A DNA stretch of 64,000 nucleotides from an uncultured Acidobacteriota bacterium. GTDB lineage: Bacteria; Acidobacteriota; UBA6911. A model generated the notes under the pieces. The model made no database searches, had not been told where the DNA came from, and saw only the letters and a program-made list of their open reading frames with translations. The stretch spans positions 608,001 to 672,000 of the forward strand of contig CAWEJX010000020.1 of assembly GCA_963809485.1 (NCBI GenBank). Reading direction: 5' to 3'. Both the position numbers and the translations under genes were made by a program. Positions 1 to 64,000 of this stretch are shown here, one piece after another. Numbering within the stretch: position 1 is the stretch's first letter; every line of letters starts with the position of its first letter.

Positions 1-358
1 TGAAATCTTCGGACAGGATTGTGGCATTCGTCGAAATACCGGTGGGGATGCCCGATCGGGCGCAAAGCGCGATCATGTCGAAAATTTCAGGGTTCAGAAG
101 CGGTTCGCCCACGCCGTAGGGGACCGCGAACTCCAAAAACTCTTTGCTTTCCCCGATGATCTTCCGGAAAAGGGAAAAATCCATATTGCGTGGAGGAAAG
201 TAGACGCGTTCGCGCAGACACATCGGGCAGAACAGATTGCACTTCGCCGTGCTCTCGATGGTCAGGGTCAGTGGGCCGCCCGGCACGTGAGATTTTTGGG
301 CGAGATAGCTTCTCAACAGGGTCAGCCGGTTACGTCTTTTTTCACGCTGGTTCTTCAA
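1..358 (-). CDS. Radical SAM protein (likely SPASM/twitch type), N-terminal part; runs off the left edge of the window
   Basis: Hand translation of the minus strand (not in the ORF track): ...LTIESTAKCNLFCPMCLRERVYFPPRNMDFSLFRKII...YGVGEPLLNPEIFDMI...ISTNATIL. It has CxxxCxxC plus GEPL and STN motifs. TTG start at 358 with GAGG upstream. Confidence 0.85.
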   Translation of the reverse strand, partial: MKNQREKRRNRLTLLRSYLAQKSHVPGGPLTLTIESTAKCNLFCPMCLRERVYFPPRNMDFSLFRKIIGESKEFLEFAVPYGVGEPLLNPEIFDMIALCARSGIPTGISTNATILSEDF

Positions 359-733
359 GCTTTAGACCTCAGAGGCGCATCCGATACTTTTAAAGTCGAT
401 GTTTGTCAGCGCTTTTTTCGGCGTCTGCCTGCGTTGATTGATTCCGAAACGGTCCATTGCCGAATATTCCCAGGCAAAGCTGGGAGATCGCCTATGCCTT
501 TCACTCCCATGCGCCATTTGCCAGACGCCGACCTCCTGCCGCAACCTGGAATTGTACCACCTCTGACGACGGTTCATGAGGCTTAGGCCGCTTTCCCTGC
601 GGGTTTTTACGGGAGGCGGAGTTTCCCGGCATCAAGTGTGTGCGGAACAATCGATTTGCCTGTTAGCAGTTTGATTCGAAATCCACTAAGATATCGACGG
701 GCCATTGAGGCAGGACGCAAAGGAGTATCCGCG

Positions 734-2260
734 GTGGGACGCAAAGTCATTTTGGTTTATCCCAATGCCGGGCAGGACGTAATGGGAATCAACGTCGGCC
801 TGCCGCTGTCAGTGATCTGCCTGGGTACCGCCCTGAGGCACTCCGGATATGAAGTCGCCATCCTCGATGAACGTGTCCTCAAAGAATTCGATCCGGCTCT
901 CAAAGAGGCCATGGATTCGACGCCTCTGTTCGTTGGAATTTCCTCCATGACCGGGTACCAGATACACCATGGTATCCGTATCGCCCGGAAGGTCCGCGAC
1001 CTGAATCCTCGCATCCCGATCGTGTGGGGCGGCGTCCATCCGACCATCCACCCCGATTCCACCATCAGGCACGCCCTGGTGGATGCGGTGGTTATCGGCG
1101 AAGGCGAAGAGACGGCCGTCGAGCTTGCGCGTTCGCTGGAGAGCGGCGGCAATCTGCGGGATGTGCGCGGCATCGTTTTCAAGGATGCCGGGAAGATTAT
1201 CCATACCCCCGTAAGACAGCCCCTGGAACTGGACACACTGCCCGAACCGGACTACGCGCTGGTCGATGCGAGCAATTACTATACCGTCGGCCACATCTCG
1301 CGGACCCGTCAGCTGCAGATTGTCACCAGCCGCGGCTGCCCGTTCCATTGCGGTTACTGCTACCTGCTGCTGCCCGAATTGCGCGGCTACCGGACCCTCT
1401 CGGCGCGGCGAGTTTATGACAGAATCCGCTATCTCAGGGAGAAATACGGCGTTCGATCAATTTTTTTCTATGACGACTACTTTTTCGGAAACCGCGCGCG
1501 CGTTCTGGAGCTTGTCGAGCTGATTGAAAAAGATCCCCTGGGCGTTCAGTTCGAGGTGAGCTGCCGCATCGATTTTCTTATCCGCGAAAGCGACGAATTC
1601 CTGGCGCGGCTGCGGGACGCGGGCTTCACGGAGCTCCTGATCGGCGTGGAATCAGGATCAGACCGCATCCTGAAGATGATCCGCAAGGGCTTTACAAAGG
1701 CTCAAATTCTTGAAGCCAACCGAAAACTGGCGAAGGCCGGAATCAGCTCAAAACTAAGCTGGATGGCGGGATTCCCTGCCGAAACCGAAGAAGACTTTTA
1801 TGAAACAGTAGACCTGATGCTGCAGCTTGCGCGCGAAAATCCTCTTTGCAGCCTCACGCCTCTCGGCATTTACACCCCGTACCCGGGCACCGAATTATAT
1901 GAAAGGTGCAAAAACACCTTCGGGACGGTTTTCCCGGACAGTCTTGACGGCTGGGCCGATTATCAGTGGCAAAAGAATAACAATTCCTTTCTCAGCCGGT
2001 GTGATTCCAGGTTATTGACCCGGCTGAATATTGCCTCGCGGTTCTTTGATCCGAAGCTTTTCCAGCGATTCGGCCAGAAGCGATTCAAATACCTGATTAT
2101 GGCCCTGTACTACACCTACGGATCGCTGATCCGTCTGCGCGTAAAACTGCGCAATTTCCGGCTGATGCCCGAGATTGAGGTTCTGAACTGGCTGCAAAAC
2201 TATTACATCAACTCCACTCATAAAAAGTACCAGAAGATGCAGAAGAATGCCGCAGGTTAA
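734..2260 (+). CDS. B12-binding-domain radical SAM protein (class B methyltransferase-like)
   Basis: N-terminal cobalamin-binding domain (GISSMT, VWGGVHPT, IGEGE) followed by TSRGCPFHCGYC and GVESGS. GTG at 734 follows AGGAG at 721-725; the ORF track starts at 638. Confidence 0.9.
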   Translation: MGRKVILVYPNAGQDVMGINVGLPLSVICLGTALRHSGYEVAILDERVLKEFDPALKEAMDSTPLFVGISSMTGYQIHHGIRIARKVRDLNPRIPIVWGGVHPTIHPDSTIRHALVDAVVIGEGEETAVELARSLESGGNLRDVRGIVFKDAGKIIHTPVRQPLELDTLPEPDYALVDASNYYTVGHISRTRQLQIVTSRGCPFHCGYCYLLLPELRGYRTLSARRVYDRIRYLREKYGVRSIFFYDDYFFGNRARVLELVELIEKDPLGVQFEVSCRIDFLIRESDEFLARLRDAGFTELLIGVESGSDRILKMIRKGFTKAQILEANRKLAKAGISSKLSWMAGFPAETEEDFYETVDLMLQLARENPLCSLTPLGIYTPYPGTELYERCKNTFGTVFPDSLDGWADYQWQKNNNSFLSRCDSRLLTRLNIASRFFDPKLFQRFGQKRFKYLIMALYYTYGSLIRLRVKLRNFRLMPEIEVLNWLQNYYINSTHKKYQKMQKNAAG

Positions 2261-2415
2261 GGGTCCCGGTCCCAGACCTGCAACCTGCGGCTTGCGAGCC
2301 GCGTCGACGCAGGTTGCGAGCGGGACATGCGGATGGCCCGGCTCAAATGCTCGCGGAAACTCCCCGGTTTTTGTATAATCACCTTTCTGTTTCAGTTTCC
2401 ATGCAAGGGAGACCC

Positions 2416-4827
2416 ATGCCCCCTTCGAAGACGAAGTCCCCCAATCCGAAGCCGAGCCGGAAATCCGGCCAGAAAAAAGCATGGAAGCTGGCCCTGCTGC
2501 TGCTTCTCATCCCTTTAATTGCCGCCGCCGCATTCCTGATACGTTATTACTACGTTTTCAATGCAATCATTGAAACGAAGATGCAGGAGTCCAGTTACCT
2601 GGCTGAGACCAGGATTTATGCCGCCCCGCTGGTCCTTTATCCCGGGAAGGCCATGAATTGCTCCGACCTGGAAAACAAAGTCCGGAGGCTGGGCTACGAG
2701 CAGAACCGTAACAATGCAGGAATGCCCTATTACGAGCGTTCCAGCCGTGACCGCCTGCTGATTCACAATGATGCATCGGTACCGGATGCTCCCAACAGTA
2801 AGGCGGAAATCCTGTGCACGGATAGGGCCCTCCGTTCCATCAGGGACCTGGCGACGGGGAGGGAGCTGGGAGAATTTCCGCTGAGACCGGAGCTGCTCAG
2901 CAATGCCATTGACAAAAACAGGGAAAAGCGCCGCTATGTCTCCTACCAGGAAATTCCCAAGGTTCTGGTCAACGCCGTACTCGCGGCCGAGGACAGGCGG
3001 TTTTTCAGCCACAGCGGAATCGACCCCATACGCATTTTCAAAGCGCTGCTCATAGGGGTTCGGGAGGGTGAAGCCACCCAGGGCGCCAGCACCCTGACCC
3101 AGCAGTTTGTAAAAAATTATTTCCTGACCCCGGAACGCACCTGGAAGCGAAAGCTGACGGATGCTTACATGGCGATCCTGCTTGAACAGCGTCTCTCCAA
3201 GACAAAGATTTTCGAGCTCTACAGCAACGAGGTGTACCTGGGACAGATGGGCTCGTTCAGCATCATGGGATTCGGCAAGGCGGCCGACGCTTTTTTCAAC
3301 AAAAGCATCCGGGACCTGACGCTGGCCGAGGCGGCTACTCTTGCCGGCATGATCACGGCGCCCAACCGCAACACACCCCTGCGCTACAAAGAGCGGGCTA
3401 CGATGCGGCGCAACATGGTTCTGGACAGCATGGCCGAGCTTCGGATGATTTCTCCGGCAGAACGCGATGAGGCCAAATCCCAGCCCGTGACCGTCGAAAA
3501 GACCTCAATCCTGAATTACTCGGACGCTCCCTATTTTGTGGACTACGTCCAGGACCTGCTCGTAAAAACCTACGGAGACACCGCGCTGGCCCGCTCCAAA
3601 TACCGGGTTTACACGACGCTCGATATGGATCTGCAGCAGGCGGGATTCGAGTCCATGCAGGCCGGGCTGGCCGAACTGGACGCCCATTTTGCCAAAAGCA
3701 AACAGCCGGCTGAGCCGGGATCCGTGCAAGCGAGCCTGATCGCGGTGGACCCCAAAAACGGGCGCATCCTGGCCATGATCGGCGGGAGGAACTACGGCGT
3801 CAGCCAGTTCAACCGCATTACACAGTCCAAGCGGCAGCCGGGAAGCATATTCAAGCCTTTCGTGTACGCCGCCGCTCTGGAAACCGCCTACAGCAGTTCC
3901 ACCCCGCTGACGGCAGCTTCGCTGGTGCTCGATCAGCCCACGCAATTCACCTTTGAAGACCTCGAATATGCGCCCAAGAATTACAAAGAGGAGTACGCGG
4001 GGCAAGTCACCCTGCGTCAGGCGATCACCCGGTCGCTGAATATCGCCACCATCAAGCTGGCTGAAAAGATCGGCTACGGCAAAGTCGCCGAAATGGCCCG
4101 AAGGCTCGGCCTGAATGAACAAATCAAACCCTATCCTGCCATGGCCATCGGCAGCTTTGAAATAACGCCTCTTGAAATGGTGCGGGCTTACACTGCTTTT
4201 GCCAATGGAGGATTGATCAACGAATTGACCCCGATCCTCAAAATCCACGACGGCACCGGCAACACGGTATATCTCGCACAACCCAAAACCGAACAGGTAT
4301 TGACGCCGCAAATCGCCTTCCTGGTCACTTCCCTGCTCGAATCCGTGGTGAATTACGGCACCGGTGCGGGGGTCCGTTCGCGCGGATTCACGCTTCCCGC
4401 CGCAGGAAAAACCGGGACCTCCCATGATGGCTGGTTTGCCGGCTATACGCCGGACCTGCTCTGTATCGTCTGGGTGGGGTTTGACGACAACCGCGAATTG
4501 AACCGCTCAGGGTCCCAGTCGGCGCTGCCGATCTGGACGGCATTCATGAAAAAGGCTATCCCGCTAAAGCCTTTAAAAGGAGAGGCTTTCGTGGTGCCCG
4601 AGGATGTCCTCCAGGTAGAAATCGATCCCGCCACAGGCTTGCTGGCCGCAGAACGCAGCCTTCAGCGGGAGGAAGAGTACTTCATAAAAGGGACAGAACC
4701 TGCAATATATTCCTACGGAAACAACTACGCTCCGGGACTCGGAGGCAGCGCCCCGACAAGCATCTATGCAACCCCTTCTAAAGAAACGGCATCAGGGGCC
4801 GATAACAAAAAAGAGCCTCGTGACTGA
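2416..4827 (+). CDS. mrcB: Class A penicillin-binding protein, PBP1B-like (transglycosylase + transpeptidase)
   Basis: N-terminal TM helix and a UB2H-like insert. Transglycosylase motifs EDRRFFSHSG, GASTLTQQ and RKLTD. Transpeptidase motifs GSIFK (SxxK), SLN and KTGT. ATG at 2416 follows GGGAG. Confidence 0.88.
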   Translation: MPPSKTKSPNPKPSRKSGQKKAWKLALLLLLIPLIAAAAFLIRYYYVFNAIIETKMQESSYLAETRIYAAPLVLYPGKAMNCSDLENKVRRLGYEQNRNNAGMPYYERSSRDRLLIHNDASVPDAPNSKAEILCTDRALRSIRDLATGRELGEFPLRPELLSNAIDKNREKRRYVSYQEIPKVLVNAVLAAEDRRFFSHSGIDPIRIFKALLIGVREGEATQGASTLTQQFVKNYFLTPERTWKRKLTDAYMAILLEQRLSKTKIFELYSNEVYLGQMGSFSIMGFGKAADAFFNKSIRDLTLAEAATLAGMITAPNRNTPLRYKERATMRRNMVLDSMAELRMISPAERDEAKSQPVTVEKTSILNYSDAPYFVDYVQDLLVKTYGDTALARSKYRVYTTLDMDLQQAGFESMQAGLAELDAHFAKSKQPAEPGSVQASLIAVDPKNGRILAMIGGRNYGVSQFNRITQSKRQPGSIFKPFVYAAALETAYSSSTPLTAASLVLDQPTQFTFEDLEYAPKNYKEEYAGQVTLRQAITRSLNIATIKLAEKIGYGKVAEMARRLGLNEQIKPYPAMAIGSFEITPLEMVRAYTAFANGGLINELTPILKIHDGTGNTVYLAQPKTEQVLTPQIAFLVTSLLESVVNYGTGAGVRSRGFTLPAAGKTGTSHDGWFAGYTPDLLCIVWVGFDDNRELNRSGSQSALPIWTAFMKKAIPLKPLKGEAFVVPEDVLQVEIDPATGLLAAERSLQREEEYFIKGTEPAIYSYGNNYAPGLGGSAPTSIYATPSKETASGADNKKEPRD

Positions 4828-4890
4828 GATTCACCGGTAGCGGGGTGCGTGGGTGTTCTGCGCAACAGAGCAAAGAGAAAAAAAGCTCTT

Positions 4891-6663
4891 ATGAATATCG
4901 GCGACAATTTGATGCTTCAGCCCCAGAGTCCCTTGCAGGATCTGCCTTCCGCAGATCCAAAGGAAGATTCATTCCGGGAAAATCTCCAGCTGCAGATCCA
5001 AGACTGGATCCAGACCGAAATACCCTCCTGGAAGCCGGACCGGAATTCAGGCTTTCAGCGCACCTCGCAGGCATTGACGGCGACAATACCGGGGAGCAGC
5101 AAAATGCCGGCGGGGCTGGTTTTTTTCAAGAATGTTTTCGATTCCTACTGGTCCGAAAAGGATCTTGCCCGGCTGGATGCCGCTGCCTATCCATGGATAC
5201 TGATGATCCTCAATCCCTGTGAACGCTTCAATGAATTCGAGGCCAGGCTCAGGGAGATCGCATCCAGTCTTCAGACTCTGCTGATCTGGCATCCCGACAC
5301 GCCATCCCGAACTGAGCTGGAAACGCTGCGCCGGCTTGTTTTCCCCGATTCCGGGCAGGGTGAAGGAGGACCTCCCGGAAGCAGGAGCCGCGAAACCATC
5401 CACCAGATCCTCACAAACCTCTATATCACTCGCGGCCAATTGACTGGAATCTCGGGAAAACTTTCTATTTCCGCCGAACTGGGAGGCCGAAATGTATGCC
5501 AATTTCTCTCGGCCCAGCTCGAGGCCCTTTCCACTAGGAAAGGCATGCCGGTTGCGGGGAGCGACAGGAATTCACCAAACACGGATGATGAAAACCAGGC
5601 GCTGCAGTGGGCTGCGCTGCTTGTGAACCGGTCCGATATTCACGAAAACGGCGTGCAATACGCGCGGGACCAATTGATCGAGTGGTGGATGAATGCAGTG
5701 GAAGGACTGTCCCGGAAACTGCCGGATTTTCCCGAGGCGTTCAGGACCACCCGTTTTTGGAATGAGATAAAATTCGTCGAGGGTCATGCACAGGCACTGA
5801 AGCCTGTATTTTACAACCTGCGGGGGGGCGCCTCCTCGTTCCAGGAATCGATGGATCTTATTGGCCGCCATTTCGCCTGGGACAGAGGGCGGATGTTGAA
5901 ATGGAGGCAGGCGCTGGACAACCTGGGGGGAGTGGCCCTATGGCTGCCGGCCTTCCTGCATTCTCAGGAATACGTGCGCAATGCATTCCCTTTAGGGCAA
6001 GAGGGCCCCGACAGGCTGCGCGCATGGCTGCTCCAGTCCATGCATGACCCCCTGGGCTTTCTCGAGGCCAAAAACAGGCAGGAGTTTGACGCAAAATTCC
6101 TGGAATTCAAGAGGAGCTACATGGATTGCTATCACTCCCTTCACGAGGATGCTCTGCACGTCATGAGCGGCCTCCGAAGAGAGGAGTCAAAGATAGATCC
6201 GGTATCGCTGCGGAATCTCGATTTGCTTTCCGGGCTGCAGTACACCGACAAGAGCTACCTGAACCGCGTGAAGGTCCTGGCAAAGTGGATTCAGCGGAAT
6301 CAATGCACGCTCCCCTTAAGGGATATCCTGGAACGCTATCCCCGGTGTTTCTGCAATTTCAACCCGTGCGGGAATCAGCAGACGGCAGTTTCAGTTTCCC
6401 AGATTAATGGAATCATCGAGGACGGGATTGAGTATTTCAGGAACATCCTTCGCAGGTGCGGATACCTCATCGTCGAGGATTTGAAGAGCGACCCAGTAGA
6501 TGATGACAGCCTGAGACAAATCAACTCGTTGTTGGGCGACGGCCCTATGCTTGCGCTGAAATCCGAAACCATCAAGAGGCTGAACCGAGTTATTCTGAAA
6601 AATCCCAGCGAATTTCTGACCGAAATGCGAAAGATTCAAAAAATCACCGGCGCCTCCCGGTAA
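4891..6663 (+). CDS. Hypothetical protein resembling the C-terminal half of DUF6079/BrxC-like proteins; no P-loop
   Basis: Long ORF of about 590 aa directly after PBP1B. Segment FKRSYMDCYHSLH...LRNLDLLSGL...QCTLPLRDILERYPRCFCNFNP, recognised from memory of the family. Confidence 0.6.
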   Translation: MNIGDNLMLQPQSPLQDLPSADPKEDSFRENLQLQIQDWIQTEIPSWKPDRNSGFQRTSQALTATIPGSSKMPAGLVFFKNVFDSYWSEKDLARLDAAAYPWILMILNPCERFNEFEARLREIASSLQTLLIWHPDTPSRTELETLRRLVFPDSGQGEGGPPGSRSRETIHQILTNLYITRGQLTGISGKLSISAELGGRNVCQFLSAQLEALSTRKGMPVAGSDRNSPNTDDENQALQWAALLVNRSDIHENGVQYARDQLIEWWMNAVEGLSRKLPDFPEAFRTTRFWNEIKFVEGHAQALKPVFYNLRGGASSFQESMDLIGRHFAWDRGRMLKWRQALDNLGGVALWLPAFLHSQEYVRNAFPLGQEGPDRLRAWLLQSMHDPLGFLEAKNRQEFDAKFLEFKRSYMDCYHSLHEDALHVMSGLRREESKIDPVSLRNLDLLSGLQYTDKSYLNRVKVLAKWIQRNQCTLPLRDILERYPRCFCNFNPCGNQQTAVSVSQINGIIEDGIEYFRNILRRCGYLIVEDLKSDPVDDDSLRQINSLLGDGPMLALKSETIKRLNRVILKNPSEFLTEMRKIQKITGASR

Positions 6664-6915
6664 TTCTCCGCCATTCGCCGGGGTATTCGACCATACCGCC
6701 CGATCCCAAATCCCTGGAACACGAATTTCACGCACTCGCAATCCTGGTGAGAAGGATGTATCTCCCTTCGATTTTTGTGAGAACGGGCCTCCAGAGACCG
6801 TCTCAAAACGATTGCCATGAGATCCTCGTCGGCAGTTTTGAGCAAGTCTCTCCAGACTCGTCCTTACAAAAAATTTCGGGTAAGGGTTTTTGTTATTTAC
6901 CGAAGGATTCAGTAC

Positions 6916-8097
6916 TCAGGCTCCCTGGCTTCCCTGGTAGAAAGCCGCGATGGAGCTTACGACATAGTCTTGCTGTTCTTCGGTGAGTTCGGGATATACC
7001 GGCAAAGCCAGGACTTCCTTCGAAGCGGCATGCGCGCGTGGCAGATCGCCGTAGCTATATCCGAGGTAGCGGAAACACTCCTGTTCGTGCAGCGAAACCG
7101 GGTAATACACATCGGTGCCAATTCCGGCAGCCTTCAAAGCGGCCTGCAATCCGTCGCGCCGTCTGCAACGGATCATGTATTGATGAAATATGTGAGAGCG
7201 ATTGGGCAGCATAACCGGAGGAGTCACAGAAGAGAGCAGGCCGGCGGACTTGATCTTTTCACCGTAGCGCAGCGCGTGTTGCCGGCGGCCATCGGACCAG
7301 GAGCGGAGATAAGGCAGTTTCACCCGCAGAACCGCTGCCTGGAGTTCGTCGAGCCGGCTGTTGAATCCGACCAGGGAATGATAGTACTTGGGCTGCATTC
7401 CATGAGTCCGCAGCAGGCGGACCCGTTCGGCCAGTTGAGGATCGGAGGTGATGACCATGCCGCCATCCCCGGCTCCGCCCAGGTTCTTGGATGGGAAAAA
7501 ACTGAAGCAGCCCAGGTCCCCCATGGATCCGGCGCATTGCTCCCCGTAAGTCGCGCCAATGGCCTGGCAGGCATCCTCAACGACAGGCAGGCTGTAACGC
7601 CGGGCTATTTCCAGAATTTCATCCATGTCCGCACATTGGCCATAAAGATGAACAGGCACCATCGCTTTGATGGCTGCGCCCGAGGCTTTATGAACCAGGC
7701 TGCCGGCTTTTGAGCCGGCCGTGCACTCCCGATCCAGGAATGAAGACAAGCTCAGCGGATCCATATTGAAACCGGCTTCTTCGATGTCCACAAATACGGG
7801 CCGGGCCCCCAGGTTCACGACCACGCCTGCCGTGGCAAAAAAAGTGAAGGGCACGGTTACAACCGCATCCCCGGGTCCCACACCAAGGGCTTTGAGAGAA
7901 AGCAGAAGTGCGTCGGTTCCCGACGCGACGCCTATGGCGAATGGAACTCCGCAATAATCCGCAATCTCCTTTTCGAGTGCGGCGACATGAGTTCCCAACA
8001 CGAAACGCTGGCTCGAAAAAACTTCGTCCACAGCAGCCTGTACTTTACCCTTGATCGTCGCATACTGAGCCTGCAGATCGAGCAACGGCACATTCAT
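6916..8097 (-). CDS. DegT/DnrJ/EryC1/StrS family PLP-dependent sugar aminotransferase
   Basis: SGTDAL, FTFFATA, VHLYGQ, EDACQA, SFFPSKNLG (PLP lysine) and NSRLDELQA. GGAGG RBS upstream. Confidence 0.95.
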   Translation of the reverse strand: MNVPLLDLQAQYATIKGKVQAAVDEVFSSQRFVLGTHVAALEKEIADYCGVPFAIGVASGTDALLLSLKALGVGPGDAVVTVPFTFFATAGVVVNLGARPVFVDIEEAGFNMDPLSLSSFLDRECTAGSKAGSLVHKASGAAIKAMVPVHLYGQCADMDEILEIARRYSLPVVEDACQAIGATYGEQCAGSMGDLGCFSFFPSKNLGGAGDGGMVITSDPQLAERVRLLRTHGMQPKYYHSLVGFNSRLDELQAAVLRVKLPYLRSWSDGRRQHALRYGEKIKSAGLLSSVTPPVMLPNRSHIFHQYMIRCRRRDGLQAALKAAGIGTDVYYPVSLHEQECFRYLGYSYGDLPRAHAASKEVLALPVYPELTEEQQDYVVSSIAAFYQGSQGA

Positions 8098-8312
8098 GCA
8101 TCACCTCCGGCCGCAAGATCATATCACAGGCGGAAATGACTCAGGAGACAATTGGAATTCAGGGCGAAAAACAACAGCCGCGGCAAACAACTGAAAATCT
8201 GCCTGCCATCGGCCATCGTCGAGTGCTTCCGGCGCAAACCTGATTCCCGGTCCGCGGGCTTTTGACTTTTTTCCCTAAGAAAATGCCTCCATCCGGCGTC
8301 TAATAAGTAGTG

Positions 8313-8542
8313 GTCAGGTACCTCCGGCAAAGCCGGAGGCAAGATTTGAACCGCTCAAAGCGGTTGGACTAGTTACGCCGGTCTTGAACGCTGACGTACG
8401 CGGGCAAAAGCCGATGAGGCGCTTCCGACCCTCGCCGAACAAATCGGCGTTTGTCAGCGCTTTTATCAGCGTTTCTCAGCGTTTCAAAATACGGAGCTGT
8501 CAAACTCTTTGAGTCCCCCGGCAGAGCCGGGAGTTTACCAAT
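8313..8542 (-). mobile_element. Non-autonomous IS200/IS605-type element (PATE/MITE-like), copy 1, 230 bp
   Basis: Subterminal hairpins CCTCCGGCAAAGCCGGAGG, AACCGCTCAAAGCGGTT and CCCCGGCAGAGCCGGGAG. Near-identical to 23425-23644, 35326-35606 and 49056-49305. No transposase. Confidence 0.8.
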
Positions 8543-8582
8543 GTAATTATGAGGAACCACCTATTTTCGGAGGCGGCTGGCC

Positions 8583-11500
8583 ATGATCAAGAACAGATAC
8601 ACCCCGATTTTACTGATACTCGTTGCGCTGTTTCTGAGCCTCGGATTTGCGGCAAGCATGAAATGCGGCCCTTTTCTGGAAGGACGGGACCAGGGACCCG
8701 CCGCGGCCAAACCTGTGGACTGGAGCGGCAATTACACCGAGGGCTGGCAAAAATTCGAGGCGATGACCAAAGAGCAGAAATACGAAGCGGCTTCCGCCCT
8801 GGTGGAAAAGATGCTCACTGCAGCCCGAGCCGCGAAGAACAGCACCGAATGGACGCGCTGCCTGATTCGCTACACACAACTCCGCATGGCGCTGCACGGC
8901 TATGAAACGGCGGTACGCTTTTTGAAAGAACAGCCCTGGCCTGAGGACTGGGCCGGCGCTTCGGTTTTGAACCTGTTTTACGCCCAGTCTCTGGTCACTT
9001 ATGCCCGCAATTATTCCTGGGAGATCAACCAGCGCGAAAGGATGGATACAAAAGGCGTCGTGGACCTCAAGGCCTGGACGCGCGAACAGATTTACGAAGA
9101 GGCACAAAAGGCCTACGAATATGTCTGGAGCTTGCGCGGCCGCCTCGGCGCCCTGCCTGTCCAGCAATGGAAAGAATACATCACGCCCAACAGCTACCCG
9201 GCCGGCATCCGGCCTACGCTTCGGGATGCCATTTCCTATTTGCGGGTCGAAATGCTTGCCGACACGAACGGCTGGCGGCCCGAACAATTGAACGAGATCT
9301 ATCGTTTGAATCTGAAGGCCCTGGCCGGAAGCGCCCCTGAGGAGATTTCGCTCATCGATCCGGCCCGTCACCCGATTGAAAAGATCTGCTTGATCCTGAA
9401 CGACCTGGAACAATGGCACTTCGGCAGGAAAGAGCGGGAAGCCGCCCTGGAAGCGAGGCTCGAACGCTGCCGGCGCCTCCACGAGCATTTCAATGAGGCC
9501 GAAGACAGGCTATTTATCCGGAGTGATCTGGCGGAGAGGTTGAAAGCATTCACCGACGTGCCGTGGTGGTCCGAGGGAATGGCACAGCTGGCGGAATTTA
9601 TCCGGACCGGGGATGAGCCGGACGCTCTGGTGCGCGCCCGGCAGATAGCGCTCCGAGGCAAAGCGGCATTCCCGGAGTCCGTTGGAGGCAGGCACTGTCT
9701 TGCCATCGAGAAGACCATCGAGGCCCCCGACTATTCCATCAGCGGAATGCACAACGACAATCCGCTGAAAAAATCCATCCTGGTGACGCATAAAAACCTG
9801 GGGAAAGTCTATTTCAAAGCTTACCCCATCGACCTTCTGGAAACGATCGAGACCTCGAACGACTACAACCTCCTGCCCTCGGGCGGCGATCTCGAAAAGC
9901 TCATGGCCGGTGCCTCCCCGGTACAGCAATGGGAAGTGCCACTGCCGGCCACTACCGATTACGGGTTGCACAAGACCTATGTCATTCCCCCCATGACAAG
10001 GCCCGGAGCTTACCTGATCGTTGCCTCCGCCCGTCCGGGTTTTCCGAAATCCGAAAACAAACTGCAGGGACTCTATATGACGGTGGGCGACCTGGTTCTG
10101 GTTACCCGTCATGAGGGCACCGATGCTCAAGTCACGGTACTTTCCGGTTCCTCCGGCAATGCCGTGGCCGGAGCGGAGGTGATGCTGTATCGCTATGACT
10201 GGAACAAAAGCCATCAGCGGGTCCAGTCCATGAGGAGTGACCAACGCGGCATTGCTTCGTTCCATGTCGGGCAGGCGGGTTCCCCCTATTTTATTCTTGC
10301 CCGGAATGCCGATCAGGTTTCCTATGACCCTCAGCAGCTCTATTTTAATCAACAGAGCGCTCCGGGCGGACGAAGCGGAACGCTGCTTTTCACCGACCGC
10401 AGCATCTACCGGCCCCTGCAGAAGGTTTTATGGAAGGCCGTTTTTTACACCGGAAAGCCGGATGGGATTCACTTTGAAACCTTGCCTGCCGGAACATTCA
10501 CCGTTTCCCTGAAGGATCTCAATCACCAGGTTGTGGAATCCAAAACGGTGACGGCCAACAGCTACGGAACCGCCTCCGGGGAATTCAATATCCCTTCAGG
10601 CCGGGCGCTCGGGGAGTGGTACCTGGAAAGCTCCCGCAATGGCCAGACACGAATCCGCATCGAAGAGTACAAGCGGCCCACCTTCGAAACCAAAATGCTG
10701 GATCCGGAGGAACCGCTGCGTCTCAATCAGCCTGCCCGCTTGAAGGGTGAGGCCAAATATTATTTCGGCCTTCCCGTGACAAGCGGCCAGGTGAAATGGC
10801 TGGTGCGGCGCGAACCGGTATACCCCTGGTGGTGGAGCTACTGCTGGTGGGGGAATTATGGCCGCAGTTCTTCCGCGTCCCATGTGATCGCCAGCGGGAC
10901 TGCCGCTTTACGGGAAGATGGGACCTTCTCATTTTCCTTTTCACCGGAAATCGACGAGAGGCTGGGCCGGAACAAAGAGATTACCTACCGGTACTCTGTT
11001 TCCGCAGATGTGACGGATGAAGGGGGAGAAACACGTTCGGCCTCGCGATCTTTCCGGCTTGGGTTTGTTTCTGTTGAAGCTTCCGCCAGTCTGGGACGGT
11101 CCTTTTTCCTCCAGGATGATCCCATAAGTATTGGCATAATGCGCACCACCCTGGACGGCGTACCAAGAGCCGGCAAGGGAACCTGGCGGATTGCCGCCCT
11201 GAAAGGTCCATCGGAAGCACTTCTGCCCGCTGAACAGCCTCTGTTCATTCCCGAGGGCATAAAGGCAAAAAACGAGTACCAAATCCCGGGCGACCTGGAA
11301 CGGGAACGGTGGATTCATTCCTACAGCGCAGAGGCGGCACTTCTCCAATGGGAAGAAGGCTCGGTCCAGGCATCGGGCGCCGTTTCGCACGATTCAGGCG
11401 GAGAGACGAAAATCACGGTCCCTCATCTGCCTGCCGGCGCCCACCGCCTGATTTACGAGACAGTGGATGATTACGGTTCAAAATGCGAGATGCGCAAGAA

Positions 11501-14500
11501 TTTCGTTGTTGCCGCTCCCACTATGAAGCTGCCTCTGCCGGCGATGCTTTTGATTGAAAATGCCTCGGTCAACGTCGGGGGTACGGCCCGCATTCTGGCG
11601 CACACGGGAATCAGAAATCAGCATGTCGTCCTTGAGATCTACCGCGACGGGAAACGCATACAGCGCAGGGAGATGAGATCCGGGAAGGATCCCTCCATCA
11701 TCGAACTTGCCCTAGCGGAACAGGACCGCGGAGGGCTGGGCGTTACCATGACGCTTGTACGCGACAATCAGATGATGCAGCTCGAGAGCTCTTTGATGGT
11801 TCCCTGGGACGACAGGCAGCTCAAGGTTGAGTTCTCGACCTTCCGGGACCGCCTTCGTCCCGGTAAGCAGGAGAGCTGGAGCGTCAAGGTTACCGGGCCT
11901 GCGGGCAAAGATGTCGCAATCCCGGCAGCCGAACTGCTGGCCTATATGTACGACCGCAGCCTCGACGCCTTTGTCCCCCATTCCCCCGCCAATCCTCTGA
12001 GCCTGTTTCCCTACCGGGCGCGTTCGGTCCATGCCTATGCCAACCTTCGGGAGGCAGGCACTCTCTGGATTGACAGCCACGGGTTCAATCCAGTGGTTGC
12101 CGTACCGGCCCTTGCCGGAGATCAGCTGCAGTTTTACAGCGGCTACGGAATCGGCGGAGTGGGAAGGAGGATGAGAGGCCGGGGCGGGATTGTGGGAGGC
12201 AACGCGATGGAAATGGCTGCAGACATGGCCTACAAAGCGGCTCCCGCCCTGCAGGCAAGCACTGTTGCCGAGTCCGGGGAAAGAGAAAAAAAAGACGAGC
12301 AAGCGGAAGCAAGAACCAGCCCGCCCATCGAGCTGCGCAGCGACTTCAGCGAAACCGCTTTCTGGCATCCGCACCTTCTCACCAATGCGGATGGATCGGT
12401 GACCTTCGAATTCAAAGTCCCCGATTCGGTCACTTCCTGGAACGTCTGGGTTCACGCCGTCACACGCGACCTGAAATCGGGTTCCGTGACCCGGGAAGCC
12501 CGCAGTGTCAAAGAGCTGATGGTGCGTCCTTACCTGCCCCGCTTCCTGCGCGAAGGCGACCAGGCGGAAATCAAGGTGGTTGTGAACAATGCCTCCGAAA
12601 GGGAGCTGAAGGGAGAGCTAAAATTCGACATTATCGATGTGGCAACCGGGCAGAGCCTGCTTACTCAATTCGGTGTTTCTGAATCCTCAGCGGGCAACAG
12701 GCTTTTCACCGTTCCCGCAGGCGGGGGCACAAATCTCGTATTTCCCGTCACCACTCCATCCAAAGTGAGGCAGATTGCTTTCAAGGTCACGGCCACCTCC
12801 GGCGATTTTTCCGATGGTGAACTGCGCCCCGTGCCGATCCTTCCCGGGCGGATGCACCTCATGCAGTCCCGTTTCGTTACCCTGAAAGAACAGTCCAGGC
12901 GGGTGATGCGCTTTGATGACCTGGCGCGCAACGACGATCCGACGCGAATCAACGAGCAGATGGTGGTGACGCTGGATGCTCAGCTTTTCTATTCTGTGCT
13001 TTCGGCCCTTCCCTACCTGGTAAATTATCCATACGAATGCACCGAGCAGACGCTCAACCGCTTCGTCTCAACCGGCATCCTGTCGTCCCTGTACCGGCAA
13101 TACCCGGCTATCGATCGCATGGCGAAGGAATTCTCTTCCCGGCAGACCCGATTCGAGCAATGGGACGCCTCGGATCCCAACCGCAAGATGGCATTGGAGG
13201 AAACTCCCTGGCTGGAAATGGCACAGGGGGGCGCGGAAAAATCCTCCGACCTTATCAACGTGCTGGATTCCCGCGTCGCCAAAGCTCAGCGGGAAGCGGC
13301 GCTGGCTGCGCTGCGCAAAGCACAGACATCCAGCGGCGGATTTCCATGGTTCCCGGGCGGACCGCCTTCGCCTTACATGACGCTCTATATCCTTTATGGA
13401 TTCTCCAAGGCGCTCGAATTCGGCGTGGAGGTTCCGCGCGACACGGTGAAACCGGCCTGGGAGTATATGCACCGGCATTACCTGGACGAAATCGTCAAAG
13501 ACATGGTTTCCCGCGATTGCTGCTGGGAATTTGTCACGTTCATCAACTACGTTCTTTCCAACTATCCCGAAAGCTCCTGGTACGAGAGATTCTTTTACAC
13601 CGGCAGAGCGGAAAACCATGCTCGATTTCAGCTTCAAGCACTGGCGGTCTCACAGCCCCTATCTGAAAGGCTATCTGGCTCTCACCCTGAAACGCATGGA
13701 CCGTCCCCGGGACGCCATGCTGGTGTGGGAAAGCGTGATGGATTCCGCGAAAACCGCCGAAGATCAGGGGACCTTCTGGGCGCCGGAAGACCGCGCCTGG
13801 CTCTGGTACAACGACACCATCGAAACCCACGCTTTCGCAATCCGGACCGAGATGGAGCTGATCCCCCAGGACCCGAAACTGGACGGCCTGGTGCTCTGGA
13901 TTTTCCTGAACAAGAAGATGAACCACTGGAAATCCACCCGGGCTACCGCCGAGGTCATCTATTCTCTGGCACACTACCTGAAACAGTCCGGCCAGCTGGG
14001 ATTGCGTGAGGATGCAACCGTAACGGTGGGGGGTCAAAAAAGCTCGTTTGTATTCGAACCCGATCAATTCACGGGAAAGAAAAACCAGCTGGTCATCCCC
14101 GGAGAGAAGATCGATCCCTTAACGGCCTCGACTATTACGGTCGAGAAAACGGGCAAGACGCACCTGTTCGCATCGGCCACATGGCATTTTTCCACAGAAC
14201 AGCTCCCGGAGCAGGAGCAGGGGGATTACCTGCGGTTGTCCCGCAGATATTTCAAGAGATTAAACACCGGCAGGGAATTTGTTCTGCAGCCGCTGCAGGA
14301 AGGGGCGACCCTGGCTCCAGGCGACGAGGTGGAAGTCCAGCTGTCGCTGACAAGCAAACACCCGATGGAGTACGTTCACCTGCGCGACCCGCGCGCAGCG
14401 GGTTTCGAGCCCTCCTCGAACCTCTCGAAGCATAAATGGGACCTCGGCATCAGCTGGTATGAGGAAATCAGAGACTCCGGGACGAATTTCTTCTTCGAGA

Positions 14501-14649
14501 ATCTGCCGCAGGGCGAATACACTTTCAAGTACCGTATACGCGCGGCGACGGGGGGAACTTTCAAGGTGGCGCCCGCGACCGTGCAGCCCATGTACGCGCC
14601 TGAATTCGCCGCCTACAGCGCCGGAGCCGCGCTGAAGATAGCGAACTGA
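8583..14649 (+). CDS. Bacterial alpha-2-macroglobulin family protein; one apparent +1 frameshift near 13585
   Basis: Signal peptide, MG2 motif FTDRSIYRP, EEYKRPTF, LRSDFSETAFW and thioester motif YECTEQ. The protein continues in ORF 13531..14649 (DSFTPAERK...HWKSTRATA...MYAPEF). Confidence 0.9.
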
Positions 14650-15030
14650 ACTTGGGGCCGGAGCCGTCGAGTGTTTGGGTATGTGAGCCCGTCGTCATCC
14701 CTCGACGGTTCCGGCAGGCAGAAAAGCCTTTCAAGCAATCCGCACATCAAAATGCTTGAACAAAACCTTCGGTCATGAAATACTCGGCCGGTCTATGAAT
14801 ACGCTGCCAACATTTCTCTTCTCAGGATTCACCTGACGCTAGCCTCCAAGCGTCGGGCCGCCGTTTTTTATTAATCCCACATATCACCCAGGTCCTTCGG
14901 TTCGTCTCGAGAGCCGCTCTTTCACTTATCGACTCTTGTTCCAGACATCCCGGATCTGAATCGCAATGAACGGACATCCGGCCATGAAGCCAGGCAGCTT
15001 AGCTCATGTGTCCGGAGGGAGGGAATTCCA

Positions 15031-18000
15031 ATGAGTATGAGAGAGATTTCACGTAAAAGCGCACATTTATTTTGTCTTTATGCCGTATGCGCCCTTCTGG
15101 CAGCCCAGGCATATGCCCAGGTCACTTCCCTGTCAGGATCGGTAACGGATCCCAAAGGAGCCATAGTACCAGGGGTGACTCTTTCGCTGACCAGCGCCTC
15201 GGGCGCTGAACGTACGACCGTCACCAATGAAACCGGGGCCTATCGGTTTCTCCAACTGGCCCCCGGCCCCTATGCACTGAAAACGGAGCTGAAGGGATTC
15301 AAAACATTAAAGCAGAATGTCGACCTGCTCGTCGACACACCGGCTACTCTGGACCTTCACCTGGAGGTTGGCGAGATCAGCGAAACAGTAACCGTCGAGG
15401 CGGACGCCTCGATTCTGAATGTCCAGGATGCCGCGTTGGGCAATGCGTTTGAAGGCATGCGAATACGGCAGCTGCCGCTGCAGGACAGAAATGTCACGAA
15501 CCTTTTGACCCTTCAGGCCGGCGTCACACCCGAAGGATATGTGAGCGGCGCCCGCAGCGATCAGAACAATCTCACCCTGGACGGCATCGACATCAACGAT
15601 CAGCAGGGCGGAGACTGGACTAACTCCGTGCTGCGCGTGACACCCGATTCTGTCCAGGAATTCAAAATGACCACCAACATCGCGAATGCCGCGCAGGGAC
15701 GATCCGCCGGTGGACAGATATCCCTGATCACCCGGACGGGAACCAACGATTTCCACGGCTCGCTCTACTACTCCAACCGCAGCACAAGTACTACGGCCAA
15801 CGACTTCTTCAACAATCGGGCGGGATTGCCGCGTCCTGAGTTGAGGCGGGACCTGTTTGGCGGCTCCCTGGGAGGGCCGATCCTCAAGGACCGCGTTTTC
15901 TTCTTTTACAATTATGAAGGACGGAGGGACGACAAAGAAACCGTGGTCGGCCCGCAGGTTGTTCCGCTCGCGAGCCTTGGACAAGGCACCATTAAATACA
16001 CCAATACAGCGGGCGGCATCACCACTTTGACGGCGGAGGATCTTATCGATATTTACCCGGTCGGCCTCAATCCGGCAACCCTCGAGATGCTGGCCGATGC
16101 TGCACGAAAATATCCCGCCAACGACACGGGCGTCGGTGACGGGCTTAACATCAGCGGCTATCGTTTCAACGCGGCCACTCCGCTGCACTACAACGCGCAC
16201 ACAGCCACCATGAATTTCAACCTGACAAGAGATGCCCGCCACACTCTGCTGGTTCGGGGCAATTATCAGCACGATTTGACCGTTGGCGCCCCGCAATTCC
16301 CCGACACGCCGGGCAGCAACCTTTGGAGCCATCCCATAGCTATCGCAGCCCAGCACACCTGGACGGCAACCCCACGGCTGGTAAACACGCTTCGTGTCGG
16401 ATTGACACGCGAAGCCTATTCACAGCAAGGCGATTCGTCGGACAACCAGATCGGGTTCCGGTTCGTATATTGGCCCAAGGCTTACACGCGTACGCTGGAC
16501 AAAACCGTTCCCGTGTGGAATTTTGTAGACGATGTAGCCTGGGTGAAGGGAAATCACACTTTTGCGTTCGGCGGCAACGTCCGCATTGTGCGCAACCAAC
16601 GATCGTCGCTTGCGAGTTCGTTCGACGAAGCAAATACCAATCCGACCTGGTATGACGAATCCGGCGCCGTATTGACCGCCCCTTTCACCGATATTGCCGG
16701 GAGCGAATCCGACCTTCAGGGCGCCATCGCCGCGATCATAGGACGATATTCCTATTACAGCGGCAAATTCAACTTTGGTCCGAGTGGCAACCTCCTGCCC
16801 GCCGGCGCCGCGGTCGACAGGAATTTTGCCACCGAAGAATACGAGATGTACGCCCAGGACATATGGCGCGTGCGGCCGGACCTCACGCTCACGCTGGGAT
16901 TGCGTTACAGCCTGGACCGGCCTGTTTACGAAAGCAGCGGGCTGGAAGTGAAGCCTGCGCCGGGCCTCTCGGAGATTTTCGAAAATCGCTTTGCCTCAGC
17001 CGCCAACGGCGTTCCCTACAATGAACTCGTGACCCTTAATAAATCCGGGCCAGCGAACGGCGAACCCGGCATGTATGCGTGGGACAAGAACAATTTCGCC
17101 CCGCGCATGGGCTTTGCCTGGCAGCCAAGCTTCGACAATGGCGTTTTAAAAACAATCTTTGGCACCGGACAGAAATCGGTCATTCGGGGAGGCTTCAGCA
17201 TGGCCTATGATCATATCGGCAGCGCCCTGGCCGTCACCTTCGATCTGAACAACATGCTCGGCTTCTCATCTTCCCAGGAAATCACCGCCAATACTTACAA
17301 TGTCACCGATCGCCCCGGTCCTCTTTTCACCGGCTATAACCAGGATATCCGTGCTCTGCCCGGAATCGTCATCCCGTCCAGTCTGGAATTTCCATTGTCC
17401 CAACCGGCGGACGGCGAGGCTCGAATAGAGTGGTCGCTGGACGATTCCCTGAAATCGCCGGTAAATTACATGCTGAATTTTTCCATTGCGCGCGAGTTCT
17501 CCCGCGGTCTGACGGTGGAAGCCTCCTATGTAGGCCGCATGGCGCGGAACCTTATGGCTCAGCGGGATGCCATGATGCCGAACAACCTTGTGGATAAAAA
17601 ATCCGGTATGGACTGGTATACAGCTGCGGGCCTTCTTTACGACTTGCGCTGGAATAACGTGCCCATAGATCAGGTGCAGCCGATTGCCTACTTTGAAAAC
17701 CTGTTCCCGGATTATCGGAGGTGGGATTTGCCGACGGCGACTCAAAGCGTTTACAGCAGGGTATCGAGGGACGGATCCGATGTTCCAGACTGGACTTACA
17801 TTCAGCTGAAGCTCAACGATTCGGGGATTTATCCGGCGATGTTCTATCAGCCCCAATATGGAGCTCTTGCTGTGTGGAGCACCGTCGCGTATTCGGACTA
17901 TCATGCAGGAACCATCAGCGTGCGCGAGCGATTCAGGAACAGCCTCAATCTGGATTTCAACTATACCTTCGGCAAATCCATCGACAACGCCTCCGGGCTC

Positions 18001-18678
18001 CAGCGGGAAAGCGACTGGTCGGACAACATGATCGTCAACGCCATGCGGCCGGACGACAACAAGGCCCTTTCAAACTTTGACATGACACATATCATCAATG
18101 CCAATGCGCTCTGGAATCTTCCCATAGGGCAGGGGCGGCAATACTTCGGTTCCATGAGCCGTGCCGCGGATCTCTTCCTGGGAGGCTGGCAGTTGAGCGG
18201 CATTTTCCGCTGGAACTCGGGCATGCCCGAGGTTACGCCCTACGACGCTCAAACCTGGGCAACGGACTGGAAGAAGCCGAGCAACGGAGTCCGTATCCGG
18301 CCCATCGAGGCTTCCATCACGAAAGGCGGGGATTATCCGAACCTGTTCGAAGATCCGACCTACGCCTACCAGAGCTTCCGCAATGCCAGAGCCGGCGAAA
18401 TCGGAGATCGGAATGTTCTCCGCAGGCAAGGGTATGTGGCTCTGGATATGGGCCTGAGCAAGTCATTTGTGATAAGCGAGGGCCATCGGGTGCAGTTCCG
18501 CTGGGAGGTTTTCAACGCCACCAACACCCAGAGGCTTGGCGCCGCCAACGCGGACCACGCCGGTTTGGGGCTGAACGTTGATCCGCACATTACTACACCC
18601 AGTTCGAGCTTCGGGACAATTTCGCAGATTCAGGGAACTCCCAGGATCATGCAGTTCGGATTCAGGTATGATTTCTAG
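15031..18678 (+). CDS. TonB-dependent receptor, Acidobacteria/Oar type, with carboxypeptidase regulatory-like N-domain
   Basis: Signal peptide, GSVTDPKGAIVPG, LDGIDIND, SGTNDFHGS-like plug motif, DKNNFAPRMGFAW and C-terminal PRIMQFGFRYDF. GGAGG RBS. Confidence 0.93.
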   Translation: MSMREISRKSAHLFCLYAVCALLAAQAYAQVTSLSGSVTDPKGAIVPGVTLSLTSASGAERTTVTNETGAYRFLQLAPGPYALKTELKGFKTLKQNVDLLVDTPATLDLHLEVGEISETVTVEADASILNVQDAALGNAFEGMRIRQLPLQDRNVTNLLTLQAGVTPEGYVSGARSDQNNLTLDGIDINDQQGGDWTNSVLRVTPDSVQEFKMTTNIANAAQGRSAGGQISLITRTGTNDFHGSLYYSNRSTSTTANDFFNNRAGLPRPELRRDLFGGSLGGPILKDRVFFFYNYEGRRDDKETVVGPQVVPLASLGQGTIKYTNTAGGITTLTAEDLIDIYPVGLNPATLEMLADAARKYPANDTGVGDGLNISGYRFNAATPLHYNAHTATMNFNLTRDARHTLLVRGNYQHDLTVGAPQFPDTPGSNLWSHPIAIAAQHTWTATPRLVNTLRVGLTREAYSQQGDSSDNQIGFRFVYWPKAYTRTLDKTVPVWNFVDDVAWVKGNHTFAFGGNVRIVRNQRSSLASSFDEANTNPTWYDESGAVLTAPFTDIAGSESDLQGAIAAIIGRYSYYSGKFNFGPSGNLLPAGAAVDRNFATEEYEMYAQDIWRVRPDLTLTLGLRYSLDRPVYESSGLEVKPAPGLSEIFENRFASAANGVPYNELVTLNKSGPANGEPGMYAWDKNNFAPRMGFAWQPSFDNGVLKTIFGTGQKSVIRGGFSMAYDHIGSALAVTFDLNNMLGFSSSQEITANTYNVTDRPGPLFTGYNQDIRALPGIVIPSSLEFPLSQPADGEARIEWSLDDSLKSPVNYMLNFSIAREFSRGLTVEASYVGRMARNLMAQRDAMMPNNLVDKKSGMDWYTAAGLLYDLRWNNVPIDQVQPIAYFENLFPDYRRWDLPTATQSVYSRVSRDGSDVPDWTYIQLKLNDSGIYPAMFYQPQYGALAVWSTVAYSDYHAGTISVRERFRNSLNLDFNYTFGKSIDNASGLQRESDWSDNMIVNAMRPDDNKALSNFDMTHIINANALWNLPIGQGRQYFGSMSRAADLFLGGWQLSGIFRWNSGMPEVTPYDAQTWATDWKKPSNGVRIRPIEASITKGGDYPNLFEDPTYAYQSFRNARAGEIGDRNVLRRQGYVALDMGLSKSFVISEGHRVQFRWEVFNATNTQRLGAANADHAGLGLNVDPHITTPSSSFGTISQIQGTPRIMQFGFRYDF

Positions 18679-18695
18679 GCTGCGGAAGCGAGTTC

Positions 18696-18754
18696 GAGTG
18701 CGGCAGTTCGCATCCCTCGCGGTAAAGAGGCGAGCGGGCCGCCGCACTTTCAAA
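18696..18754. repeat. REP-like imperfect inverted repeat or terminator after the TonB receptor gene
   Basis: GAGTGCGGCAGTTCGC...GCGAGCGGGCCGCCGCACTT pairs into a long hairpin just after the stop codon. Confidence 0.45.
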
Positions 18755-18817
18755 ATGCTCAGTCATCGAGTGCAAAATTGGATGACAAAACCCTCATCAT
18801 AAGGAGTCAAAAACAGG

Positions 18818-19925
18818 ATGCCGGTATTCGGACGCTTTTTCGCTTCCCGAAAGGGAATTATTCTCACGGGAGCCATTATAGGAGTCCTGGCTCCGGTTCT
18901 TGTCCGGCTGGGGAATCCCGGCAATATGGGTATCTGCGTAGCCTGCTTTAGCAGAGATATCGCCGGCGCGCTGGGATTGCACCGTGCCGCGGTGGTCCAA
19001 TACATACGTCCGGAGATCATCGGATTTGTGCTGGGCTCTTTTATAGCGGCACTGTTGTTCCGCGAGTTCAAACCACGAACAGGCTCGGCGCCGCTGGTAC
19101 GTTTTTTGCTGGGCATGCTGTCCATGATCGGAGCCCTGGTTTTCCTGGGCTGCCCCTGGCGCGCCTATCTGCGGCTGAGCGGGGGCGACTGGAATGCAAT
19201 ATGGGGCATTGCCGGACTTGCAGCGGGAATTTCGGCCGGCATCCTTTTCCTTAAAGCGGGTTACAGCCTCCGCCGGAGTTATCCGGCGCCCAAGGCTCTC
19301 GGCTGGATCATGCCTGTCTCTGATGATCGCGCTGCTGCTTTTGCTGATTTTCGCGCCGAAGTTCGGCCGCGACGCGGACGGCATTGCTTCCGGTCCTCTT
19401 TTCCACTCGGTCAAAGGACCGGGCAGCCAGTCCGCGCCCATCTGGATATCCCTGGGAGCCGGCCTGCTGATCGGTTTTCTGGCGCAGCGCAGCCGGTTCT
19501 GCACCGTTGGCGCGATCCGCGATATGGTCATGATGCGGGACCTGCATCTCTTCAGCGGCGTTCTGGCTCTCTTGGCATCGTCTTTCGTTATCAACATCCT
19601 GCTGGGACAATTCCGGCCGGGCTTTGCGGGACAGCCCGTGTCTCACACGGAAGCGCTGTGGAATTTCGGGGGGATGGCGTTGGCAGGCCTGGCTTTTACT
19701 CTCGCGGGGGGATGCCCTGGCCGGCAACTGTTCCTAAGCGGTGAAGGAGACGGCGATGCCGCAATCTTTACGCTGGGGATGGTCGCCGGAGCGGGATTCG
19801 CGCATAATTTCAGCTTCGCCAGTTCGGCGTCCGGAACAGGCGCATTCGGCCCGGCAGCCGTCATTGCTGGACTGATCGTGTGCATCCTGATCGGATGGAC
19901 CATGCGCGATCCCAAAACAGTGTGA
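18818..19925 (+). CDS. yedE: YedE family putative selenium/sulfur transporter; +1 frameshift near 19319
   Basis: GNPGNMGICVACFSRDIAGALGLH, FLGCPWR, QRSRFCTVG and GGCPGRQL are split over ORFs 18818..19744 and 19194..19925. Removing one base in GTCTCTGATG joins them. Confidence 0.88.
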
Positions 19926-19973
19926 CGAAGAAGGAGCGTTTCCGGGAGCGAATACCGGAACGGGAGAGCAACC

Positions 19974-20195
19974 ATGAATGAAAACAGGATTGTGGACGCC
20001 CGCGGGCTTTCCTGCCCGCAACCAGCCTTGCTTACTCAAAAGGCCCTTGAGTCATTGAAAGGTAGCGCAGTCCAGGTTTTGGTGGATTCCTGCACTGCGC
20101 GTGATAACGTAGTGAGGATTGCACGGAAGGCAGGCTGGCAGGCGGACATTCAGGATCGGCCGGATGGCGGCTTCCAGCTCATGTTAACAAAATGA
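19974..20195 (+). CDS. SirA/TusA family sulfur/selenium carrier protein (YedF-like)
   Basis: VDARGLSCPQP motif, 73 aa, GGAGAG RBS. Confidence 0.9.
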   Translation: MNENRIVDARGLSCPQPALLTQKALESLKGSAVQVLVDSCTARDNVVRIARKAGWQADIQDRPDGGFQLMLTK

Positions 20196-21346
20196 TATAC
20201 CTCGATCACGCAGCCACTTCATGGCCCAAGCCCGCGGAAGTAATGCGCACCATGTCCGGTTTCCTCGAGAAGGCAGGAGGCAATCCCGGACGGTCGGGAC
20301 ACAGCCTGTCAATTGACGCCGGCCGTATTGTCTACAACGTTCGTGAAGAAATCGCGGAGCTGTTCCATGCACCCGATCCCATGAAGGTCATATTTACGCT
20401 GAACGGCACGCATGCCATCAACCTGGCTTTGTCCGGATTGCTGCGGGCCGGCGACCATGTCGTCACGAGCGGGATCGAGCACAATGCCGTCATGCGCCCC
20501 TTGCGCGCACTCGAGAAAAAGGGCGTTCTGGCCGCGATTGTTCCCTGCGCCCCGGATGGCTCGCTGGACCCGTCCGCTATTGAGCGCGCCATCAGGCCGG
20601 AGACAAAGCTCGTAGTCATCAATCACGCCAGTAACGTAACGGGAACACTGCTGCCGGTGGCGGAAATAGCCAAATCGGTTCGCCGCGCCGGTTCGTTGCT
20701 GCTTGTGGATGCCGCACAGACAGCGGGCGCTTTGCCGATAGACATTCAGGCGGAAGGCATCGATCTGCTGGCTTTCACCGGGCACAAGGGACTGCTGGGC
20801 CCACCCGGCATCGGCGGGCTCGTGATGGGCGACCGGCTGAATACGGAAGAAATGGAACCGCTGGTGCGCGGCGGCACAGGGAGTCGTTCTGAATCCGACA
20901 TCCAGCCGGAGGACCTGCCGGATAAATTTGAAAGCGGAACGCTGAATGGCGTGGGGATTGCCGGGCTGGGCGCGGGAATCCGCGTCGTCAGGCAACAGGG
21001 TATTGAGGAAATCCGCGCCCGGGAGATCGATCTGACTCGCGTTCTGGTGGAAGGCCTGGAGGAAATCCCGGGCATTACCGTTTATGGCCCTGCCGATCCC
21101 CGCTGCCGCACGGCAGTGGTTTCATTCACGGCGGCCGGAAGACGGGTCTCTGACATCGGGTTGCAGCTGGACGAGGAGTTCGGGATCCTTTGCCGCGTGG
21201 GATTGCACTGCGCTCCCGCCGCCCACCGCACAATTGGAACCTTCCCGGAAGGCACTGTGCGCCTGGCTCCCGGCTTTTCCACGACAGAACAAGATATTCA
21301 TGCAGTGCTCCAGGCGCTGAAACGCATTATGGGGAAAAGCCTGTGA
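20192..21346 (+). CDS. Class V aminotransferase, cysteine desulfurase/selenocysteine lyase-like
   Basis: YLDHAATS, EHNAV, HASNVTG, DAAQ, FTGHKGLLGP and RVGLHCAP. Overlaps the upstream stop (ATGA). Confidence 0.93.
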   Translation: MIYLDHAATSWPKPAEVMRTMSGFLEKAGGNPGRSGHSLSIDAGRIVYNVREEIAELFHAPDPMKVIFTLNGTHAINLALSGLLRAGDHVVTSGIEHNAVMRPLRALEKKGVLAAIVPCAPDGSLDPSAIERAIRPETKLVVINHASNVTGTLLPVAEIAKSVRRAGSLLLVDAAQTAGALPIDIQAEGIDLLAFTGHKGLLGPPGIGGLVMGDRLNTEEMEPLVRGGTGSRSESDIQPEDLPDKFESGTLNGVGIAGLGAGIRVVRQQGIEEIRAREIDLTRVLVEGLEEIPGITVYGPADPRCRTAVVSFTAAGRRVSDIGLQLDEEFGILCRVGLHCAPAAHRTIGTFPEGTVRLAPGFSTTEQDIHAVLQALKRIMGKSL

Positions 21347-21380
21347 AGTGGAACTCCCGAATCCGGCGCGAGGCTGCAGC

Positions 21381-21605
21381 ATGAATTCCTATGGAGTGAT
21401 ATTGTTTCACACAACTTCGGCCGTGCTGCGCGCGGAGAAGATACTCCAGCGGGAAGGGATAACGGTGAAACTTGTGCCGACACCCCGCGAGTTTTCCACC
21501 GATTGCGGGATTGCGCTGCGTCTGGACTGGGAACAGTCTGCATCCGCTCAAGCGCTGCTGGAATCCGCAAAAGTTGAGATTGCCGGCATTCATAAAATGG
21601 AATAA
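21381..21605 (+). CDS. DUF3343 family protein (putative Se/S carrier-like)
   Basis: FHTTSAVLRAEKIL...PTPREFSTDCGIALR; a typical neighbour of yedE and yedF. Confidence 0.82.
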   Translation: MNSYGVILFHTTSAVLRAEKILQREGITVKLVPTPREFSTDCGIALRLDWEQSASAQALLESAKVEIAGIHKME

Positions 21606-21641
21606 CCATCGCCAAAACAGCGTCAGAAGCTGAGGAATGTC

Positions 21642-22598
21642 ATGCGTCGACTTTTAGCCGTCTTTTTGCTGCTGGCGGCCACTGCAGCGGGCATCGCTGT
21701 CCCTGCCTTGCCGCAAAAGGTACAAACCGCCCGAATTTTGATCCTTTCCGCGAATCTCGCGGAGGAAGGCATTGGGGAGTGGGGCTTTGCTGCGCTGGTT
21801 GAGGCGGACGGCCAGCGCATTCTCTTCGACACGGGGGCCCGGCCGGAAACTGTGCTGAAAAACGCCCGGGATCTGGGTCTGAGCCTGTCGGACATCCGCG
21901 AAGTAGTGCTCAGCCACAGCGATGATGATCACACCGGAGGCCTCCTGGCCCTGCGCCGGGAACTTGCCCGCGTGAATGCCTCTGCCTTGTCGCGGGCGCA
22001 TGTCGCCCGCGGATTTTTCTATGAAAGGGAGGAGGATCCGGGAAGAAACGAACGGATTGCCGCCCTCAAATCCGAGTATGAAGGCGGCGGCGGGGTATTT
22101 GTGGAGCACGTCAAACCGGTGGCTTTGCTGCCCGGCGTCTGGATGCTCGGCCCGATCCCGCGCGTTCATCCGGAACGGAATTGGAGCAGCGACGGGAAGA
22201 TCCGGACTCCCGAAGGTCCCGTTGAAGATACCATTCCGGAGGACACATCCCTGGTGCTCGACACAGACCGCGGCCTGGTAGTCTTGTCCGGTTGCTGCCA
22301 TGCCGGGATCATCAATACGCTCGATTACGCCCGCAAGGCGATTCGACCGGCCCCCATATACGCGGCCGTGGGAGGGTTTCACCTGATGCGCGCAAGCGAC
22401 CAATCTCTGGACTGGACGGCGAAAATATTGCGGAAATTCGGCCTGGCCAATTTTATCGGGGCTCATTGCACCGGCATTGAACCTGTCTATCGTATCCGGC
22501 AAAAGGCCGGCCTGAGCAGGAAGACCTGCATTGTAGGAGCGGTGGGCAGTCAATTCGCGCTGGATAAAGGCATAACCGCCGGGCTGCTGACTCACTGA
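21642..22598 (+). CDS. MBL-fold metallo-hydrolase with signal peptide (dihydropteroate-related synthase-like subfamily)
   Basis: EWGFAALVE, LFDTG, SHSDDDHTGG, GCCHAG, GGFHL and HCTG. Confidence 0.85.
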   Translation: MRRLLAVFLLLAATAAGIAVPALPQKVQTARILILSANLAEEGIGEWGFAALVEADGQRILFDTGARPETVLKNARDLGLSLSDIREVVLSHSDDDHTGGLLALRRELARVNASALSRAHVARGFFYEREEDPGRNERIAALKSEYEGGGGVFVEHVKPVALLPGVWMLGPIPRVHPERNWSSDGKIRTPEGPVEDTIPEDTSLVLDTDRGLVVLSGCCHAGIINTLDYARKAIRPAPIYAAVGGFHLMRASDQSLDWTAKILRKFGLANFIGAHCTGIEPVYRIRQKAGLSRKTCIVGAVGSQFALDKGITAGLLTH

Positions 22599-22623
22599 AT
22601 CATCCCGCGGTCCGGAGATCGAC

Positions 22624-23412
22624 ATGAAAAAAATCATCGGTTTGCTTCTATTCCTCGGCCCAGTCGCGGCTTTGTGCGGAGATCGGGGCATTCTCCTGGA
22701 AAATCTTACATGGGTTGAAGCGGAGAAATTGCTGACGGCGGAAGCTGTCGTCGTCATACCCATCGGGGCCGCCGCCAAAGAGCACGGCCCTCACCTCAGA
22801 CTGAACAATGACTTGATTCTTGCGGAATACCTGAAAAAACGCGTACAGGCTCGAGCGGATGTCGTCATCGCACCCTCTATCCCGTATCACTTTTATCCTG
22901 CGTTCGTCGAGTATCCGGGATCGACCACGCTCCGTCTCGAGACAGCCAGAGACTTCATGGTGGATATATGCCGGAGCCTCGCCCGCTTCGGCCCAAAACG
23001 CTTCTACGCCCTGAACACCGGTATATCCACGCTGCGGGCTCTCGAACCGGCGGCCAGGATCCTGGCTTCGGAAAAAATCATTTTGCGATATACCGATCTC
23101 AATCAGGTTCTTGGCCCCGTGGAAAAAACGATTTTAAAACAGGAAGGCGGAAGCCATGCGGATGAAGGTGAAACCTCGATGATGCTATACATCGATCCCT
23201 CCACCGTCGACATGTCCAAGGCTGTGAGGGATTACGGCCCGGACGGAGGTCCGCTGACGCGGGATCCAAAGGGCCGCGGCACTTACTCGCCCACGGGCAT
23301 CTGGGGAGATCCCACCCTTGCTACGCGCGCCAAGGGAGAAAAGCTGGTTGAAGCTGCGGTTGCCGGCATACTGAAGGACATTGAGGCTTTGCGCCAGCAG
23401 CCGATACAATAG
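22624..23412 (+). CDS. Creatininase family protein
   Basis: PIGAAAKEHGPHL, YPGST, HADEGETS and GIWGDPTLAT. Confidence 0.9.
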   Translation: MKKIIGLLLFLGPVAALCGDRGILLENLTWVEAEKLLTAEAVVVIPIGAAAKEHGPHLRLNNDLILAEYLKKRVQARADVVIAPSIPYHFYPAFVEYPGSTTLRLETARDFMVDICRSLARFGPKRFYALNTGISTLRALEPAARILASEKIILRYTDLNQVLGPVEKTILKQEGGSHADEGETSMMLYIDPSTVDMSKAVRDYGPDGGPLTRDPKGRGTYSPTGIWGDPTLATRAKGEKLVEAAVAGILKDIEALRQQPIQ

Positions 23413-23424
23413 CGCGCCGCGACA

Positions 23425-23644
23425 ATCAGGTACCTCCGGCAAAGCCGGAGGCTTGAAGGATTTGAACCGCTCAAAGCGGTTGGAGGAGTTACGCCGGTCT
23501 TGAACGCTGACTTACGCGGGCAAAAGCCGATCCTCGCCGAACAAATCGACGTTTGTCAGCGCTTTTATCAGCGTTTTTCAGCGTTTCAAAATACGGAGCT
23601 GTCAGACTCTTTGAGTCCCCCGACAGAGCCGGGGGTTTACCAAT
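23425..23644 (-). mobile_element. Non-autonomous IS200/IS605-type element, copy 2, 220 bp
   Basis: Same ends and interior as copy 1, with the central hairpin almost entirely deleted. Confidence 0.8.
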
Positions 23645-23675
23645 GGAATCAAGGTTCCAACACACGTTCCATAGC

Positions 23676-25136
23676 ATGATTCGACCCATTGCCAGATTTT
23701 CATTCATCCTGCTTCCTGCCGTAGCCATCTGTGTGTCCAGCTTTACCTTGTCAGGGTGCTCCATCCAGGATGCAGCTCACTTCGGCAATCACGAGCGAGC
23801 GCTCGTCCTGCTGGGCGGCACCATCATCGACACCTCGGATTTCGGAAGATCCGAAACCGATATAAAGGACTCGGCAGTTATCATTCGAGGCAATAAAATC
23901 AGCTCAGCCGGACCCAGAAAGAGCATACGGATCCCGGCCGGCTCAGAAGTGCTGGATATTTCCGGCAAGTATGTCCTGCCCGGTCTCAATGACGCATTTG
24001 CCGCACAAAACAATCAGGCGCATGCGAACGCCTACCTGTATATGGGAGTAACGTCTATTGTCGGCATAGACAATCCCGGAAGCAGGCGTGGCCCGCTTTA
24101 CCTCACGGCAAAACCGAGCCCGCACATCTACAGGCTGGAATCCATCTCCGGTTATGATGAGAGCAGTCTCTCGCCGCCTGCCTCTTCAACCGCCGACCTG
24201 CGCAGCCGCGGAAGGAGAATGTCCCCCCAGGAACTCAGCGACCAGGTTGACTCTCTCGGCCGCGCAGGCATCAGAGTGCTGCTTCTGCACTACGCCCTGG
24301 CGCCGGACCAGACCGAAGTGATCGTCCGGCGCGCACGGCTATGTGGGATGTCAACCATAGGCGAACTCGGATTCACCTCATATCCGGAGGCAATTCGCGC
24401 AGGCGTTCAGGCGTTTGTGCACGTCAGCCGATATTCGCTGGAACTTGCGCCGCCCGACATGCGCGCCCGCGTGGCAGGCGCCCCGTTCGGCACTCCGCGG
24501 GAAGAGTTTTACGCATACCTCACGCGAGTCGGCAGGAACGATCCGCGATTGAAGAGATATGCTCCGGTTCTTGGTTCCGCCTTTGCCGGTCTCATCCCGA
24601 CTTTGAGCTTTGAATACCTCGATTTGCCGGATCACGAGAATCCGTGGAAGGAGCCGGTCGCCGCAATCCTGGATCCAAAAGACATCCATCTTCCCGCCAA
24701 TCCGGCCACAGGCAGGCGTGACGGGGCATTTGCCGTCCCATCCTATGACTTCCCTGCCACGCTTTCCGAAAGCCTTTTTAGAATTGAAAAGGAGTATTGC
24801 AGGGCCGGGGCGAAGCATCTGGCAGGGAGCGGCACCTCAGCATTTGGTACTATGCCGGGGATTTCACTGCATACAGAACTAAAGCTGCTGACGGTTGTCG
24901 GGCTGACTCCGCGCCAGGCGCTGGCCGCGGCAACCGCCAATTTCGAGACGCTGTTCGGGTGGAAAGGTACGGGCCAAATCAAGGCCGGATATAATGCCGA
25001 CGTTTTGGTGCTCGACGAAAACCCCGTGAACAATATCGAAAACGCCAAAAAGATTTTTCGCGTGATTCTCAACGGCGAGGTTTTGGACAGGGAAAAGCTG
25101 CTTCTTATAAAGCAACCTGCCGGCCGGCGGGACTGA
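23676..25136 (+). CDS. Amidohydrolase superfamily protein, probable lipoprotein, with atypical metal site
   Basis: LSGC lipobox, DISGKYVLPGLND, PGISLHTEL, GLTPRQALAAAT and GQIKAGYNADVLVLDENP. Start uncertain: the ORF extends 5' into the mobile element. Confidence 0.8.
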   Translation: MIRPIARFSFILLPAVAICVSSFTLSGCSIQDAAHFGNHERALVLLGGTIIDTSDFGRSETDIKDSAVIIRGNKISSAGPRKSIRIPAGSEVLDISGKYVLPGLNDAFAAQNNQAHANAYLYMGVTSIVGIDNPGSRRGPLYLTAKPSPHIYRLESISGYDESSLSPPASSTADLRSRGRRMSPQELSDQVDSLGRAGIRVLLLHYALAPDQTEVIVRRARLCGMSTIGELGFTSYPEAIRAGVQAFVHVSRYSLELAPPDMRARVAGAPFGTPREEFYAYLTRVGRNDPRLKRYAPVLGSAFAGLIPTLSFEYLDLPDHENPWKEPVAAILDPKDIHLPANPATGRRDGAFAVPSYDFPATLSESLFRIEKEYCRAGAKHLAGSGTSAFGTMPGISLHTELKLLTVVGLTPRQALAAATANFETLFGWKGTGQIKAGYNADVLVLDENPVNNIENAKKIFRVILNGEVLDREKLLLIKQPAGRRD

Positions 25137-25153
25137 TTCCCCGAAAAGGCGTT

Positions 25154-26101
25154 TCAGCTGTTCAGCTTTGATTTGAAGTGTTCGATAGTCCGGGTCAGTC
25201 CCTGTTCGATTTGAATTTTGGGACTCCATCCCAGCAGTTGCGTCGCGCGGGCCGTATCGGGGCGACGCACCTTGGGATCATCTTCCGGCAACGGCTCAAA
25301 TACGATTTTGCTTGAGGAACCGCTGAGCCGGATGATTTTTTCCGCTATTTCAACCACCGTGAGTTCGTGGGGATTGCCGATATTCACCGGCAGGTGCACG
25401 TCCTCCGATTGCGGCGCCAGCAGCAGCCGGACCAGCCCGTCGATCTCGTCGTCCACGTAACAGAAACTGCGCGTCTGCTTCCCTTCCCCGTAGACGGTCA
25501 ACGGCTCCCCCTTCAGAGCCTGGACTATAAAATTCGAGACTACACGGCCGTCATGCGGCCGCATCCTCGGGCCATAAGTATTGAAAATTCGCGCGATGCG
25601 TGTATCCACGCCGTGGTACCTGTGATAAGCCATCACCAAAGCTTCGGCGAACCTCTTGGCTTCATCGTAGACGCCCCGCAAGCCGATGGGATTCACATTT
25701 CCCCAGTAGGACTCCGGCTGGGGATTCACCAGGGGATCCCCGTAGGTTTCCGATGTGCTGGCCATCAGAAACCGCGCCTTCTTGTACTTGGCAAGGCCGA
25801 TGGTTTTGTGGGTTCCAAGCGCGCCCACTTTGAGCGTCTGGATCGGCATTTCCAGATAGTCGCGGGGGCTGGCGGGAGAGGCAAAATGCATCACGGCGTC
25901 CACCGGCGGCCCGATGTAGATGTATTCGGTGACGTCATGTTTGTAAAAACGGAACCGCTCGTGCCCCAGCAGGTGGGCAATATTGTCCACGCTTCCGGTG
26001 GAAAGATTGTCCAGACAAATAACTTCGTGGCCTAACCCCAAAAGATGGTCACACAAATGGCTGCCCAGGAACCCTGCTCCTCCAGTAACAACGATGCGCA
26101 T
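25154..26101 (-). CDS. UDP-glucuronate decarboxylase family NAD-dependent epimerase/dehydratase
   Basis: [31 protein letters not shown] and [16 protein letters not shown] before ATG at 26101. Confidence 0.95.
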
Positions 26102-26422
26102 TATCGCCTCCCGCAAAGCGAGCATCTTATCAGAAACAGCGGAAAGGTTAACAGAACGATCCCGCCTTGCATATTTTACCGCCGCAGGAACCGGCAAATG
26201 CAGATTGTGGCTTGACTCGTACTTGCCAGAGCTTCTCTGCTACGGAGGCTTATGCGGGCTTGCATGGCCTTGATTGAAGGTCGCAGGTCCCAGCCTGCAA
26301 GCCGCAGGTGCAGATGGCTCAGGGTAGCACAGTGAAAAAACCGGGATGTGGAAGGATCGCCTTCCCACTGCGCGATTTCAATGATGCGGACGAAGAATTT
26401 TCGACCAGACCCGGGAGACCGG

Positions 26423-27778
26423 CTATGGCGCCAGCGGCTGGACCGCGCCCAGGGTTTCCATCGCGGGCTTCAATATGGAGGCCGGTCCCCGGATCAGGAT
26501 GACTTCTCCGCCGGGGAAGAGCCAGCTGTGGGCGGCCTGCCGCACCATGTCAGCGTCGCACCGTCGGATGAGATCCGGAAAATTGGCCGCATAGTTGCTG
26601 CCGAGGTGATAGAGTTCGGCGTCGAGCATTATTTTGCAGAGTCCGTCCACCGTCACCAGTTCGCGGTTGAACTCCTCGATCAGCCGGTTTTGAATCTGCG
26701 CCAGTTCCTCGGCGGAAACGGATGAATCCTTGATTTCCGCTGCGGCATTTTGAATCTTGCGGATATGGTCTAAAGTCTGATCGGCGGCTGCCTGTCCCTG
26801 GACATAGAAAGGGCTGGCCATGCGCCGGCCCAGGTTGCCCACCGTCAGCAGCGAAGTCGGCAGAAGTTTTGTCAAACGTTCCTGCAGGATGTGCGCCGCC
26901 AGCAGGGCAGGCAGGTAATCGGTATCCTCGCGCCGCGGGAAAAGATTTCCGAGAATAAACTGCGCCGCCGGAGAATTGGGATCATCTTCGATAAGAATTC
27001 TCCGCTCGATCAGCTTGCGCGGAGGCAGGAACGTGAAGGGGAAGGCATCGTTGCGGACCCAAACCCCCCATATGCGCGCGGTTTTCTGAATGACTTGCGG
27101 AGCGGGGACATTTCCCACAATCAGCAGGAAAGCCTGGTTGGGGGAAAAGTATTTTTTGTAAAACTGCCGGACATCGCCGATGGTTATCGACGCCAGGCTC
27201 GCCTGAGTCCCTTGACGGGGCCTTCCATAAGTCGTGCCGCCGAAAAGGTCCATTTCAAGCTGGGCATGAATCCTCTGGCGCGGATCATCGGGCTTCTTCA
27301 AATCCTCAAGGATGGCTTGTTTTTCTGCGGCAAAATCCGTTTCGTTGAACTGCGCCTCTCCCACGATCTGATATAAGAGAAGAAGCGATCGCTCGGAGCT
27401 CGAGCTTGGCCCCTTCAGCAGAAAACGGAATCCATCCCAATCGCAGATAATTTCGACGGATGCGCCCAGATATTCGAGTTCATCCTGAATGCCTTTCTGC
27501 GTCTTATCGAATGTGGCCTTCATGAACATCCGGGAAACAAGATTCGCCAATCCGCCTTTGTCTGCAGGGTCGAAAGCGGAACCATAGCGTACGAGCAGAC
27601 CGATCGTCATGTTCTCGCCAAGGTTGGGAGTTGCCGCCACGGTGATCTGAAGGTCGTTCAATAGCCGCTTGTGGCTCAATTCCGGAAGCGGGGCCGGCTT
27701 CTGGGCCGAAGCCCCAACGCAGGAGAAAATCATCCATGCTGTGCAGATAAACAGATTGCGCAAGCTGTGTCGTATCAT
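26423..27778 (-). CDS. M16 (pitrilysin/insulinase) family protein, non-catalytic type
   Basis: Signal peptide. GSAFDPADKGGLANLVSRM has no HxxEH. Also YGRP..G and YFSPNQAFLLIVG. Confidence 0.85.
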   Translation of the reverse strand: MIRHSLRNLFICTAWMIFSCVGASAQKPAPLPELSHKRLLNDLQITVAATPNLGENMTIGLLVRYGSAFDPADKGGLANLVSRMFMKATFDKTQKGIQDELEYLGASVEIICDWDGFRFLLKGPSSSSERSLLLLYQIVGEAQFNETDFAAEKQAILEDLKKPDDPRQRIHAQLEMDLFGGTTYGRPRQGTQASLASITIGDVRQFYKKYFSPNQAFLLIVGNVPAPQVIQKTARIWGVWVRNDAFPFTFLPPRKLIERRILIEDDPNSPAAQFILGNLFPRREDTDYLPALLAAHILQERLTKLLPTSLLTVGNLGRRMASPFYVQGQAAADQTLDHIRKIQNAAAEIKDSSVSAEELAQIQNRLIEEFNRELVTVDGLCKIMLDAELYHLGSNYAANFPDLIRRCDADMVRQAAHSWLFPGGEVILIRGPASILKPAMETLGAVQPLAP

Positions 27779-27897
27779 TTCCTATCCCTGGATTCCGTAA
27801 ATTCTTATATTAACCTCCAGTGGTCCAAGACTCAATGTCTCTAAAGCAGCCATATCGGGTTTTTGGAAGGCCCTGAATCGAGGCACATCTCCATATC

Positions 27898-27906
27898 TGC
27901 TATAAT
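27898..27906 (+). promoter_or_regulatory. Putative extended -10 sigma70 promoter element
   Basis: TGCTATAAT about 60 bp upstream of the 27964 gene, in a divergent intergenic region. Confidence 0.4.
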
Positions 27907-27963
27907 GCGGGTTTGAAATCATAGGAGACGTATCCATCAACAGCCGAGCCAGAGGTCCATGCC

Positions 27964-28485
27964 ATGGTTGAATTCACTTCTGAGCCGCAAAAGAGCTTGC
28001 GCCCGAAAACACTCCTTATTGCCGCCATCGTTCTGGTTGTCCTCCTGGGCGGGGTTTTTCTTTATGTCCGCTGCCAGCGCAGCATGCAGCCTCGCACGGG
28101 CGGTTCTGCGGTCGTGGTACCCGATCTGCTGAGGCCGGGGAATACGAATTTCGAATACTACAAAACCAGGATTCGCATTGAGAACGTCAAGGCAAGCCTC
28201 GGAATCAGTTTCAATAACGCCAGGATCGCCATCATTTCGGGACAGATTCTCAATGATGGAGACCGCAAGCTGGAGGCCTTGGAACTGCATATTACCCTGT
28301 ATGACGCCTGGGGGAAGGTTTCCAAGGAGCGGACCGCTTTCGCGCTCCGGCCCGGTGCCGGATACAGCGGGAAACCCATGGAACCTTTGGAAAAGCGGCC
28401 CTTCACAATAGGAGTTGAGGCCGTGGAGTATTATTGGAACCCGAGGCAGATCACCTACGAAATAACCGGCCTGAAGTATAAATAA
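27964..28485 (+). CDS. Membrane-anchored hypothetical protein with Ig-like (FxLYD/DUF3426-like) domain
   Basis: Single TM helix, then ISGQILNDGDR...ITLYDAWG...PLEKRPF. GAGG RBS. Confidence 0.65.
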   Translation: MVEFTSEPQKSLRPKTLLIAAIVLVVLLGGVFLYVRCQRSMQPRTGGSAVVVPDLLRPGNTNFEYYKTRIRIENVKASLGISFNNARIAIISGQILNDGDRKLEALELHITLYDAWGKVSKERTAFALRPGAGYSGKPMEPLEKRPFTIGVEAVEYYWNPRQITYEITGLKYK

Positions 28486-28504
28486 TTGACCATTGAAAAC
28501 AGAC

Positions 28505-29788
28505 ATGAGGATTGAAGAAATCTGCAAGGCCGCTCGTGAACGCCGGTTTATCAAACATCAATCGTCAATCGTCAATCTTCAATTGTTTGCGGTTGTTCTG
28601 ATGGTCCTACCCCTTGCGGCCTGCGCGCGCTCGATATCCCGCGAGGAACGCGAGGCAAACCACTATTTCGCCGAAATTCTCAAACGCGAAGACCGCCGGT
28701 TTATGGGGGAGGATGGTTTTTGGGAAAAGAACCTGCTCTCCAACCCATCCATCGAGGTCAGGCAATGGTGCGCCCTGGCCCTCGGCCGCATTGCATCCCC
28801 CAGCGCGCTGCCCTGGCTCTACCGGTCTCTTCACGCAGTCGAGGCGTCCGTCCGCGCCACATCGGCTTTTGCCATCGGTGAAATCGAGGACCGTGAGCTT
28901 ACAGGTGCGCGGTTGAGGCCAGTGGATCTGCAGGCCGTGTCGGAGTTGAAAGCGATGCTGGACGATTCCTCCCTAATGGTGCGCATGCGCGTCACCGAAG
29001 CGCTGGGCAAAATCGGGGGACCGGCCGAAGCGGAGGAAATCGTAAAGCGCCTGGGGCGCTTTCCTTACCATGGACGGCCGGAGGAGCGCGCGTATCTTGG
29101 CTTCTGCATCACTGCCTTGATGCGGCTGAACGATCCCTGCGCAATTCCTGTCCTGGAAAAAATGACGGAGTTTGATGACCAGGAGATCAGGCGGCAGTCA
29201 GCGAATGCGCTTAAGCAAATGCGCATGGGCAACTCCCTCCCATCAATTCCCGCCGCCCATACTTCTAAAGATGTTCAAAATTCCAGTCCCTCAAATCCAA
29301 CCATCACCGATGCCCTCGCCTATGCTTTTGCCGCAGACCGCAAAAACAGCACTATCGCTATTCTGGATACCACGCAGGGCTCTATCGAAATCGAGCTGTT
29401 CCGCCAGGATGCTCCGGCCACGGCCGCCGGATTCGTTTTGCAGGCACAGGGAGGACGCCTCAACAGACTGGAGTTTACTCGCGAGAGCCCGTCTCTTTTG
29501 GTGGCTCGGATGCCTCAAGGCCTGCCTGCGGCCTGGACCTTGCGCTCCGAGGTTAATATGCGACCGTTTGAAAAAGGGAGCGTCGGCCTGATTCTGCTGC
29601 CAAAAGAATCTACAGTAGGCGGCGTTTTTATCGCGCTGGCGCCGCAACCGCAAATGGACGGCACGTACACTTGCTTCGGCAGGATTATCAGCGGCCTGCA
29701 GGCAGCCGAAAGGATGACGCCGGACGACCGCATCAGGCAGGTACGGATCAAGGAAACGATCAGTTTTCAAGATTACGGCCGTTATTGA
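28505..29788 (+). CDS. HEAT-repeat protein fused to a cyclophilin-like PPIase domain, probable lipoprotein
   Basis: LAAC lipobox, HEAT repeats (ALALGRI, AFAIGEI, EALGKI), then TTQGSIEIELF..DAP and DGTYTCFGRIISG. Start uncertain. Confidence 0.8.
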   Translation: MRIEEICKAARERRFIKHQSSIVNLQLFAVVLMVLPLAACARSISREEREANHYFAEILKREDRRFMGEDGFWEKNLLSNPSIEVRQWCALALGRIASPSALPWLYRSLHAVEASVRATSAFAIGEIEDRELTGARLRPVDLQAVSELKAMLDDSSLMVRMRVTEALGKIGGPAEAEEIVKRLGRFPYHGRPEERAYLGFCITALMRLNDPCAIPVLEKMTEFDDQEIRRQSANALKQMRMGNSLPSIPAAHTSKDVQNSSPSNPTITDALAYAFAADRKNSTIAILDTTQGSIEIELFRQDAPATAAGFVLQAQGGRLNRLEFTRESPSLLVARMPQGLPAAWTLRSEVNMRPFEKGSVGLILLPKESTVGGVFIALAPQPQMDGTYTCFGRIISGLQAAERMTPDDRIRQVRIKETISFQDYGRY

Positions 29789-29841
29789 CCCGGCGCGAAC
29801 AATGTGCCGTTCGCTCTTTTTTCAAGTTCCCGGGGGGCTCT

Positions 29842-30606
29842 ATGGCAGGCGGGGTGGAACTCATTTTCGCGGGATTGGCTGCCGTTGCGGCCGGCGCCGT
29901 CAATGCGCTGGCCGGAGGAGGCACGCTGATCACCTTCCCCACGCTTGTTGCCCTCGGCATTACGCCAGTCGCCGCCAATGTCACAAACACTGTTGCGCTC
30001 TGCCCCGGCTACCTGGGCGGGGCTATCGCACAATTGAGCGATTTGCAGGGCCAGAAGGCACGGCTGCGGATTCTCCTGATTGCCGGAGCAGCCGGAGGAA
30101 TCCTGGGAGGATGGCTGCTGCTTGTCTCCGGGGAGCGGATTTTTAAGACGCTTGTGCCCTTCCTGATCCTGTTTGCTTCCGGCCTGCTCGCAATGCGCAG
30201 CCCGATCCGGGCGTCGATTGCCGGCCGTTCAGGCAGGGCGGCAACCCGACCGATTGCCGGGATCTGGCTTGCCCTTCCTATTGCCCTGGCCGCGATTTAC
30301 GGGGGCTATTTCGGCGCCGGCCTCAGCATCATAGTTCTTTCGGTGCTCGGTCTGATGACCGGAGACTCGGTGACCCGGCTGAACGCGACCAAACAAGCCG
30401 TCAGCCTTGTTGTCAACACCGCCGCCGCCCTGCTATTCATGCTTTCCGGGCATGTTCTCTGGTCCTTCGCCATGGTAATGGCTCTCGGATCTCTGCTCGG
30501 CGGAGTCCTGGGAGGCCGTCTGGCCGGCCGCATCAATCCATCCGCACTCCAATGGACGGTCGTTGCCATCGGCATCACCGTCGCCATTATCTATTTCATC
30601 CGCTGA
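29842..30606 (+). CDS. Sulfite exporter TauE/SafE family membrane protein
   Basis: NALAGGGTLITFP, ANVTN and YGGYFGAG; multiple TM helices. Confidence 0.92.
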   Translation: MAGGVELIFAGLAAVAAGAVNALAGGGTLITFPTLVALGITPVAANVTNTVALCPGYLGGAIAQLSDLQGQKARLRILLIAGAAGGILGGWLLLVSGERIFKTLVPFLILFASGLLAMRSPIRASIAGRSGRAATRPIAGIWLALPIALAAIYGGYFGAGLSIIVLSVLGLMTGDSVTRLNATKQAVSLVVNTAAALLFMLSGHVLWSFAMVMALGSLLGGVLGGRLAGRINPSALQWTVVAIGITVAIIYFIR

Positions 30607-30877
30607 AACCATCGCGGGACAGCCGCCCCAGACTCCGTCAATCAGAACGATGGAAGCGGGTACATGCCGCAGCAGAAGGGGTAAAGGATCAGAGGGGCCA
30701 AGGATCAAAGGGTTTTAGGCAGTCCGGGCGATTTCGGGTCATTTTGTCATTCAACAAGCTTTGGCTTTGCTGGAGTCGCCGGGCATCTCCGCTTCGACGC
30801 GCCGCTTCGTCGTCTCGTAATGGCCGGCGCCGCCACGGCTCAAGGTCGGTTGTTCAGGAAGTGGATCCGGTCCAGTG

Positions 30878-31177
30878 TCAGGGGATGCTGCACGATAAGC
30901 ACGCCGGTGCCGCCTTGCTGGCACCGTCGCGCACCTCCCCGAAACCCGAAATGCCCTGATTGGCGTCGATCCTCAACAGGGTGACCCTAAATGGCGCCCC
31001 GGTAATCACGGCCGTGCGCAGATCGGTGATTCTCAGGTCCGAAGGTTTGGAGTTTGTTTTGGTGTTCTGCGGCACCGACGCCAGAGTTTCATCCGCCCAG
31101 AACGCCGCGCCCAGCGCACCGGCGCCTGCACGCAAAAGCGACCGGCGCCCAGTCGGCCTCGCCATGAATTTATCCAT
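30878..31177 (-). pseudogene. Truncated Tat-exported mandelate racemase/muconate lactonizing enzyme family gene (N-terminus only)
   Basis: GRRSLLR Tat signal, then SKPSDLRITDLR...LRIDANQGISGFGEVRDGASK. Homology stops abruptly after about 90 aa. Confidence 0.7.
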
Positions 31178-31279
31178 AAGCCTATTTCCTATAACGTAGG
31201 GTTCGCTGAGTTTTTAATATTTTGGGCCGATTCTATGGCGCTCGGCCCATAATTCCAATCCCATTCTAGCATTGGAATC

Positions 31280-31834
31280 ATGGATGTCCGGATGAAGCGT
31301 GCTATATTCGGATCCATCCAGGCTTTGGGATCCTGGAGGGATAAAAACAACCTCGAAAATCGCGGTTGGCGGAAAGCAGCCCGGCGAAGCGAAAGGATTC
31401 GGTTTATGCTTCCAGAAATCGTGCGCACGGTGATATCCAGGTTGGCACAGACTGTCAGGGGGGATACGAAGGCCGGTCGACCGCCGCTGTTTCTCGGGTT
31501 TGAACATTCCGGGCTGTATCCGCTTCGCACGAACGCGAAAACCCTGGCCTCCTGGTACAGGGACACCTTCGGATTTGAACTCACAGAGGAAAATGCATCG
31601 TACTTTCTCTCCGGGGCGGGTGCGGGACGTCTCGAAATCATGAAAAACACTTCGGGGGAAGCTCATGTTCACATTGCGATCCACGTATCCGATTTCGAGG
31701 AAGCTGTCGCCGCCCTGCGTGCGAAAAACGTGCGGATGAGGGAACCCATACTCCAGCCGGACCTGAAAATCGTTTACATCGAGGATCCGGATCCCGAGGG
31801 AAATCCCGTGCATTTGTGGTGGAGCGGCAAGTAA
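31280..31834 (+). CDS. VOC (glyoxalase-like) family protein
   Basis: FEHSGL, WYRDTFGF, LEIM, HIAIHVSDFEEAVAAL and DPEGNPVHL. The real start is probably downstream, for example 31406. Confidence 0.75.
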   Translation: MDVRMKRAIFGSIQALGSWRDKNNLENRGWRKAARRSERIRFMLPEIVRTVISRLAQTVRGDTKAGRPPLFLGFEHSGLYPLRTNAKTLASWYRDTFGFELTEENASYFLSGAGAGRLEIMKNTSGEAHVHIAIHVSDFEEAVAALRAKNVRMREPILQPDLKIVYIEDPDPEGNPVHLWWSGK

Positions 31835-31862
31835 GTATGCTCCGGCAGAGCCGGAGGCTTTA
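31833..31862 (+). repeat. Solo REP-like hairpin related to IS200/IS605 ends
   Basis: AAGTATGCTCCGGCAGAGCCGGAGGCTTTA; a second copy lies at 40232-40261. Confidence 0.65.
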
Positions 31863-32003
31863 TGGTTGTATGCCTGCGCGATTCCCGGTTCCGTTGCCGT
31901 CCGCTGATGCGCCCATAATATCCCGAAGCTGCGTTCAATTCTTTTTGAGTTATCCTCACTGTCGGATACACTGGCACCGGAAGGTATGATCGTGGGTGAA
32001 GGG

Positions 32004-34004
32004 ATGCAGGAGGTTCAATTTCTGCGGGATCTGGCGGTAGTTTTCGGATGCGCAGCGCCGCTCGTCTATCTTTTCCATCGATTCAAGCAATCGCCCATAG
32101 TCGGGTTCGTGATCACCGGGACTCTGGTCGGCCCTTACGGATTCAGCCTTATTAGGGATGTCGAAAGCGTCCACACGCTGGCCACTGTCGGGGTCATGAT
32201 CCTTCTCTTCTCGCTGGGCCTCGAGTTTTCTCTCAAAAAGCTGATGGAGACGCGGGTGGCGGTCCTCGTCATCGGCCCGCTCCAGATGCTGGGAACCATC
32301 GCCATCACCGTATTGCTGGTCCACTGGTTCGGGACGCCGTTACAGACCGGCGTGATTTACGGGATCCTCATTGGTCTCAGCAGCACCGCAATTTTCATGA
32401 AAATGCTCGACGAGCGGAGAGAGACGGACTCGATCCACGGGCGCATAGGCCTGGGCGTGGCGATTTTCCAGGATCTCTGCACGATACCTTTTTTGATCTC
32501 GATTTCGCTGATGGCCACCGAAAAAACCCTGCTGACGGCCCTGGGATCGGCACTACTGAAATCCGTGGCCCTCATCGCTGCGGTTGTGCTGGTGGGGCGT
32601 TATTTGTTCCCCATTCTACTTCGTGGAATTCTCAGGACTCGCAGCAAGGAGCTTTTTCTTATCACCTCAGTTTTCATGTTCCTCGGAACAGCATTGGCGA
32701 CCACCTATGCCGGCGTCTCCCTGGCCCTGGGCTCATTTTTGGCAGGATTGATATTATCCGAATCGGAATACGGGCATCATATCTTCGCCGAGGTGCGCCC
32801 CTTCCGCGACAGTCTGAACAGCCTTTTCTTCATCTCCATCGGGATGTTGATCGATCCGGGTTTCATCGCGACTCATCCGGGGCCGATTGTGGCCATTACG
32901 GCGGCCATCGTGGCGGGCAAAACCCTTGTTACCACGGGCGCCGTTATGGCCACACGGATCCCGCTTCACGTTGCGCTGCTGACCGGTGTGGCGCTGGCCC
33001 AGGTCGGAGAGTTTTCCTTTATCATGCTGCAGACGGCCGCTTCGGTGGGGGCCGTAAGCGCCGAACCCTACCAGTTTTTCCTCTCGTGCTCCGTCCTGAG
33101 CATGGTGCTGGCGCCGGTGCTGTTCGGCGTCTTCCGCAAACTGCTGAATCGCTTCGCCCGAAACTGGAATCCGCAAATGCAGTTCGGCCGCCTGGGCGAC
33201 GAGAAGCTGCGTGAGTTTGAGAAGGTCAGGGACCACGTGATTATCTGCGGCTTCGGGCTGGGCGGCCAGAACATAGCCCGCATTTTGAAGGCGAACCGGA
33301 TTCCCTACATTGTAGTCGACCTCAACGAACAGCGAGTGAGCGAAGCCAGGAAAGAAGGGGAGCTGATAATTTTCGGGGACTGCACCAGCACGCACATCCT
33401 CGAAATGGCGGGGATCCATAAGGCCAGAGTCATCGTGTTCGTCATTTCCGATCCTTTCGCCAGCCGGCTTGCGGTCGGGGCCGCCCGCGAGATGAGCCGT
33501 GAAATTGTGGTGCTGACAAGGACCAAGTATGTGGCCGATATCGATGCTCTCTGGGATGAGGGGTCCAACGAGGTCATATCGGAGGAGTTCGAGGCCTCGC
33601 TGGAATTGATGACGCGTATTTTGCGCGTCTACAATGCTCCGCGCTCGATGGTGGCGGCCGAGATCAAATCCATTCGAGACCAGCGGTTTGGAATATTCCG
33701 CGAGCGGCAAACCACGGTGCCGCGCATACGGCTCAGTGGCGACCTGGACGTTTATACGGAGACATGGGAGGTCGCAGCCAACTGCCCGTGGAGGGGCGCC
33801 ACGATTGCCGAGACAGGGCTCCGCGAGAAAACCGGGGCCTTGATCCTGGGGATTATACGCGAAAACCATACCCTGAATAATCCGCCCGCGAATGAATTCA
33901 TCATGGCCGGCGACCGTCTCGTGCTCAGCGGGACAAAGGAGCAGCTCAAGAGCGCCATCCTGATGCTCTCTCAAATCGAAGGTGTCCAGAAGCAGCCCGC
34001 CTGA
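32004..34004 (+). CDS. CPA2 family cation:proton antiporter with TrkA-N and TrkA-C domains (KefC/YbaL-like)
   Basis: LFSLGLEFS, LSSTAI, IFQDL, AQVGEFSF, HVIICGFG and a C-terminal RCK-C domain. Confidence 0.93.
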   Translation: MQEVQFLRDLAVVFGCAAPLVYLFHRFKQSPIVGFVITGTLVGPYGFSLIRDVESVHTLATVGVMILLFSLGLEFSLKKLMETRVAVLVIGPLQMLGTIAITVLLVHWFGTPLQTGVIYGILIGLSSTAIFMKMLDERRETDSIHGRIGLGVAIFQDLCTIPFLISISLMATEKTLLTALGSALLKSVALIAAVVLVGRYLFPILLRGILRTRSKELFLITSVFMFLGTALATTYAGVSLALGSFLAGLILSESEYGHHIFAEVRPFRDSLNSLFFISIGMLIDPGFIATHPGPIVAITAAIVAGKTLVTTGAVMATRIPLHVALLTGVALAQVGEFSFIMLQTAASVGAVSAEPYQFFLSCSVLSMVLAPVLFGVFRKLLNRFARNWNPQMQFGRLGDEKLREFEKVRDHVIICGFGLGGQNIARILKANRIPYIVVDLNEQRVSEARKEGELIIFGDCTSTHILEMAGIHKARVIVFVISDPFASRLAVGAAREMSREIVVLTRTKYVADIDALWDEGSNEVISEEFEASLELMTRILRVYNAPRSMVAAEIKSIRDQRFGIFRERQTTVPRIRLSGDLDVYTETWEVAANCPWRGATIAETGLREKTGALILGIIRENHTLNNPPANEFIMAGDRLVLSGTKEQLKSAILMLSQIEGVQKQPA

Positions 34005-34180
34005 GCGGCATCCCGCGACGCGGTCCGTCCTGCGCTTGACATAAAGAGATAAGTGGAAGAAAGTTGATAATTTGCGCATTTTCCTGTCACGCGACTCTGC
34101 CGGTCGGGCGATGCGCCAGGCAAACCGCCTCTCCTGCAAAACGATGCGGCGTGTAGAACGAAAATAAGGAGGCCCTCCCA

Positions 34181-35230
34181 ATGATCCGATGGAATCCCGT
34201 ATATCTGGTTTTCATGTTTGCGGTGCTCTGCTGGCCGACATTTGCCGGTCAGGACAAGCCGTCGACGCCGGCCAAGGAGCAGCCGGCAGCGGACACCGCC
34301 GCATCCGATCTGGTGGTGGCCCGAGTCGCCGGTGAACCTATTACCGAAAAGCAGGTCCTGTCGGCAATCAATACTCTGGCCAGGCAGAAAGTTTTGCCGC
34401 CCGACAAACAAAAGGAGCGCATCAGCATTTTCTTCAAGGATGCGGTTGAAAACCTCGTCACGGTGGCTGTTCTGAAAGGCCAGGTCAAAGAACAGAATAT
34501 CACGGCAGACCCGGCCAAGGTGGACCAGCAGATCCAGCAGTTTTCAAAACAGTTCCCTTCCCAGGCTGATTTCCAGAAGATGATGGAAAGCCAGGGCGTC
34601 ACCGAGGCTGATTTGAGAAAATCGGTTGAAGAACGCCTGACGGTGCAGCAGGTGCTGGACCAGGCCACCAAGGATGTTCCAGGAGCGACAGACGAGGAAA
34701 TCAGCAAGTTTTATGAGAGTAATCCGACTAAGTTCAATGCTCCGGAACAGGTGCGCGCGTCCCATATACTTTTGAGGCTGGATCCGAAAAGCACTCCGGA
34801 GCAGAAAGACGAGGTCAAAAAGAAGATCGAGGGGATCCGCGCCGAAATCGACTCCAAAGCCATAACCTTCGCGGAAGCCGCGGAAAAGTATTCGGAGGAT
34901 CCATCCAATGCGAAAAAGGGCGGCGATCTGGGATTTTTCTCCCGCGGACGGATGGTAAAGCCGTTCGAAGAGGCTGCCTTCGCTACAAAGCCGGGAACCT
35001 TATCGGCCGTTGTCGAAACTCAGTTCGGGTACCACATCATTCAGGTGGCTGAACTGAAGCCCGCAGGAAAGGTTTCTCTCGAAGAAGCTAAGCCAAACAT
35101 CAAGCAATACTTGGACCAGTCGGCCAAGCAGAGGGCTGCCCAAAAATACATGAGCGAGCTGAGGACGAAAGCGAACGTCGAGAACTTCATGACTCTGGAG
35201 GAATTCAGCAAGCGCCACCCGTCCCAATAG
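34181..35230 (+). CDS. Parvulin-type peptidylprolyl isomerase (PrsA/SurA-like foldase)
   Basis: Signal peptide, SurA-N-like region, [26 protein letters not shown] and [18 protein letters not shown]. Confidence 0.93.
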
Positions 35231-35325
35231 GACGTACCGGCATCTCGCAGACTGCCATTTGACGGTTCCAGGCTGAAGGATTTAAACCTTTGTGCCGCAA
35301 TTGGGAACCTGTAGCCCCTATTTAC

Positions 35326-35606
35326 ATTGGTAAATCCCCGGCTCTGTCGGGGACTCAATGAGTTTGACAGCTCCGTATTTTGAAACGCTGAGAAACGCTG
35401 ATAAAAGCGCTGATAAACGTCGATTTGTTCGGCGAGGGTCGGCGGGCAAAAGCTGATGAGGCGCTCCGCGCTGGCCTCTGCGGGGATCGGAAGCGCCTCA
35501 TCGGCTTTTGCACCCGTAAGTCAGCGTTCAAGACCGGCGTAACTCCTCCAACCGCTTTGAGCGGTTCAGATCTTTCAAGCCTCCGGCTTTGCCGGAGGTA
35601 CCTGAC
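35326..35606 (+). mobile_element. Non-autonomous IS200/IS605-type element, copy 3 (longest, 281 bp)
   Basis: TTAC|ATTGGTAAATCCCCGGCTCTGTCGGGGACTC ... AACCGCTTTGAGCGGTT ... GCCTCCGGCTTTGCCGGAGGTACCTGAC. Contains an intact 20-bp-arm hairpin at 35446-35511. Confidence 0.82.
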
Positions 35607-35654
35607 TGGGGTATGGATACCCGGCTGAGCCCCTGAAGACATTGGGAATGCGGG

Positions 35655-37494
35655 CTAAGACGATTCTTCAGGAAGAATGCGGACGGCGCCCTTGTCTGCC
35701 GAAGCAGCAAACAGGGCATAGGCGCGCAATGCCTGCGTCAGAGGCCGCTGTCTCGCGGGCGTAAAGGCGGAATTTCCCTTTGAGAGCTCCTGGAGGCGCC
35801 GCGCCGCAAGCTCCTCTTCGCCGATCGCAAGGTGGATTCGTCTCTCGGGAATATCGATCTCGATCCTGTCTCCGTTTTTAACCAGCGCAATGGTGCCCCC
35901 CGAAGCAGCTTCCGGCGAAACATGGCCGATGGATAGCCCCGAGGTCCCTCCGGAAAATCTTCCGTCGGTGATCAAAGCGCACTGCTTGCCCAGGTGCATC
36001 GATTTGATGTAGGACGTCGGATAGAGCATCTCCTGCATTCCGGGCCCGCCTTTGGGACCCTCGTAGCGGATCACCACGACATTGCCGGCCTTCACTTCCC
36101 CGCCCAGAATGCCTTCGCAGGCCGCTTCCTGCGAATCGTAGACGCACGCGGTCCCGGCGAAGCGGAATATGGACTCGTCCACACCCGCGGTCTTCACGAT
36201 GCACCCATTCTGCGCGATGTTGCCGAACAGCACCGCCAATCCGCCCTCCTTGGAATAACAGTGGGCAATGTCGCGTATGCATCCCGTCTTGCGGTCCAGA
36301 TCCAGCTCCGGGTAATACGCTTCCTGAGACGCCAGGACCAGATTGCGCCCGCTGCCGCCGGGCGCGCTCAGGTAAAGCTTGCGCGCTTCCTCTGTCGCAG
36401 CCGGCGATGCGATATCATAGGCTTCAAGCACGGTTTTAACGCCGGCGCATCCACTCGCTTCACGGAAGTATCGATCAGTTGCGCCCGGGCAAGCTCACCC
36501 AGAATGGCCATGATCCCGCCGGCCCGGCTGACATCCTCCAGGTGATACGACGAGCTCGGAGCGACTTTGCACAGCACCGGGATTTTGCGCGAGAGTGCAT
36601 CGATATCGGACATGGAAAATTCAACCTCGGCTTCCTGCGCGATGGCCAGAAGGTGCAGAACCGTGTTGGTCGAACCGCCCATCGCAATATCCAGCGCCAT
36701 GGCGTTCATAAATGCCTGGCGCGTGGCAATGGAGCGGGGCAGCACCGATTCGTCCTCCCGCTCATAGCGATCCAGCGCCATCTCCACGATAAGCTGCGCG
36801 GCTTTTTCGAACAGGTTCATCCGGTTCTTGTGGGTCGCCAGCATGGTGCCGTTGCCCGGCAGTGCCATTCCCAGCGCTTCGGTCAGGCAATTCATCGAAT
36901 TGGCCGTAAACATTCCCGAACAGGATCCGCAGGTCGGGCAAGCCGCCATTTCCAGGGCGGCAATTTCGTCGTCGCTCACGGCCGGGTCCGCGGCCATGAC
37001 CATCGCATCGATCAGGTCGTATGCCTGCTTCCCACAACGCCGGCTTCCATGGGACCGCCGGAAACAAAAATGGCCGGGATGTTCAGGCGCATGGCGGCCA
37101 TGAGCATGCCCGGCGTGATCTTGTCGCAGTTGGTGATGCAGATCATCGCGTCGGCCATGTGTGCATTCACCATGTATTCCACACTGTCGGCGATGAGTTC
37201 TCTGGACGGAAGCGAGTAAAGCATGCCCTCATGCCCCATTGCGATGCCGTCATCGATGGCGATGGTGTTGAATTCGGCGGCAAAACATCCCTGCGCCTCG
37301 ATGATCTTTTTGACCTGTTGACCGATTTCATGCAGGTGCACGTGCCCGGGGACGAATTGAGTAAACGAATTGACGATCGCAATCACCGGCTTGCCGATCT
37401 GTTCCTCGCGCATTCCGTTGGCACGCCAGAGGCTGCGGGCTCCGGCCATTCGCCGCCCTTGCGTAGTCGTTGCGCTCCTGAGTTTTGTAGGCAT
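35655..37494 (-). CDS. ilvD: Dihydroxy-acid dehydratase; two apparent frameshifts (near 37025 and 36435)
   Basis: Three consecutive ORFs carry [21 protein letters not shown] / [23 protein letters not shown] / [26 protein letters not shown]. Confidence 0.93.
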
Positions 37495-37533
37495 GCTTTT
37501 CCTCTCGATTTGAGTTGCCGGTGCCGATGAGGC

Positions 37534-37568
37534 AAGACCGGGGAGGCGCCGCGGCGCCTCCCGGTCTT
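37534..37568. terminator. Strong GC-rich hairpin between the SYLF gene and ilvD
   Basis: AAGACCGGGGAGGCGCC-G-CGGCGCCTCCCGGTCTT; no clear U-tract on the coding (minus) strand. Confidence 0.45.
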
Positions 37569-37575
37569 ATTGGGT

Positions 37576-38271
37576 TTATTTGTCTGAGCGGTTTTTAGGG
37601 GATTTCTTGTTCAGCAAGGCTATCAGTGCCTGCGCGGATGCGGGCGCCTTCACAGCTCCCTTGAGAATGATATCGCCTGCATCCAGCTTCTTTCCGTAAA
37701 GGTTCTCGTTCGCTCCTCCATCCGAACGCAGCGTTGAACCCTCCAGGGAGACCCCGGCGAAAAGCCCACGGGAGCGCGAGTAGCTCAATATTTCCGCTTT
37801 CATCACAATGTCCGTGGCAGCGGCGGCAGTCCGACCTTTAGGCCCAGCTGCGGCCGAAGCGTCTGCACCCAGCTTGACCTTGCTGCCCAGAACGGATTTA
37901 GCCCCTTTGGGATTCATGACCAGCAACACAAAATCGGTTGCCTGCCCCCCGAGCTGGAATCCTATGTTCCCGCCCTCCAAAGCATACATTGCGGGCGTTC
38001 CCCAGGAACCTGTGTAGTTAGCCCCGCCGCGGCAAATCATCGTTCCGCGTCCATAGCTGCCGCCGATCCCGATAGCGACTTTTTTAACGGATGGGAAAAT
38101 TACCGCGCACTCGGCCTTATCCAGAAGGTCCTGCGGAATGCTGTCGGGAACGTCGAGAATTTCCTTCATCACCTGGCCGCATTCTTGGAGCCTGTCCTGT
38201 TCCTTCTCCTGTCCCCATGTAAACGCCGAGATCAAAATTACCGCCGCAAAAAAGACCCCCGCTTTTCGCAT
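37576..38271 (-). CDS. Lipid-binding SYLF (Ysc84) domain protein
   Basis: Signal peptide, IPQDLLDKAEC, GGSYGRG, DASAAAGP and YSRSRGLFAGVSLEG. AGGAG RBS. Confidence 0.92.
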   Translation of the reverse strand: MRKAGVFFAAVILISAFTWGQEKEQDRLQECGQVMKEILDVPDSIPQDLLDKAECAVIFPSVKKVAIGIGGSYGRGTMICRGGANYTGSWGTPAMYALEGGNIGFQLGGQATDFVLLVMNPKGAKSVLGSKVKLGADASAAAGPKGRTAAAATDIVMKAEILSYSRSRGLFAGVSLEGSTLRSDGGANENLYGKKLDAGDIILKGAVKAPASAQALIALLNKKSPKNRSDK

Positions 38272-38529
38272 TGCATTTCTCCTTTTCCGATGAAAAGAAT
38301 CCATCTACGAGAACTCCCAATCAATAATAGATCACCGTAGGGCACAGACGCAACCAAACTAAAAAGGCCCTCAGGAAGTGCACGGGAAAAACAGATTTTG
38401 CCTCCGAGCCCTATTCGAGCCTTGGCGTCCCGGCGGCTTGAAGGGAGGTCCCGCAGCCCCCCCCAACGATCCTAATGGAGCAGATTGCGCGAGTATGAGT
38501 ATACAATGGGAAAGTTCCGGAGGGTGCCG

Positions 38530-40171
38530 ATGACGTTACACAAACGAGCCTGCATATGGATTGCCCTGGGTGCAGGTGTTTATCTTTTCTTTTCACTGAC
38601 GTTTCTGGAACTGCCGGGGCTTCAATACGACGAAGTGAACTTTGCCAACGCGGCGCTGGGCAGGGTTGAAGATTCTTTTATAGCGTGGAGTTATGAAGCA
38701 TTCGGGAACAGGCTGCCGCTCATGGTCATGAATTACATCGGGGCAGTCAAATCGGCTCTCTATGCTCCGATATTCCATTTTTGGGGAGTCAGCGCCAACA
38801 CGGCCCGTCTTCCGGTGGTGCTCATTGGATTGCTGACACTGCTGTTCAGCTACGCCCTGTTCCGGGACATGTTCAATGACGCGGATCGCGACAGCCGCAC
38901 TCATACTTTTTGCGACCGATCCAACCTTTATTTTTGCCAACCGGCTGGATTGGGGTCCGGTCTCGCTGATGCTGGCATTTGAGGTCTCCTCGCTATATTT
39001 CCTGTGGCGCTGGATGTCCGAAGGCAGGCGGCCCAACCTGGCGCTATCGGGGTTGCTCATGGGCCTGGGGCTGTACAATAAAATTATTTTCGGCTGGTTT
39101 ATCGCCGCCCTGTTCATCTCCATGGCGCTTTTCTATCGCGAGAAGGTTCGTCAACTTCTGTCCCCGCGCAATCTGTTCTGCTTTCTGCCGCCGCTCCTGC
39201 TCGGATGCCTGCCCCTGATCGCATTCAATATTGCGATCCCCGGAGGAACATTCCGCGGCAGGCCGGTGATGACGGCCCGCCTGTCCGACTCGCTGGCTTA
39301 TCACTACCGTCTCTTCCAGATAACGCTGGACGGAAGCGCGATCTACCAGTTCGTGAACCAGGAGGAAGTCGCCAATCCTGCTCCCGTCATCCAGAAAGCG
39401 TCGCCGGAAGGAATAAACCCGCTTCTGAAAAAACTCGCCGGATTCCAGAGCATCAAAAACACCTGGATGTCGTATGCCCTTCCCGGATTCCTCCTGCTGA
39501 TTTTGATGATCGGATGCATTTTCGGGCTCCGGGAAAAAAGGAAAATACTGTTCCTGATCTCACAATTGCTTCTGATTGCCGGATTCATATGTCTGACAGC
39601 CGAGGCCACCGGTTCGCACCATGTGATTGCCTTCTATCCTTTCCTTTTTGCCGTGGTCGCCTATGCCGTATGCGAGTTTGGATGGGTACTGTGGAAGTCG
39701 GGCACTGCCGAAATTGCGATAATTTCGGCATTTATCACCTGCCTGGTCTTTCCACAGCTGGTCTTGGATGCGCGCTACCTGCTGTCGTTTGAGGCCAAGG
39801 GAGGAGTCGGAGCATGGTCCGACGCCATCTACGATCTTGCCTCATTCACACACCGGCATCCGGAAAAGACTTTTGTTTTGATGGAGTGGGGCTTCAATAC
39901 CCAGCTTGCCTTTCTTTCGCAGGGGCCTATGCGAAAGGAAGAGTTTGTTTGCGTGCCGGACCGGCTCGAAATTTGCATGGAGGCCCTGATGCACCGGGAG
40001 GACACCTACTATGTATTTCACCTTCCTCCCTTCGAATCGCCGCCCACGTTCCCTGCATTCCAAAAGGTTCTTGCCCGTCTCGGAATGGAAGGCCGCACGA
40101 TCCAAACCTTTCACCAAAGAGACGGGCGCCCGATCTACATCGTCTTTGAAATTTTGCAGCTTGGGGCCTGA
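38530..40171 (+). CDS. GT-C/GT39 (ArnT/PMT-like) membrane glycosyltransferase; +1 frameshift near 38880
   Basis: TM helix then PGLQYDE, ARLPVVL and GLGLYNK, with many TM helices. Split over ORFs 38485..38982 and 38876..40171. Confidence 0.8.
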
Positions 40172-40231
40172 GACCTTGATCCATCCCCCTCTGCACTGCC
40201 TCGTTACGAAAAGCTTGAGTGATGCGGATGC

Positions 40232-40261
40232 AAGTACCCTCCGGCAGAGCCGGAGGCTTTA
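40232..40261 (+). repeat. Solo REP-like hairpin related to IS200/IS605 ends
   Basis: AAGTACCCTCCGGCAGAGCCGGAGGCTTTA. Confidence 0.65.
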
Positions 40262-40480
40262 CGGGTGCTGAGCAATAAGACTGGCCGGGATTTTTAGCGC
40301 CCATTCAAGGCCTCCCTAATTACTTCCCCATAATCCATGAATCTGCTGCTGTATATCTTCAGCCAGCACGTCAGCGTATTTCTGTGTTGTCTGGATGACA
40401 CGCTGCCTCTTTGTAAGGAGAAATTGCCCAAGGCTTTTCGCTATATCGCCGCGATTCTTGTGTGGATTCGTATTGCGGAT

Positions 40481-40512
40481 AAAGCAAAAGGCCACCCCGA
40501 AGAGTAGCCTTT
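40481..40512 (-). terminator. Rho-independent terminator of the PEP-CTERM gene
   Basis: Minus strand reads AAAGGCTACTC-TTCG-GGGTGGCCTTTTGCTTT, a cUUCGg hairpin with a U-rich tail, 50 bp after the stop. Confidence 0.75.
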
Positions 40513-40562
40513 CACATGAACATATTAAGCAGTAACAGTATTAAGGGAGTAGATGAAGCCTG

Positions 40563-41279
40563 CTATTTCCTTCTACGCCACGCTGCCAATGCTAATCCAC
40601 TCAAACCAGTGCCGAGGAGAAGGAGGGATGTGGGTTCGGGAACGGCTTCGAGCGAGACATCGTCTATAAAAAGGGCCGTCAGTTGACCCCCAGTCCATTC
40701 AGAGCCACCAAGCGGCCCGTAGACAACTTCACCATAGTCACCGTCAGACTCACCCCAATTTCGCACATAAAACAGGAATGCTACCTCTCCCAAATCGGAC
40801 ACATCACCTGACATTGTTGTGAACATCCAAGGACTCACAACATACCCATCTTCAGGATTTACGTTAATCGGCACACTATAGATGCGATCCCACCAGACGT
40901 CGGGAACGCCGATATAAACCTCCAGCGCATCCCGCCCCTCGTCAAGATCATCAAAGTCTCTAGCTTCAAAGCTCCACCAGAAGGATAATGTTGCGGTCGA
41001 ATAGCCAGTAAAATCCACTTCTTGCCAAATTTGCTGATTACCCTGTCCCCCCGGAGCCAGAACCGCCATTCGATTGTCTGAATGTGGAAAAACCATTTCA
41101 GGTCCACCGATTGCCATCGCAGGCTCCCACGACCATGCTTGGCTTGAGTACGACCAGCTATCTGGTCTGTTCTCAGTTGCAGACTCAAATCCCCCGTTGG
41201 CTATAAGTTGATCGGCTAACGCACTTGCAGGGAGTGAGCAGAATAGCAATATGGTGCCCAGAAATATTCTTATTCTCAT
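40563..41279 (-). CDS. PEP-CTERM sorting domain-containing surface protein
   Basis: Signal peptide, IANGGFES carbohydrate-binding-like start, and C-terminal VPEPTSLLLLGTGLSGLALAAWRRRK. GGAGG RBS. Confidence 0.95.
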   Translation of the reverse strand: MRIRIFLGTILLFCSLPASALADQLIANGGFESATENRPDSWSYSSQAWSWEPAMAIGGPEMVFPHSDNRMAVLAPGGQGNQQIWQEVDFTGYSTATLSFWWSFEARDFDDLDEGRDALEVYIGVPDVWWDRIYSVPINVNPEDGYVVSPWMFTTMSGDVSDLGEVAFLFYVRNWGESDGDYGEVVYGPLGGSEWTGGQLTALFIDDVSLEAVPEPTSLLLLGTGLSGLALAAWRRRK

Positions 41280-41306
41280 GACACACCTCCGTTAGGATTC
41301 TAATAA

Positions 41307-41323
41307 AGCAAAAACAGTGCCAA
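41307..41323 (-). promoter_or_regulatory. sigma54 (-24/-12) promoter of the PEP-CTERM gene
   Basis: Minus strand TTGGCACTGTTTTTGCT matches TGGCAC-N5-TTGC, 28 bp before the ATG. Confidence 0.85.
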
Positions 41324-41453
41324 GAATATGGAAACTCTGGAGTAAAGACCGAACTATTTCCCTAAGTTATTGTAAAGACCATAAATGGACAGGATTGCTT
41401 CAACGGCTGTATTAAATGTGCTTTTGGCAGGTATGTCGCTAAGTTCCCAAAAG

Positions 41454-41570
41454 TGTAATATGGCTTTACAGGTATTTTTGCAGTGACTCTCTATGATTTT
41501 GCTAACTTATGGCGGAACCATGGCTTGCGGAATAGTGCATTGGATCTTTGATTTGTAACGTAATCCGACG
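41454..41570. promoter_or_regulatory. Two putative enhancer-binding-protein sites (TGT-N11-ACA type), exactly 100 bp apart
   Basis: TGTAATATGGCTTTACA (41454-41470) and TGTAACGTAATCCGACG (41554-41570), upstream of the sigma54 promoter. Confidence 0.55.
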
Positions 41571-42367
41571 CTATTTGGCCAAATTGGAACGGTTGCATAC
41601 GAATGGGGCAGGCCCGTAACGGATCAGCCCCGCCCCGAATCCCGGTGGGCACGCGACGGATCCATGCACCCTAATATCATAATTGAGGTCCGGTGTTTGG
41701 GCTTAAAAACGCCATATTTTACGGGGGGCTCCCGATCCTGAAATACCTCACCCTATCGGGAGATGGCACCCATTAAGAGACCTTTGCCAAGAAAATATAT
41801 CTTTCCTTAATGGAAATTGGGAGCTTTTCGTCAAAGGATTGTCGCGGCTTGGCACCTAACGTCGAGCTAAGGAGCTTTTCGGCCGCGAACTGCTCCATTC
41901 GTTTCCATGAAAACAGTGTCTGAGCTGCTCCTTTGCCGATCCCAAAAGAGCGAATTCTGACCATGACCCGTGGCCTTATCGTATTCGTCTTTGCGCGCCC
42001 GTTCTCTCGTTGGTTATCGCTGCATTGCTATGCAATACGCATCACAACTGCCGTCTCTTATATGATTATCAGAATGTCGAATAATGAATGATGAATTTCG
42101 AAGTCATAGCTTCTGCGGTTCGACATTCGATATTCAGTATTTCTAGCACTGGGCTCTTGGTTGCTGTCAGAACACCGGGGAAAGGGCATGCTCCAGCATT
42201 TGTCATGCGGATGCTGCGTCACCGGCAGAGGCGCTAGATCTCCAACCGGATTGGGATCAGCGCCTTCGCCGGCGTTTGCCGGCGTTACCCAGAGTTCTCA
42301 GGCTGCATGAATCTCCGGATAAAGCCTTTGAGTTCGCGGTGGGCTATTGCAGGCGCGGCACAAAGGC

Positions 42368-42589
42368 TTAGTCTTGCGAATCGAGCCTTTCATCCCCTGC
42401 ATGAGCGATGGTTTTTGCAGCCAATATCGCGATGAAGCACAGCAGAGCGGCGCGCAGAAAACCGTCGAGCGCGAAGACGGCAACCAGGGCAAGAACGCCG
42501 TAGCAGGAGAGGGCGGCGAGCAGCCTGCCTCTGTTTCTTGTTAGTTTATCCCGAAAGAACGCAGACATTGACCCGTAAAACATAGCCAA
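42368..42589 (-). CDS. Small two-TM hypothetical membrane protein
   Basis: 73-aa ORF with two hydrophobic helices, directly downstream of the Fe-S oxidoreductase gene. Confidence 0.55.
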   Translation of the reverse strand: MAMFYGSMSAFFRDKLTRNRGRLLAALSCYGVLALVAVFALDGFLRAALLCFIAILAAKTIAHAGDERLDSQD

Positions 42590-42620
42590 ACCATATCTTC
42601 ATCCGGCTGATCGCGGAATT

Positions 42621-44684
42621 TCATTTTTTCGGCGGCTCAACGCTTTCCGCAATCACCGATGCCACATCGATGACGCGCATGCTCTCGTCGTAATTGAGAA
42701 GTTTCAGCGAATCCTGCAGCATATGCATGCAGAAGGCGCAGGCGGTCACGATCGTATCCGCCCCCGCCGCGTGGGCCTGCTTCACGCGAAGGTTATTGAT
42801 CCGCTCGCCGCGTTTGAGATCCATAAAATAGTGCCCGCCGCCGGCGCCGCAGCACAGGCTTTTTTCACGGCGGTTCTTCATTTCCCGTGCGGGCGCCGGG
42901 AATCGGCCCTGATAACTTCGCGCGGCGGATCGTAGATCTTCTGATAGCGCCCGAGATAGCACGGGTCGTGATACACATACTTGCGCGCGTCGCCAAGTTG
43001 CGGTTTGAGCGCGCCGCGGACGAGCAGGTCGCGAATAAATTCGCTGTGGTGCACGACGTTGAAGTTCGCCGCCGAATTGCCGGTACTCGTGCTTGAGGAC
43101 GTTGTAGCAGTGCGGGCAACCGGTCAGAAGGATTTTGAATTCGCGCTGTTTGAGCAGTTCGACCTGCTCTTTGGCGGCCTGCTGAAAGAGCATCTCCTGC
43201 CCCATGATGCGGGCGGGATCCCCGCAGCATTTTTCGTCCCCGCCGAGCACACCGAAATCAATGCCGCACTTTTCCATCAGCCGGCAGATGTCGTTCGGCA
43301 ATCTTGTGCTTCTGCGGATCGAAGGCCACGATGCAGCCGATCCAGTAAAGCACATCCACCTTCTCCCCGGGGCCGACTACCCGGATTTTGGATTGTTCGA
43401 TCCAGTCAGTCCGTTCGGACTGCGGGCCAAAGGGATTCCCATTGGTTTCGAACAGGCGCAGCGCGCGTCCGGCCTCTTCCGGCACGCGCCCCTGAATAAG
43501 CACCTCGTTGCGGCGCAGCTCCATCAGAGTGTCCGACGTGATCGATGAGCGCGGGGCAGACTTCCACGCATGCGCTGCAGGTCCGGCAATGCCAGATAAA
43601 CTCTTCGTCGAAAGCCTTGCCGACGATGTCGCCGGCTCGGCCGCGTCGCTTTTTCCTCCGTTTCTGCCGCTCTCCAGCTCAGTGAGAGATTGCTTGATGC
43701 GGGCGATCAGCTGCCGCGGCGTGAAGTACTCTTTGTCCGCCATGTAGGCCGGACAGACCTCCTCGCAGCGACCGCAGGAAACGCAGGTGTCGAGATCCAT
43801 GCGCTGCTTCCAGGTGAGCTCGTCGGCCTTCTGGAGGCCGATCTTGAGGTCGCGTCGCTTTCCGCGCTTTCCATCAGCTTTTCGATATCCTGCGCGCTGG
43901 AGCTCGCCGCGCGGCTTGAGTTTCGAGAAGAAAACATTGGTCGGAAGCGAGAGCAGGTGAACGAACTTGGTGTAGGGAATCAGGGCAATCCAGCCCATGG
44001 CAAAGATCGTGTGCATCCACCAGAGCGAGGCATGAAAGCTTCTGCCGGTCCGTTCTTCCATTCCGGCAGAACACGCCGAAACTGCCCAAGCCCACGGGGG
44101 ACAGCGCTCTCCACGGATCGCCGGTGACGGCGATCCGAAGCCCTTCGACCAGATAACCGGTGATGACCATGCAGGCGATCAAGAAGCAGAACGAGACCGT
44201 CCTCACGGGTATTGGGCAGGGTTTCAGGCTTCAGCGACGTATCGGCGGTAGGCGGCCATCGCGATGCCGACGAGGATCAGGAGGCCGGCCAGCTCGGAGG
44301 CCACGGAAAAGAAGACGTAGACGAATCCCTGGAATATATTCAGCTGGAGGCCGAACAGATGCCCGGCATCGTATTCGATCATGACGATCAGGGTCGTCAC
44401 CACCAGCACGATGAAGGAATAGAAAATGAGGCAATGAAAAATCGCGGGGTAACCGGAATTGCGGACCTGTTTCTGGAGGAAGATTTCGCGCAGGAGAATT
44501 TTGAGGCGTTTGCCCCAGTCCGCGAGCCTTTCTTTGTCGCCCTTCCCCCGGCGCCAGAATTCTATCCGTTGTACAGGCTCCCCAGGCAAATAACGCCAGC
44601 GGCAGCCAGAAACAGACCATACATCACCCAAACGTGAGAAATGTTCCACATCAAAGGCCGTGTTGCTTCAGAAAGTGGTGGCAT
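42621..44684 (-). pseudogene. FadF/HdrD-like membrane Fe-S oxidoreductase (NarI-like TM + 4Fe-4S + two CCG domains), with about 10 frameshifts
   Basis: Starts MPPLSEATRPLMWNI at 44684 after GAGG. Fragments in alternating frames: CVSCGRCEEVCP, WHCRTCSACVEVCP, GNPFG, EKCCGD, CPHC, YHDPCYLGR, CCGAGGG and TACAFC. Confidence 0.85.
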
Positions 44685-44992
44685 CGCGGTATCCTCGCAG
44701 CATTAATAGAAAACCAGGCAATTTTGAGAGTTATCAGAACATCCACTGTCTGTCGCGGAACTCACAATCCCCTGCAGGAGCGACAGGCCGGTCATTCCTG
44801 CGGCTCGCGGCTGAGGATTCCCTCGAAACGCGCGTTCTACTACAGAAATACTCCAGACTTATCAGCATTCAAACCGATTTTACATCAGTCCGCCGATTTT
44901 ATGCTCCAATTTTTCAGCGCGATAGATATCATGGTCCTCTGTGCGGGATGGCAGAGTGTCCCGGGCCAAACCTAAGTATAAGGAGTACACCC

Positions 44993-45571
44993 ATGAAAGT
45001 CCTGGCGATCAACGGAAGCGGTAGAAAAGACGGCAACACCTGTTTGCTTTTAAAGGCCGTGCTGGCCGAGCTCGAGCGGGATGTAGTGGAAACAGAGCTG
45101 GTCCAAATGGCTGAAAAGCTGCCCATACAGGGCTGTGTCTCCTGCTTTAAATGCATGGAGCGCAAAAACATGCAGTGCGCGATCGATAGCGATCCCTTCA
45201 ATGAGTACTTTGAGAAAATCAGCAGGGCGGATGGCCTCCTGCTGGGATCCCCGGTCTATTTCTCCGACATAACAGCCGGCATGAAGGCGCTGATTGAGCG
45301 CTGCGGCTTCGTGTCCCGGGCCAACGGCGGCATCCTGCGGCGCAAGGTGGGAGCCGGAGTCATCGCGGTGCGCCGTGCGGGTTCGAACCATTCCCTGGCC
45401 AGCATCAATTATCTTTTTCTCATCAGTGAGATGATTGTTCCGGGATCCAATTACTGGAATATGGGCATCGGCAGGAATCCCGGCGAGGCGGCAGGCGACT
45501 CCGAGGGTCTCGAGACCATGAAAACGCTGGGGAGGAATATGGCCTGGCTGCTTAAAAAACTTTATGCGTAA
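44993..45571 (+). CDS. Iron-sulfur flavoprotein / flavodoxin family (NADPH-dependent FMN reductase fold)
   Basis: INGSGRKDGNT, CVSCFKC....MQC, GSPVYF and RRAG. AAGGAG RBS before ATG at 44993. Confidence 0.92.
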   Translation: MKVLAINGSGRKDGNTCLLLKAVLAELERDVVETELVQMAEKLPIQGCVSCFKCMERKNMQCAIDSDPFNEYFEKISRADGLLLGSPVYFSDITAGMKALIERCGFVSRANGGILRRKVGAGVIAVRRAGSNHSLASINYLFLISEMIVPGSNYWNMGIGRNPGEAAGDSEGLETMKTLGRNMAWLLKKLYA

Positions 45572-45582
45572 GGAGAAAAGCC

Positions 45583-45648
45583 ATGGATGCAAAGCCCGAA
45601 AATCTGCGGGCCATGTTCGACTTCACCCGGGAATACGGCGTCTACTGA
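45583..45648 (+). pseudogene. 21-aa mini-ORF resembling the extreme C-terminus of uroporphyrinogen decarboxylase-family proteins
   Basis: AAGGAG RBS, then MDAKPENLRAMFDFTREYGVY*. Confidence 0.55.
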
Positions 45649-45836
45649 GATTCGCATCCTGCCGGAAATCCCGTCCAAGCGCTGAATAGATGAGAACGGT
45701 TTTCCCAACCCGCTTGATGCGGCACTTAATAACCATTCGATACAGGACGGTCCCAGGTCGCAGGTTTTTGAGACCTGCGATCTGAGACCCGCAGAGAATG
45801 CCTGTTTTTGCTGCCAACGCTTCCTGGCGGCTTGTC

Positions 45837-46508
45837 CTATTTCTTAAAGTGGGCCACGGTCTGGGCAAGGATGACTTTCTGATCCGGGCGCAGTTTAAGG
45901 GTCGTGGCAACTGCCTTTGCATCGACCATCGCGCGCACGATGCAGGCAAGGCCTTCCGAGGCGCAGTACAGATAAACATTTTGGGCAATGAAACCGACTC
46001 CGGCGAACGACCATGTTTCCGCCGTGGCCATTATTTCTCCTTTGCCCCCGAAGCCTTTCGCTTTGGCCATATCGGCTATGTAGATGAGGTTTAGAGGAGC
46101 CGTTTTAACAAAATCCTGCTGGCCCGCAACCGCACGGACGTCCTCTTTGCCGAGGACTTTTAGTTCGTGCTTGGGAGCGTCGTACAGAAAGAGGCCCTCC
46201 GCTGTGGTGACGTAGATATCAATATTCTGCCAATCCACGGCTGAGGGTGCTGTGCGATGTCCATCCGGCCGATTGACGCCGTCCGCCGCCCAAAGCAGAT
46301 TCGAGATCACCTGCAGGGACAATTTGACATCCGGCCCGAAATCGCCTCTGGTGCTTTGCCTCAGTTTCAGCGCCTGCATCAAGGGTTTGCCTCCATCCGT
46401 TTGGGGCGGTGGAAGCTTGATCACGTCGGCCGCCTGCGCCAGGCCCATGTCAGGGACGGCGAACAGGAACAAACTCAAAACCAGACTTGCCAGAAGTACT
46501 CTTCCCAT
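45837..46508 (-). CDS. Nitroreductase family (SagB/ThcOx-like) protein with signal peptide
   Basis: LMQALKLRQSTR, LLWAADGVNR, RTAPSA and IAQNVYL. GAGGAG RBS. Confidence 0.9.
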   Translation of the reverse strand: MGRVLLASLVLSLFLFAVPDMGLAQAADVIKLPPPQTDGGKPLMQALKLRQSTRGDFGPDVKLSLQVISNLLWAADGVNRPDGHRTAPSAVDWQNIDIYVTTAEGLFLYDAPKHELKVLGKEDVRAVAGQQDFVKTAPLNLIYIADMAKAKGFGGKGEIMATAETWSFAGVGFIAQNVYLYCASEGLACIVRAMVDAKAVATTLKLRPDQKVILAQTVAHFKK

Positions 46509-46537
46509 GATTCTTCTCCTCTCGGTTTATGGACAAT

Positions 46538-47122
46538 TCAATCCTCAATACGGCGGCATTCCTGCAGAAGCCTGTCTTTAAGATCTTTCAATTGGGGTTC
46601 GTAAGACTGCCGGATCCTGCCCAATTCCTGCTGCCAGTTCTCATTGTGCTTGAGATTCAGCCTGACCGCAGAACCCGAAACGCCGATTCTTTTCAATTCT
46701 TCGTTTGCAAGGGATGCAAAATCGCGAAGCTTTTTCTGTTTTTCCCCTTCAAAGTCGTCGAAGACCCGCTGGAAGCGCTTACCCGCTTCCTCCAGCAAGG
46801 CTGCCTTGCCCCCATCCAGGAGCGCGATCCCGGTCAAAGCCGTCCGTGCCGACGGGCCGTCCTCAAAGTGAATCGACTGCCAGAGGGCCCGTATCAGGGC
46901 GCGCCGCACCACGGGCTCCTGCTCTGTGCCGTACCTGGCCAATTCCGCGGTCAGTTTGTCGGCCGTTACGATGCCATCGAGGTATTTCCGGCACAGGGCT
47001 TCTCCCAGGGGGCCATATTCCTTTTCTTTCTGCTCCGCAATCTCCCCGGGAGTCAGCCGGGGCAATGCGGATATTCTTTCCATGGCGATTTCCAGTGCAC
47101 TTTTAATTCTTTCTTCTTCCAC
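46538..47122 (-). CDS. Conserved helical hypothetical protein (DUF6657-like)
   Basis: N-terminal IKSALEIAMER motif. AGGAG RBS, tightly coupled to both neighbours. Confidence 0.65.
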   Translation of the reverse strand: MEEERIKSALEIAMERISALPRLTPGEIAEQKEKEYGPLGEALCRKYLDGIVTADKLTAELARYGTEQEPVVRRALIRALWQSIHFEDGPSARTALTGIALLDGGKAALLEEAGKRFQRVFDDFEGEKQKKLRDFASLANEELKRIGVSGSAVRLNLKHNENWQQELGRIRQSYEPQLKDLKDRLLQECRRIED

Positions 47123-47131
47123 GCCATTCTC

Positions 47132-47815
47132 CTAAAGAGCAGCTGCACCCATAAAATTCTTAATAATTCGGAAATTGTCCTGCACCCTTTCCCTGCCTCT
47201 CAGGATTCCCGGGTTGCCATACGCGTGTCCGCAAAGCAGGTATTCGGTCTCGAGTTGGGATAAAGCTTCAATGCTGCGCTGCAGAGCCAGGGCGTCTCCG
47301 CCCGGAAAATCCGTTCTTCCCGTGCTCCTGTAAAATATGCAGTCTCCCGCAAGGAGCACCTTGCGGTCCGGCCAATAAAGGCATATATGGCCGGGAGTGT
47401 GGCCGGGCGAATGATAGACCTGAAAGGTTGTTGATCCGTTTGTCCCCAGCTGCAAAGCCCCTTCCTCCAAATAAATATCCACCTTGCCGCCCAGGCTTTC
47501 GAAGAGAGCCTCGTCCGCCCCGTGCAGGGCTACCAGGGCCCTGTTCTCCTCGCGGAGAGCGACGGCGGCTTCGCAGTGGTCGGGATGGCCATGGGTCAGG
47601 ATCACGAGACCGATGGCGTCACCGGCGAGTCCATCTTTTTCCATCGCTTCCAGCAGACGGTCCAGGGCATCTTCCCGGTAAGCCGGGGTGATTATGTGGC
47701 CGGGATCAACCACAACGTGCCTGCCTTCATTCAGCGCCCGGGCAAAAACATAAGAATTGCAGTTGTTGTCTCTTCCCCGCCACACATAGGCATAAAGATT
47801 ATCGATGATATTCAT
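47132..47815 (-). CDS. MBL-fold metallo-hydrolase (glyoxalase II-like)
   Basis: THGHPDH, PGHTPG, GD, GRTDFPGG and GH. Confidence 0.92.
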   Translation of the reverse strand: MNIIDNLYAYVWRGRDNNCNSYVFARALNEGRHVVVDPGHIITPAYREDALDRLLEAMEKDGLAGDAIGLVILTHGHPDHCEAAVALREENRALVALHGADEALFESLGGKVDIYLEEGALQLGTNGSTTFQVYHSPGHTPGHICLYWPDRKVLLAGDCIFYRSTGRTDFPGGDALALQRSIEALSQLETEYLLCGHAYGNPGILRGRERVQDNFRIIKNFMGAAAL

Positions 47816-48023
47816 AGGGATATGATTCTAATATGCCAAAGCTTTTCGTCAAAGAGGAGAGTCTTGCAACCGGCAACGGGAAAGCAGGCAAAAGCCACGC
47901 ATTTTCCAAAATGCGGAAGACAGATGTTCCGAACTGCCCGGGCCGGGATGAGCCTGATCTGGACGGTTTGAGGGTGATCGTTAGGACAAATTCAATATCC
48001 GCGGTAATCTTATTTTAATTATC

Positions 48024-48956
48024 ATGAAAGAACACACGGCTTTTCTGGCAATTATTTCGTTTGCCGTAATCCTTGCGGCCGATTCCGGAGGCATGCAATC
48101 TATCCAGGCTCCGGGACAGCAACAGGAAGGTCCAGACTACAAATTCTCCGTACAAAGCCAGTTGGTGGAAGTTTATCTTACGGTTACAAGAGGAAACCAG
48201 CCGGTGGGAAATCTGCAGATTACCGATTTTGAACTCCTTGAGGATGGAGTTCCTGTCCCTCTGGACCGGCTGGACAGCCAGGAAGTCCATCTTCAGATAG
48301 CTCTCCTGATCGATACCAGTGAAAGCGTTCAGGAAGCATTGTATACCATTCAGGATGCCGCAATCTCATTCGCGGAAAGCCTGAATCCCGAAGACCGGAT
48401 GATGCTGGCTCTATTTAATTCGGAAATTCGCATGATCCCCCAGACAAGCGCAGAACGGGAGCCGATACTCAAGGCTATAAGAGGCGCCCGGGCTCGAGGC
48501 ATGACCCGGCTCCACGATGCCCTTCTGCAGGGGATGAAATACCTGGACGGCAAACCCGGACGCAAGGCCATTGTCTGCTTTACCGACGGCGAGGACACGG
48601 CCGGCACTACTTCGCGGTTCGCTGTTCTTGATGCAGCGGCCCGCTCCGGCTACCCGATCTATGCCATCGGCGCCGGTGCCGGGCTCGGGATGTCAAGTCT
48701 GCAGATGATCCTGCGCGAGTTCGCAGAGATCAACAGCGGGAAAGCCTATTTTATTCAAAATCTCAAAAAACTCCGGGAGGCTTTCCGGGCGGTGGCTTCC
48801 GAAATGAGATCGGCTTACGTGTTAAATTACTACACACGAATACCGCCGGATGGAAACTGGCACGACATCCGCATAAAGATCAAGGATCCCTCGTTGACGG
48901 TGCATGCCCGGAAGGGCTTCTACGCCAGAAACGCGGCCGATGTCTCGGCCCCTTAA
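48024..48956 (+). CDS. VWA domain protein, acidobacterial type
   Basis: Signal peptide, DFELLEDG, MIDAS DTSES, T.L.DA, TDGED and ARKGFYA. Confidence 0.9.
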   Translation: MKEHTAFLAIISFAVILAADSGGMQSIQAPGQQQEGPDYKFSVQSQLVEVYLTVTRGNQPVGNLQITDFELLEDGVPVPLDRLDSQEVHLQIALLIDTSESVQEALYTIQDAAISFAESLNPEDRMMLALFNSEIRMIPQTSAEREPILKAIRGARARGMTRLHDALLQGMKYLDGKPGRKAIVCFTDGEDTAGTTSRFAVLDAAARSGYPIYAIGAGAGLGMSSLQMILREFAEINSGKAYFIQNLKKLREAFRAVASEMRSAYVLNYYTRIPPDGNWHDIRIKIKDPSLTVHARKGFYARNAADVSAP

Positions 48957-49055
48957 CCTCCGGGTCAAAAACCCCGAAGAATGGGTATAATGAGTCCTCC
49001 GGCTGGATGGATAAAGACGGCGCCCCGGCCTGAAAATTATGCGAGAACCTCTGAT

Positions 49056-49305
49056 GTCAGGCACCTCCGGCAAAGCCGGAGGCTTGAAAGATTTGAACCG
49101 CTCAAAGCGGTTGGAGGAGTTACGCCGGTCTTGAACGCTGACCTACGCGGGCAAAAGCCGATGAGGCGCCTCATCAGCTTTTGCTCGCCGACCCTCGCCG
49201 AACAAATCGGTGTTTGTCAGCGCTTTTATCAGCGTTTCTCAGCGTTTCAAAATACGGAGCTGTCAAACTCTTTGAGTCCCCCGGCAGAGCCGGGGGTTTA
49301 CCAAT
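49056..49305 (-). mobile_element. Non-autonomous IS200/IS605-type element, copy 4, 250 bp
   Basis: Same ends. The central hairpin is collapsed to GCAAAAGCCGATGAGGCGCCTCATCAGCTTTTGC. Confidence 0.82.
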
Positions 49306-49373
49306 GTAATTGGGCGCGGCCTTGGGCCATTTGGGCATCATTTACCTATTGGCCCGCGTCATAAGGAACCTGG

Positions 49374-51218
49374 ATGAAAGATCTATACGTCAAAGAACGT
49401 GACCGCTCGCGCATCCCCGAAAAATACAAGTGGGATTTGAGTGAGATTTATTCCGATGACGATGCATGGACGGAAGCCAGGCGAGGGTTTGCAGCCGGCT
49501 TTGCCCGCATCTCGTCTTTCCGGGGCAGGCTGTCCGAATCATCGGATCAACTCCTGAACTGCCTCGAACTGGCAAACCTTTTCGGCAAGGAGTGCGCAAG
49601 GCTTGCCAGCTACGCGAGCATGAAATCCGATCTGGACACCCGCGACTCAAAATACACGGCAATGGATCAGGAAATGAGCCGCATAGGATCGGACCTTTCC
49701 GCGTTGACTTCATTTATCGAACCGGAAATTCTGAGAATCGGTCCGGAAAGGATCAACCTCTATATCGAGCAGGAACCGCAGCTTGCAGTTTACCGCCATT
49801 TTTTCGACGACATCCTCCGGAAAAAAGATCACACGGGCACGGAAGCCGAAGAGAAGATCATTGCTGAAGCCAACCTGATGGCCGATTCTCCGGCCAGCAT
49901 CAATACCATTTTTTCCAACGCCGATTTTCCCTTTCCGGAAGTAACGCTGGAAGACGGCACTGCGGTGCGCCTGGACCCGCCGGCCTTCAGCCTGCACAGG
50001 AGGTCCCCGGTCCGCGAAAACAGAAAAATCGTTTTCTCCGCTTATATGGGAAGCCTGAATGGTTTTCGCCGGACTTTCGGCGCTCAACTTGCCGCGGAAG
50101 TCCGGAAGAACATGTTTTTCAGCCGCGCTCGATCCTACAAAAGCTGCCTGGAACGCGCCCTCGATGCCAACAATATCCCTGTTGCGGTTTACCATAACCT
50201 CATCTCGGGAGTTCACGCGCACCTGGATACCCTCCATCGATACCTGCTTCTGCGCAGAAGGCTGCTGGGATTAGAAGAGCTTCACTACTACGACCTCTAC
50301 GCGCCGGTCGTCAAGGAACTCGATCTGAGCTTCACGTTTGACGAGGCCGTGGAACATGTGCTCTCCTCCCTTGCTCCGCTCGGGAAGGAGTATCAGAGCG
50401 TCGCGAGAACGGCACTATCCAACCGCTGGATCGACGTATATCCGAACGCCGGCAAGAAGTCCGGCGCCTACATGAACGGCGCAGTCTATGACATCCACCC
50501 GTATATGCTTCTGAACTACAGCGGCAAATATGACGACATGAGCACCATAGCCCACGAACTCGGGCATACCATGCACAGCTACCTCACCAACAGGACTCAG
50601 CCCTACGCGCTTTCCCACTATTCGATTTTCGTGGCGGAGGTGGCATCGACATTCAATGAAGCGCTCTTGCTGAACCATATGCTGGCAACCGAAATCCGGG
50701 ACGAAGTGCGGCTGTCGCTGCTGTGCAATTACCTGGACAATGCCCGGGCAACGGTCTTCCGCCAGGTTCAATTCGCGGAGTTTGAACTCAGGATGCACCA
50801 GGTAGCGGAAGAGGGTTCGGCACTGACCGGCGATCATTTAAACTCCATTTACGCCGAAATCGCCCGGAAGTATTACGGACACGAAAAAGGCATCTGCATC
50901 GTGGATGACGAAATACAGGCCGAATGGGCCTATATTCCCCATTTCTTTTACAATTTCTACGTGTATCAATACGCAACCTCTTATACGGCTTCTGCGGCAC
51001 TCTCCGGAATGGTACAGGCGGGAGGCGAAGACGCGGTCCGAGCCTATCTCAGTCTTCTATCCGCAGGCGGATCCGACTACCCGATCGAGCTTCTGAAAAA
51101 GGTCGGAGTGGACATGACCACGCCGCATCCTCTTGAATCGATGATAGTTCGTATGAACCAGGTCATGGATGAAATTGAAAAAATCGCATTCAGCCCCAGC
51201 AGTCCCATTTTTCACTGA
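49374..51218 (+). CDS. pepF: Oligoendopeptidase F (M3B)
   Basis: KYKWDL, GKKSGAY, HELGHTMH, AEVAST and HFFYNFYVYQYA. Confidence 0.95.
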   Translation: MKDLYVKERDRSRIPEKYKWDLSEIYSDDDAWTEARRGFAAGFARISSFRGRLSESSDQLLNCLELANLFGKECARLASYASMKSDLDTRDSKYTAMDQEMSRIGSDLSALTSFIEPEILRIGPERINLYIEQEPQLAVYRHFFDDILRKKDHTGTEAEEKIIAEANLMADSPASINTIFSNADFPFPEVTLEDGTAVRLDPPAFSLHRRSPVRENRKIVFSAYMGSLNGFRRTFGAQLAAEVRKNMFFSRARSYKSCLERALDANNIPVAVYHNLISGVHAHLDTLHRYLLLRRRLLGLEELHYYDLYAPVVKELDLSFTFDEAVEHVLSSLAPLGKEYQSVARTALSNRWIDVYPNAGKKSGAYMNGAVYDIHPYMLLNYSGKYDDMSTIAHELGHTMHSYLTNRTQPYALSHYSIFVAEVASTFNEALLLNHMLATEIRDEVRLSLLCNYLDNARATVFRQVQFAEFELRMHQVAEEGSALTGDHLNSIYAEIARKYYGHEKGICIVDDEIQAEWAYIPHFFYNFYVYQYATSYTASAALSGMVQAGGEDAVRAYLSLLSAGGSDYPIELLKKVGVDMTTPHPLESMIVRMNQVMDEIEKIAFSPSSPIFH

Positions 51219-51261
51219 TTGCCGACTATATTGTCCCGGCCGAACCTGCTAATATAAAAAA

Positions 51262-51528
51262 ATGCTCAAATATGCCCGGCGGATTATCATACTGATTGTT
51301 GGAATGACTGTTTTGCTGATAGGCGTTGCCATGCTCGTACTGCCCGGTCCAGCGATCGTCGTGATCCCGGTCGGCCTGGCGATCCTGGCAACGGAGTATG
51401 CCTGGGCCCGCCACTGGCTTAGGGTGCTCCGCGAAACTACGGAAAAGGGTGCCGAAAAACTGAAGCTGCGGGCCATGTTTTCGCGCAAAACCGCCTCGAA
51501 TCCCCAGGGCGCCGCCCGGGAGCAGTAA
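51262..51528 (+). CDS. PGPGW-domain small membrane protein
   Basis: LVLPGPAIVVIPVGLAILATEYAWAR. Confidence 0.85.
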   Translation: MLKYARRIIILIVGMTVLLIGVAMLVLPGPAIVVIPVGLAILATEYAWARHWLRVLRETTEKGAEKLKLRAMFSRKTASNPQGAAREQ

Positions 51529-51810
51529 AAACCCAAGAACCAGGAATGCGTTCCCTTCTCATGTAACGCCGATGTACGCTGACAGAAGCGCCGACACACG
51601 CTGAAAAAATATATGGCATTACACGGCCTGGATCAGCGCTGCACTTTCAGTGGCCGTCATGAAGCAGCCATCGATTTGGCTGTTTACACCACTAGTTCGT
51701 GTAATTTGCGGCCGTTTTTTATAAAATCCAGGTGTTAACCGATCGGGCAGCAGCTCAGGGACGAGGGAAGAATTTCCGGCGCATTCGGGCCGGGATCCAA
51801 GGTGCAGCAA

Positions 51811-54800
51811 ATGGCAGACTCACCGGTGAAGGCAATTGGCAGGCGCTGGCTAAGGCTGGCGGTGATCCTGCTGTCTGCGATCTTCGCAATCCTGGTATCT
51901 GCCTTTTTCCTCATCCAGACCCAAGCCGCAAAAAGCGCGCTCTTCCGCCAGCTGCAAAAATACCTGCTTGAAAGATCCGGAATTGAGCTTCAGGCTTCCG
52001 GTATCCGCGCGGACTTGATCCGGGGAGAAGCCAGCCTGGAGAATGTGACCCTCCGACATGTTTCCGTACCCGGGATGCCCCCGGTATTCAAAGCGGCCCG
52101 CATAGACATACGGGCGGACATTACCCGGCTGATTCGGGGCGTCCGCGAAATCGAGGTACTGAGGGTGACAGCGCCTGAAATTAACTACTTTGCAGACCAT
52201 TACGGCAAAAGCAATCTGCCTGAATCAAAATCCGGATCGGGGTCCGATTTCAATCTTTTCATCTCGCACGGCGAAGCAAAGGATGGAGTTCTGAGAATCC
52301 GGGACATCCGCCGCGGGATTGATTTGCAGCTTTTGAAATGGCAGATATCCGCAGACGGGGACAGCACCACACGCAGCCACCGCCTGGCCTTTGCCATCGG
52401 GCAGGAATCTACCTTCGAGTATGAGCCATACCGATTCCCGCTGCACGGACTGGCAGTACGGGCGGACCTGAAAAAAACAGGTCTTCAGGTGAATTCATTC
52501 CAGCTCGAGACCGATGGGATCCGGCTATCGGCAACCGGTCTTTTGAGCGGCTTGTCCAAGCCCGTTATGGACCTGCAGCTCAAGCCGGCTCTGGATTTGG
52601 ACAAAATCGCGCGTATTTTCAACCTATCGCCCAAAATTGAAGGCAATGTTTCAGGGAACGTATCCATCAGGGGGAACCTGGAAGATCTTCGGATCACAGC
52701 CCAGCTGAATGGCGCTTCAATAAGCGCAGCAGGATATGACCGTACAGCTTTCAACAGCACAGCAAGCGCCGAATGGTCCGCCGGCTCCAAACGGTTGCGG
52801 ATCCGGAACCTGGACCTCGCTTCGGTCGACGGATCGATAAAGGGAAACGCCGAGTTCTTTTTTGCGCCGGAAGCCGGCGTCAATTCCATCGAAGCGGACT
52901 TTCAGAATTTTGAACTTTTCCCTCTGTGGAAGATGGTCAAACCGCCTTTTGATCTGGCCAGCCGGGGTGCCGGACAGGCCGCACTCCGATGGAAAGGACC
53001 GTTTTCGGCCTCCAAAATATCCGGAAATGTCCGCCTCAATCTCTCGGCGTCCCGCACGGCTCCGGATCTGAATGTTCTGCCGATTTCGGGGAAAATCGAT
53101 GCCAAAATTCAATCAGGCCGCATTGAGGCCAATCTGAGTTCTATCGGGGTTCTGGATTCTCAGGTAAGCGGCCGGGTATCCCTGCGTTCTTTCAGGGAAA
53201 TCGAAGGCAGCATCCGGGGTTACGCACCGCACACGAATGCCATGATGACGCAGCTTTCCCAATTCCTCGGCGGAAGCGGCAGCTTTCTCAGGGACCTCCG
53301 GATGGCAGGCCCGGTTGAATTCCTGGCCTACGCCAGCGGACGATTGAAGCAGCCGAAGTTCGTCATTTCCGCGGATGCTCCCGATCTGCAGATCGGGGGA
53401 TTGGCAGGCACAAGGGCGACTGCCGGCGCAACCATTGAGGGCCCCCATATTTCTTTCGACAGCGCTCTCACACTGCCCGGCAATTCCCTCTCTTCCGTCA
53501 AGGGAACCATGGACCTCGCCGGACCCAAGCCTCTGCTGGATCTGGAAGCTCGCACAGAAAGAATTCAGGCGGCCTCGATTCTGTCTATCCTGGGGAGCGA
53601 AGTACCCGTGGAGGGTTTTTTCGACGCGGAGCTGCAATTGAACGGAAATTTGGACGGCCTGGCCGGCACGGCTCAGGTTGCAGGCACCGAATTGCTTCTA
53701 TACCGGGAACCGCTCGGGCGACTGGATGCAGGTCTGAAAATTTCCGGCACCAAAATAGAATCCACCCAAATCAGGTTGCACCAGAATCCGGAAAACCCCG
53801 AGGCCGGCATCCTCGACGCAGACTTCGCCTACGACCTGGATTCCGGCCAATTCGAGTTTCAGGCCGACGGCAGGGGTATGTCCATCACGCAGCTCAAGCT
53901 GCCCGGGAGATACCCCGTACAGGGTGTTTTTGCAGTTGCTGCTTCGGGAACCGGAACACTCGATCAACCTTCGGTGGATATCAGTCTGAATACCGGCGAT
54001 GCGCACCTCCGGCAGATACCTCTCGGGCCGCTGTCTATTGAGGGTTCTCTGAGGGAGGGACAGTTCACAATCGGCGCCGCTGCTCCGCGTTTCAATATCG
54101 ACTCCACGGCTCAAATCGGGGTTCACGATCCATATCCCTATAGTGGTGAGATAAGGCTCGGGAATTCCGATCTATCGCTGCTTGGATTGAAAGGGGCAAG
54201 CGGACAGCTTCTGTCGGGCACTGTGGAAGCATTGGTCACTGGTTCAGGGAAACTGAGCGAGCCTTCAGCCGCACGCGTATCCGCCAGGATTCAGAGCCTT
54301 AAATTGGAGGCCGGAGCTCTGAATGTCCATACAAAGGGCCTCACAACAGCGGAATATCGGGACGGTTCGCTCGAAATCAGCCCTGCGGCAACGCTCGCCA
54401 GCGGGAATTCATCGCTTCAAATTGCCGGCAGGGTACCGCTAAGGCAGACGGCCCCGGACGGTTCTTTGACGCTTAAGGGCGAGCTCGATCTGGCTCAGGC
54501 TGCAGGATTTGCACCCACATCCAAGGGTTTCAACGTCACGGGCATCATGAACCTCGAGCTTGCATTGATGGGGAATCCTCGCAATCTGAGAGGCGAAGGC
54601 AGGGTAGCATTGGTCGGCGGAACAATGCAATTGCCAGGGATTTCAACGCCGCTGACGGACATAGGGCTCAGAGCAGACCTGAGGGAGGGCACCATTGTTT
54701 TGCAGCAGGCTGAGGCCGCCTGGGGTGACGGCAAAATAGCCTTGACAGGAGAATACCCGCTGGGCCTGCTGCCTCAAAATATCCCTGTCCAGTTCATGCG

Positions 54801-57800
54801 CAAGCAAGGTCCCGCCAGCTTTAATTTCGACCTGATGCGCATCCGGCCAGAGTCAACCGGGTTACTCCCGCCGGGAGTAACCGGATTGATTTCCGTGCAC
54901 GCCGCCATCCGGGCAGCAAGCCCGGACCTGCGCGCGCTCGACGCCAGGATTGACTTTGGCGAATTAAGCCTGCAGGTCAAAGGAGTCCCACTGAACCAGT
55001 CAGCGCCATCCACAATATTTGTCCGCGACGGAATTGCCTCCATCTCCAGTTTTTCGCTGAACGGGCCGGAAACACGCATCGATGTAGGCGGATCGGCCGG
55101 TATTCTGCCGGACGGCCCGCTGAACATAAAGCTGTCCGGGGACGTGGACCCCGGGCTGCTTTCGCTGGTAAAGGATCTGAAGGCGACCGGGAAACTTCAG
55201 GTCCAGGTTGTAACGGCCGGCACCTTGAAGTCCCCCACCTTTTCCGGACAGGTCGGAATGGACGGCGGGAGACTGAGCCTCCGGGAACCGCGCATCGTGG
55301 CCGACAGCCTGACTGCCCGCCTCGGCTTCACTCCGGACAAGATTTCCATCCAACGGTTTTCCGGCACCCTAAACGGCGGAATGGTGGACGCAAAGGGAAC
55401 GATCGGATATCGCCATGGAATCCTGAATGATTTCGACGTAAAGGTAAATTTTCAGGATTTTTTCCTCGACTTCCCCAAAGGTTTGAAATCGGCTTCCAAC
55501 GGAAATCTCACAATCACGTCAGCGGGAGAAGCGATCCTGGCGAGCGGAAATGTTCAGGTTCTGGAAAGCTCCTACAGAGAACCTTTCGCAGTCGGCGGCC
55601 AGCTGATGAGCTACCTGAAATCCCAGCAGATTATTTCGACAGCCAGCAAGACCCCTTCACTTCTGGATCGAATCCGCCTCGATATAACACTGCAGGCTGA
55701 GACGCCGTTGCTGGTGCAGAACAACATCGCTAGAGTGGAAGCGGATGCCAATCTCAAACTGGTTGGCAGATTCCGCGAGCCGTCGTTGATCGGTAGAGCC
55801 GCTCTTTATGAGGGCGGCGAAATAATCATGAATCAGCGATTTTATTATATCGACCGGGGAACCATCACTCTGAACAATCAGGCACGCATCGATCCGGAAT
55901 TGGATGTGCAGGCTCAGACCAAGGTAGGGGATTACGACATTACGCTCCAGTTGACGGGACCCCTCGAAAGGCTCGTGACCACATTAACATCAGAACCACC
56001 TCTCTCGGAACCCGATATCCTATCTTTGCTCCTGACGGGCAGAACAGCTTCGAACACAGAGGTACAAGGAGAGGAAGTCCGCATGGCCAGGACACAGGCG
56101 CTGTCGCTGCTTGCCGGGCAGGCGGGGGGAGAGATCGCGCGCGGCGCCCAGCAGGCGCTGCACCTCAGCACCGTTCGCATCGATCCGGGCCTGATTGCGT
56201 CTGAACCCGATGCGGGAACTTGGTTAACCCTGGGTGAGGATATCACCAAAGACCTGAGCTTTGGATACTCGATGAACCTGGTCAACGCAGGAGAACAGGC
56301 CTGGGCCGCTCAATATAAAATCACACGAAGGTTCACTACACAGGCCACCCGGCAGTCGGATAACGCCTACAGGTTCGAAATCCGGCAGGATCTGCATTTT
56401 GGCGGGGCGCCCGGATCCGAAGCTTCCAGGAAGACTGCGCGAAAATTCGTCATCGGCTCCATTGAATTCCAGGGCGGGTCTCCCTATCCCGACAAGGTTC
56501 TTCTGGACCAGATGAAAATCAAGCCAGGTGACAAGTACGATTTCGCAAAAATTCAGAAAGGGCTGGACGGCCTGCAGGAATTTATGACCAAAGAGAAAAG
56601 GCTGGAGTCCGATATAAGGCTTCACCGGGACACCGGACCGCAGACCATCGATCTGCGGCTGAACCTGGACCCGGGCCCTACTGTAGATTTTATATTTGAT
56701 GGGGCGTCCATTTCAAAAGACACACGGCAGAAGGTCGAGCAAGCCTGGCGCGATGGCGTTTTCAGCGTTGAAAGGCTGGACGAAGCAATACTGGCTATCC
56801 GCAGGCCCCTTCTCCGGGAAGGATTCCTTCAATCGGAAGTGACCTATCGGCTCGAGGCGGAAGACCAGCAAATACGTGTGCACTTCAAAATAACTCCAGG
56901 GCCTCGATTCACCCGCATCGAGCTCTATTTTCCCGGCGCCTCGGGAATCAGCGCCTCCGAACTGGACAGGATTCTGGAATGGGCCGATTTGAAACTGGAA
57001 ATCCATGCAAATCCGCAAAAGGTCGTGGATTTTCTTACAGCGTACTACCGGGAGCGGGGCTATCTCCAGGCCCGCGTGGAAACGCCCCAGCCGCAACTGG
57101 AACCGCAAACCGGAACCGGGAAAATCGCCGTGTCTATTGAGGAAGGGCCTCTGTTCCTGATCGGCGATCTGAATTTCAAAGGGAATCGGGTATTTGACTA
57201 CGATCAGCTTTGGAGTGTGATCCCGACTTCAAGCGGCAGCAGCTACGATCCCAATACGCTTCAGGATGCGATCCGGGCGATTGAGGATCTTTATCACAAA
57301 AACGGCTATAACGACGTTACCAGCACATTCCGCGTCGTCCAGGATTCCAGGGCCCCCCGCGCCCATCTCACATTCGAAATTAATGAAAACCGTCAGTCCA
57401 TCATCCGGGACATCGTCATTGAAGGGAATCGTGACACAAGTGAAAACTTCATCCTGAGGCAACTGGGGTTCCGGCTCGGGGAAGCCCTGGATTACCTGAA
57501 GGTCAATGAGACGCGAAAACGTCTCTACAACACAGGTGTCTACGCCCTGGTGGATTTCCAGACTGAGGAATTCCCCGCATCCGCGCCCGATTCAGCGGCA
57601 AAGGATGTGCGCATCCGCATACGGATTGAGGAGATCAAACCTTATCGCCTGCAGTACGGGCTATTTTACGATACGGATCGCGGGATGGGAGGTCTTCTGG
57701 AAGTGCAGGACCGCAACCTGATGGGCCAAGCATCAAATGTTGGTATGAGGATTCGCTATGATTCGGACCTGCAGGAAGGACGTCTATATTTTCATCAGCC

Positions 57801-58671
57801 CTTTGTCACGAAAATTCACGTCAGAACGGACGCAACAGCATTCGCGCTGAAGGAGGTTCGGCCGGCGTTTAATGCCCGAAGGATCGGGTTTTCTCTGTCC
57901 CGGGAAGAAAGGCTTCCGAAAGAATACCTGTTCACGTACGGCTACCGGTACGATCATGTGCGTTGGAACGGGTACCCGCCCGATCCGCAGTATTTTCAGG
58001 CGAGTGACCCTGTGGCGCGGGTCATCGGTACTCTGACACGGGATACAAGGGACAGCATCCTTGATGCGGCGCGTGGCGAATTTTCTTCGCACAGTCTCGA
58101 ATACGGACCGGAGTGGCTGGGGTCTGAAGTGGGTTTCATCCGTTATTACGGGCAATATTTCAGGTACGTGCCGCTGGACAAGTTTCTAAAAATCCAGAGC
58201 AAGGACAAGCAAGGACAGCCAGCTACGACGAAACTTGTTTATGCCGGCGCTTTACGGCTCGGATTGACAACTGCGTTCGAACACCAAACCGTCATTTCCC
58301 CGGAGCGCTTTTTCGCCGGTGGCGGCACGACCATGAGAGGATTCGAGCAGGATCTCCTGGGGCCGCAAGAAACTGTGGTGATCGACGGGAAAAATGTCCA
58401 AAGGCCGACTGGCGGCGAAGCCCTGTTTCTGTTCAATAATGAATTACGCTTCCCAATTCTGGGGATCCTGCATGGAGTCGGTTTTGCGGACATCGGGAAT
58501 GTCTATCCGAGAGTTTCCGACTTTGACTTCAGCATGCGCAAAACGGCGGGCTTCGGCCTGCGCCTCAAGATCAAGTTCATCCCTCTGCGCTTCGATTACG
58601 GGTGGAAGCTCGACCGCCGTCCGGGAGAAAGCAAAGGCGCCTTTTTCTTCAGCATTGGCCAGGCCTTTTAG
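51811..58671 (+). CDS. TamB (AsmA/DUF490) - POTRA - Omp85 (BamA/TamA) fusion protein, 2286 aa
   Basis: N-terminal TM anchor, long beta-taco region, DUF490 motifs (DPELDVQA, LTSEPPLSEPDILSLL), about 5 POTRA repeats, and a barrel with RFFAGGGTTMRGF and C-terminal FFSIGQAF. Confidence 0.88.
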   Translation: MADSPVKAIGRRWLRLAVILLSAIFAILVSAFFLIQTQAAKSALFRQLQKYLLERSGIELQASGIRADLIRGEASLENVTLRHVSVPGMPPVFKAARIDIRADITRLIRGVREIEVLRVTAPEINYFADHYGKSNLPESKSGSGSDFNLFISHGEAKDGVLRIRDIRRGIDLQLLKWQISADGDSTTRSHRLAFAIGQESTFEYEPYRFPLHGLAVRADLKKTGLQVNSFQLETDGIRLSATGLLSGLSKPVMDLQLKPALDLDKIARIFNLSPKIEGNVSGNVSIRGNLEDLRITAQLNGASISAAGYDRTAFNSTASAEWSAGSKRLRIRNLDLASVDGSIKGNAEFFFAPEAGVNSIEADFQNFELFPLWKMVKPPFDLASRGAGQAALRWKGPFSASKISGNVRLNLSASRTAPDLNVLPISGKIDAKIQSGRIEANLSSIGVLDSQVSGRVSLRSFREIEGSIRGYAPHTNAMMTQLSQFLGGSGSFLRDLRMAGPVEFLAYASGRLKQPKFVISADAPDLQIGGLAGTRATAGATIEGPHISFDSALTLPGNSLSSVKGTMDLAGPKPLLDLEARTERIQAASILSILGSEVPVEGFFDAELQLNGNLDGLAGTAQVAGTELLLYREPLGRLDAGLKISGTKIESTQIRLHQNPENPEAGILDADFAYDLDSGQFEFQADGRGMSITQLKLPGRYPVQGVFAVAASGTGTLDQPSVDISLNTGDAHLRQIPLGPLSIEGSLREGQFTIGAAAPRFNIDSTAQIGVHDPYPYSGEIRLGNSDLSLLGLKGASGQLLSGTVEALVTGSGKLSEPSAARVSARIQSLKLEAGALNVHTKGLTTAEYRDGSLEISPAATLASGNSSLQIAGRVPLRQTAPDGSLTLKGELDLAQAAGFAPTSKGFNVTGIMNLELALMGNPRNLRGEGRVALVGGTMQLPGISTPLTDIGLRADLREGTIVLQQAEAAWGDGKIALTGEYPLGLLPQNIPVQFMRKQGPASFNFDLMRIRPESTGLLPPGVTGLISVHAAIRAASPDLRALDARIDFGELSLQVKGVPLNQSAPSTIFVRDGIASISSFSLNGPETRIDVGGSAGILPDGPLNIKLSGDVDPGLLSLVKDLKATGKLQVQVVTAGTLKSPTFSGQVGMDGGRLSLREPRIVADSLTARLGFTPDKISIQRFSGTLNGGMVDAKGTIGYRHGILNDFDVKVNFQDFFLDFPKGLKSASNGNLTITSAGEAILASGNVQVLESSYREPFAVGGQLMSYLKSQQIISTASKTPSLLDRIRLDITLQAETPLLVQNNIARVEADANLKLVGRFREPSLIGRAALYEGGEIIMNQRFYYIDRGTITLNNQARIDPELDVQAQTKVGDYDITLQLTGPLERLVTTLTSEPPLSEPDILSLLLTGRTASNTEVQGEEVRMARTQALSLLAGQAGGEIARGAQQALHLSTVRIDPGLIASEPDAGTWLTLGEDITKDLSFGYSMNLVNAGEQAWAAQYKITRRFTTQATRQSDNAYRFEIRQDLHFGGAPGSEASRKTARKFVIGSIEFQGGSPYPDKVLLDQMKIKPGDKYDFAKIQKGLDGLQEFMTKEKRLESDIRLHRDTGPQTIDLRLNLDPGPTVDFIFDGASISKDTRQKVEQAWRDGVFSVERLDEAILAIRRPLLREGFLQSEVTYRLEAEDQQIRVHFKITPGPRFTRIELYFPGASGISASELDRILEWADLKLEIHANPQKVVDFLTAYYRERGYLQARVETPQPQLEPQTGTGKIAVSIEEGPLFLIGDLNFKGNRVFDYDQLWSVIPTSSGSSYDPNTLQDAIRAIEDLYHKNGYNDVTSTFRVVQDSRAPRAHLTFEINENRQSIIRDIVIEGNRDTSENFILRQLGFRLGEALDYLKVNETRKRLYNTGVYALVDFQTEEFPASAPDSAAKDVRIRIRIEEIKPYRLQYGLFYDTDRGMGGLLEVQDRNLMGQASNVGMRIRYDSDLQEGRLYFHQPFVTKIHVRTDATAFALKEVRPAFNARRIGFSLSREERLPKEYLFTYGYRYDHVRWNGYPPDPQYFQASDPVARVIGTLTRDTRDSILDAARGEFSSHSLEYGPEWLGSEVGFIRYYGQYFRYVPLDKFLKIQSKDKQGQPATTKLVYAGALRLGLTTAFEHQTVISPERFFAGGGTTMRGFEQDLLGPQETVVIDGKNVQRPTGGEALFLFNNELRFPILGILHGVGFADIGNVYPRVSDFDFSMRKTAGFGLRLKIKFIPLRFDYGWKLDRRPGESKGAFFFSIGQAF

Positions 58672-58891
58672 CGGGCATTCCTCCCACGATTTCGAGACGA
58701 GGGGGCGCGATAGGCCTGTATCCAAGGCGCAGGATTTTTGAAAAGAACCCTCCGGATCCAATGAGTAGCTGCTTCGAGGACATCCCAAAACGGCTGTCGT
58801 CCCTTTGCCCCTCGACCCCTTGGATCCTTCGTTCCTTGGATCCTTGGATCCTTCTTTCAGCGGCCTCTCCCTCAACTGCGCAGCCTGTGGA

Positions 58892-61786
58892 CTACTTTTG
58901 GTATTCCTCGACCGGAGGGCAGACGCACACCGGATTGCGGTCCCCGTAAACATTGTCGATCCGCCCCACCGGCGGCCAAAATTTCTGCTCACGCGTCCAC
59001 GGCGCCGGCAAGGCCGCCTCCTGACGAGTATAGGGATGGCGCCATGCCTCGACCAGCAGGGACGCGGCGCTATGCGGAGCATTTTTGAGCAGGTTGTCCT
59101 GCGAATCCGCCTTGCCCTGTTCTATTGCGGAAATTTCGCCGCGTATCGCTATCATCGCTTCGCAGAAACGGTCGAGTTCCTCCCTGGACTCGCTCTCGGT
59201 CGGCTCGACCATCATGGTGCCCGGTACGGGGAAGGAGACTGTCGGAGCGTGAAAGCCATAATCCATCAACCGCTTTGCCACGTCATCGACCTCGATGCCC
59301 GCGCTTTTTTTCAAAGACCGCAGATCCAGGATGCACTCGTGGGCGACAAATCCGTGCGCGCCCTTGTAAAGGACAGGGTAGTAGGGATCGAGTCTCTTCG
59401 CTATGTAATTGGCGTTGAGAATCGCATAGCAGGTGGCCTCCTTCAGACCTTCGGCACCCATCAAGTCGATGTAGGCCCAGGAGATGGGCAGAATTCCGGC
59501 ACTGCCCCAGGGTGCGGAAGAAACGGCTCCTACTCCGTCTTGGCCGCCGGTTGCGATGACAGAATGCGAGGGCAAATAGTCCGCCAGATGGGAAGCAACC
59601 GCTATGGGCCCCACGCCGGGGCCGCCGCCGCCGTGCGGGATGCTGAAGGTTTTGTGCAGGTTCAGATGGCATACGTCCGCCCCGATCTCCGCGGGGCGGC
59701 ACACACCGACCTGCGCATTCATGTTGGCGCCATCCATATAGACCTGGCCGCCGCAGGCATGGATGATCTCGCAGATCTCATGGATGGCCTCCTCGAAAAC
59801 GCCGTGGGTGGAGGGATAAGTGACCATGAGCGCAGCCAGCTCTTTCTGATGCTTCGCGGCTTTATCTCTGAGGTCCGCCAGATCGATGTTGCCGTTTTCG
59901 TCGCATGCCACGACTACAACTTTCAACCCGGCCATTACGGCGCTGGCAGGATTTGTTCCGTGGGCCGATTGCGGAATGAGACAGACGTCCCGATTCCCTT
60001 CTCCCCGCTTTTCGTGATATCTGCGGATCACCAGGAGCCCGGAATATTCGCCCTGCGAACCAGCATTCGGCTGCAGGGAAACCGCAGGCAGTCCGGTTAT
60101 ATCGCCAAGCCAATCCTGCAGCTGCTTGAACAGCTGCTGATATCCTTTCGCCTGGTCCGGCGGCGCGAACGGATGGATTCTGCTGAATTCCGGCCAGGTG
60201 ATCGGAATCATTTCCGCCGTCGCATTGAGCTTCATTGTGCAGGAGCCAAGGGGGATCATCGATGCATTGAGCGCGAGGTCGCGGCTTTCCAGGCGGTGCA
60301 CGTAGCGCAGGAATTCCGTTTCCGAGCGATGACGATGAAACACAGGGTGCGTCAGATAGGAGCTTCTGCGCGCAAGCGGTTCCGGGTATTCGGGTGGAGC
60401 CTGATTCATCAGATCATCCAGCTCGAAGGCTACCGGACCGGGCGGCGAAAAAACCGAAAGCAAATCCGTAAGATCTCCGGCTGAGACGGTCTCATTCAGG
60501 CTGATGCCGATTACGGTTTCATTCAAGCGACGCAGATTCATGCCCCGCTTTTGCGCCGAGTCCAGCAGCCGCTCCGTATCCAAGGGACCGGTTTCCACAT
60601 ATAGAGTGTCGAAAAAAGGATCGGGCCCGATTTTGAAGCCAAGTCTTTTCAATCCCCGTCCAAGAACTGCTGTAAGAAAATGGATGCGCTGGGCAATCTT
60701 CTTCAGTCCATCGGGACCGTGATATACGGCATACATGCTTGCCATGATTGCCAGCAGAACCTGGGCGGTGCAGATGTTGCTCGTGGCTTTATCGCGGCGG
60801 ATGTGCTGCTCCCGGGTCTGCAGGGCCAGGCGGACCGCAGAGTTACCCAATGCGTCTTTGGATAAGCCGACGATGCGCCCCGGCATCTGCCTTTTGTAGT
60901 TTTCGCGAGTCGCAAAAAATGCGGCATGCGGCCCGCCGTATCCCAGGGGGACGCCAAATCGCTGCGAATTCCCGACCGCAATGTCCGCGCCGAATTCTCC
61001 GGGAGGTCGCAGCAGCGTCAGCGCCAGCAGGTCGGCGGCAACCGTAACCAGAGCGCCTGCCTGATGCGCTCGTTCCACAAAACCGGAGTAGTTCGCAATT
61101 GCGCCGTCGTTTGCAGGGTATTGCAGCAAAGCGCCGAAAACGGATGGGACAAAATCGAAGGTCGCATGGTCTCCGACTATGACCTGGATTTCCCGGGCTC
61201 GGGCACGCGTCCGGACCACTTCAATAGTCTGGGGATGGCACGCCTCCGAAACAAAAAATGCGTTGCCCTCGGTTTTGGAGAGGCTGAAGCTCATGCTCAT
61301 CGCCTCTGCCGCGGCGGTTCCCTCGTCCAGAAGCGACGCGTTGGCGATATCGAGAGCCGTCAGGTCCGCGATCATCGTCTGAAAATTCAAAAGAGCTTCG
61401 AGCCGTCCTTGCGCGATTTCTGCCTGATAGGGGGTGTATTGCGTATACCATCCCGGGCTCTCAAGGATGTTCCGCTGAATGACGGGCGGGGTGATACAGT
61501 CGTGATATCCCATGCCGATGAATGAGCGAAGGATCCGGTTCTGCGAAGCTATATCCCGCAGCCGCTCAAGCATCGAATATTCACTGTGGGGATCGCCGAT
61601 TCGAAGAATTTCCGGCAGGCGGATGGATGGAGGAACCGTCTTTTCAATCAAAGCCTCCATCCCGTTCAGTCCCAGGAAATCCAGCATCTCCCGGGCATCT
61701 TCCGGCCGGGGACCGATATGTCTGCGGACAAATAAATCGGTTGTTTCATGAGCATTCATGACAGTATTTTTTGGTGACATAGTCAT
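58892..61786 (-). CDS. gcvP: Glycine dehydrogenase (decarboxylating), single-chain P protein
   Basis: [41 protein letters not shown] and DYGFHAPT. Start may be 61786, 61780 or 61759. Confidence 0.97.
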
Positions 61787-61948
61787 TCCCAATAACAAAG
61801 GATTGTCTTGTTAAACCCTGCGGTATGAATATTCACACTTTCCGATGCCGCAAGCAAATCCTGAATGCCCTGACATGGAGAGGGAACGCCAGGTTCGCAC
61901 GCGGAGGCGCGGAGTTCACAGAGATGAAAGTTAAACGCGTTTGGGCCG

Positions 61949-63088
61949 CTATTCGAACTGCAGGTTGCGCTCGAAGTCCGCGGCGGAGGTGGCCGCAGCC
62001 TTGGCGGTTTCCAGGCTGATCAGCTCCTTTCGATAGAGATCGGTCAGATGCTGGTCGAAGGTTTGCATTTTATAAAACTCGCGCCCCTTCTCAATGTATT
62101 CCTTGATCATGTAGGTTTTTGACGGTTCGGCGATGCATTCCTGAATGGTTTTGGTCTGGCGCATCACTTCGCAGGCCACCACGCGCCCGGTGCCGTCGGC
62201 TCTTTGAAGCAGACGCTGGGATATGACCGCCAGCAGCGTTTCGCTCAGCCTCAATCGAGCCGAGGCCTGCTCCGACGGATCGAAGACGCTCAGGATTCGG
62301 GAAATCGTTCTGGGCGCGTCGGTGGTGTGGACCGTGGACAATACCAGGTGTCCGGTTTCGGCAGCCTTGATCGCAATATCGATGGTTTCCTTGTCGCGCA
62401 TCTCCCCGACCAGAATGATGTCCGGATCCTGGCGCAGCGCAGCGCGCAAGGCCTTGGCAAAGCTTTCTGTATCGGATCCGCATTCGCGCTGGGCGATGCT
62501 GCATTTGTCGTCCCGGTAGAGGAATTCGATCGGGTCCTCGATGGTGACAATCTTGCAGTGTTTGTTCTGATTTATCAGATTGATCATGGCCGCCAGAGTG
62601 GTGGATTTGCCGCTGCCGGTTATGCCCGTCACCAGCACCAGGCCGCGTTCCGCCAGGGCAATTTCTGCCAGCACGGGAGGCAGCCGCAGACCCTCGATGG
62701 TGGGAAGCACATATGGGATATGGCGAAGGACCAGGGCCAAAGATCGCCGCTGGCTGGAAATGTTGACCCGGTACCGACCGAGTCCCGGCACCGAGTAGGA
62801 ACAGTCATAATCGGTGAGAGTTTCCACCATTTGGGCAAGGCTTTCTCTGGTGCATTTGCGGCCCGCCAGCAGAATGCCTCCGGCAATGGAAGCAATTTCG
62901 CTGGGCGTCAGCGGTCCGGCTTCCGGGAGAGGTACCAGCTTCCCAAGGATGCGGATTCTGAAGCCGCTTCCAACCGATACGTGAAGATCGCTGGCCTCTT
63001 TTTCCGCCATGATCTTCAGGACGCTGTTAAAGCGCTCAAACGCGTTGAGCGGAGCCCGATATTCAGCCTGTATGCTCGCGGTCGACAT
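61949..63088 (-). CDS. pilT: PilT/PilU family type IV pilus retraction ATPase
   Basis: ASDLH, GITGSGKSTT, TIEDPIE, LRQDPDIILVGEMRD, ETGHLV.ST.HT and MQTFDQ. AGGA RBS before ATG at 63088. Confidence 0.88.
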   Translation of the reverse strand: MSTASIQAEYRAPLNAFERFNSVLKIMAEKEASDLHVSVGSGFRIRILGKLVPLPEAGPLTPSEIASIAGGILLAGRKCTRESLAQMVETLTDYDCSYSVPGLGRYRVNISSQRRSLALVLRHIPYVLPTIEGLRLPPVLAEIALAERGLVLVTGITGSGKSTTLAAMINLINQNKHCKIVTIEDPIEFLYRDDKCSIAQRECGSDTESFAKALRAALRQDPDIILVGEMRDKETIDIAIKAAETGHLVLSTVHTTDAPRTISRILSVFDPSEQASARLRLSETLLAVISQRLLQRADGTGRVVACEVMRQTKTIQECIAEPSKTYMIKEYIEKGREFYKMQTFDQHLTDLYRKELISLETAKAAATSAADFERNLQFE

Positions 63089-63390
63089 AGTCGTCCTAAT
63101 TATCGACAAAATCACCAAATAGGAATATATCCCCGGTGAAATATTTTTCCGACTGCCGGATTTTTCTCTGCGGCAGCAACGGTCTGAGGGCTGAAATTCA
63201 TTTTCCCAATGGTGGCGCGACGGGCGGATATCTGCTATTTTCCCCCGTGGCAATATGCGGTTGAAATGGGTATCGTGCGGCAGAGGCGGTAGATCTCCCA
63301 ATGGATTAGTAGTCTCAGCCGAATCTTGGATGTGATGGGGTGGGAGGCAGACTCCTTCCGGCTGAAGCATGGAGCAGCGGTAAGCAAACT

Positions 63391-64000
63391 GTGACAAACT
63401 CGCGCAGCGTTCACATTCTGGCCAAACCAGTCGGACCTATCTGCAACCTGAACTGCAGATATTGCTATTACCTCGAAAAAGAAAAGCTTTATCCGTCCCG
63501 GGCAAAATTTTCGGATTGGATCCTGCCTGAGCGGATACTCGAGGAATTCATCCGCCAATACATACATGCGCAATCATCCCCGACCGTAAGTTTCGCATGG
63601 CAGGGAGGTGAGCCGACCCTTCTGGGAGTCGATTATTTCGGAAAAGTGGTCGCCCTGCAGCGAAAATACGCCGACGGCAAACGGATCGAAAACACATTGC
63701 AGACAAACGGCATCCTGCTGAACGACCGGTGGGGGGAGTTTCTGGCCGCGAACCGTTTCCTAGTCGGCCTGTCGATCGACGGACCGCGTCCTCTGCACGA
63801 TTGCTGCCGCGTCGATCAAGGCGGCGCGCCGAGCTTCGACAAGGCCGTTGCCGGTATCGGTTATCTAAAAAAGCACGGGGTGGAATTCAACACGCTCACG
63901 GTTGTGCAGAAAAAGAACTCCCTGCATCCTCTGGATGTCTATCGCTTTCTCAAAGAGGCAGGGAGCGGCTTCATTCAGTTCATACCCGTCGTAGAACGTG
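63391..64000 (+). CDS. Anaerobic sulfatase maturase (radical SAM), N-terminal part; runs off the right edge of the window
   Basis: Hand translation from GTG at 63391: HILAKPVGPICNLNCRYCYYLEK...FAWQGGEPTLLG...LQTNG...VGLSIDGP. Confidence 0.93.
   Translation, partial: MTNSRSVHILAKPVGPICNLNCRYCYYLEKEKLYPSRAKFSDWILPERILEEFIRQYIHAQSSPTVSFAWQGGEPTLLGVDYFGKVVALQRKYADGKRIENTLQTNGILLNDRWGEFLAANRFLVGLSIDGPRPLHDCCRVDQGGAPSFDKAVAGIGYLKKHGVEFNTLTVVQKKNSLHPLDVYRFLKEAGSGFIQFIPVVER

Follow-up and report, generated by a model that had tools for sequence, protein, structure and literature searches.

An uninterrupted reading frame joins a TamB-type protein to an Omp85 barrel with five POTRA domains in a single polypeptide of 2286 residues, and this fusion is a real gene, not an assembly artefact. 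In the bacteria studied, TamB of the inner membrane and its barrel partner of the outer membrane are two proteins. The fusion is probably a natural single-chain, permanently tethered TAM, for which we infer the topology, the uncleaved state of the chain, docking in cis and the cargo.

Architecture of the fused protein

The window, i.e. the whole stretch of 64,000 nucleotides that was analysed, comes from a soil-type acidobacterium, and all features described here lie on its plus strand. ORF reading and full-length homologues delimit the fused tamB–Omp85 gene (51811..58671, 2286 codons and a stop). In the window, this frame continues without a stop over 6.9 kb, from ATG 51811 or GTG 51802 to the stop codon at 58669-58671, which bears out the single frame from TamB through Omp85 claimed in the preliminary description; the 2286 residues are counted from ATG 51811. 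A putative Shine-Dalgarno-like AAGGTG was read at 51799..51804, with this ATG 6 nt downstream. From its N-terminus, the product comprises a membrane anchor and a TamB-type body that includes DUF490; a polar linker of 15 residues then leads to five POTRA domains and finally to an Omp85 barrel. Profile matches to DUF490, POTRA and Omp85 all exceed their Pfam cut-offs.

The transmembrane anchor proposed earlier coincides with the only strongly hydrophobic 19-residue windows in the entire protein, at aa 14-36 (51850..51918). The top five Kyte-Doolittle windows begin at aa 14-18, and the segment, a presumed inner-membrane signal anchor, is preceded by RRWLR and followed by TQA-AK. It could instead be a cleaved signal peptide, with loss of the inner-membrane anchor. 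Profile matches and alignment define a TamB/AsmA-like, putatively periplasm-spanning body at aa 37-1181 (51919..55353), in which the DUF748 and AsmA N-terminal Pfam matches are weak and both below cut-off. Of five fused relatives compared, three align to this body almost throughout (from aa 5 or 12); in the other two, which are shorter, the alignment begins at aa 220-253. The DUF490 or TamB C-terminal domain at aa 1182-1517 (55354..56361) matches Pfam PF04357 with E 5.6e-39 and 134.9 bits against a cut-off of 22.4, which places the protein in the TamB family; the proteobacterial TamB equivalog model, NCBIfam NF047952, gives 31.2 bits where 825 are needed, so the protein falls outside that equivalog. 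The family profile also matches the E. coli TamB chain 9xdc_B (E 4.1e-14, TamB residues 609-942).

A fold model of aa 1180-2286 (pTM = 0.57) is beta-rich in the TamB part, aa 1180-1530, and the DUF490 end runs from beta strands through two to three helices to six strands. The C-terminal domain of E. coli TamB is described as two helices and six strands, the last of which pairs with TamA beta1 (PMC12800296, PMC13119328), and the order of elements in the model is the same. The last TamB strand, the beta-signal-like YRFEIRQDLHF (56368..56400), ends at nucleotide 56400, in agreement with the boundary near 56400 at FEIRQDLHF drawn in the preliminary description. BLAST to separate TamB C-termini aligns it 0-6 residues from the C-terminus in six of nine proteins, and 16 residues from it in G025; by this alignment, the strand is equivalent to the natural C-terminal end of a separate TamB. 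Among 76 fused proteins, the strand ends with F in 56, with L in 15 and with another residue in 5, and it is followed by G in all 76.

The Omp85 half begins with the POTRA domains at aa 1546-1941 (56446..57633; fold model, Pfam POTRA E 2.1e-41, TIGR03303). Pfam PF07244 matches four stretches with 140.9 bits against a cut-off of 21.3, and the fold model contains five beta-alpha-alpha-beta-beta units followed by the barrel, so that the predicted structure agrees with the earlier count of about five POTRA repeats. The barrel at aa 1945-2286 (57643..58668) is defined by Pfam Omp85 (E 1.2e-37) and by barrel strands in the model; the PF01103 match covers aa 1969-2286 with 130.7 bits against a cut-off of 24. 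Both the loop-6 motif, described earlier as MRGF, and the terminal Phe are present. Conservation marks the RGF at aa 2176-2178 (58336-58344) and the C-terminal beta-signal FFFSIGQAF (58642-58668): across 76 aligned sequences, R, G and F of the motif and S, G and Q of the SIGQAF tail are invariant. With a barrel, POTRA domains above cut-off and the loop-6 RGF, the half belongs to the Omp85 superfamily.

Within this superfamily, Foldseek aligned ~800-845 columns to full-length BamA chains (E 1e-41), and the BamA model TIGR03303 aligns end to end (1-741 of 741) on aa 1546-2286. Its score of 263 bits lies below the equivalog cut-off of 297.15, so the fusion is not assigned to the BamA equivalog, and a canonical BamA encoded on contig C1 is closer to BamA than the fusion is. 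The family profile matches the E. coli TamA chain 9xdc_A (E 1e-14); the TamA equivalog model NF047950 gives 56.2 bits against 625 required, and the model has five POTRA units, so the half is not assigned to the TamA equivalog either.

Integrity and conservation of the junction

Sequence reading and the fold model delimit the linker GGAPGSEASRKTARK at aa 1531-1545 (56401..56445), with a pLDDT of ~54 in the model. It holds neither a stop nor an in-frame start codon between 56401 and 56445. The linkers of 76 fused proteins are 13-35 residues long (median 15; 13-17 residues in 65 of the 76) and rich in R, G, A and S. None of the 76 has a hydrophobic run, and a second signal peptide is therefore absent from the junction, as was a stop, in line with the preliminary description. 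As a system, TAM comprises two distinct proteins that both carry an export signal; here there is one ORF and no signal peptide at the joint.

That the fusion results from mis-assembly or from a base missing between two genes, or is a pseudogene in decay, is very improbable. This assembly does contain likely flaws of that kind in other envelope genes: the canonical bamA on contig C1, whose product should insert the barrel, is frameshifted, probably through an assembly error, and an asmA-like gene on contig C7 carries a likely single-base indel. The fusion, however, has a frame open over its full length, and when contigs of three independent public runs were placed on the window, all three crossed the junction with neither a stop nor an indel at 56398-56446. 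The contig of run X1 spans 56256-56482 with 0 differences, that of run X4 spans 56320-56533 with 1 difference, and that of run X2 spans 56372-56888 with 48 differences plus a +1/-1 indel pair near 56669-56679, well beyond the junction.

Conservation also speaks against an artefact, since a fusion lacking a signal peptide at the joint is kept at identities as low as ~25% across 35 families of Acidobacteriota. TamB and POTRA occur together in 119 of 119 other protein clusters listed, at 36-87% identity to the query (37-82% over the junction), and 116 of these have Omp85 too; the remaining three are shorter entries of 1348-1974 aa. Residues 1-1107 are matched in full at 70 of the 80 genome loci that were kept, and at six more the match starts from residue 5-88; all of these loci cross the junction. 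A junction-spanning match was present in at least 87 of 401 sampled Acidobacteriota genomes, from 35 families, among the matches listed (a tally made by hand; at least 86 of 401 if the unpublished G186 is left aside, with 190 weaker matches outside the count). Two fused copies were found in one genome of the same genus (G009) and, in the phylum sample, in G301, G390, G154, G094, G079, G047 and G080.

Homologues are therefore not always split, the fused form being conserved across the phylum. Every one of 24 same-genus genomes has at least one form: the fusion occurs in 16, alone in 7 and beside the split form in 9, and 8 have the split form only. In split homologues the Omp85 half has its own signal peptide, for example in G025, where tamB ends with TAA and the Omp85 gene begins at the next codon. 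Homologues carry the database names "TamB domain-containing protein", "BamA/TamA family" and "YaeT", and our literature search found no paper describing the TamB-Omp85 fusion, consistent with the preliminary description of such fusions as annotated yet uncharacterised.

The chain might also be a polyprotein, in which a periplasmic protease cuts the linker to give an ordinary TamB and an ordinary Omp85, and the fusion would serve only a fixed 1:1 ratio and the export of a barrel half that lacks a signal peptide. We regard this as unlikely. A linker that is polar, basic, poorly conserved and of low confidence in the model would suit an exposed cleavage site, and the TamB part stops at precisely the position of the C-terminus of free TamB proteins, in a beta-signal-like strand whose C-terminal end is normally unattached. 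No conserved cleavage motif was seen, however, besides the invariant Gly after this strand, and the narrow length range of most linkers resembles a structural tether more than a mere cleavage site.

Kinship of the two halves and copy number

The fused Omp85 half is 26-29% identical to the BamA2 proteins of acidobacterial TamB operons (E 1e-51 to 1e-75) and 19-23% identical to canonical BamA (E 1e-10 to 1e-25). A quick tree of 31 rows groups the fused halves (18 rows, support 98), BamA2 (7 rows, 98) and BamA (6 rows, 100), and separates fused halves plus BamA2 from BamA with support 100. Judged from this tree, the fused barrel half is a clade of its own, sister to the acidobacterial TamB-operon BamA2 and not to canonical BamA. 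The fused protein is probably an ancient paralogue of the bamA2-tamB pair of acidobacteria. This BamA2 is the "second BamA" of acidobacteria, described with up to seven POTRA domains, from which TamA has been proposed to derive (Heinz et al. 2015, PMC4494059).

The own genome contains one PF04357 match, the fusion itself, and four Omp85 matches: canonical BamA, the fusion, a patatin-Omp85 protein and a POTRA-less barrel. A tblastn search of this genome with the separate TamB and BamA2 proteins of relatives returned nothing beyond the fusion, so that of the separate genes there is a canonical bamA and neither tamB nor bamA2. In G012 and G015 the genes bamA2, a small ORF and tamB lie between ychF and a response regulator gene, which follow each other directly here. 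With this block missing from its conserved site, the fusion is, on these sequence comparisons, the genome's sole TamB as well as its sole TamA-like barrel, and it should therefore carry any TAM role. In this genome and in G012, it stands next to pepF and a convergent gcvP; in G006 and G018, too, gcvP lies downstream of the fusion.

The occurrence of fused and split forms together in 9 of the 24 relatives suggests that the two may not be fully equivalent. This bears on a further reading, in which the fusion is a paralogue diverged from bamA2-tamB and dedicated to one class of cargo, such as an acidobacterial surface protein or lipid. That co-occurrence, the genomes with two fused copies, the long branches that set the fused clade apart from BamA2 and a TamB part ~230 residues longer than separate TamB (1530 versus ~1300 aa) fit such a specialisation. 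We nevertheless consider it quite unlikely, because the fused form is alone in this genome and in 7 of the 24 relatives, where any essential TAM role must fall to it unless that role is taken by other AsmA-like proteins (there is one here, on contig C7), and because no conserved cargo gene adjoins it, its neighbours being pepF and gcvP.

Proposed mechanism and comparison with known systems

In the single-chain TAM that we favour, the N-terminal hydrophobic segment would hold the chain in the inner membrane and the remaining ~2250 residues would pass through Sec. A TamB-type groove of ~1500 residues would bridge the periplasm, and the DUF490 end would dock on or into the Omp85 barrel of its own chain, much as E. 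coli TamB docks with TamA, while the short, flexible, basic linker would connect this end to POTRA1. The cargo role may be phospholipid flow to the outer membrane, help for some outer-membrane proteins, or both. A complex prediction of the DUF490 end with the Omp85 half gave a weak score of 0.49 (best of three controls, 0.00), with at least 24% of contacts shared between runs and a partner pLDDT of at least 56. Of 157 solved complexes, 116 reach the mark used, as do 2 of 215 mismatched pairs, and among those passing, scores of 0.60 or less belong to 18 of the 157 solved complexes and to both mismatches. Since a similar complex has already been solved, likeness alone may account for the pass.

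If the last TamB strand lies at barrel beta1 as in E. coli, its end would be at the outer membrane. POTRA1 is the POTRA furthest from the barrel on a five-POTRA arm, and the linker joining it to the TamB strand is mostly 13-17 residues long; by our estimate, E. coli-like docking with so short a linker needs a folded-back POTRA arm or some other docking. It is possible, though doubtful, that the association of TamB and Omp85 is permanent and non-cyclic in an arrangement unlike that of the E. coli TAM, with either a folded-back POTRA arm or a strand swap between chains, since only ~15 residues would separate a membrane-embedded TamB end from POTRA1. If the DUF490 strands of one chain did insert into the barrel of the next, trans-envelope assemblies in the form of chains or rings would result.

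A single-chain TAM, if correct, would offer a natural target for the structure of a full inner-to-outer-membrane bridge. It also raises a question of biogenesis, as a barrel whose own chain has ~1500 residues tethered to the inner membrane would have to fold into the outer membrane. How TamB docks at the outer membrane, and whether the TamA-TamB hybrid barrel is a stable working state or a passing one, are described as under active study (PMC12800296, PMC13119328). A natural fusion that is widespread and can take the place of the split pair favours a stable 1:1 unit.

As described for the proteobacterial TAM of E. coli (TamA and TamB; cryo-EM 9xdc/9xdd, PMC12800296; nanodiscs, PMC13119328), the fusion combines an anchored TamB with DUF490 and an Omp85 partner with POTRA domains, a 16-strand-type barrel and a loop-6 RGF. 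Unlike that system, it is one polypeptide, has five POTRA domains instead of three, and its barrel half lacks a signal peptide. By sequence, both halves are closest to the acidobacterial bamA2-tamB operon of the same phylum, but its genes bamA2, small ORF and tamB are separate and stand in the reverse of the fusion's order. Its BamA2, of 931-1057 aa, carries a signal peptide of its own and ~210-325 additional N-terminal residues. What is new here is that this split operon is missing from the genome, leaving the fusion as the sole form. Together, split genes, abutting genes (G025) and the fusion, all from a single phylum, provide a natural series on the origin of such a fusion. In Borrelia, TamB is likewise reported to partner a five-POTRA BamA-type Omp85 and not a three-POTRA TamA (PMC5582053, PMC11361582); there, however, the proteins are separate and the Omp85 is described as the only, canonical BamA, whereas here a separate canonical BamA exists besides the fusion. 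Finally, an LptF/G-LptA-LptD-like fusion described in Thermotoga joins inner-membrane, periplasmic and outer-membrane parts of lipid transport in one predicted polypeptide (PMC10160955); this machinery, Lpt, is unrelated, and its single chain is likewise a prediction (PMC10160955).

Architecture of the open frame and its junction

The preliminary description placed TamB, POTRA domains and an Omp85 barrel in a single ORF, and this is borne out by the open frame, by family scans and by a fold model. The frame runs on the forward strand from 51802 (GTG) or 51811 (ATG) to the stop codon at 58669–58671 and encodes 2286 residues from the ATG, 6 nt before which AAGGTG is read from the sequence. Pfam places TamB/DUF490 at residues 1182–1517 (134.9 bits), POTRA in four stretches (140.9 bits) and Omp85 at residues 1969–2286 (130.7 bits); the AsmA/DUF748 matches at the N-terminus are weak, both under cut-off. 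An end-to-end alignment of residues 1546–2286 with the NCBIfam BamA model TIGR03303 (1–741 of 741) scores 263 bits, below the model's cut-off of 297, and the protein falls far under the cut-offs of both the TamA and the TamB equivalog models. All five of the most hydrophobic 19-residue windows in the whole protein start at residues 14–18. This sole strongly hydrophobic segment is therefore the single candidate for the N-terminal membrane anchor that had been proposed.

In a fold model of residues 1180–2286 (34 aligned sequences; mean pLDDT 75.8, pTM 0.57), the DUF490 end consists of beta strands followed by two to three helices and six strands. A low-confidence linker comes next, then five beta-alpha-alpha-beta-beta units, in line with the earlier count of about five POTRA domains, and then the barrel. 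The TamB part ends in ...AYRFEIRQDLHF, its last strand finishing at nt 56400, which is where the domain had been expected to end; it is followed by GGAPGSEASRKTARK and the first POTRA strand, FVIGSIEF. The top Foldseek matches of the model are full-length BamA chains (E ~1e-41, ~800–845 aligned columns). TM-scores to substrate-engaged or hybrid BAM states (0.37–0.40) lie slightly above most others (0.32–0.36), a difference that we do not count as evidence. Promoter and terminator scans over 51150–59000 found 3 and 8 sites, compared to 3.5 and 9.5 in shuffled sequence; with counts no higher than in shuffled sequence, the scans are uninformative on an internal promoter.

The junction was described as uninterrupted, and three independent public metagenome runs do bridge it with no indel or stop. 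The bridging contigs span 56256–56482 in run X1 (0 differences), 56320–56533 in run X4 (1 difference) and 56372–56888 in run X2 (48 differences, with a +1/–1 pair near 56669–56679); the X2 contig comes from a more distant relative. The best public run contained at most 41% of the sampled words, so the bridging contigs derive from relatives or low-coverage copies and not from the bulk source sample. Among the public runs listed for this sequence none is recorded as RNA; contigs of run X19, only guessed to be RNA, cover 56564–56837 and stop short of the junction. In an alignment of 76 fused proteins the joint has the consensus ...YRFEFRHDLRF-GG-variable-IGxIxF, with Gly directly after the last TamB strand in 76/76. 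R, G, A and S abound in the linker, which measures 13–35 residues (median 15; 13–17 in 65 of the 76). A hydrophobic run is found in none of the 76 linkers, which upholds the claim that the joint holds no second signal peptide.

Distribution in Acidobacteriota

The suggestion that related genomes encode the same architecture is confirmed. Of the 24 genus relatives, 16 have a match that spans the junction within a long open frame, and in an even sample of the phylum junction-spanning matches occur in at least 87 of 401 genomes from 35 coded families, counted by hand among the matches listed, beyond which lie 190 weaker ones. The 87 include the window's own genome and one unpublished genome, G186 (86 without it). 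Of the unpublished genomes in the genus and phylum tallies (G034, G063 and G186), G186 alone has a junction-spanning match. A protein search with residues 1380–1780 gave 213 proteins at E ≤ 0.001, of which 120 are listed. All 119 non-query proteins among these carry TamB plus POTRA, and 116 also carry Omp85; the other three are shorter entries of 1348–1974 aa. The listed fused proteins are mostly 2050–2375 aa long and 37–82% identical to the query.

A scan of one genome per species returned 522 relatives among 598 pattern matches. We kept 80 loci of the 522, all from MAGs: 70 match residues 1–1107 in full, and six more match from residue 5–88 onwards, so that the joint is crossed there too. 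Record titles name Bryobacterales/Bryobacteraceae, Solibacteraceae, Ca. Solibacter, Ca. Sulfopaludibacter, Terriglobia and Luteitalea, all Acidobacteriota. One full-length fused gene (locus L094, CAZDLW010000008.1) comes from a MAG contig that bears the label "uncultured Bifidobacteriaceae bacterium". We do not count this as an occurrence outside the phylum, all other named matches being acidobacterial; the label is likely a binning or labelling error. The fused gene is real, conserved and old.

Two fused TamB–Omp85 paralogues are encoded in each of several genomes within the phylum (G009, G301, G390, G154, G094, G079, G047 and G080).

Relation to the split genes and to the rest of the genome

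POTRA-bearing Omp85 proteins of the genus relatives form three classes. Canonical BamA (860–883 aa) ends in KFTVGRSF or KFTIGRSF; the second BamA, or BamA2 (931–1057 aa), is encoded beside a separate tamB (1298–1344 aa) and ends in ...GPPF or GPQF; the fused form ends in ...SIGQAF or SVGQAF. The Omp85 half of the fusion aligns over its full length with BamA2 at 26–29% identity (E 1e-51 to 1e-75), from BamA2 residue ~210–325 onwards, and with canonical BamA at just 19–23% (E 1e-10 to 1e-25). In a quick 31-row tree built by maximum likelihood (supports from SH-aLRT alone, midpoint-rooted, canonical BamA as sole outgroup; six rows of unusual composition and the BamA2 of G025 on a long branch), the fused halves (18 rows, support 98), BamA2 (7, support 98) and BamA (6, support 100) each fall on one side of a branch, and fused plus BamA2 are split from BamA with support 100. 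The TamB half reaches within 0–6 residues of the free C-terminus in six of the nine separate TamB proteins compared, which places the fusion point at the native TamB end; in G025 the alignment stops 16 residues short. Against solved structures, the fused-family profile matches BamA of E. coli (5e-54) and, in the TamAB complex, the two chains 9xdc_A (1e-14) and 9xdc_B (4.1e-14). A phmmer search of the same set with residues 1100–1530 gave no match, and TamB was reached by the family profile only.

Two relatives, G012 and G015, have the split operon in the order ychF, bamA2, a 236–252-aa ORF, tamB, response regulator and histidine kinase. The intervening ORF lies at 4674–5384 of extracted locus L016 and 4571–5329 of L019. 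In the fusion TamB comes first, the reverse of this operon, so the fusion did not arise there by simple loss of a stop codon. G025, a genome of a different family in the same class, has another arrangement: its tamB ends ...KIKKRF TAA, and the codon directly after this stop begins, in frame with tamB, a BamA2-like Omp85 gene that encodes a signal peptide of its own (L035, contig C192 of G025, 4917–4922, reverse strand). The 2273-aa "open frame" there was considered as a fusion and rejected, since it comprises tamB, the TAA stop and the Omp85 gene with its signal peptide. This kind of arrangement would make the fusion upon loss of the stop and of the signal peptide.

The window's genome contains a single DUF490 match, the fusion, and four Omp85 matches: canonical BamA, the fusion, a 742-aa patatin–Omp85 that resembles PlpD (contig C20, 903924–906152; L003 235..2463) and a 432-aa barrel without POTRA (contig C8, L004 1369..2667, reverse strand). 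A tblastn search for separate TamB or BamA2 with the relatives' proteins finds the fusion only. On the 1.36-Mb contig that carries the fusion, ychF (C20, 885588–886697) lies at the conserved site with 146 nt between it and the response regulator downstream; the bamA2–orf–tamB block is cleanly missing between them and, because the two genes adjoin on one contig, was not lost in an assembly gap. The 24 genus relatives (completeness 71–100%) comprise seven with the fused form only, nine with both and eight with the split form only; none lacks both. The fused gene lies between pepF and a convergent gcvP in the window and in G012, and gcvP is downstream in G006 and G018 too; no conserved partner gene was seen beside it.

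Canonical bamA (contig C1, ~149222–151808; L001 81..2667) appears as a 320-aa and a 582-aa ORF that overlap. The frame changes by one base near L001:953–955, just after a G5 run, and a relative's BamA aligns to L001 with residues 1–291 in one frame and 292–861 in another. The change is probably an assembly indel of one base; a real one would break the cell's general barrel insertase. An AsmA-like gene (contig C7, 326449–328144; PF05170 N-terminal match, 66 bits) also lies in overlapping frames, of 200 and 432 codons, likely a second envelope-gene indel of the assembly.

Proposed working and comparison with known systems

In the available text of two sources (PMC12800296, PMC13119328), TamB of the TAM is anchored in the inner membrane and bridges the periplasm with a lipophilic groove. 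Two helices and six strands make up its DUF490 end, and the last of these strands, which is beta-signal-like, forms a pair with strand 1 of TamA, whose barrel is laterally open. TamB further contacts all three POTRA domains. The fused protein has the same elements in the same order as the E. coli TAM. It is most economically read as a permanently tethered TAM, a function that we infer from homology. Export would proceed via Sec behind the single N-terminal anchor, and the conserved FFFSIGQAF at the C-terminus would allow canonical BamA to insert the barrel. The last TamB strand should terminate where the outer membrane faces the periplasm. By our estimate, ~15 residues would reach from there to POTRA1 of the five-POTRA arm only if the arm folds back, if the docking differs or if it occurs in trans.

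Prediction of a complex between the DUF490 end (256 aa) and the Omp85 half (741 aa) lends weak support, with a score of 0.49 against 0.00 for the best of three controls, and since a like complex is already solved the score may reflect likeness only. At least 24% of contacts are shared between runs, and the partner's pLDDT is no lower than 56. Among 157 solved complexes, 116 reached the mark for this method, as did 2 of 215 mismatched pairs; only 18 of the 157 did so with scores of 0.60 or less, a range that includes both passing mismatches.

The expectation that such fusions are annotated yet uncharacterised held: database names are automatic, and a full-text literature search, exact phrases included and most subscription papers outside its scope, gave no paper describing a TamB–Omp85 or TamB–BamA fusion. 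Heinz et al. 2015 (PMC4494059) consider the acidobacterial second BamA, in a BamA–TamB operon, the likely origin of TamA; "fusion" and "fused" are absent from the available part of that paper, whose supplementary figures might show such architectures. The accessible portions of a 2014 Omp85 survey (PMC4104836) and of a 2024 TAM review (PMC11014939) contain, respectively, no mention of a TamB–Omp85 fusion and no terms for one. The particular contributions of the window are that the split operon is cleanly lost, that the gene order is reversed, with an abutting split form in the same class, and that linker length is tightly constrained. As far as the available text of the respective sources goes, Bdellovibrio has a split tamB–omp85 operon with a 7-POTRA Omp85 (PMC3983030), and an analogous Lpt fusion is predicted in Thermotoga (PMC10160955). 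The fused protein is a covalent, five-POTRA, single-signal form of a known machine.
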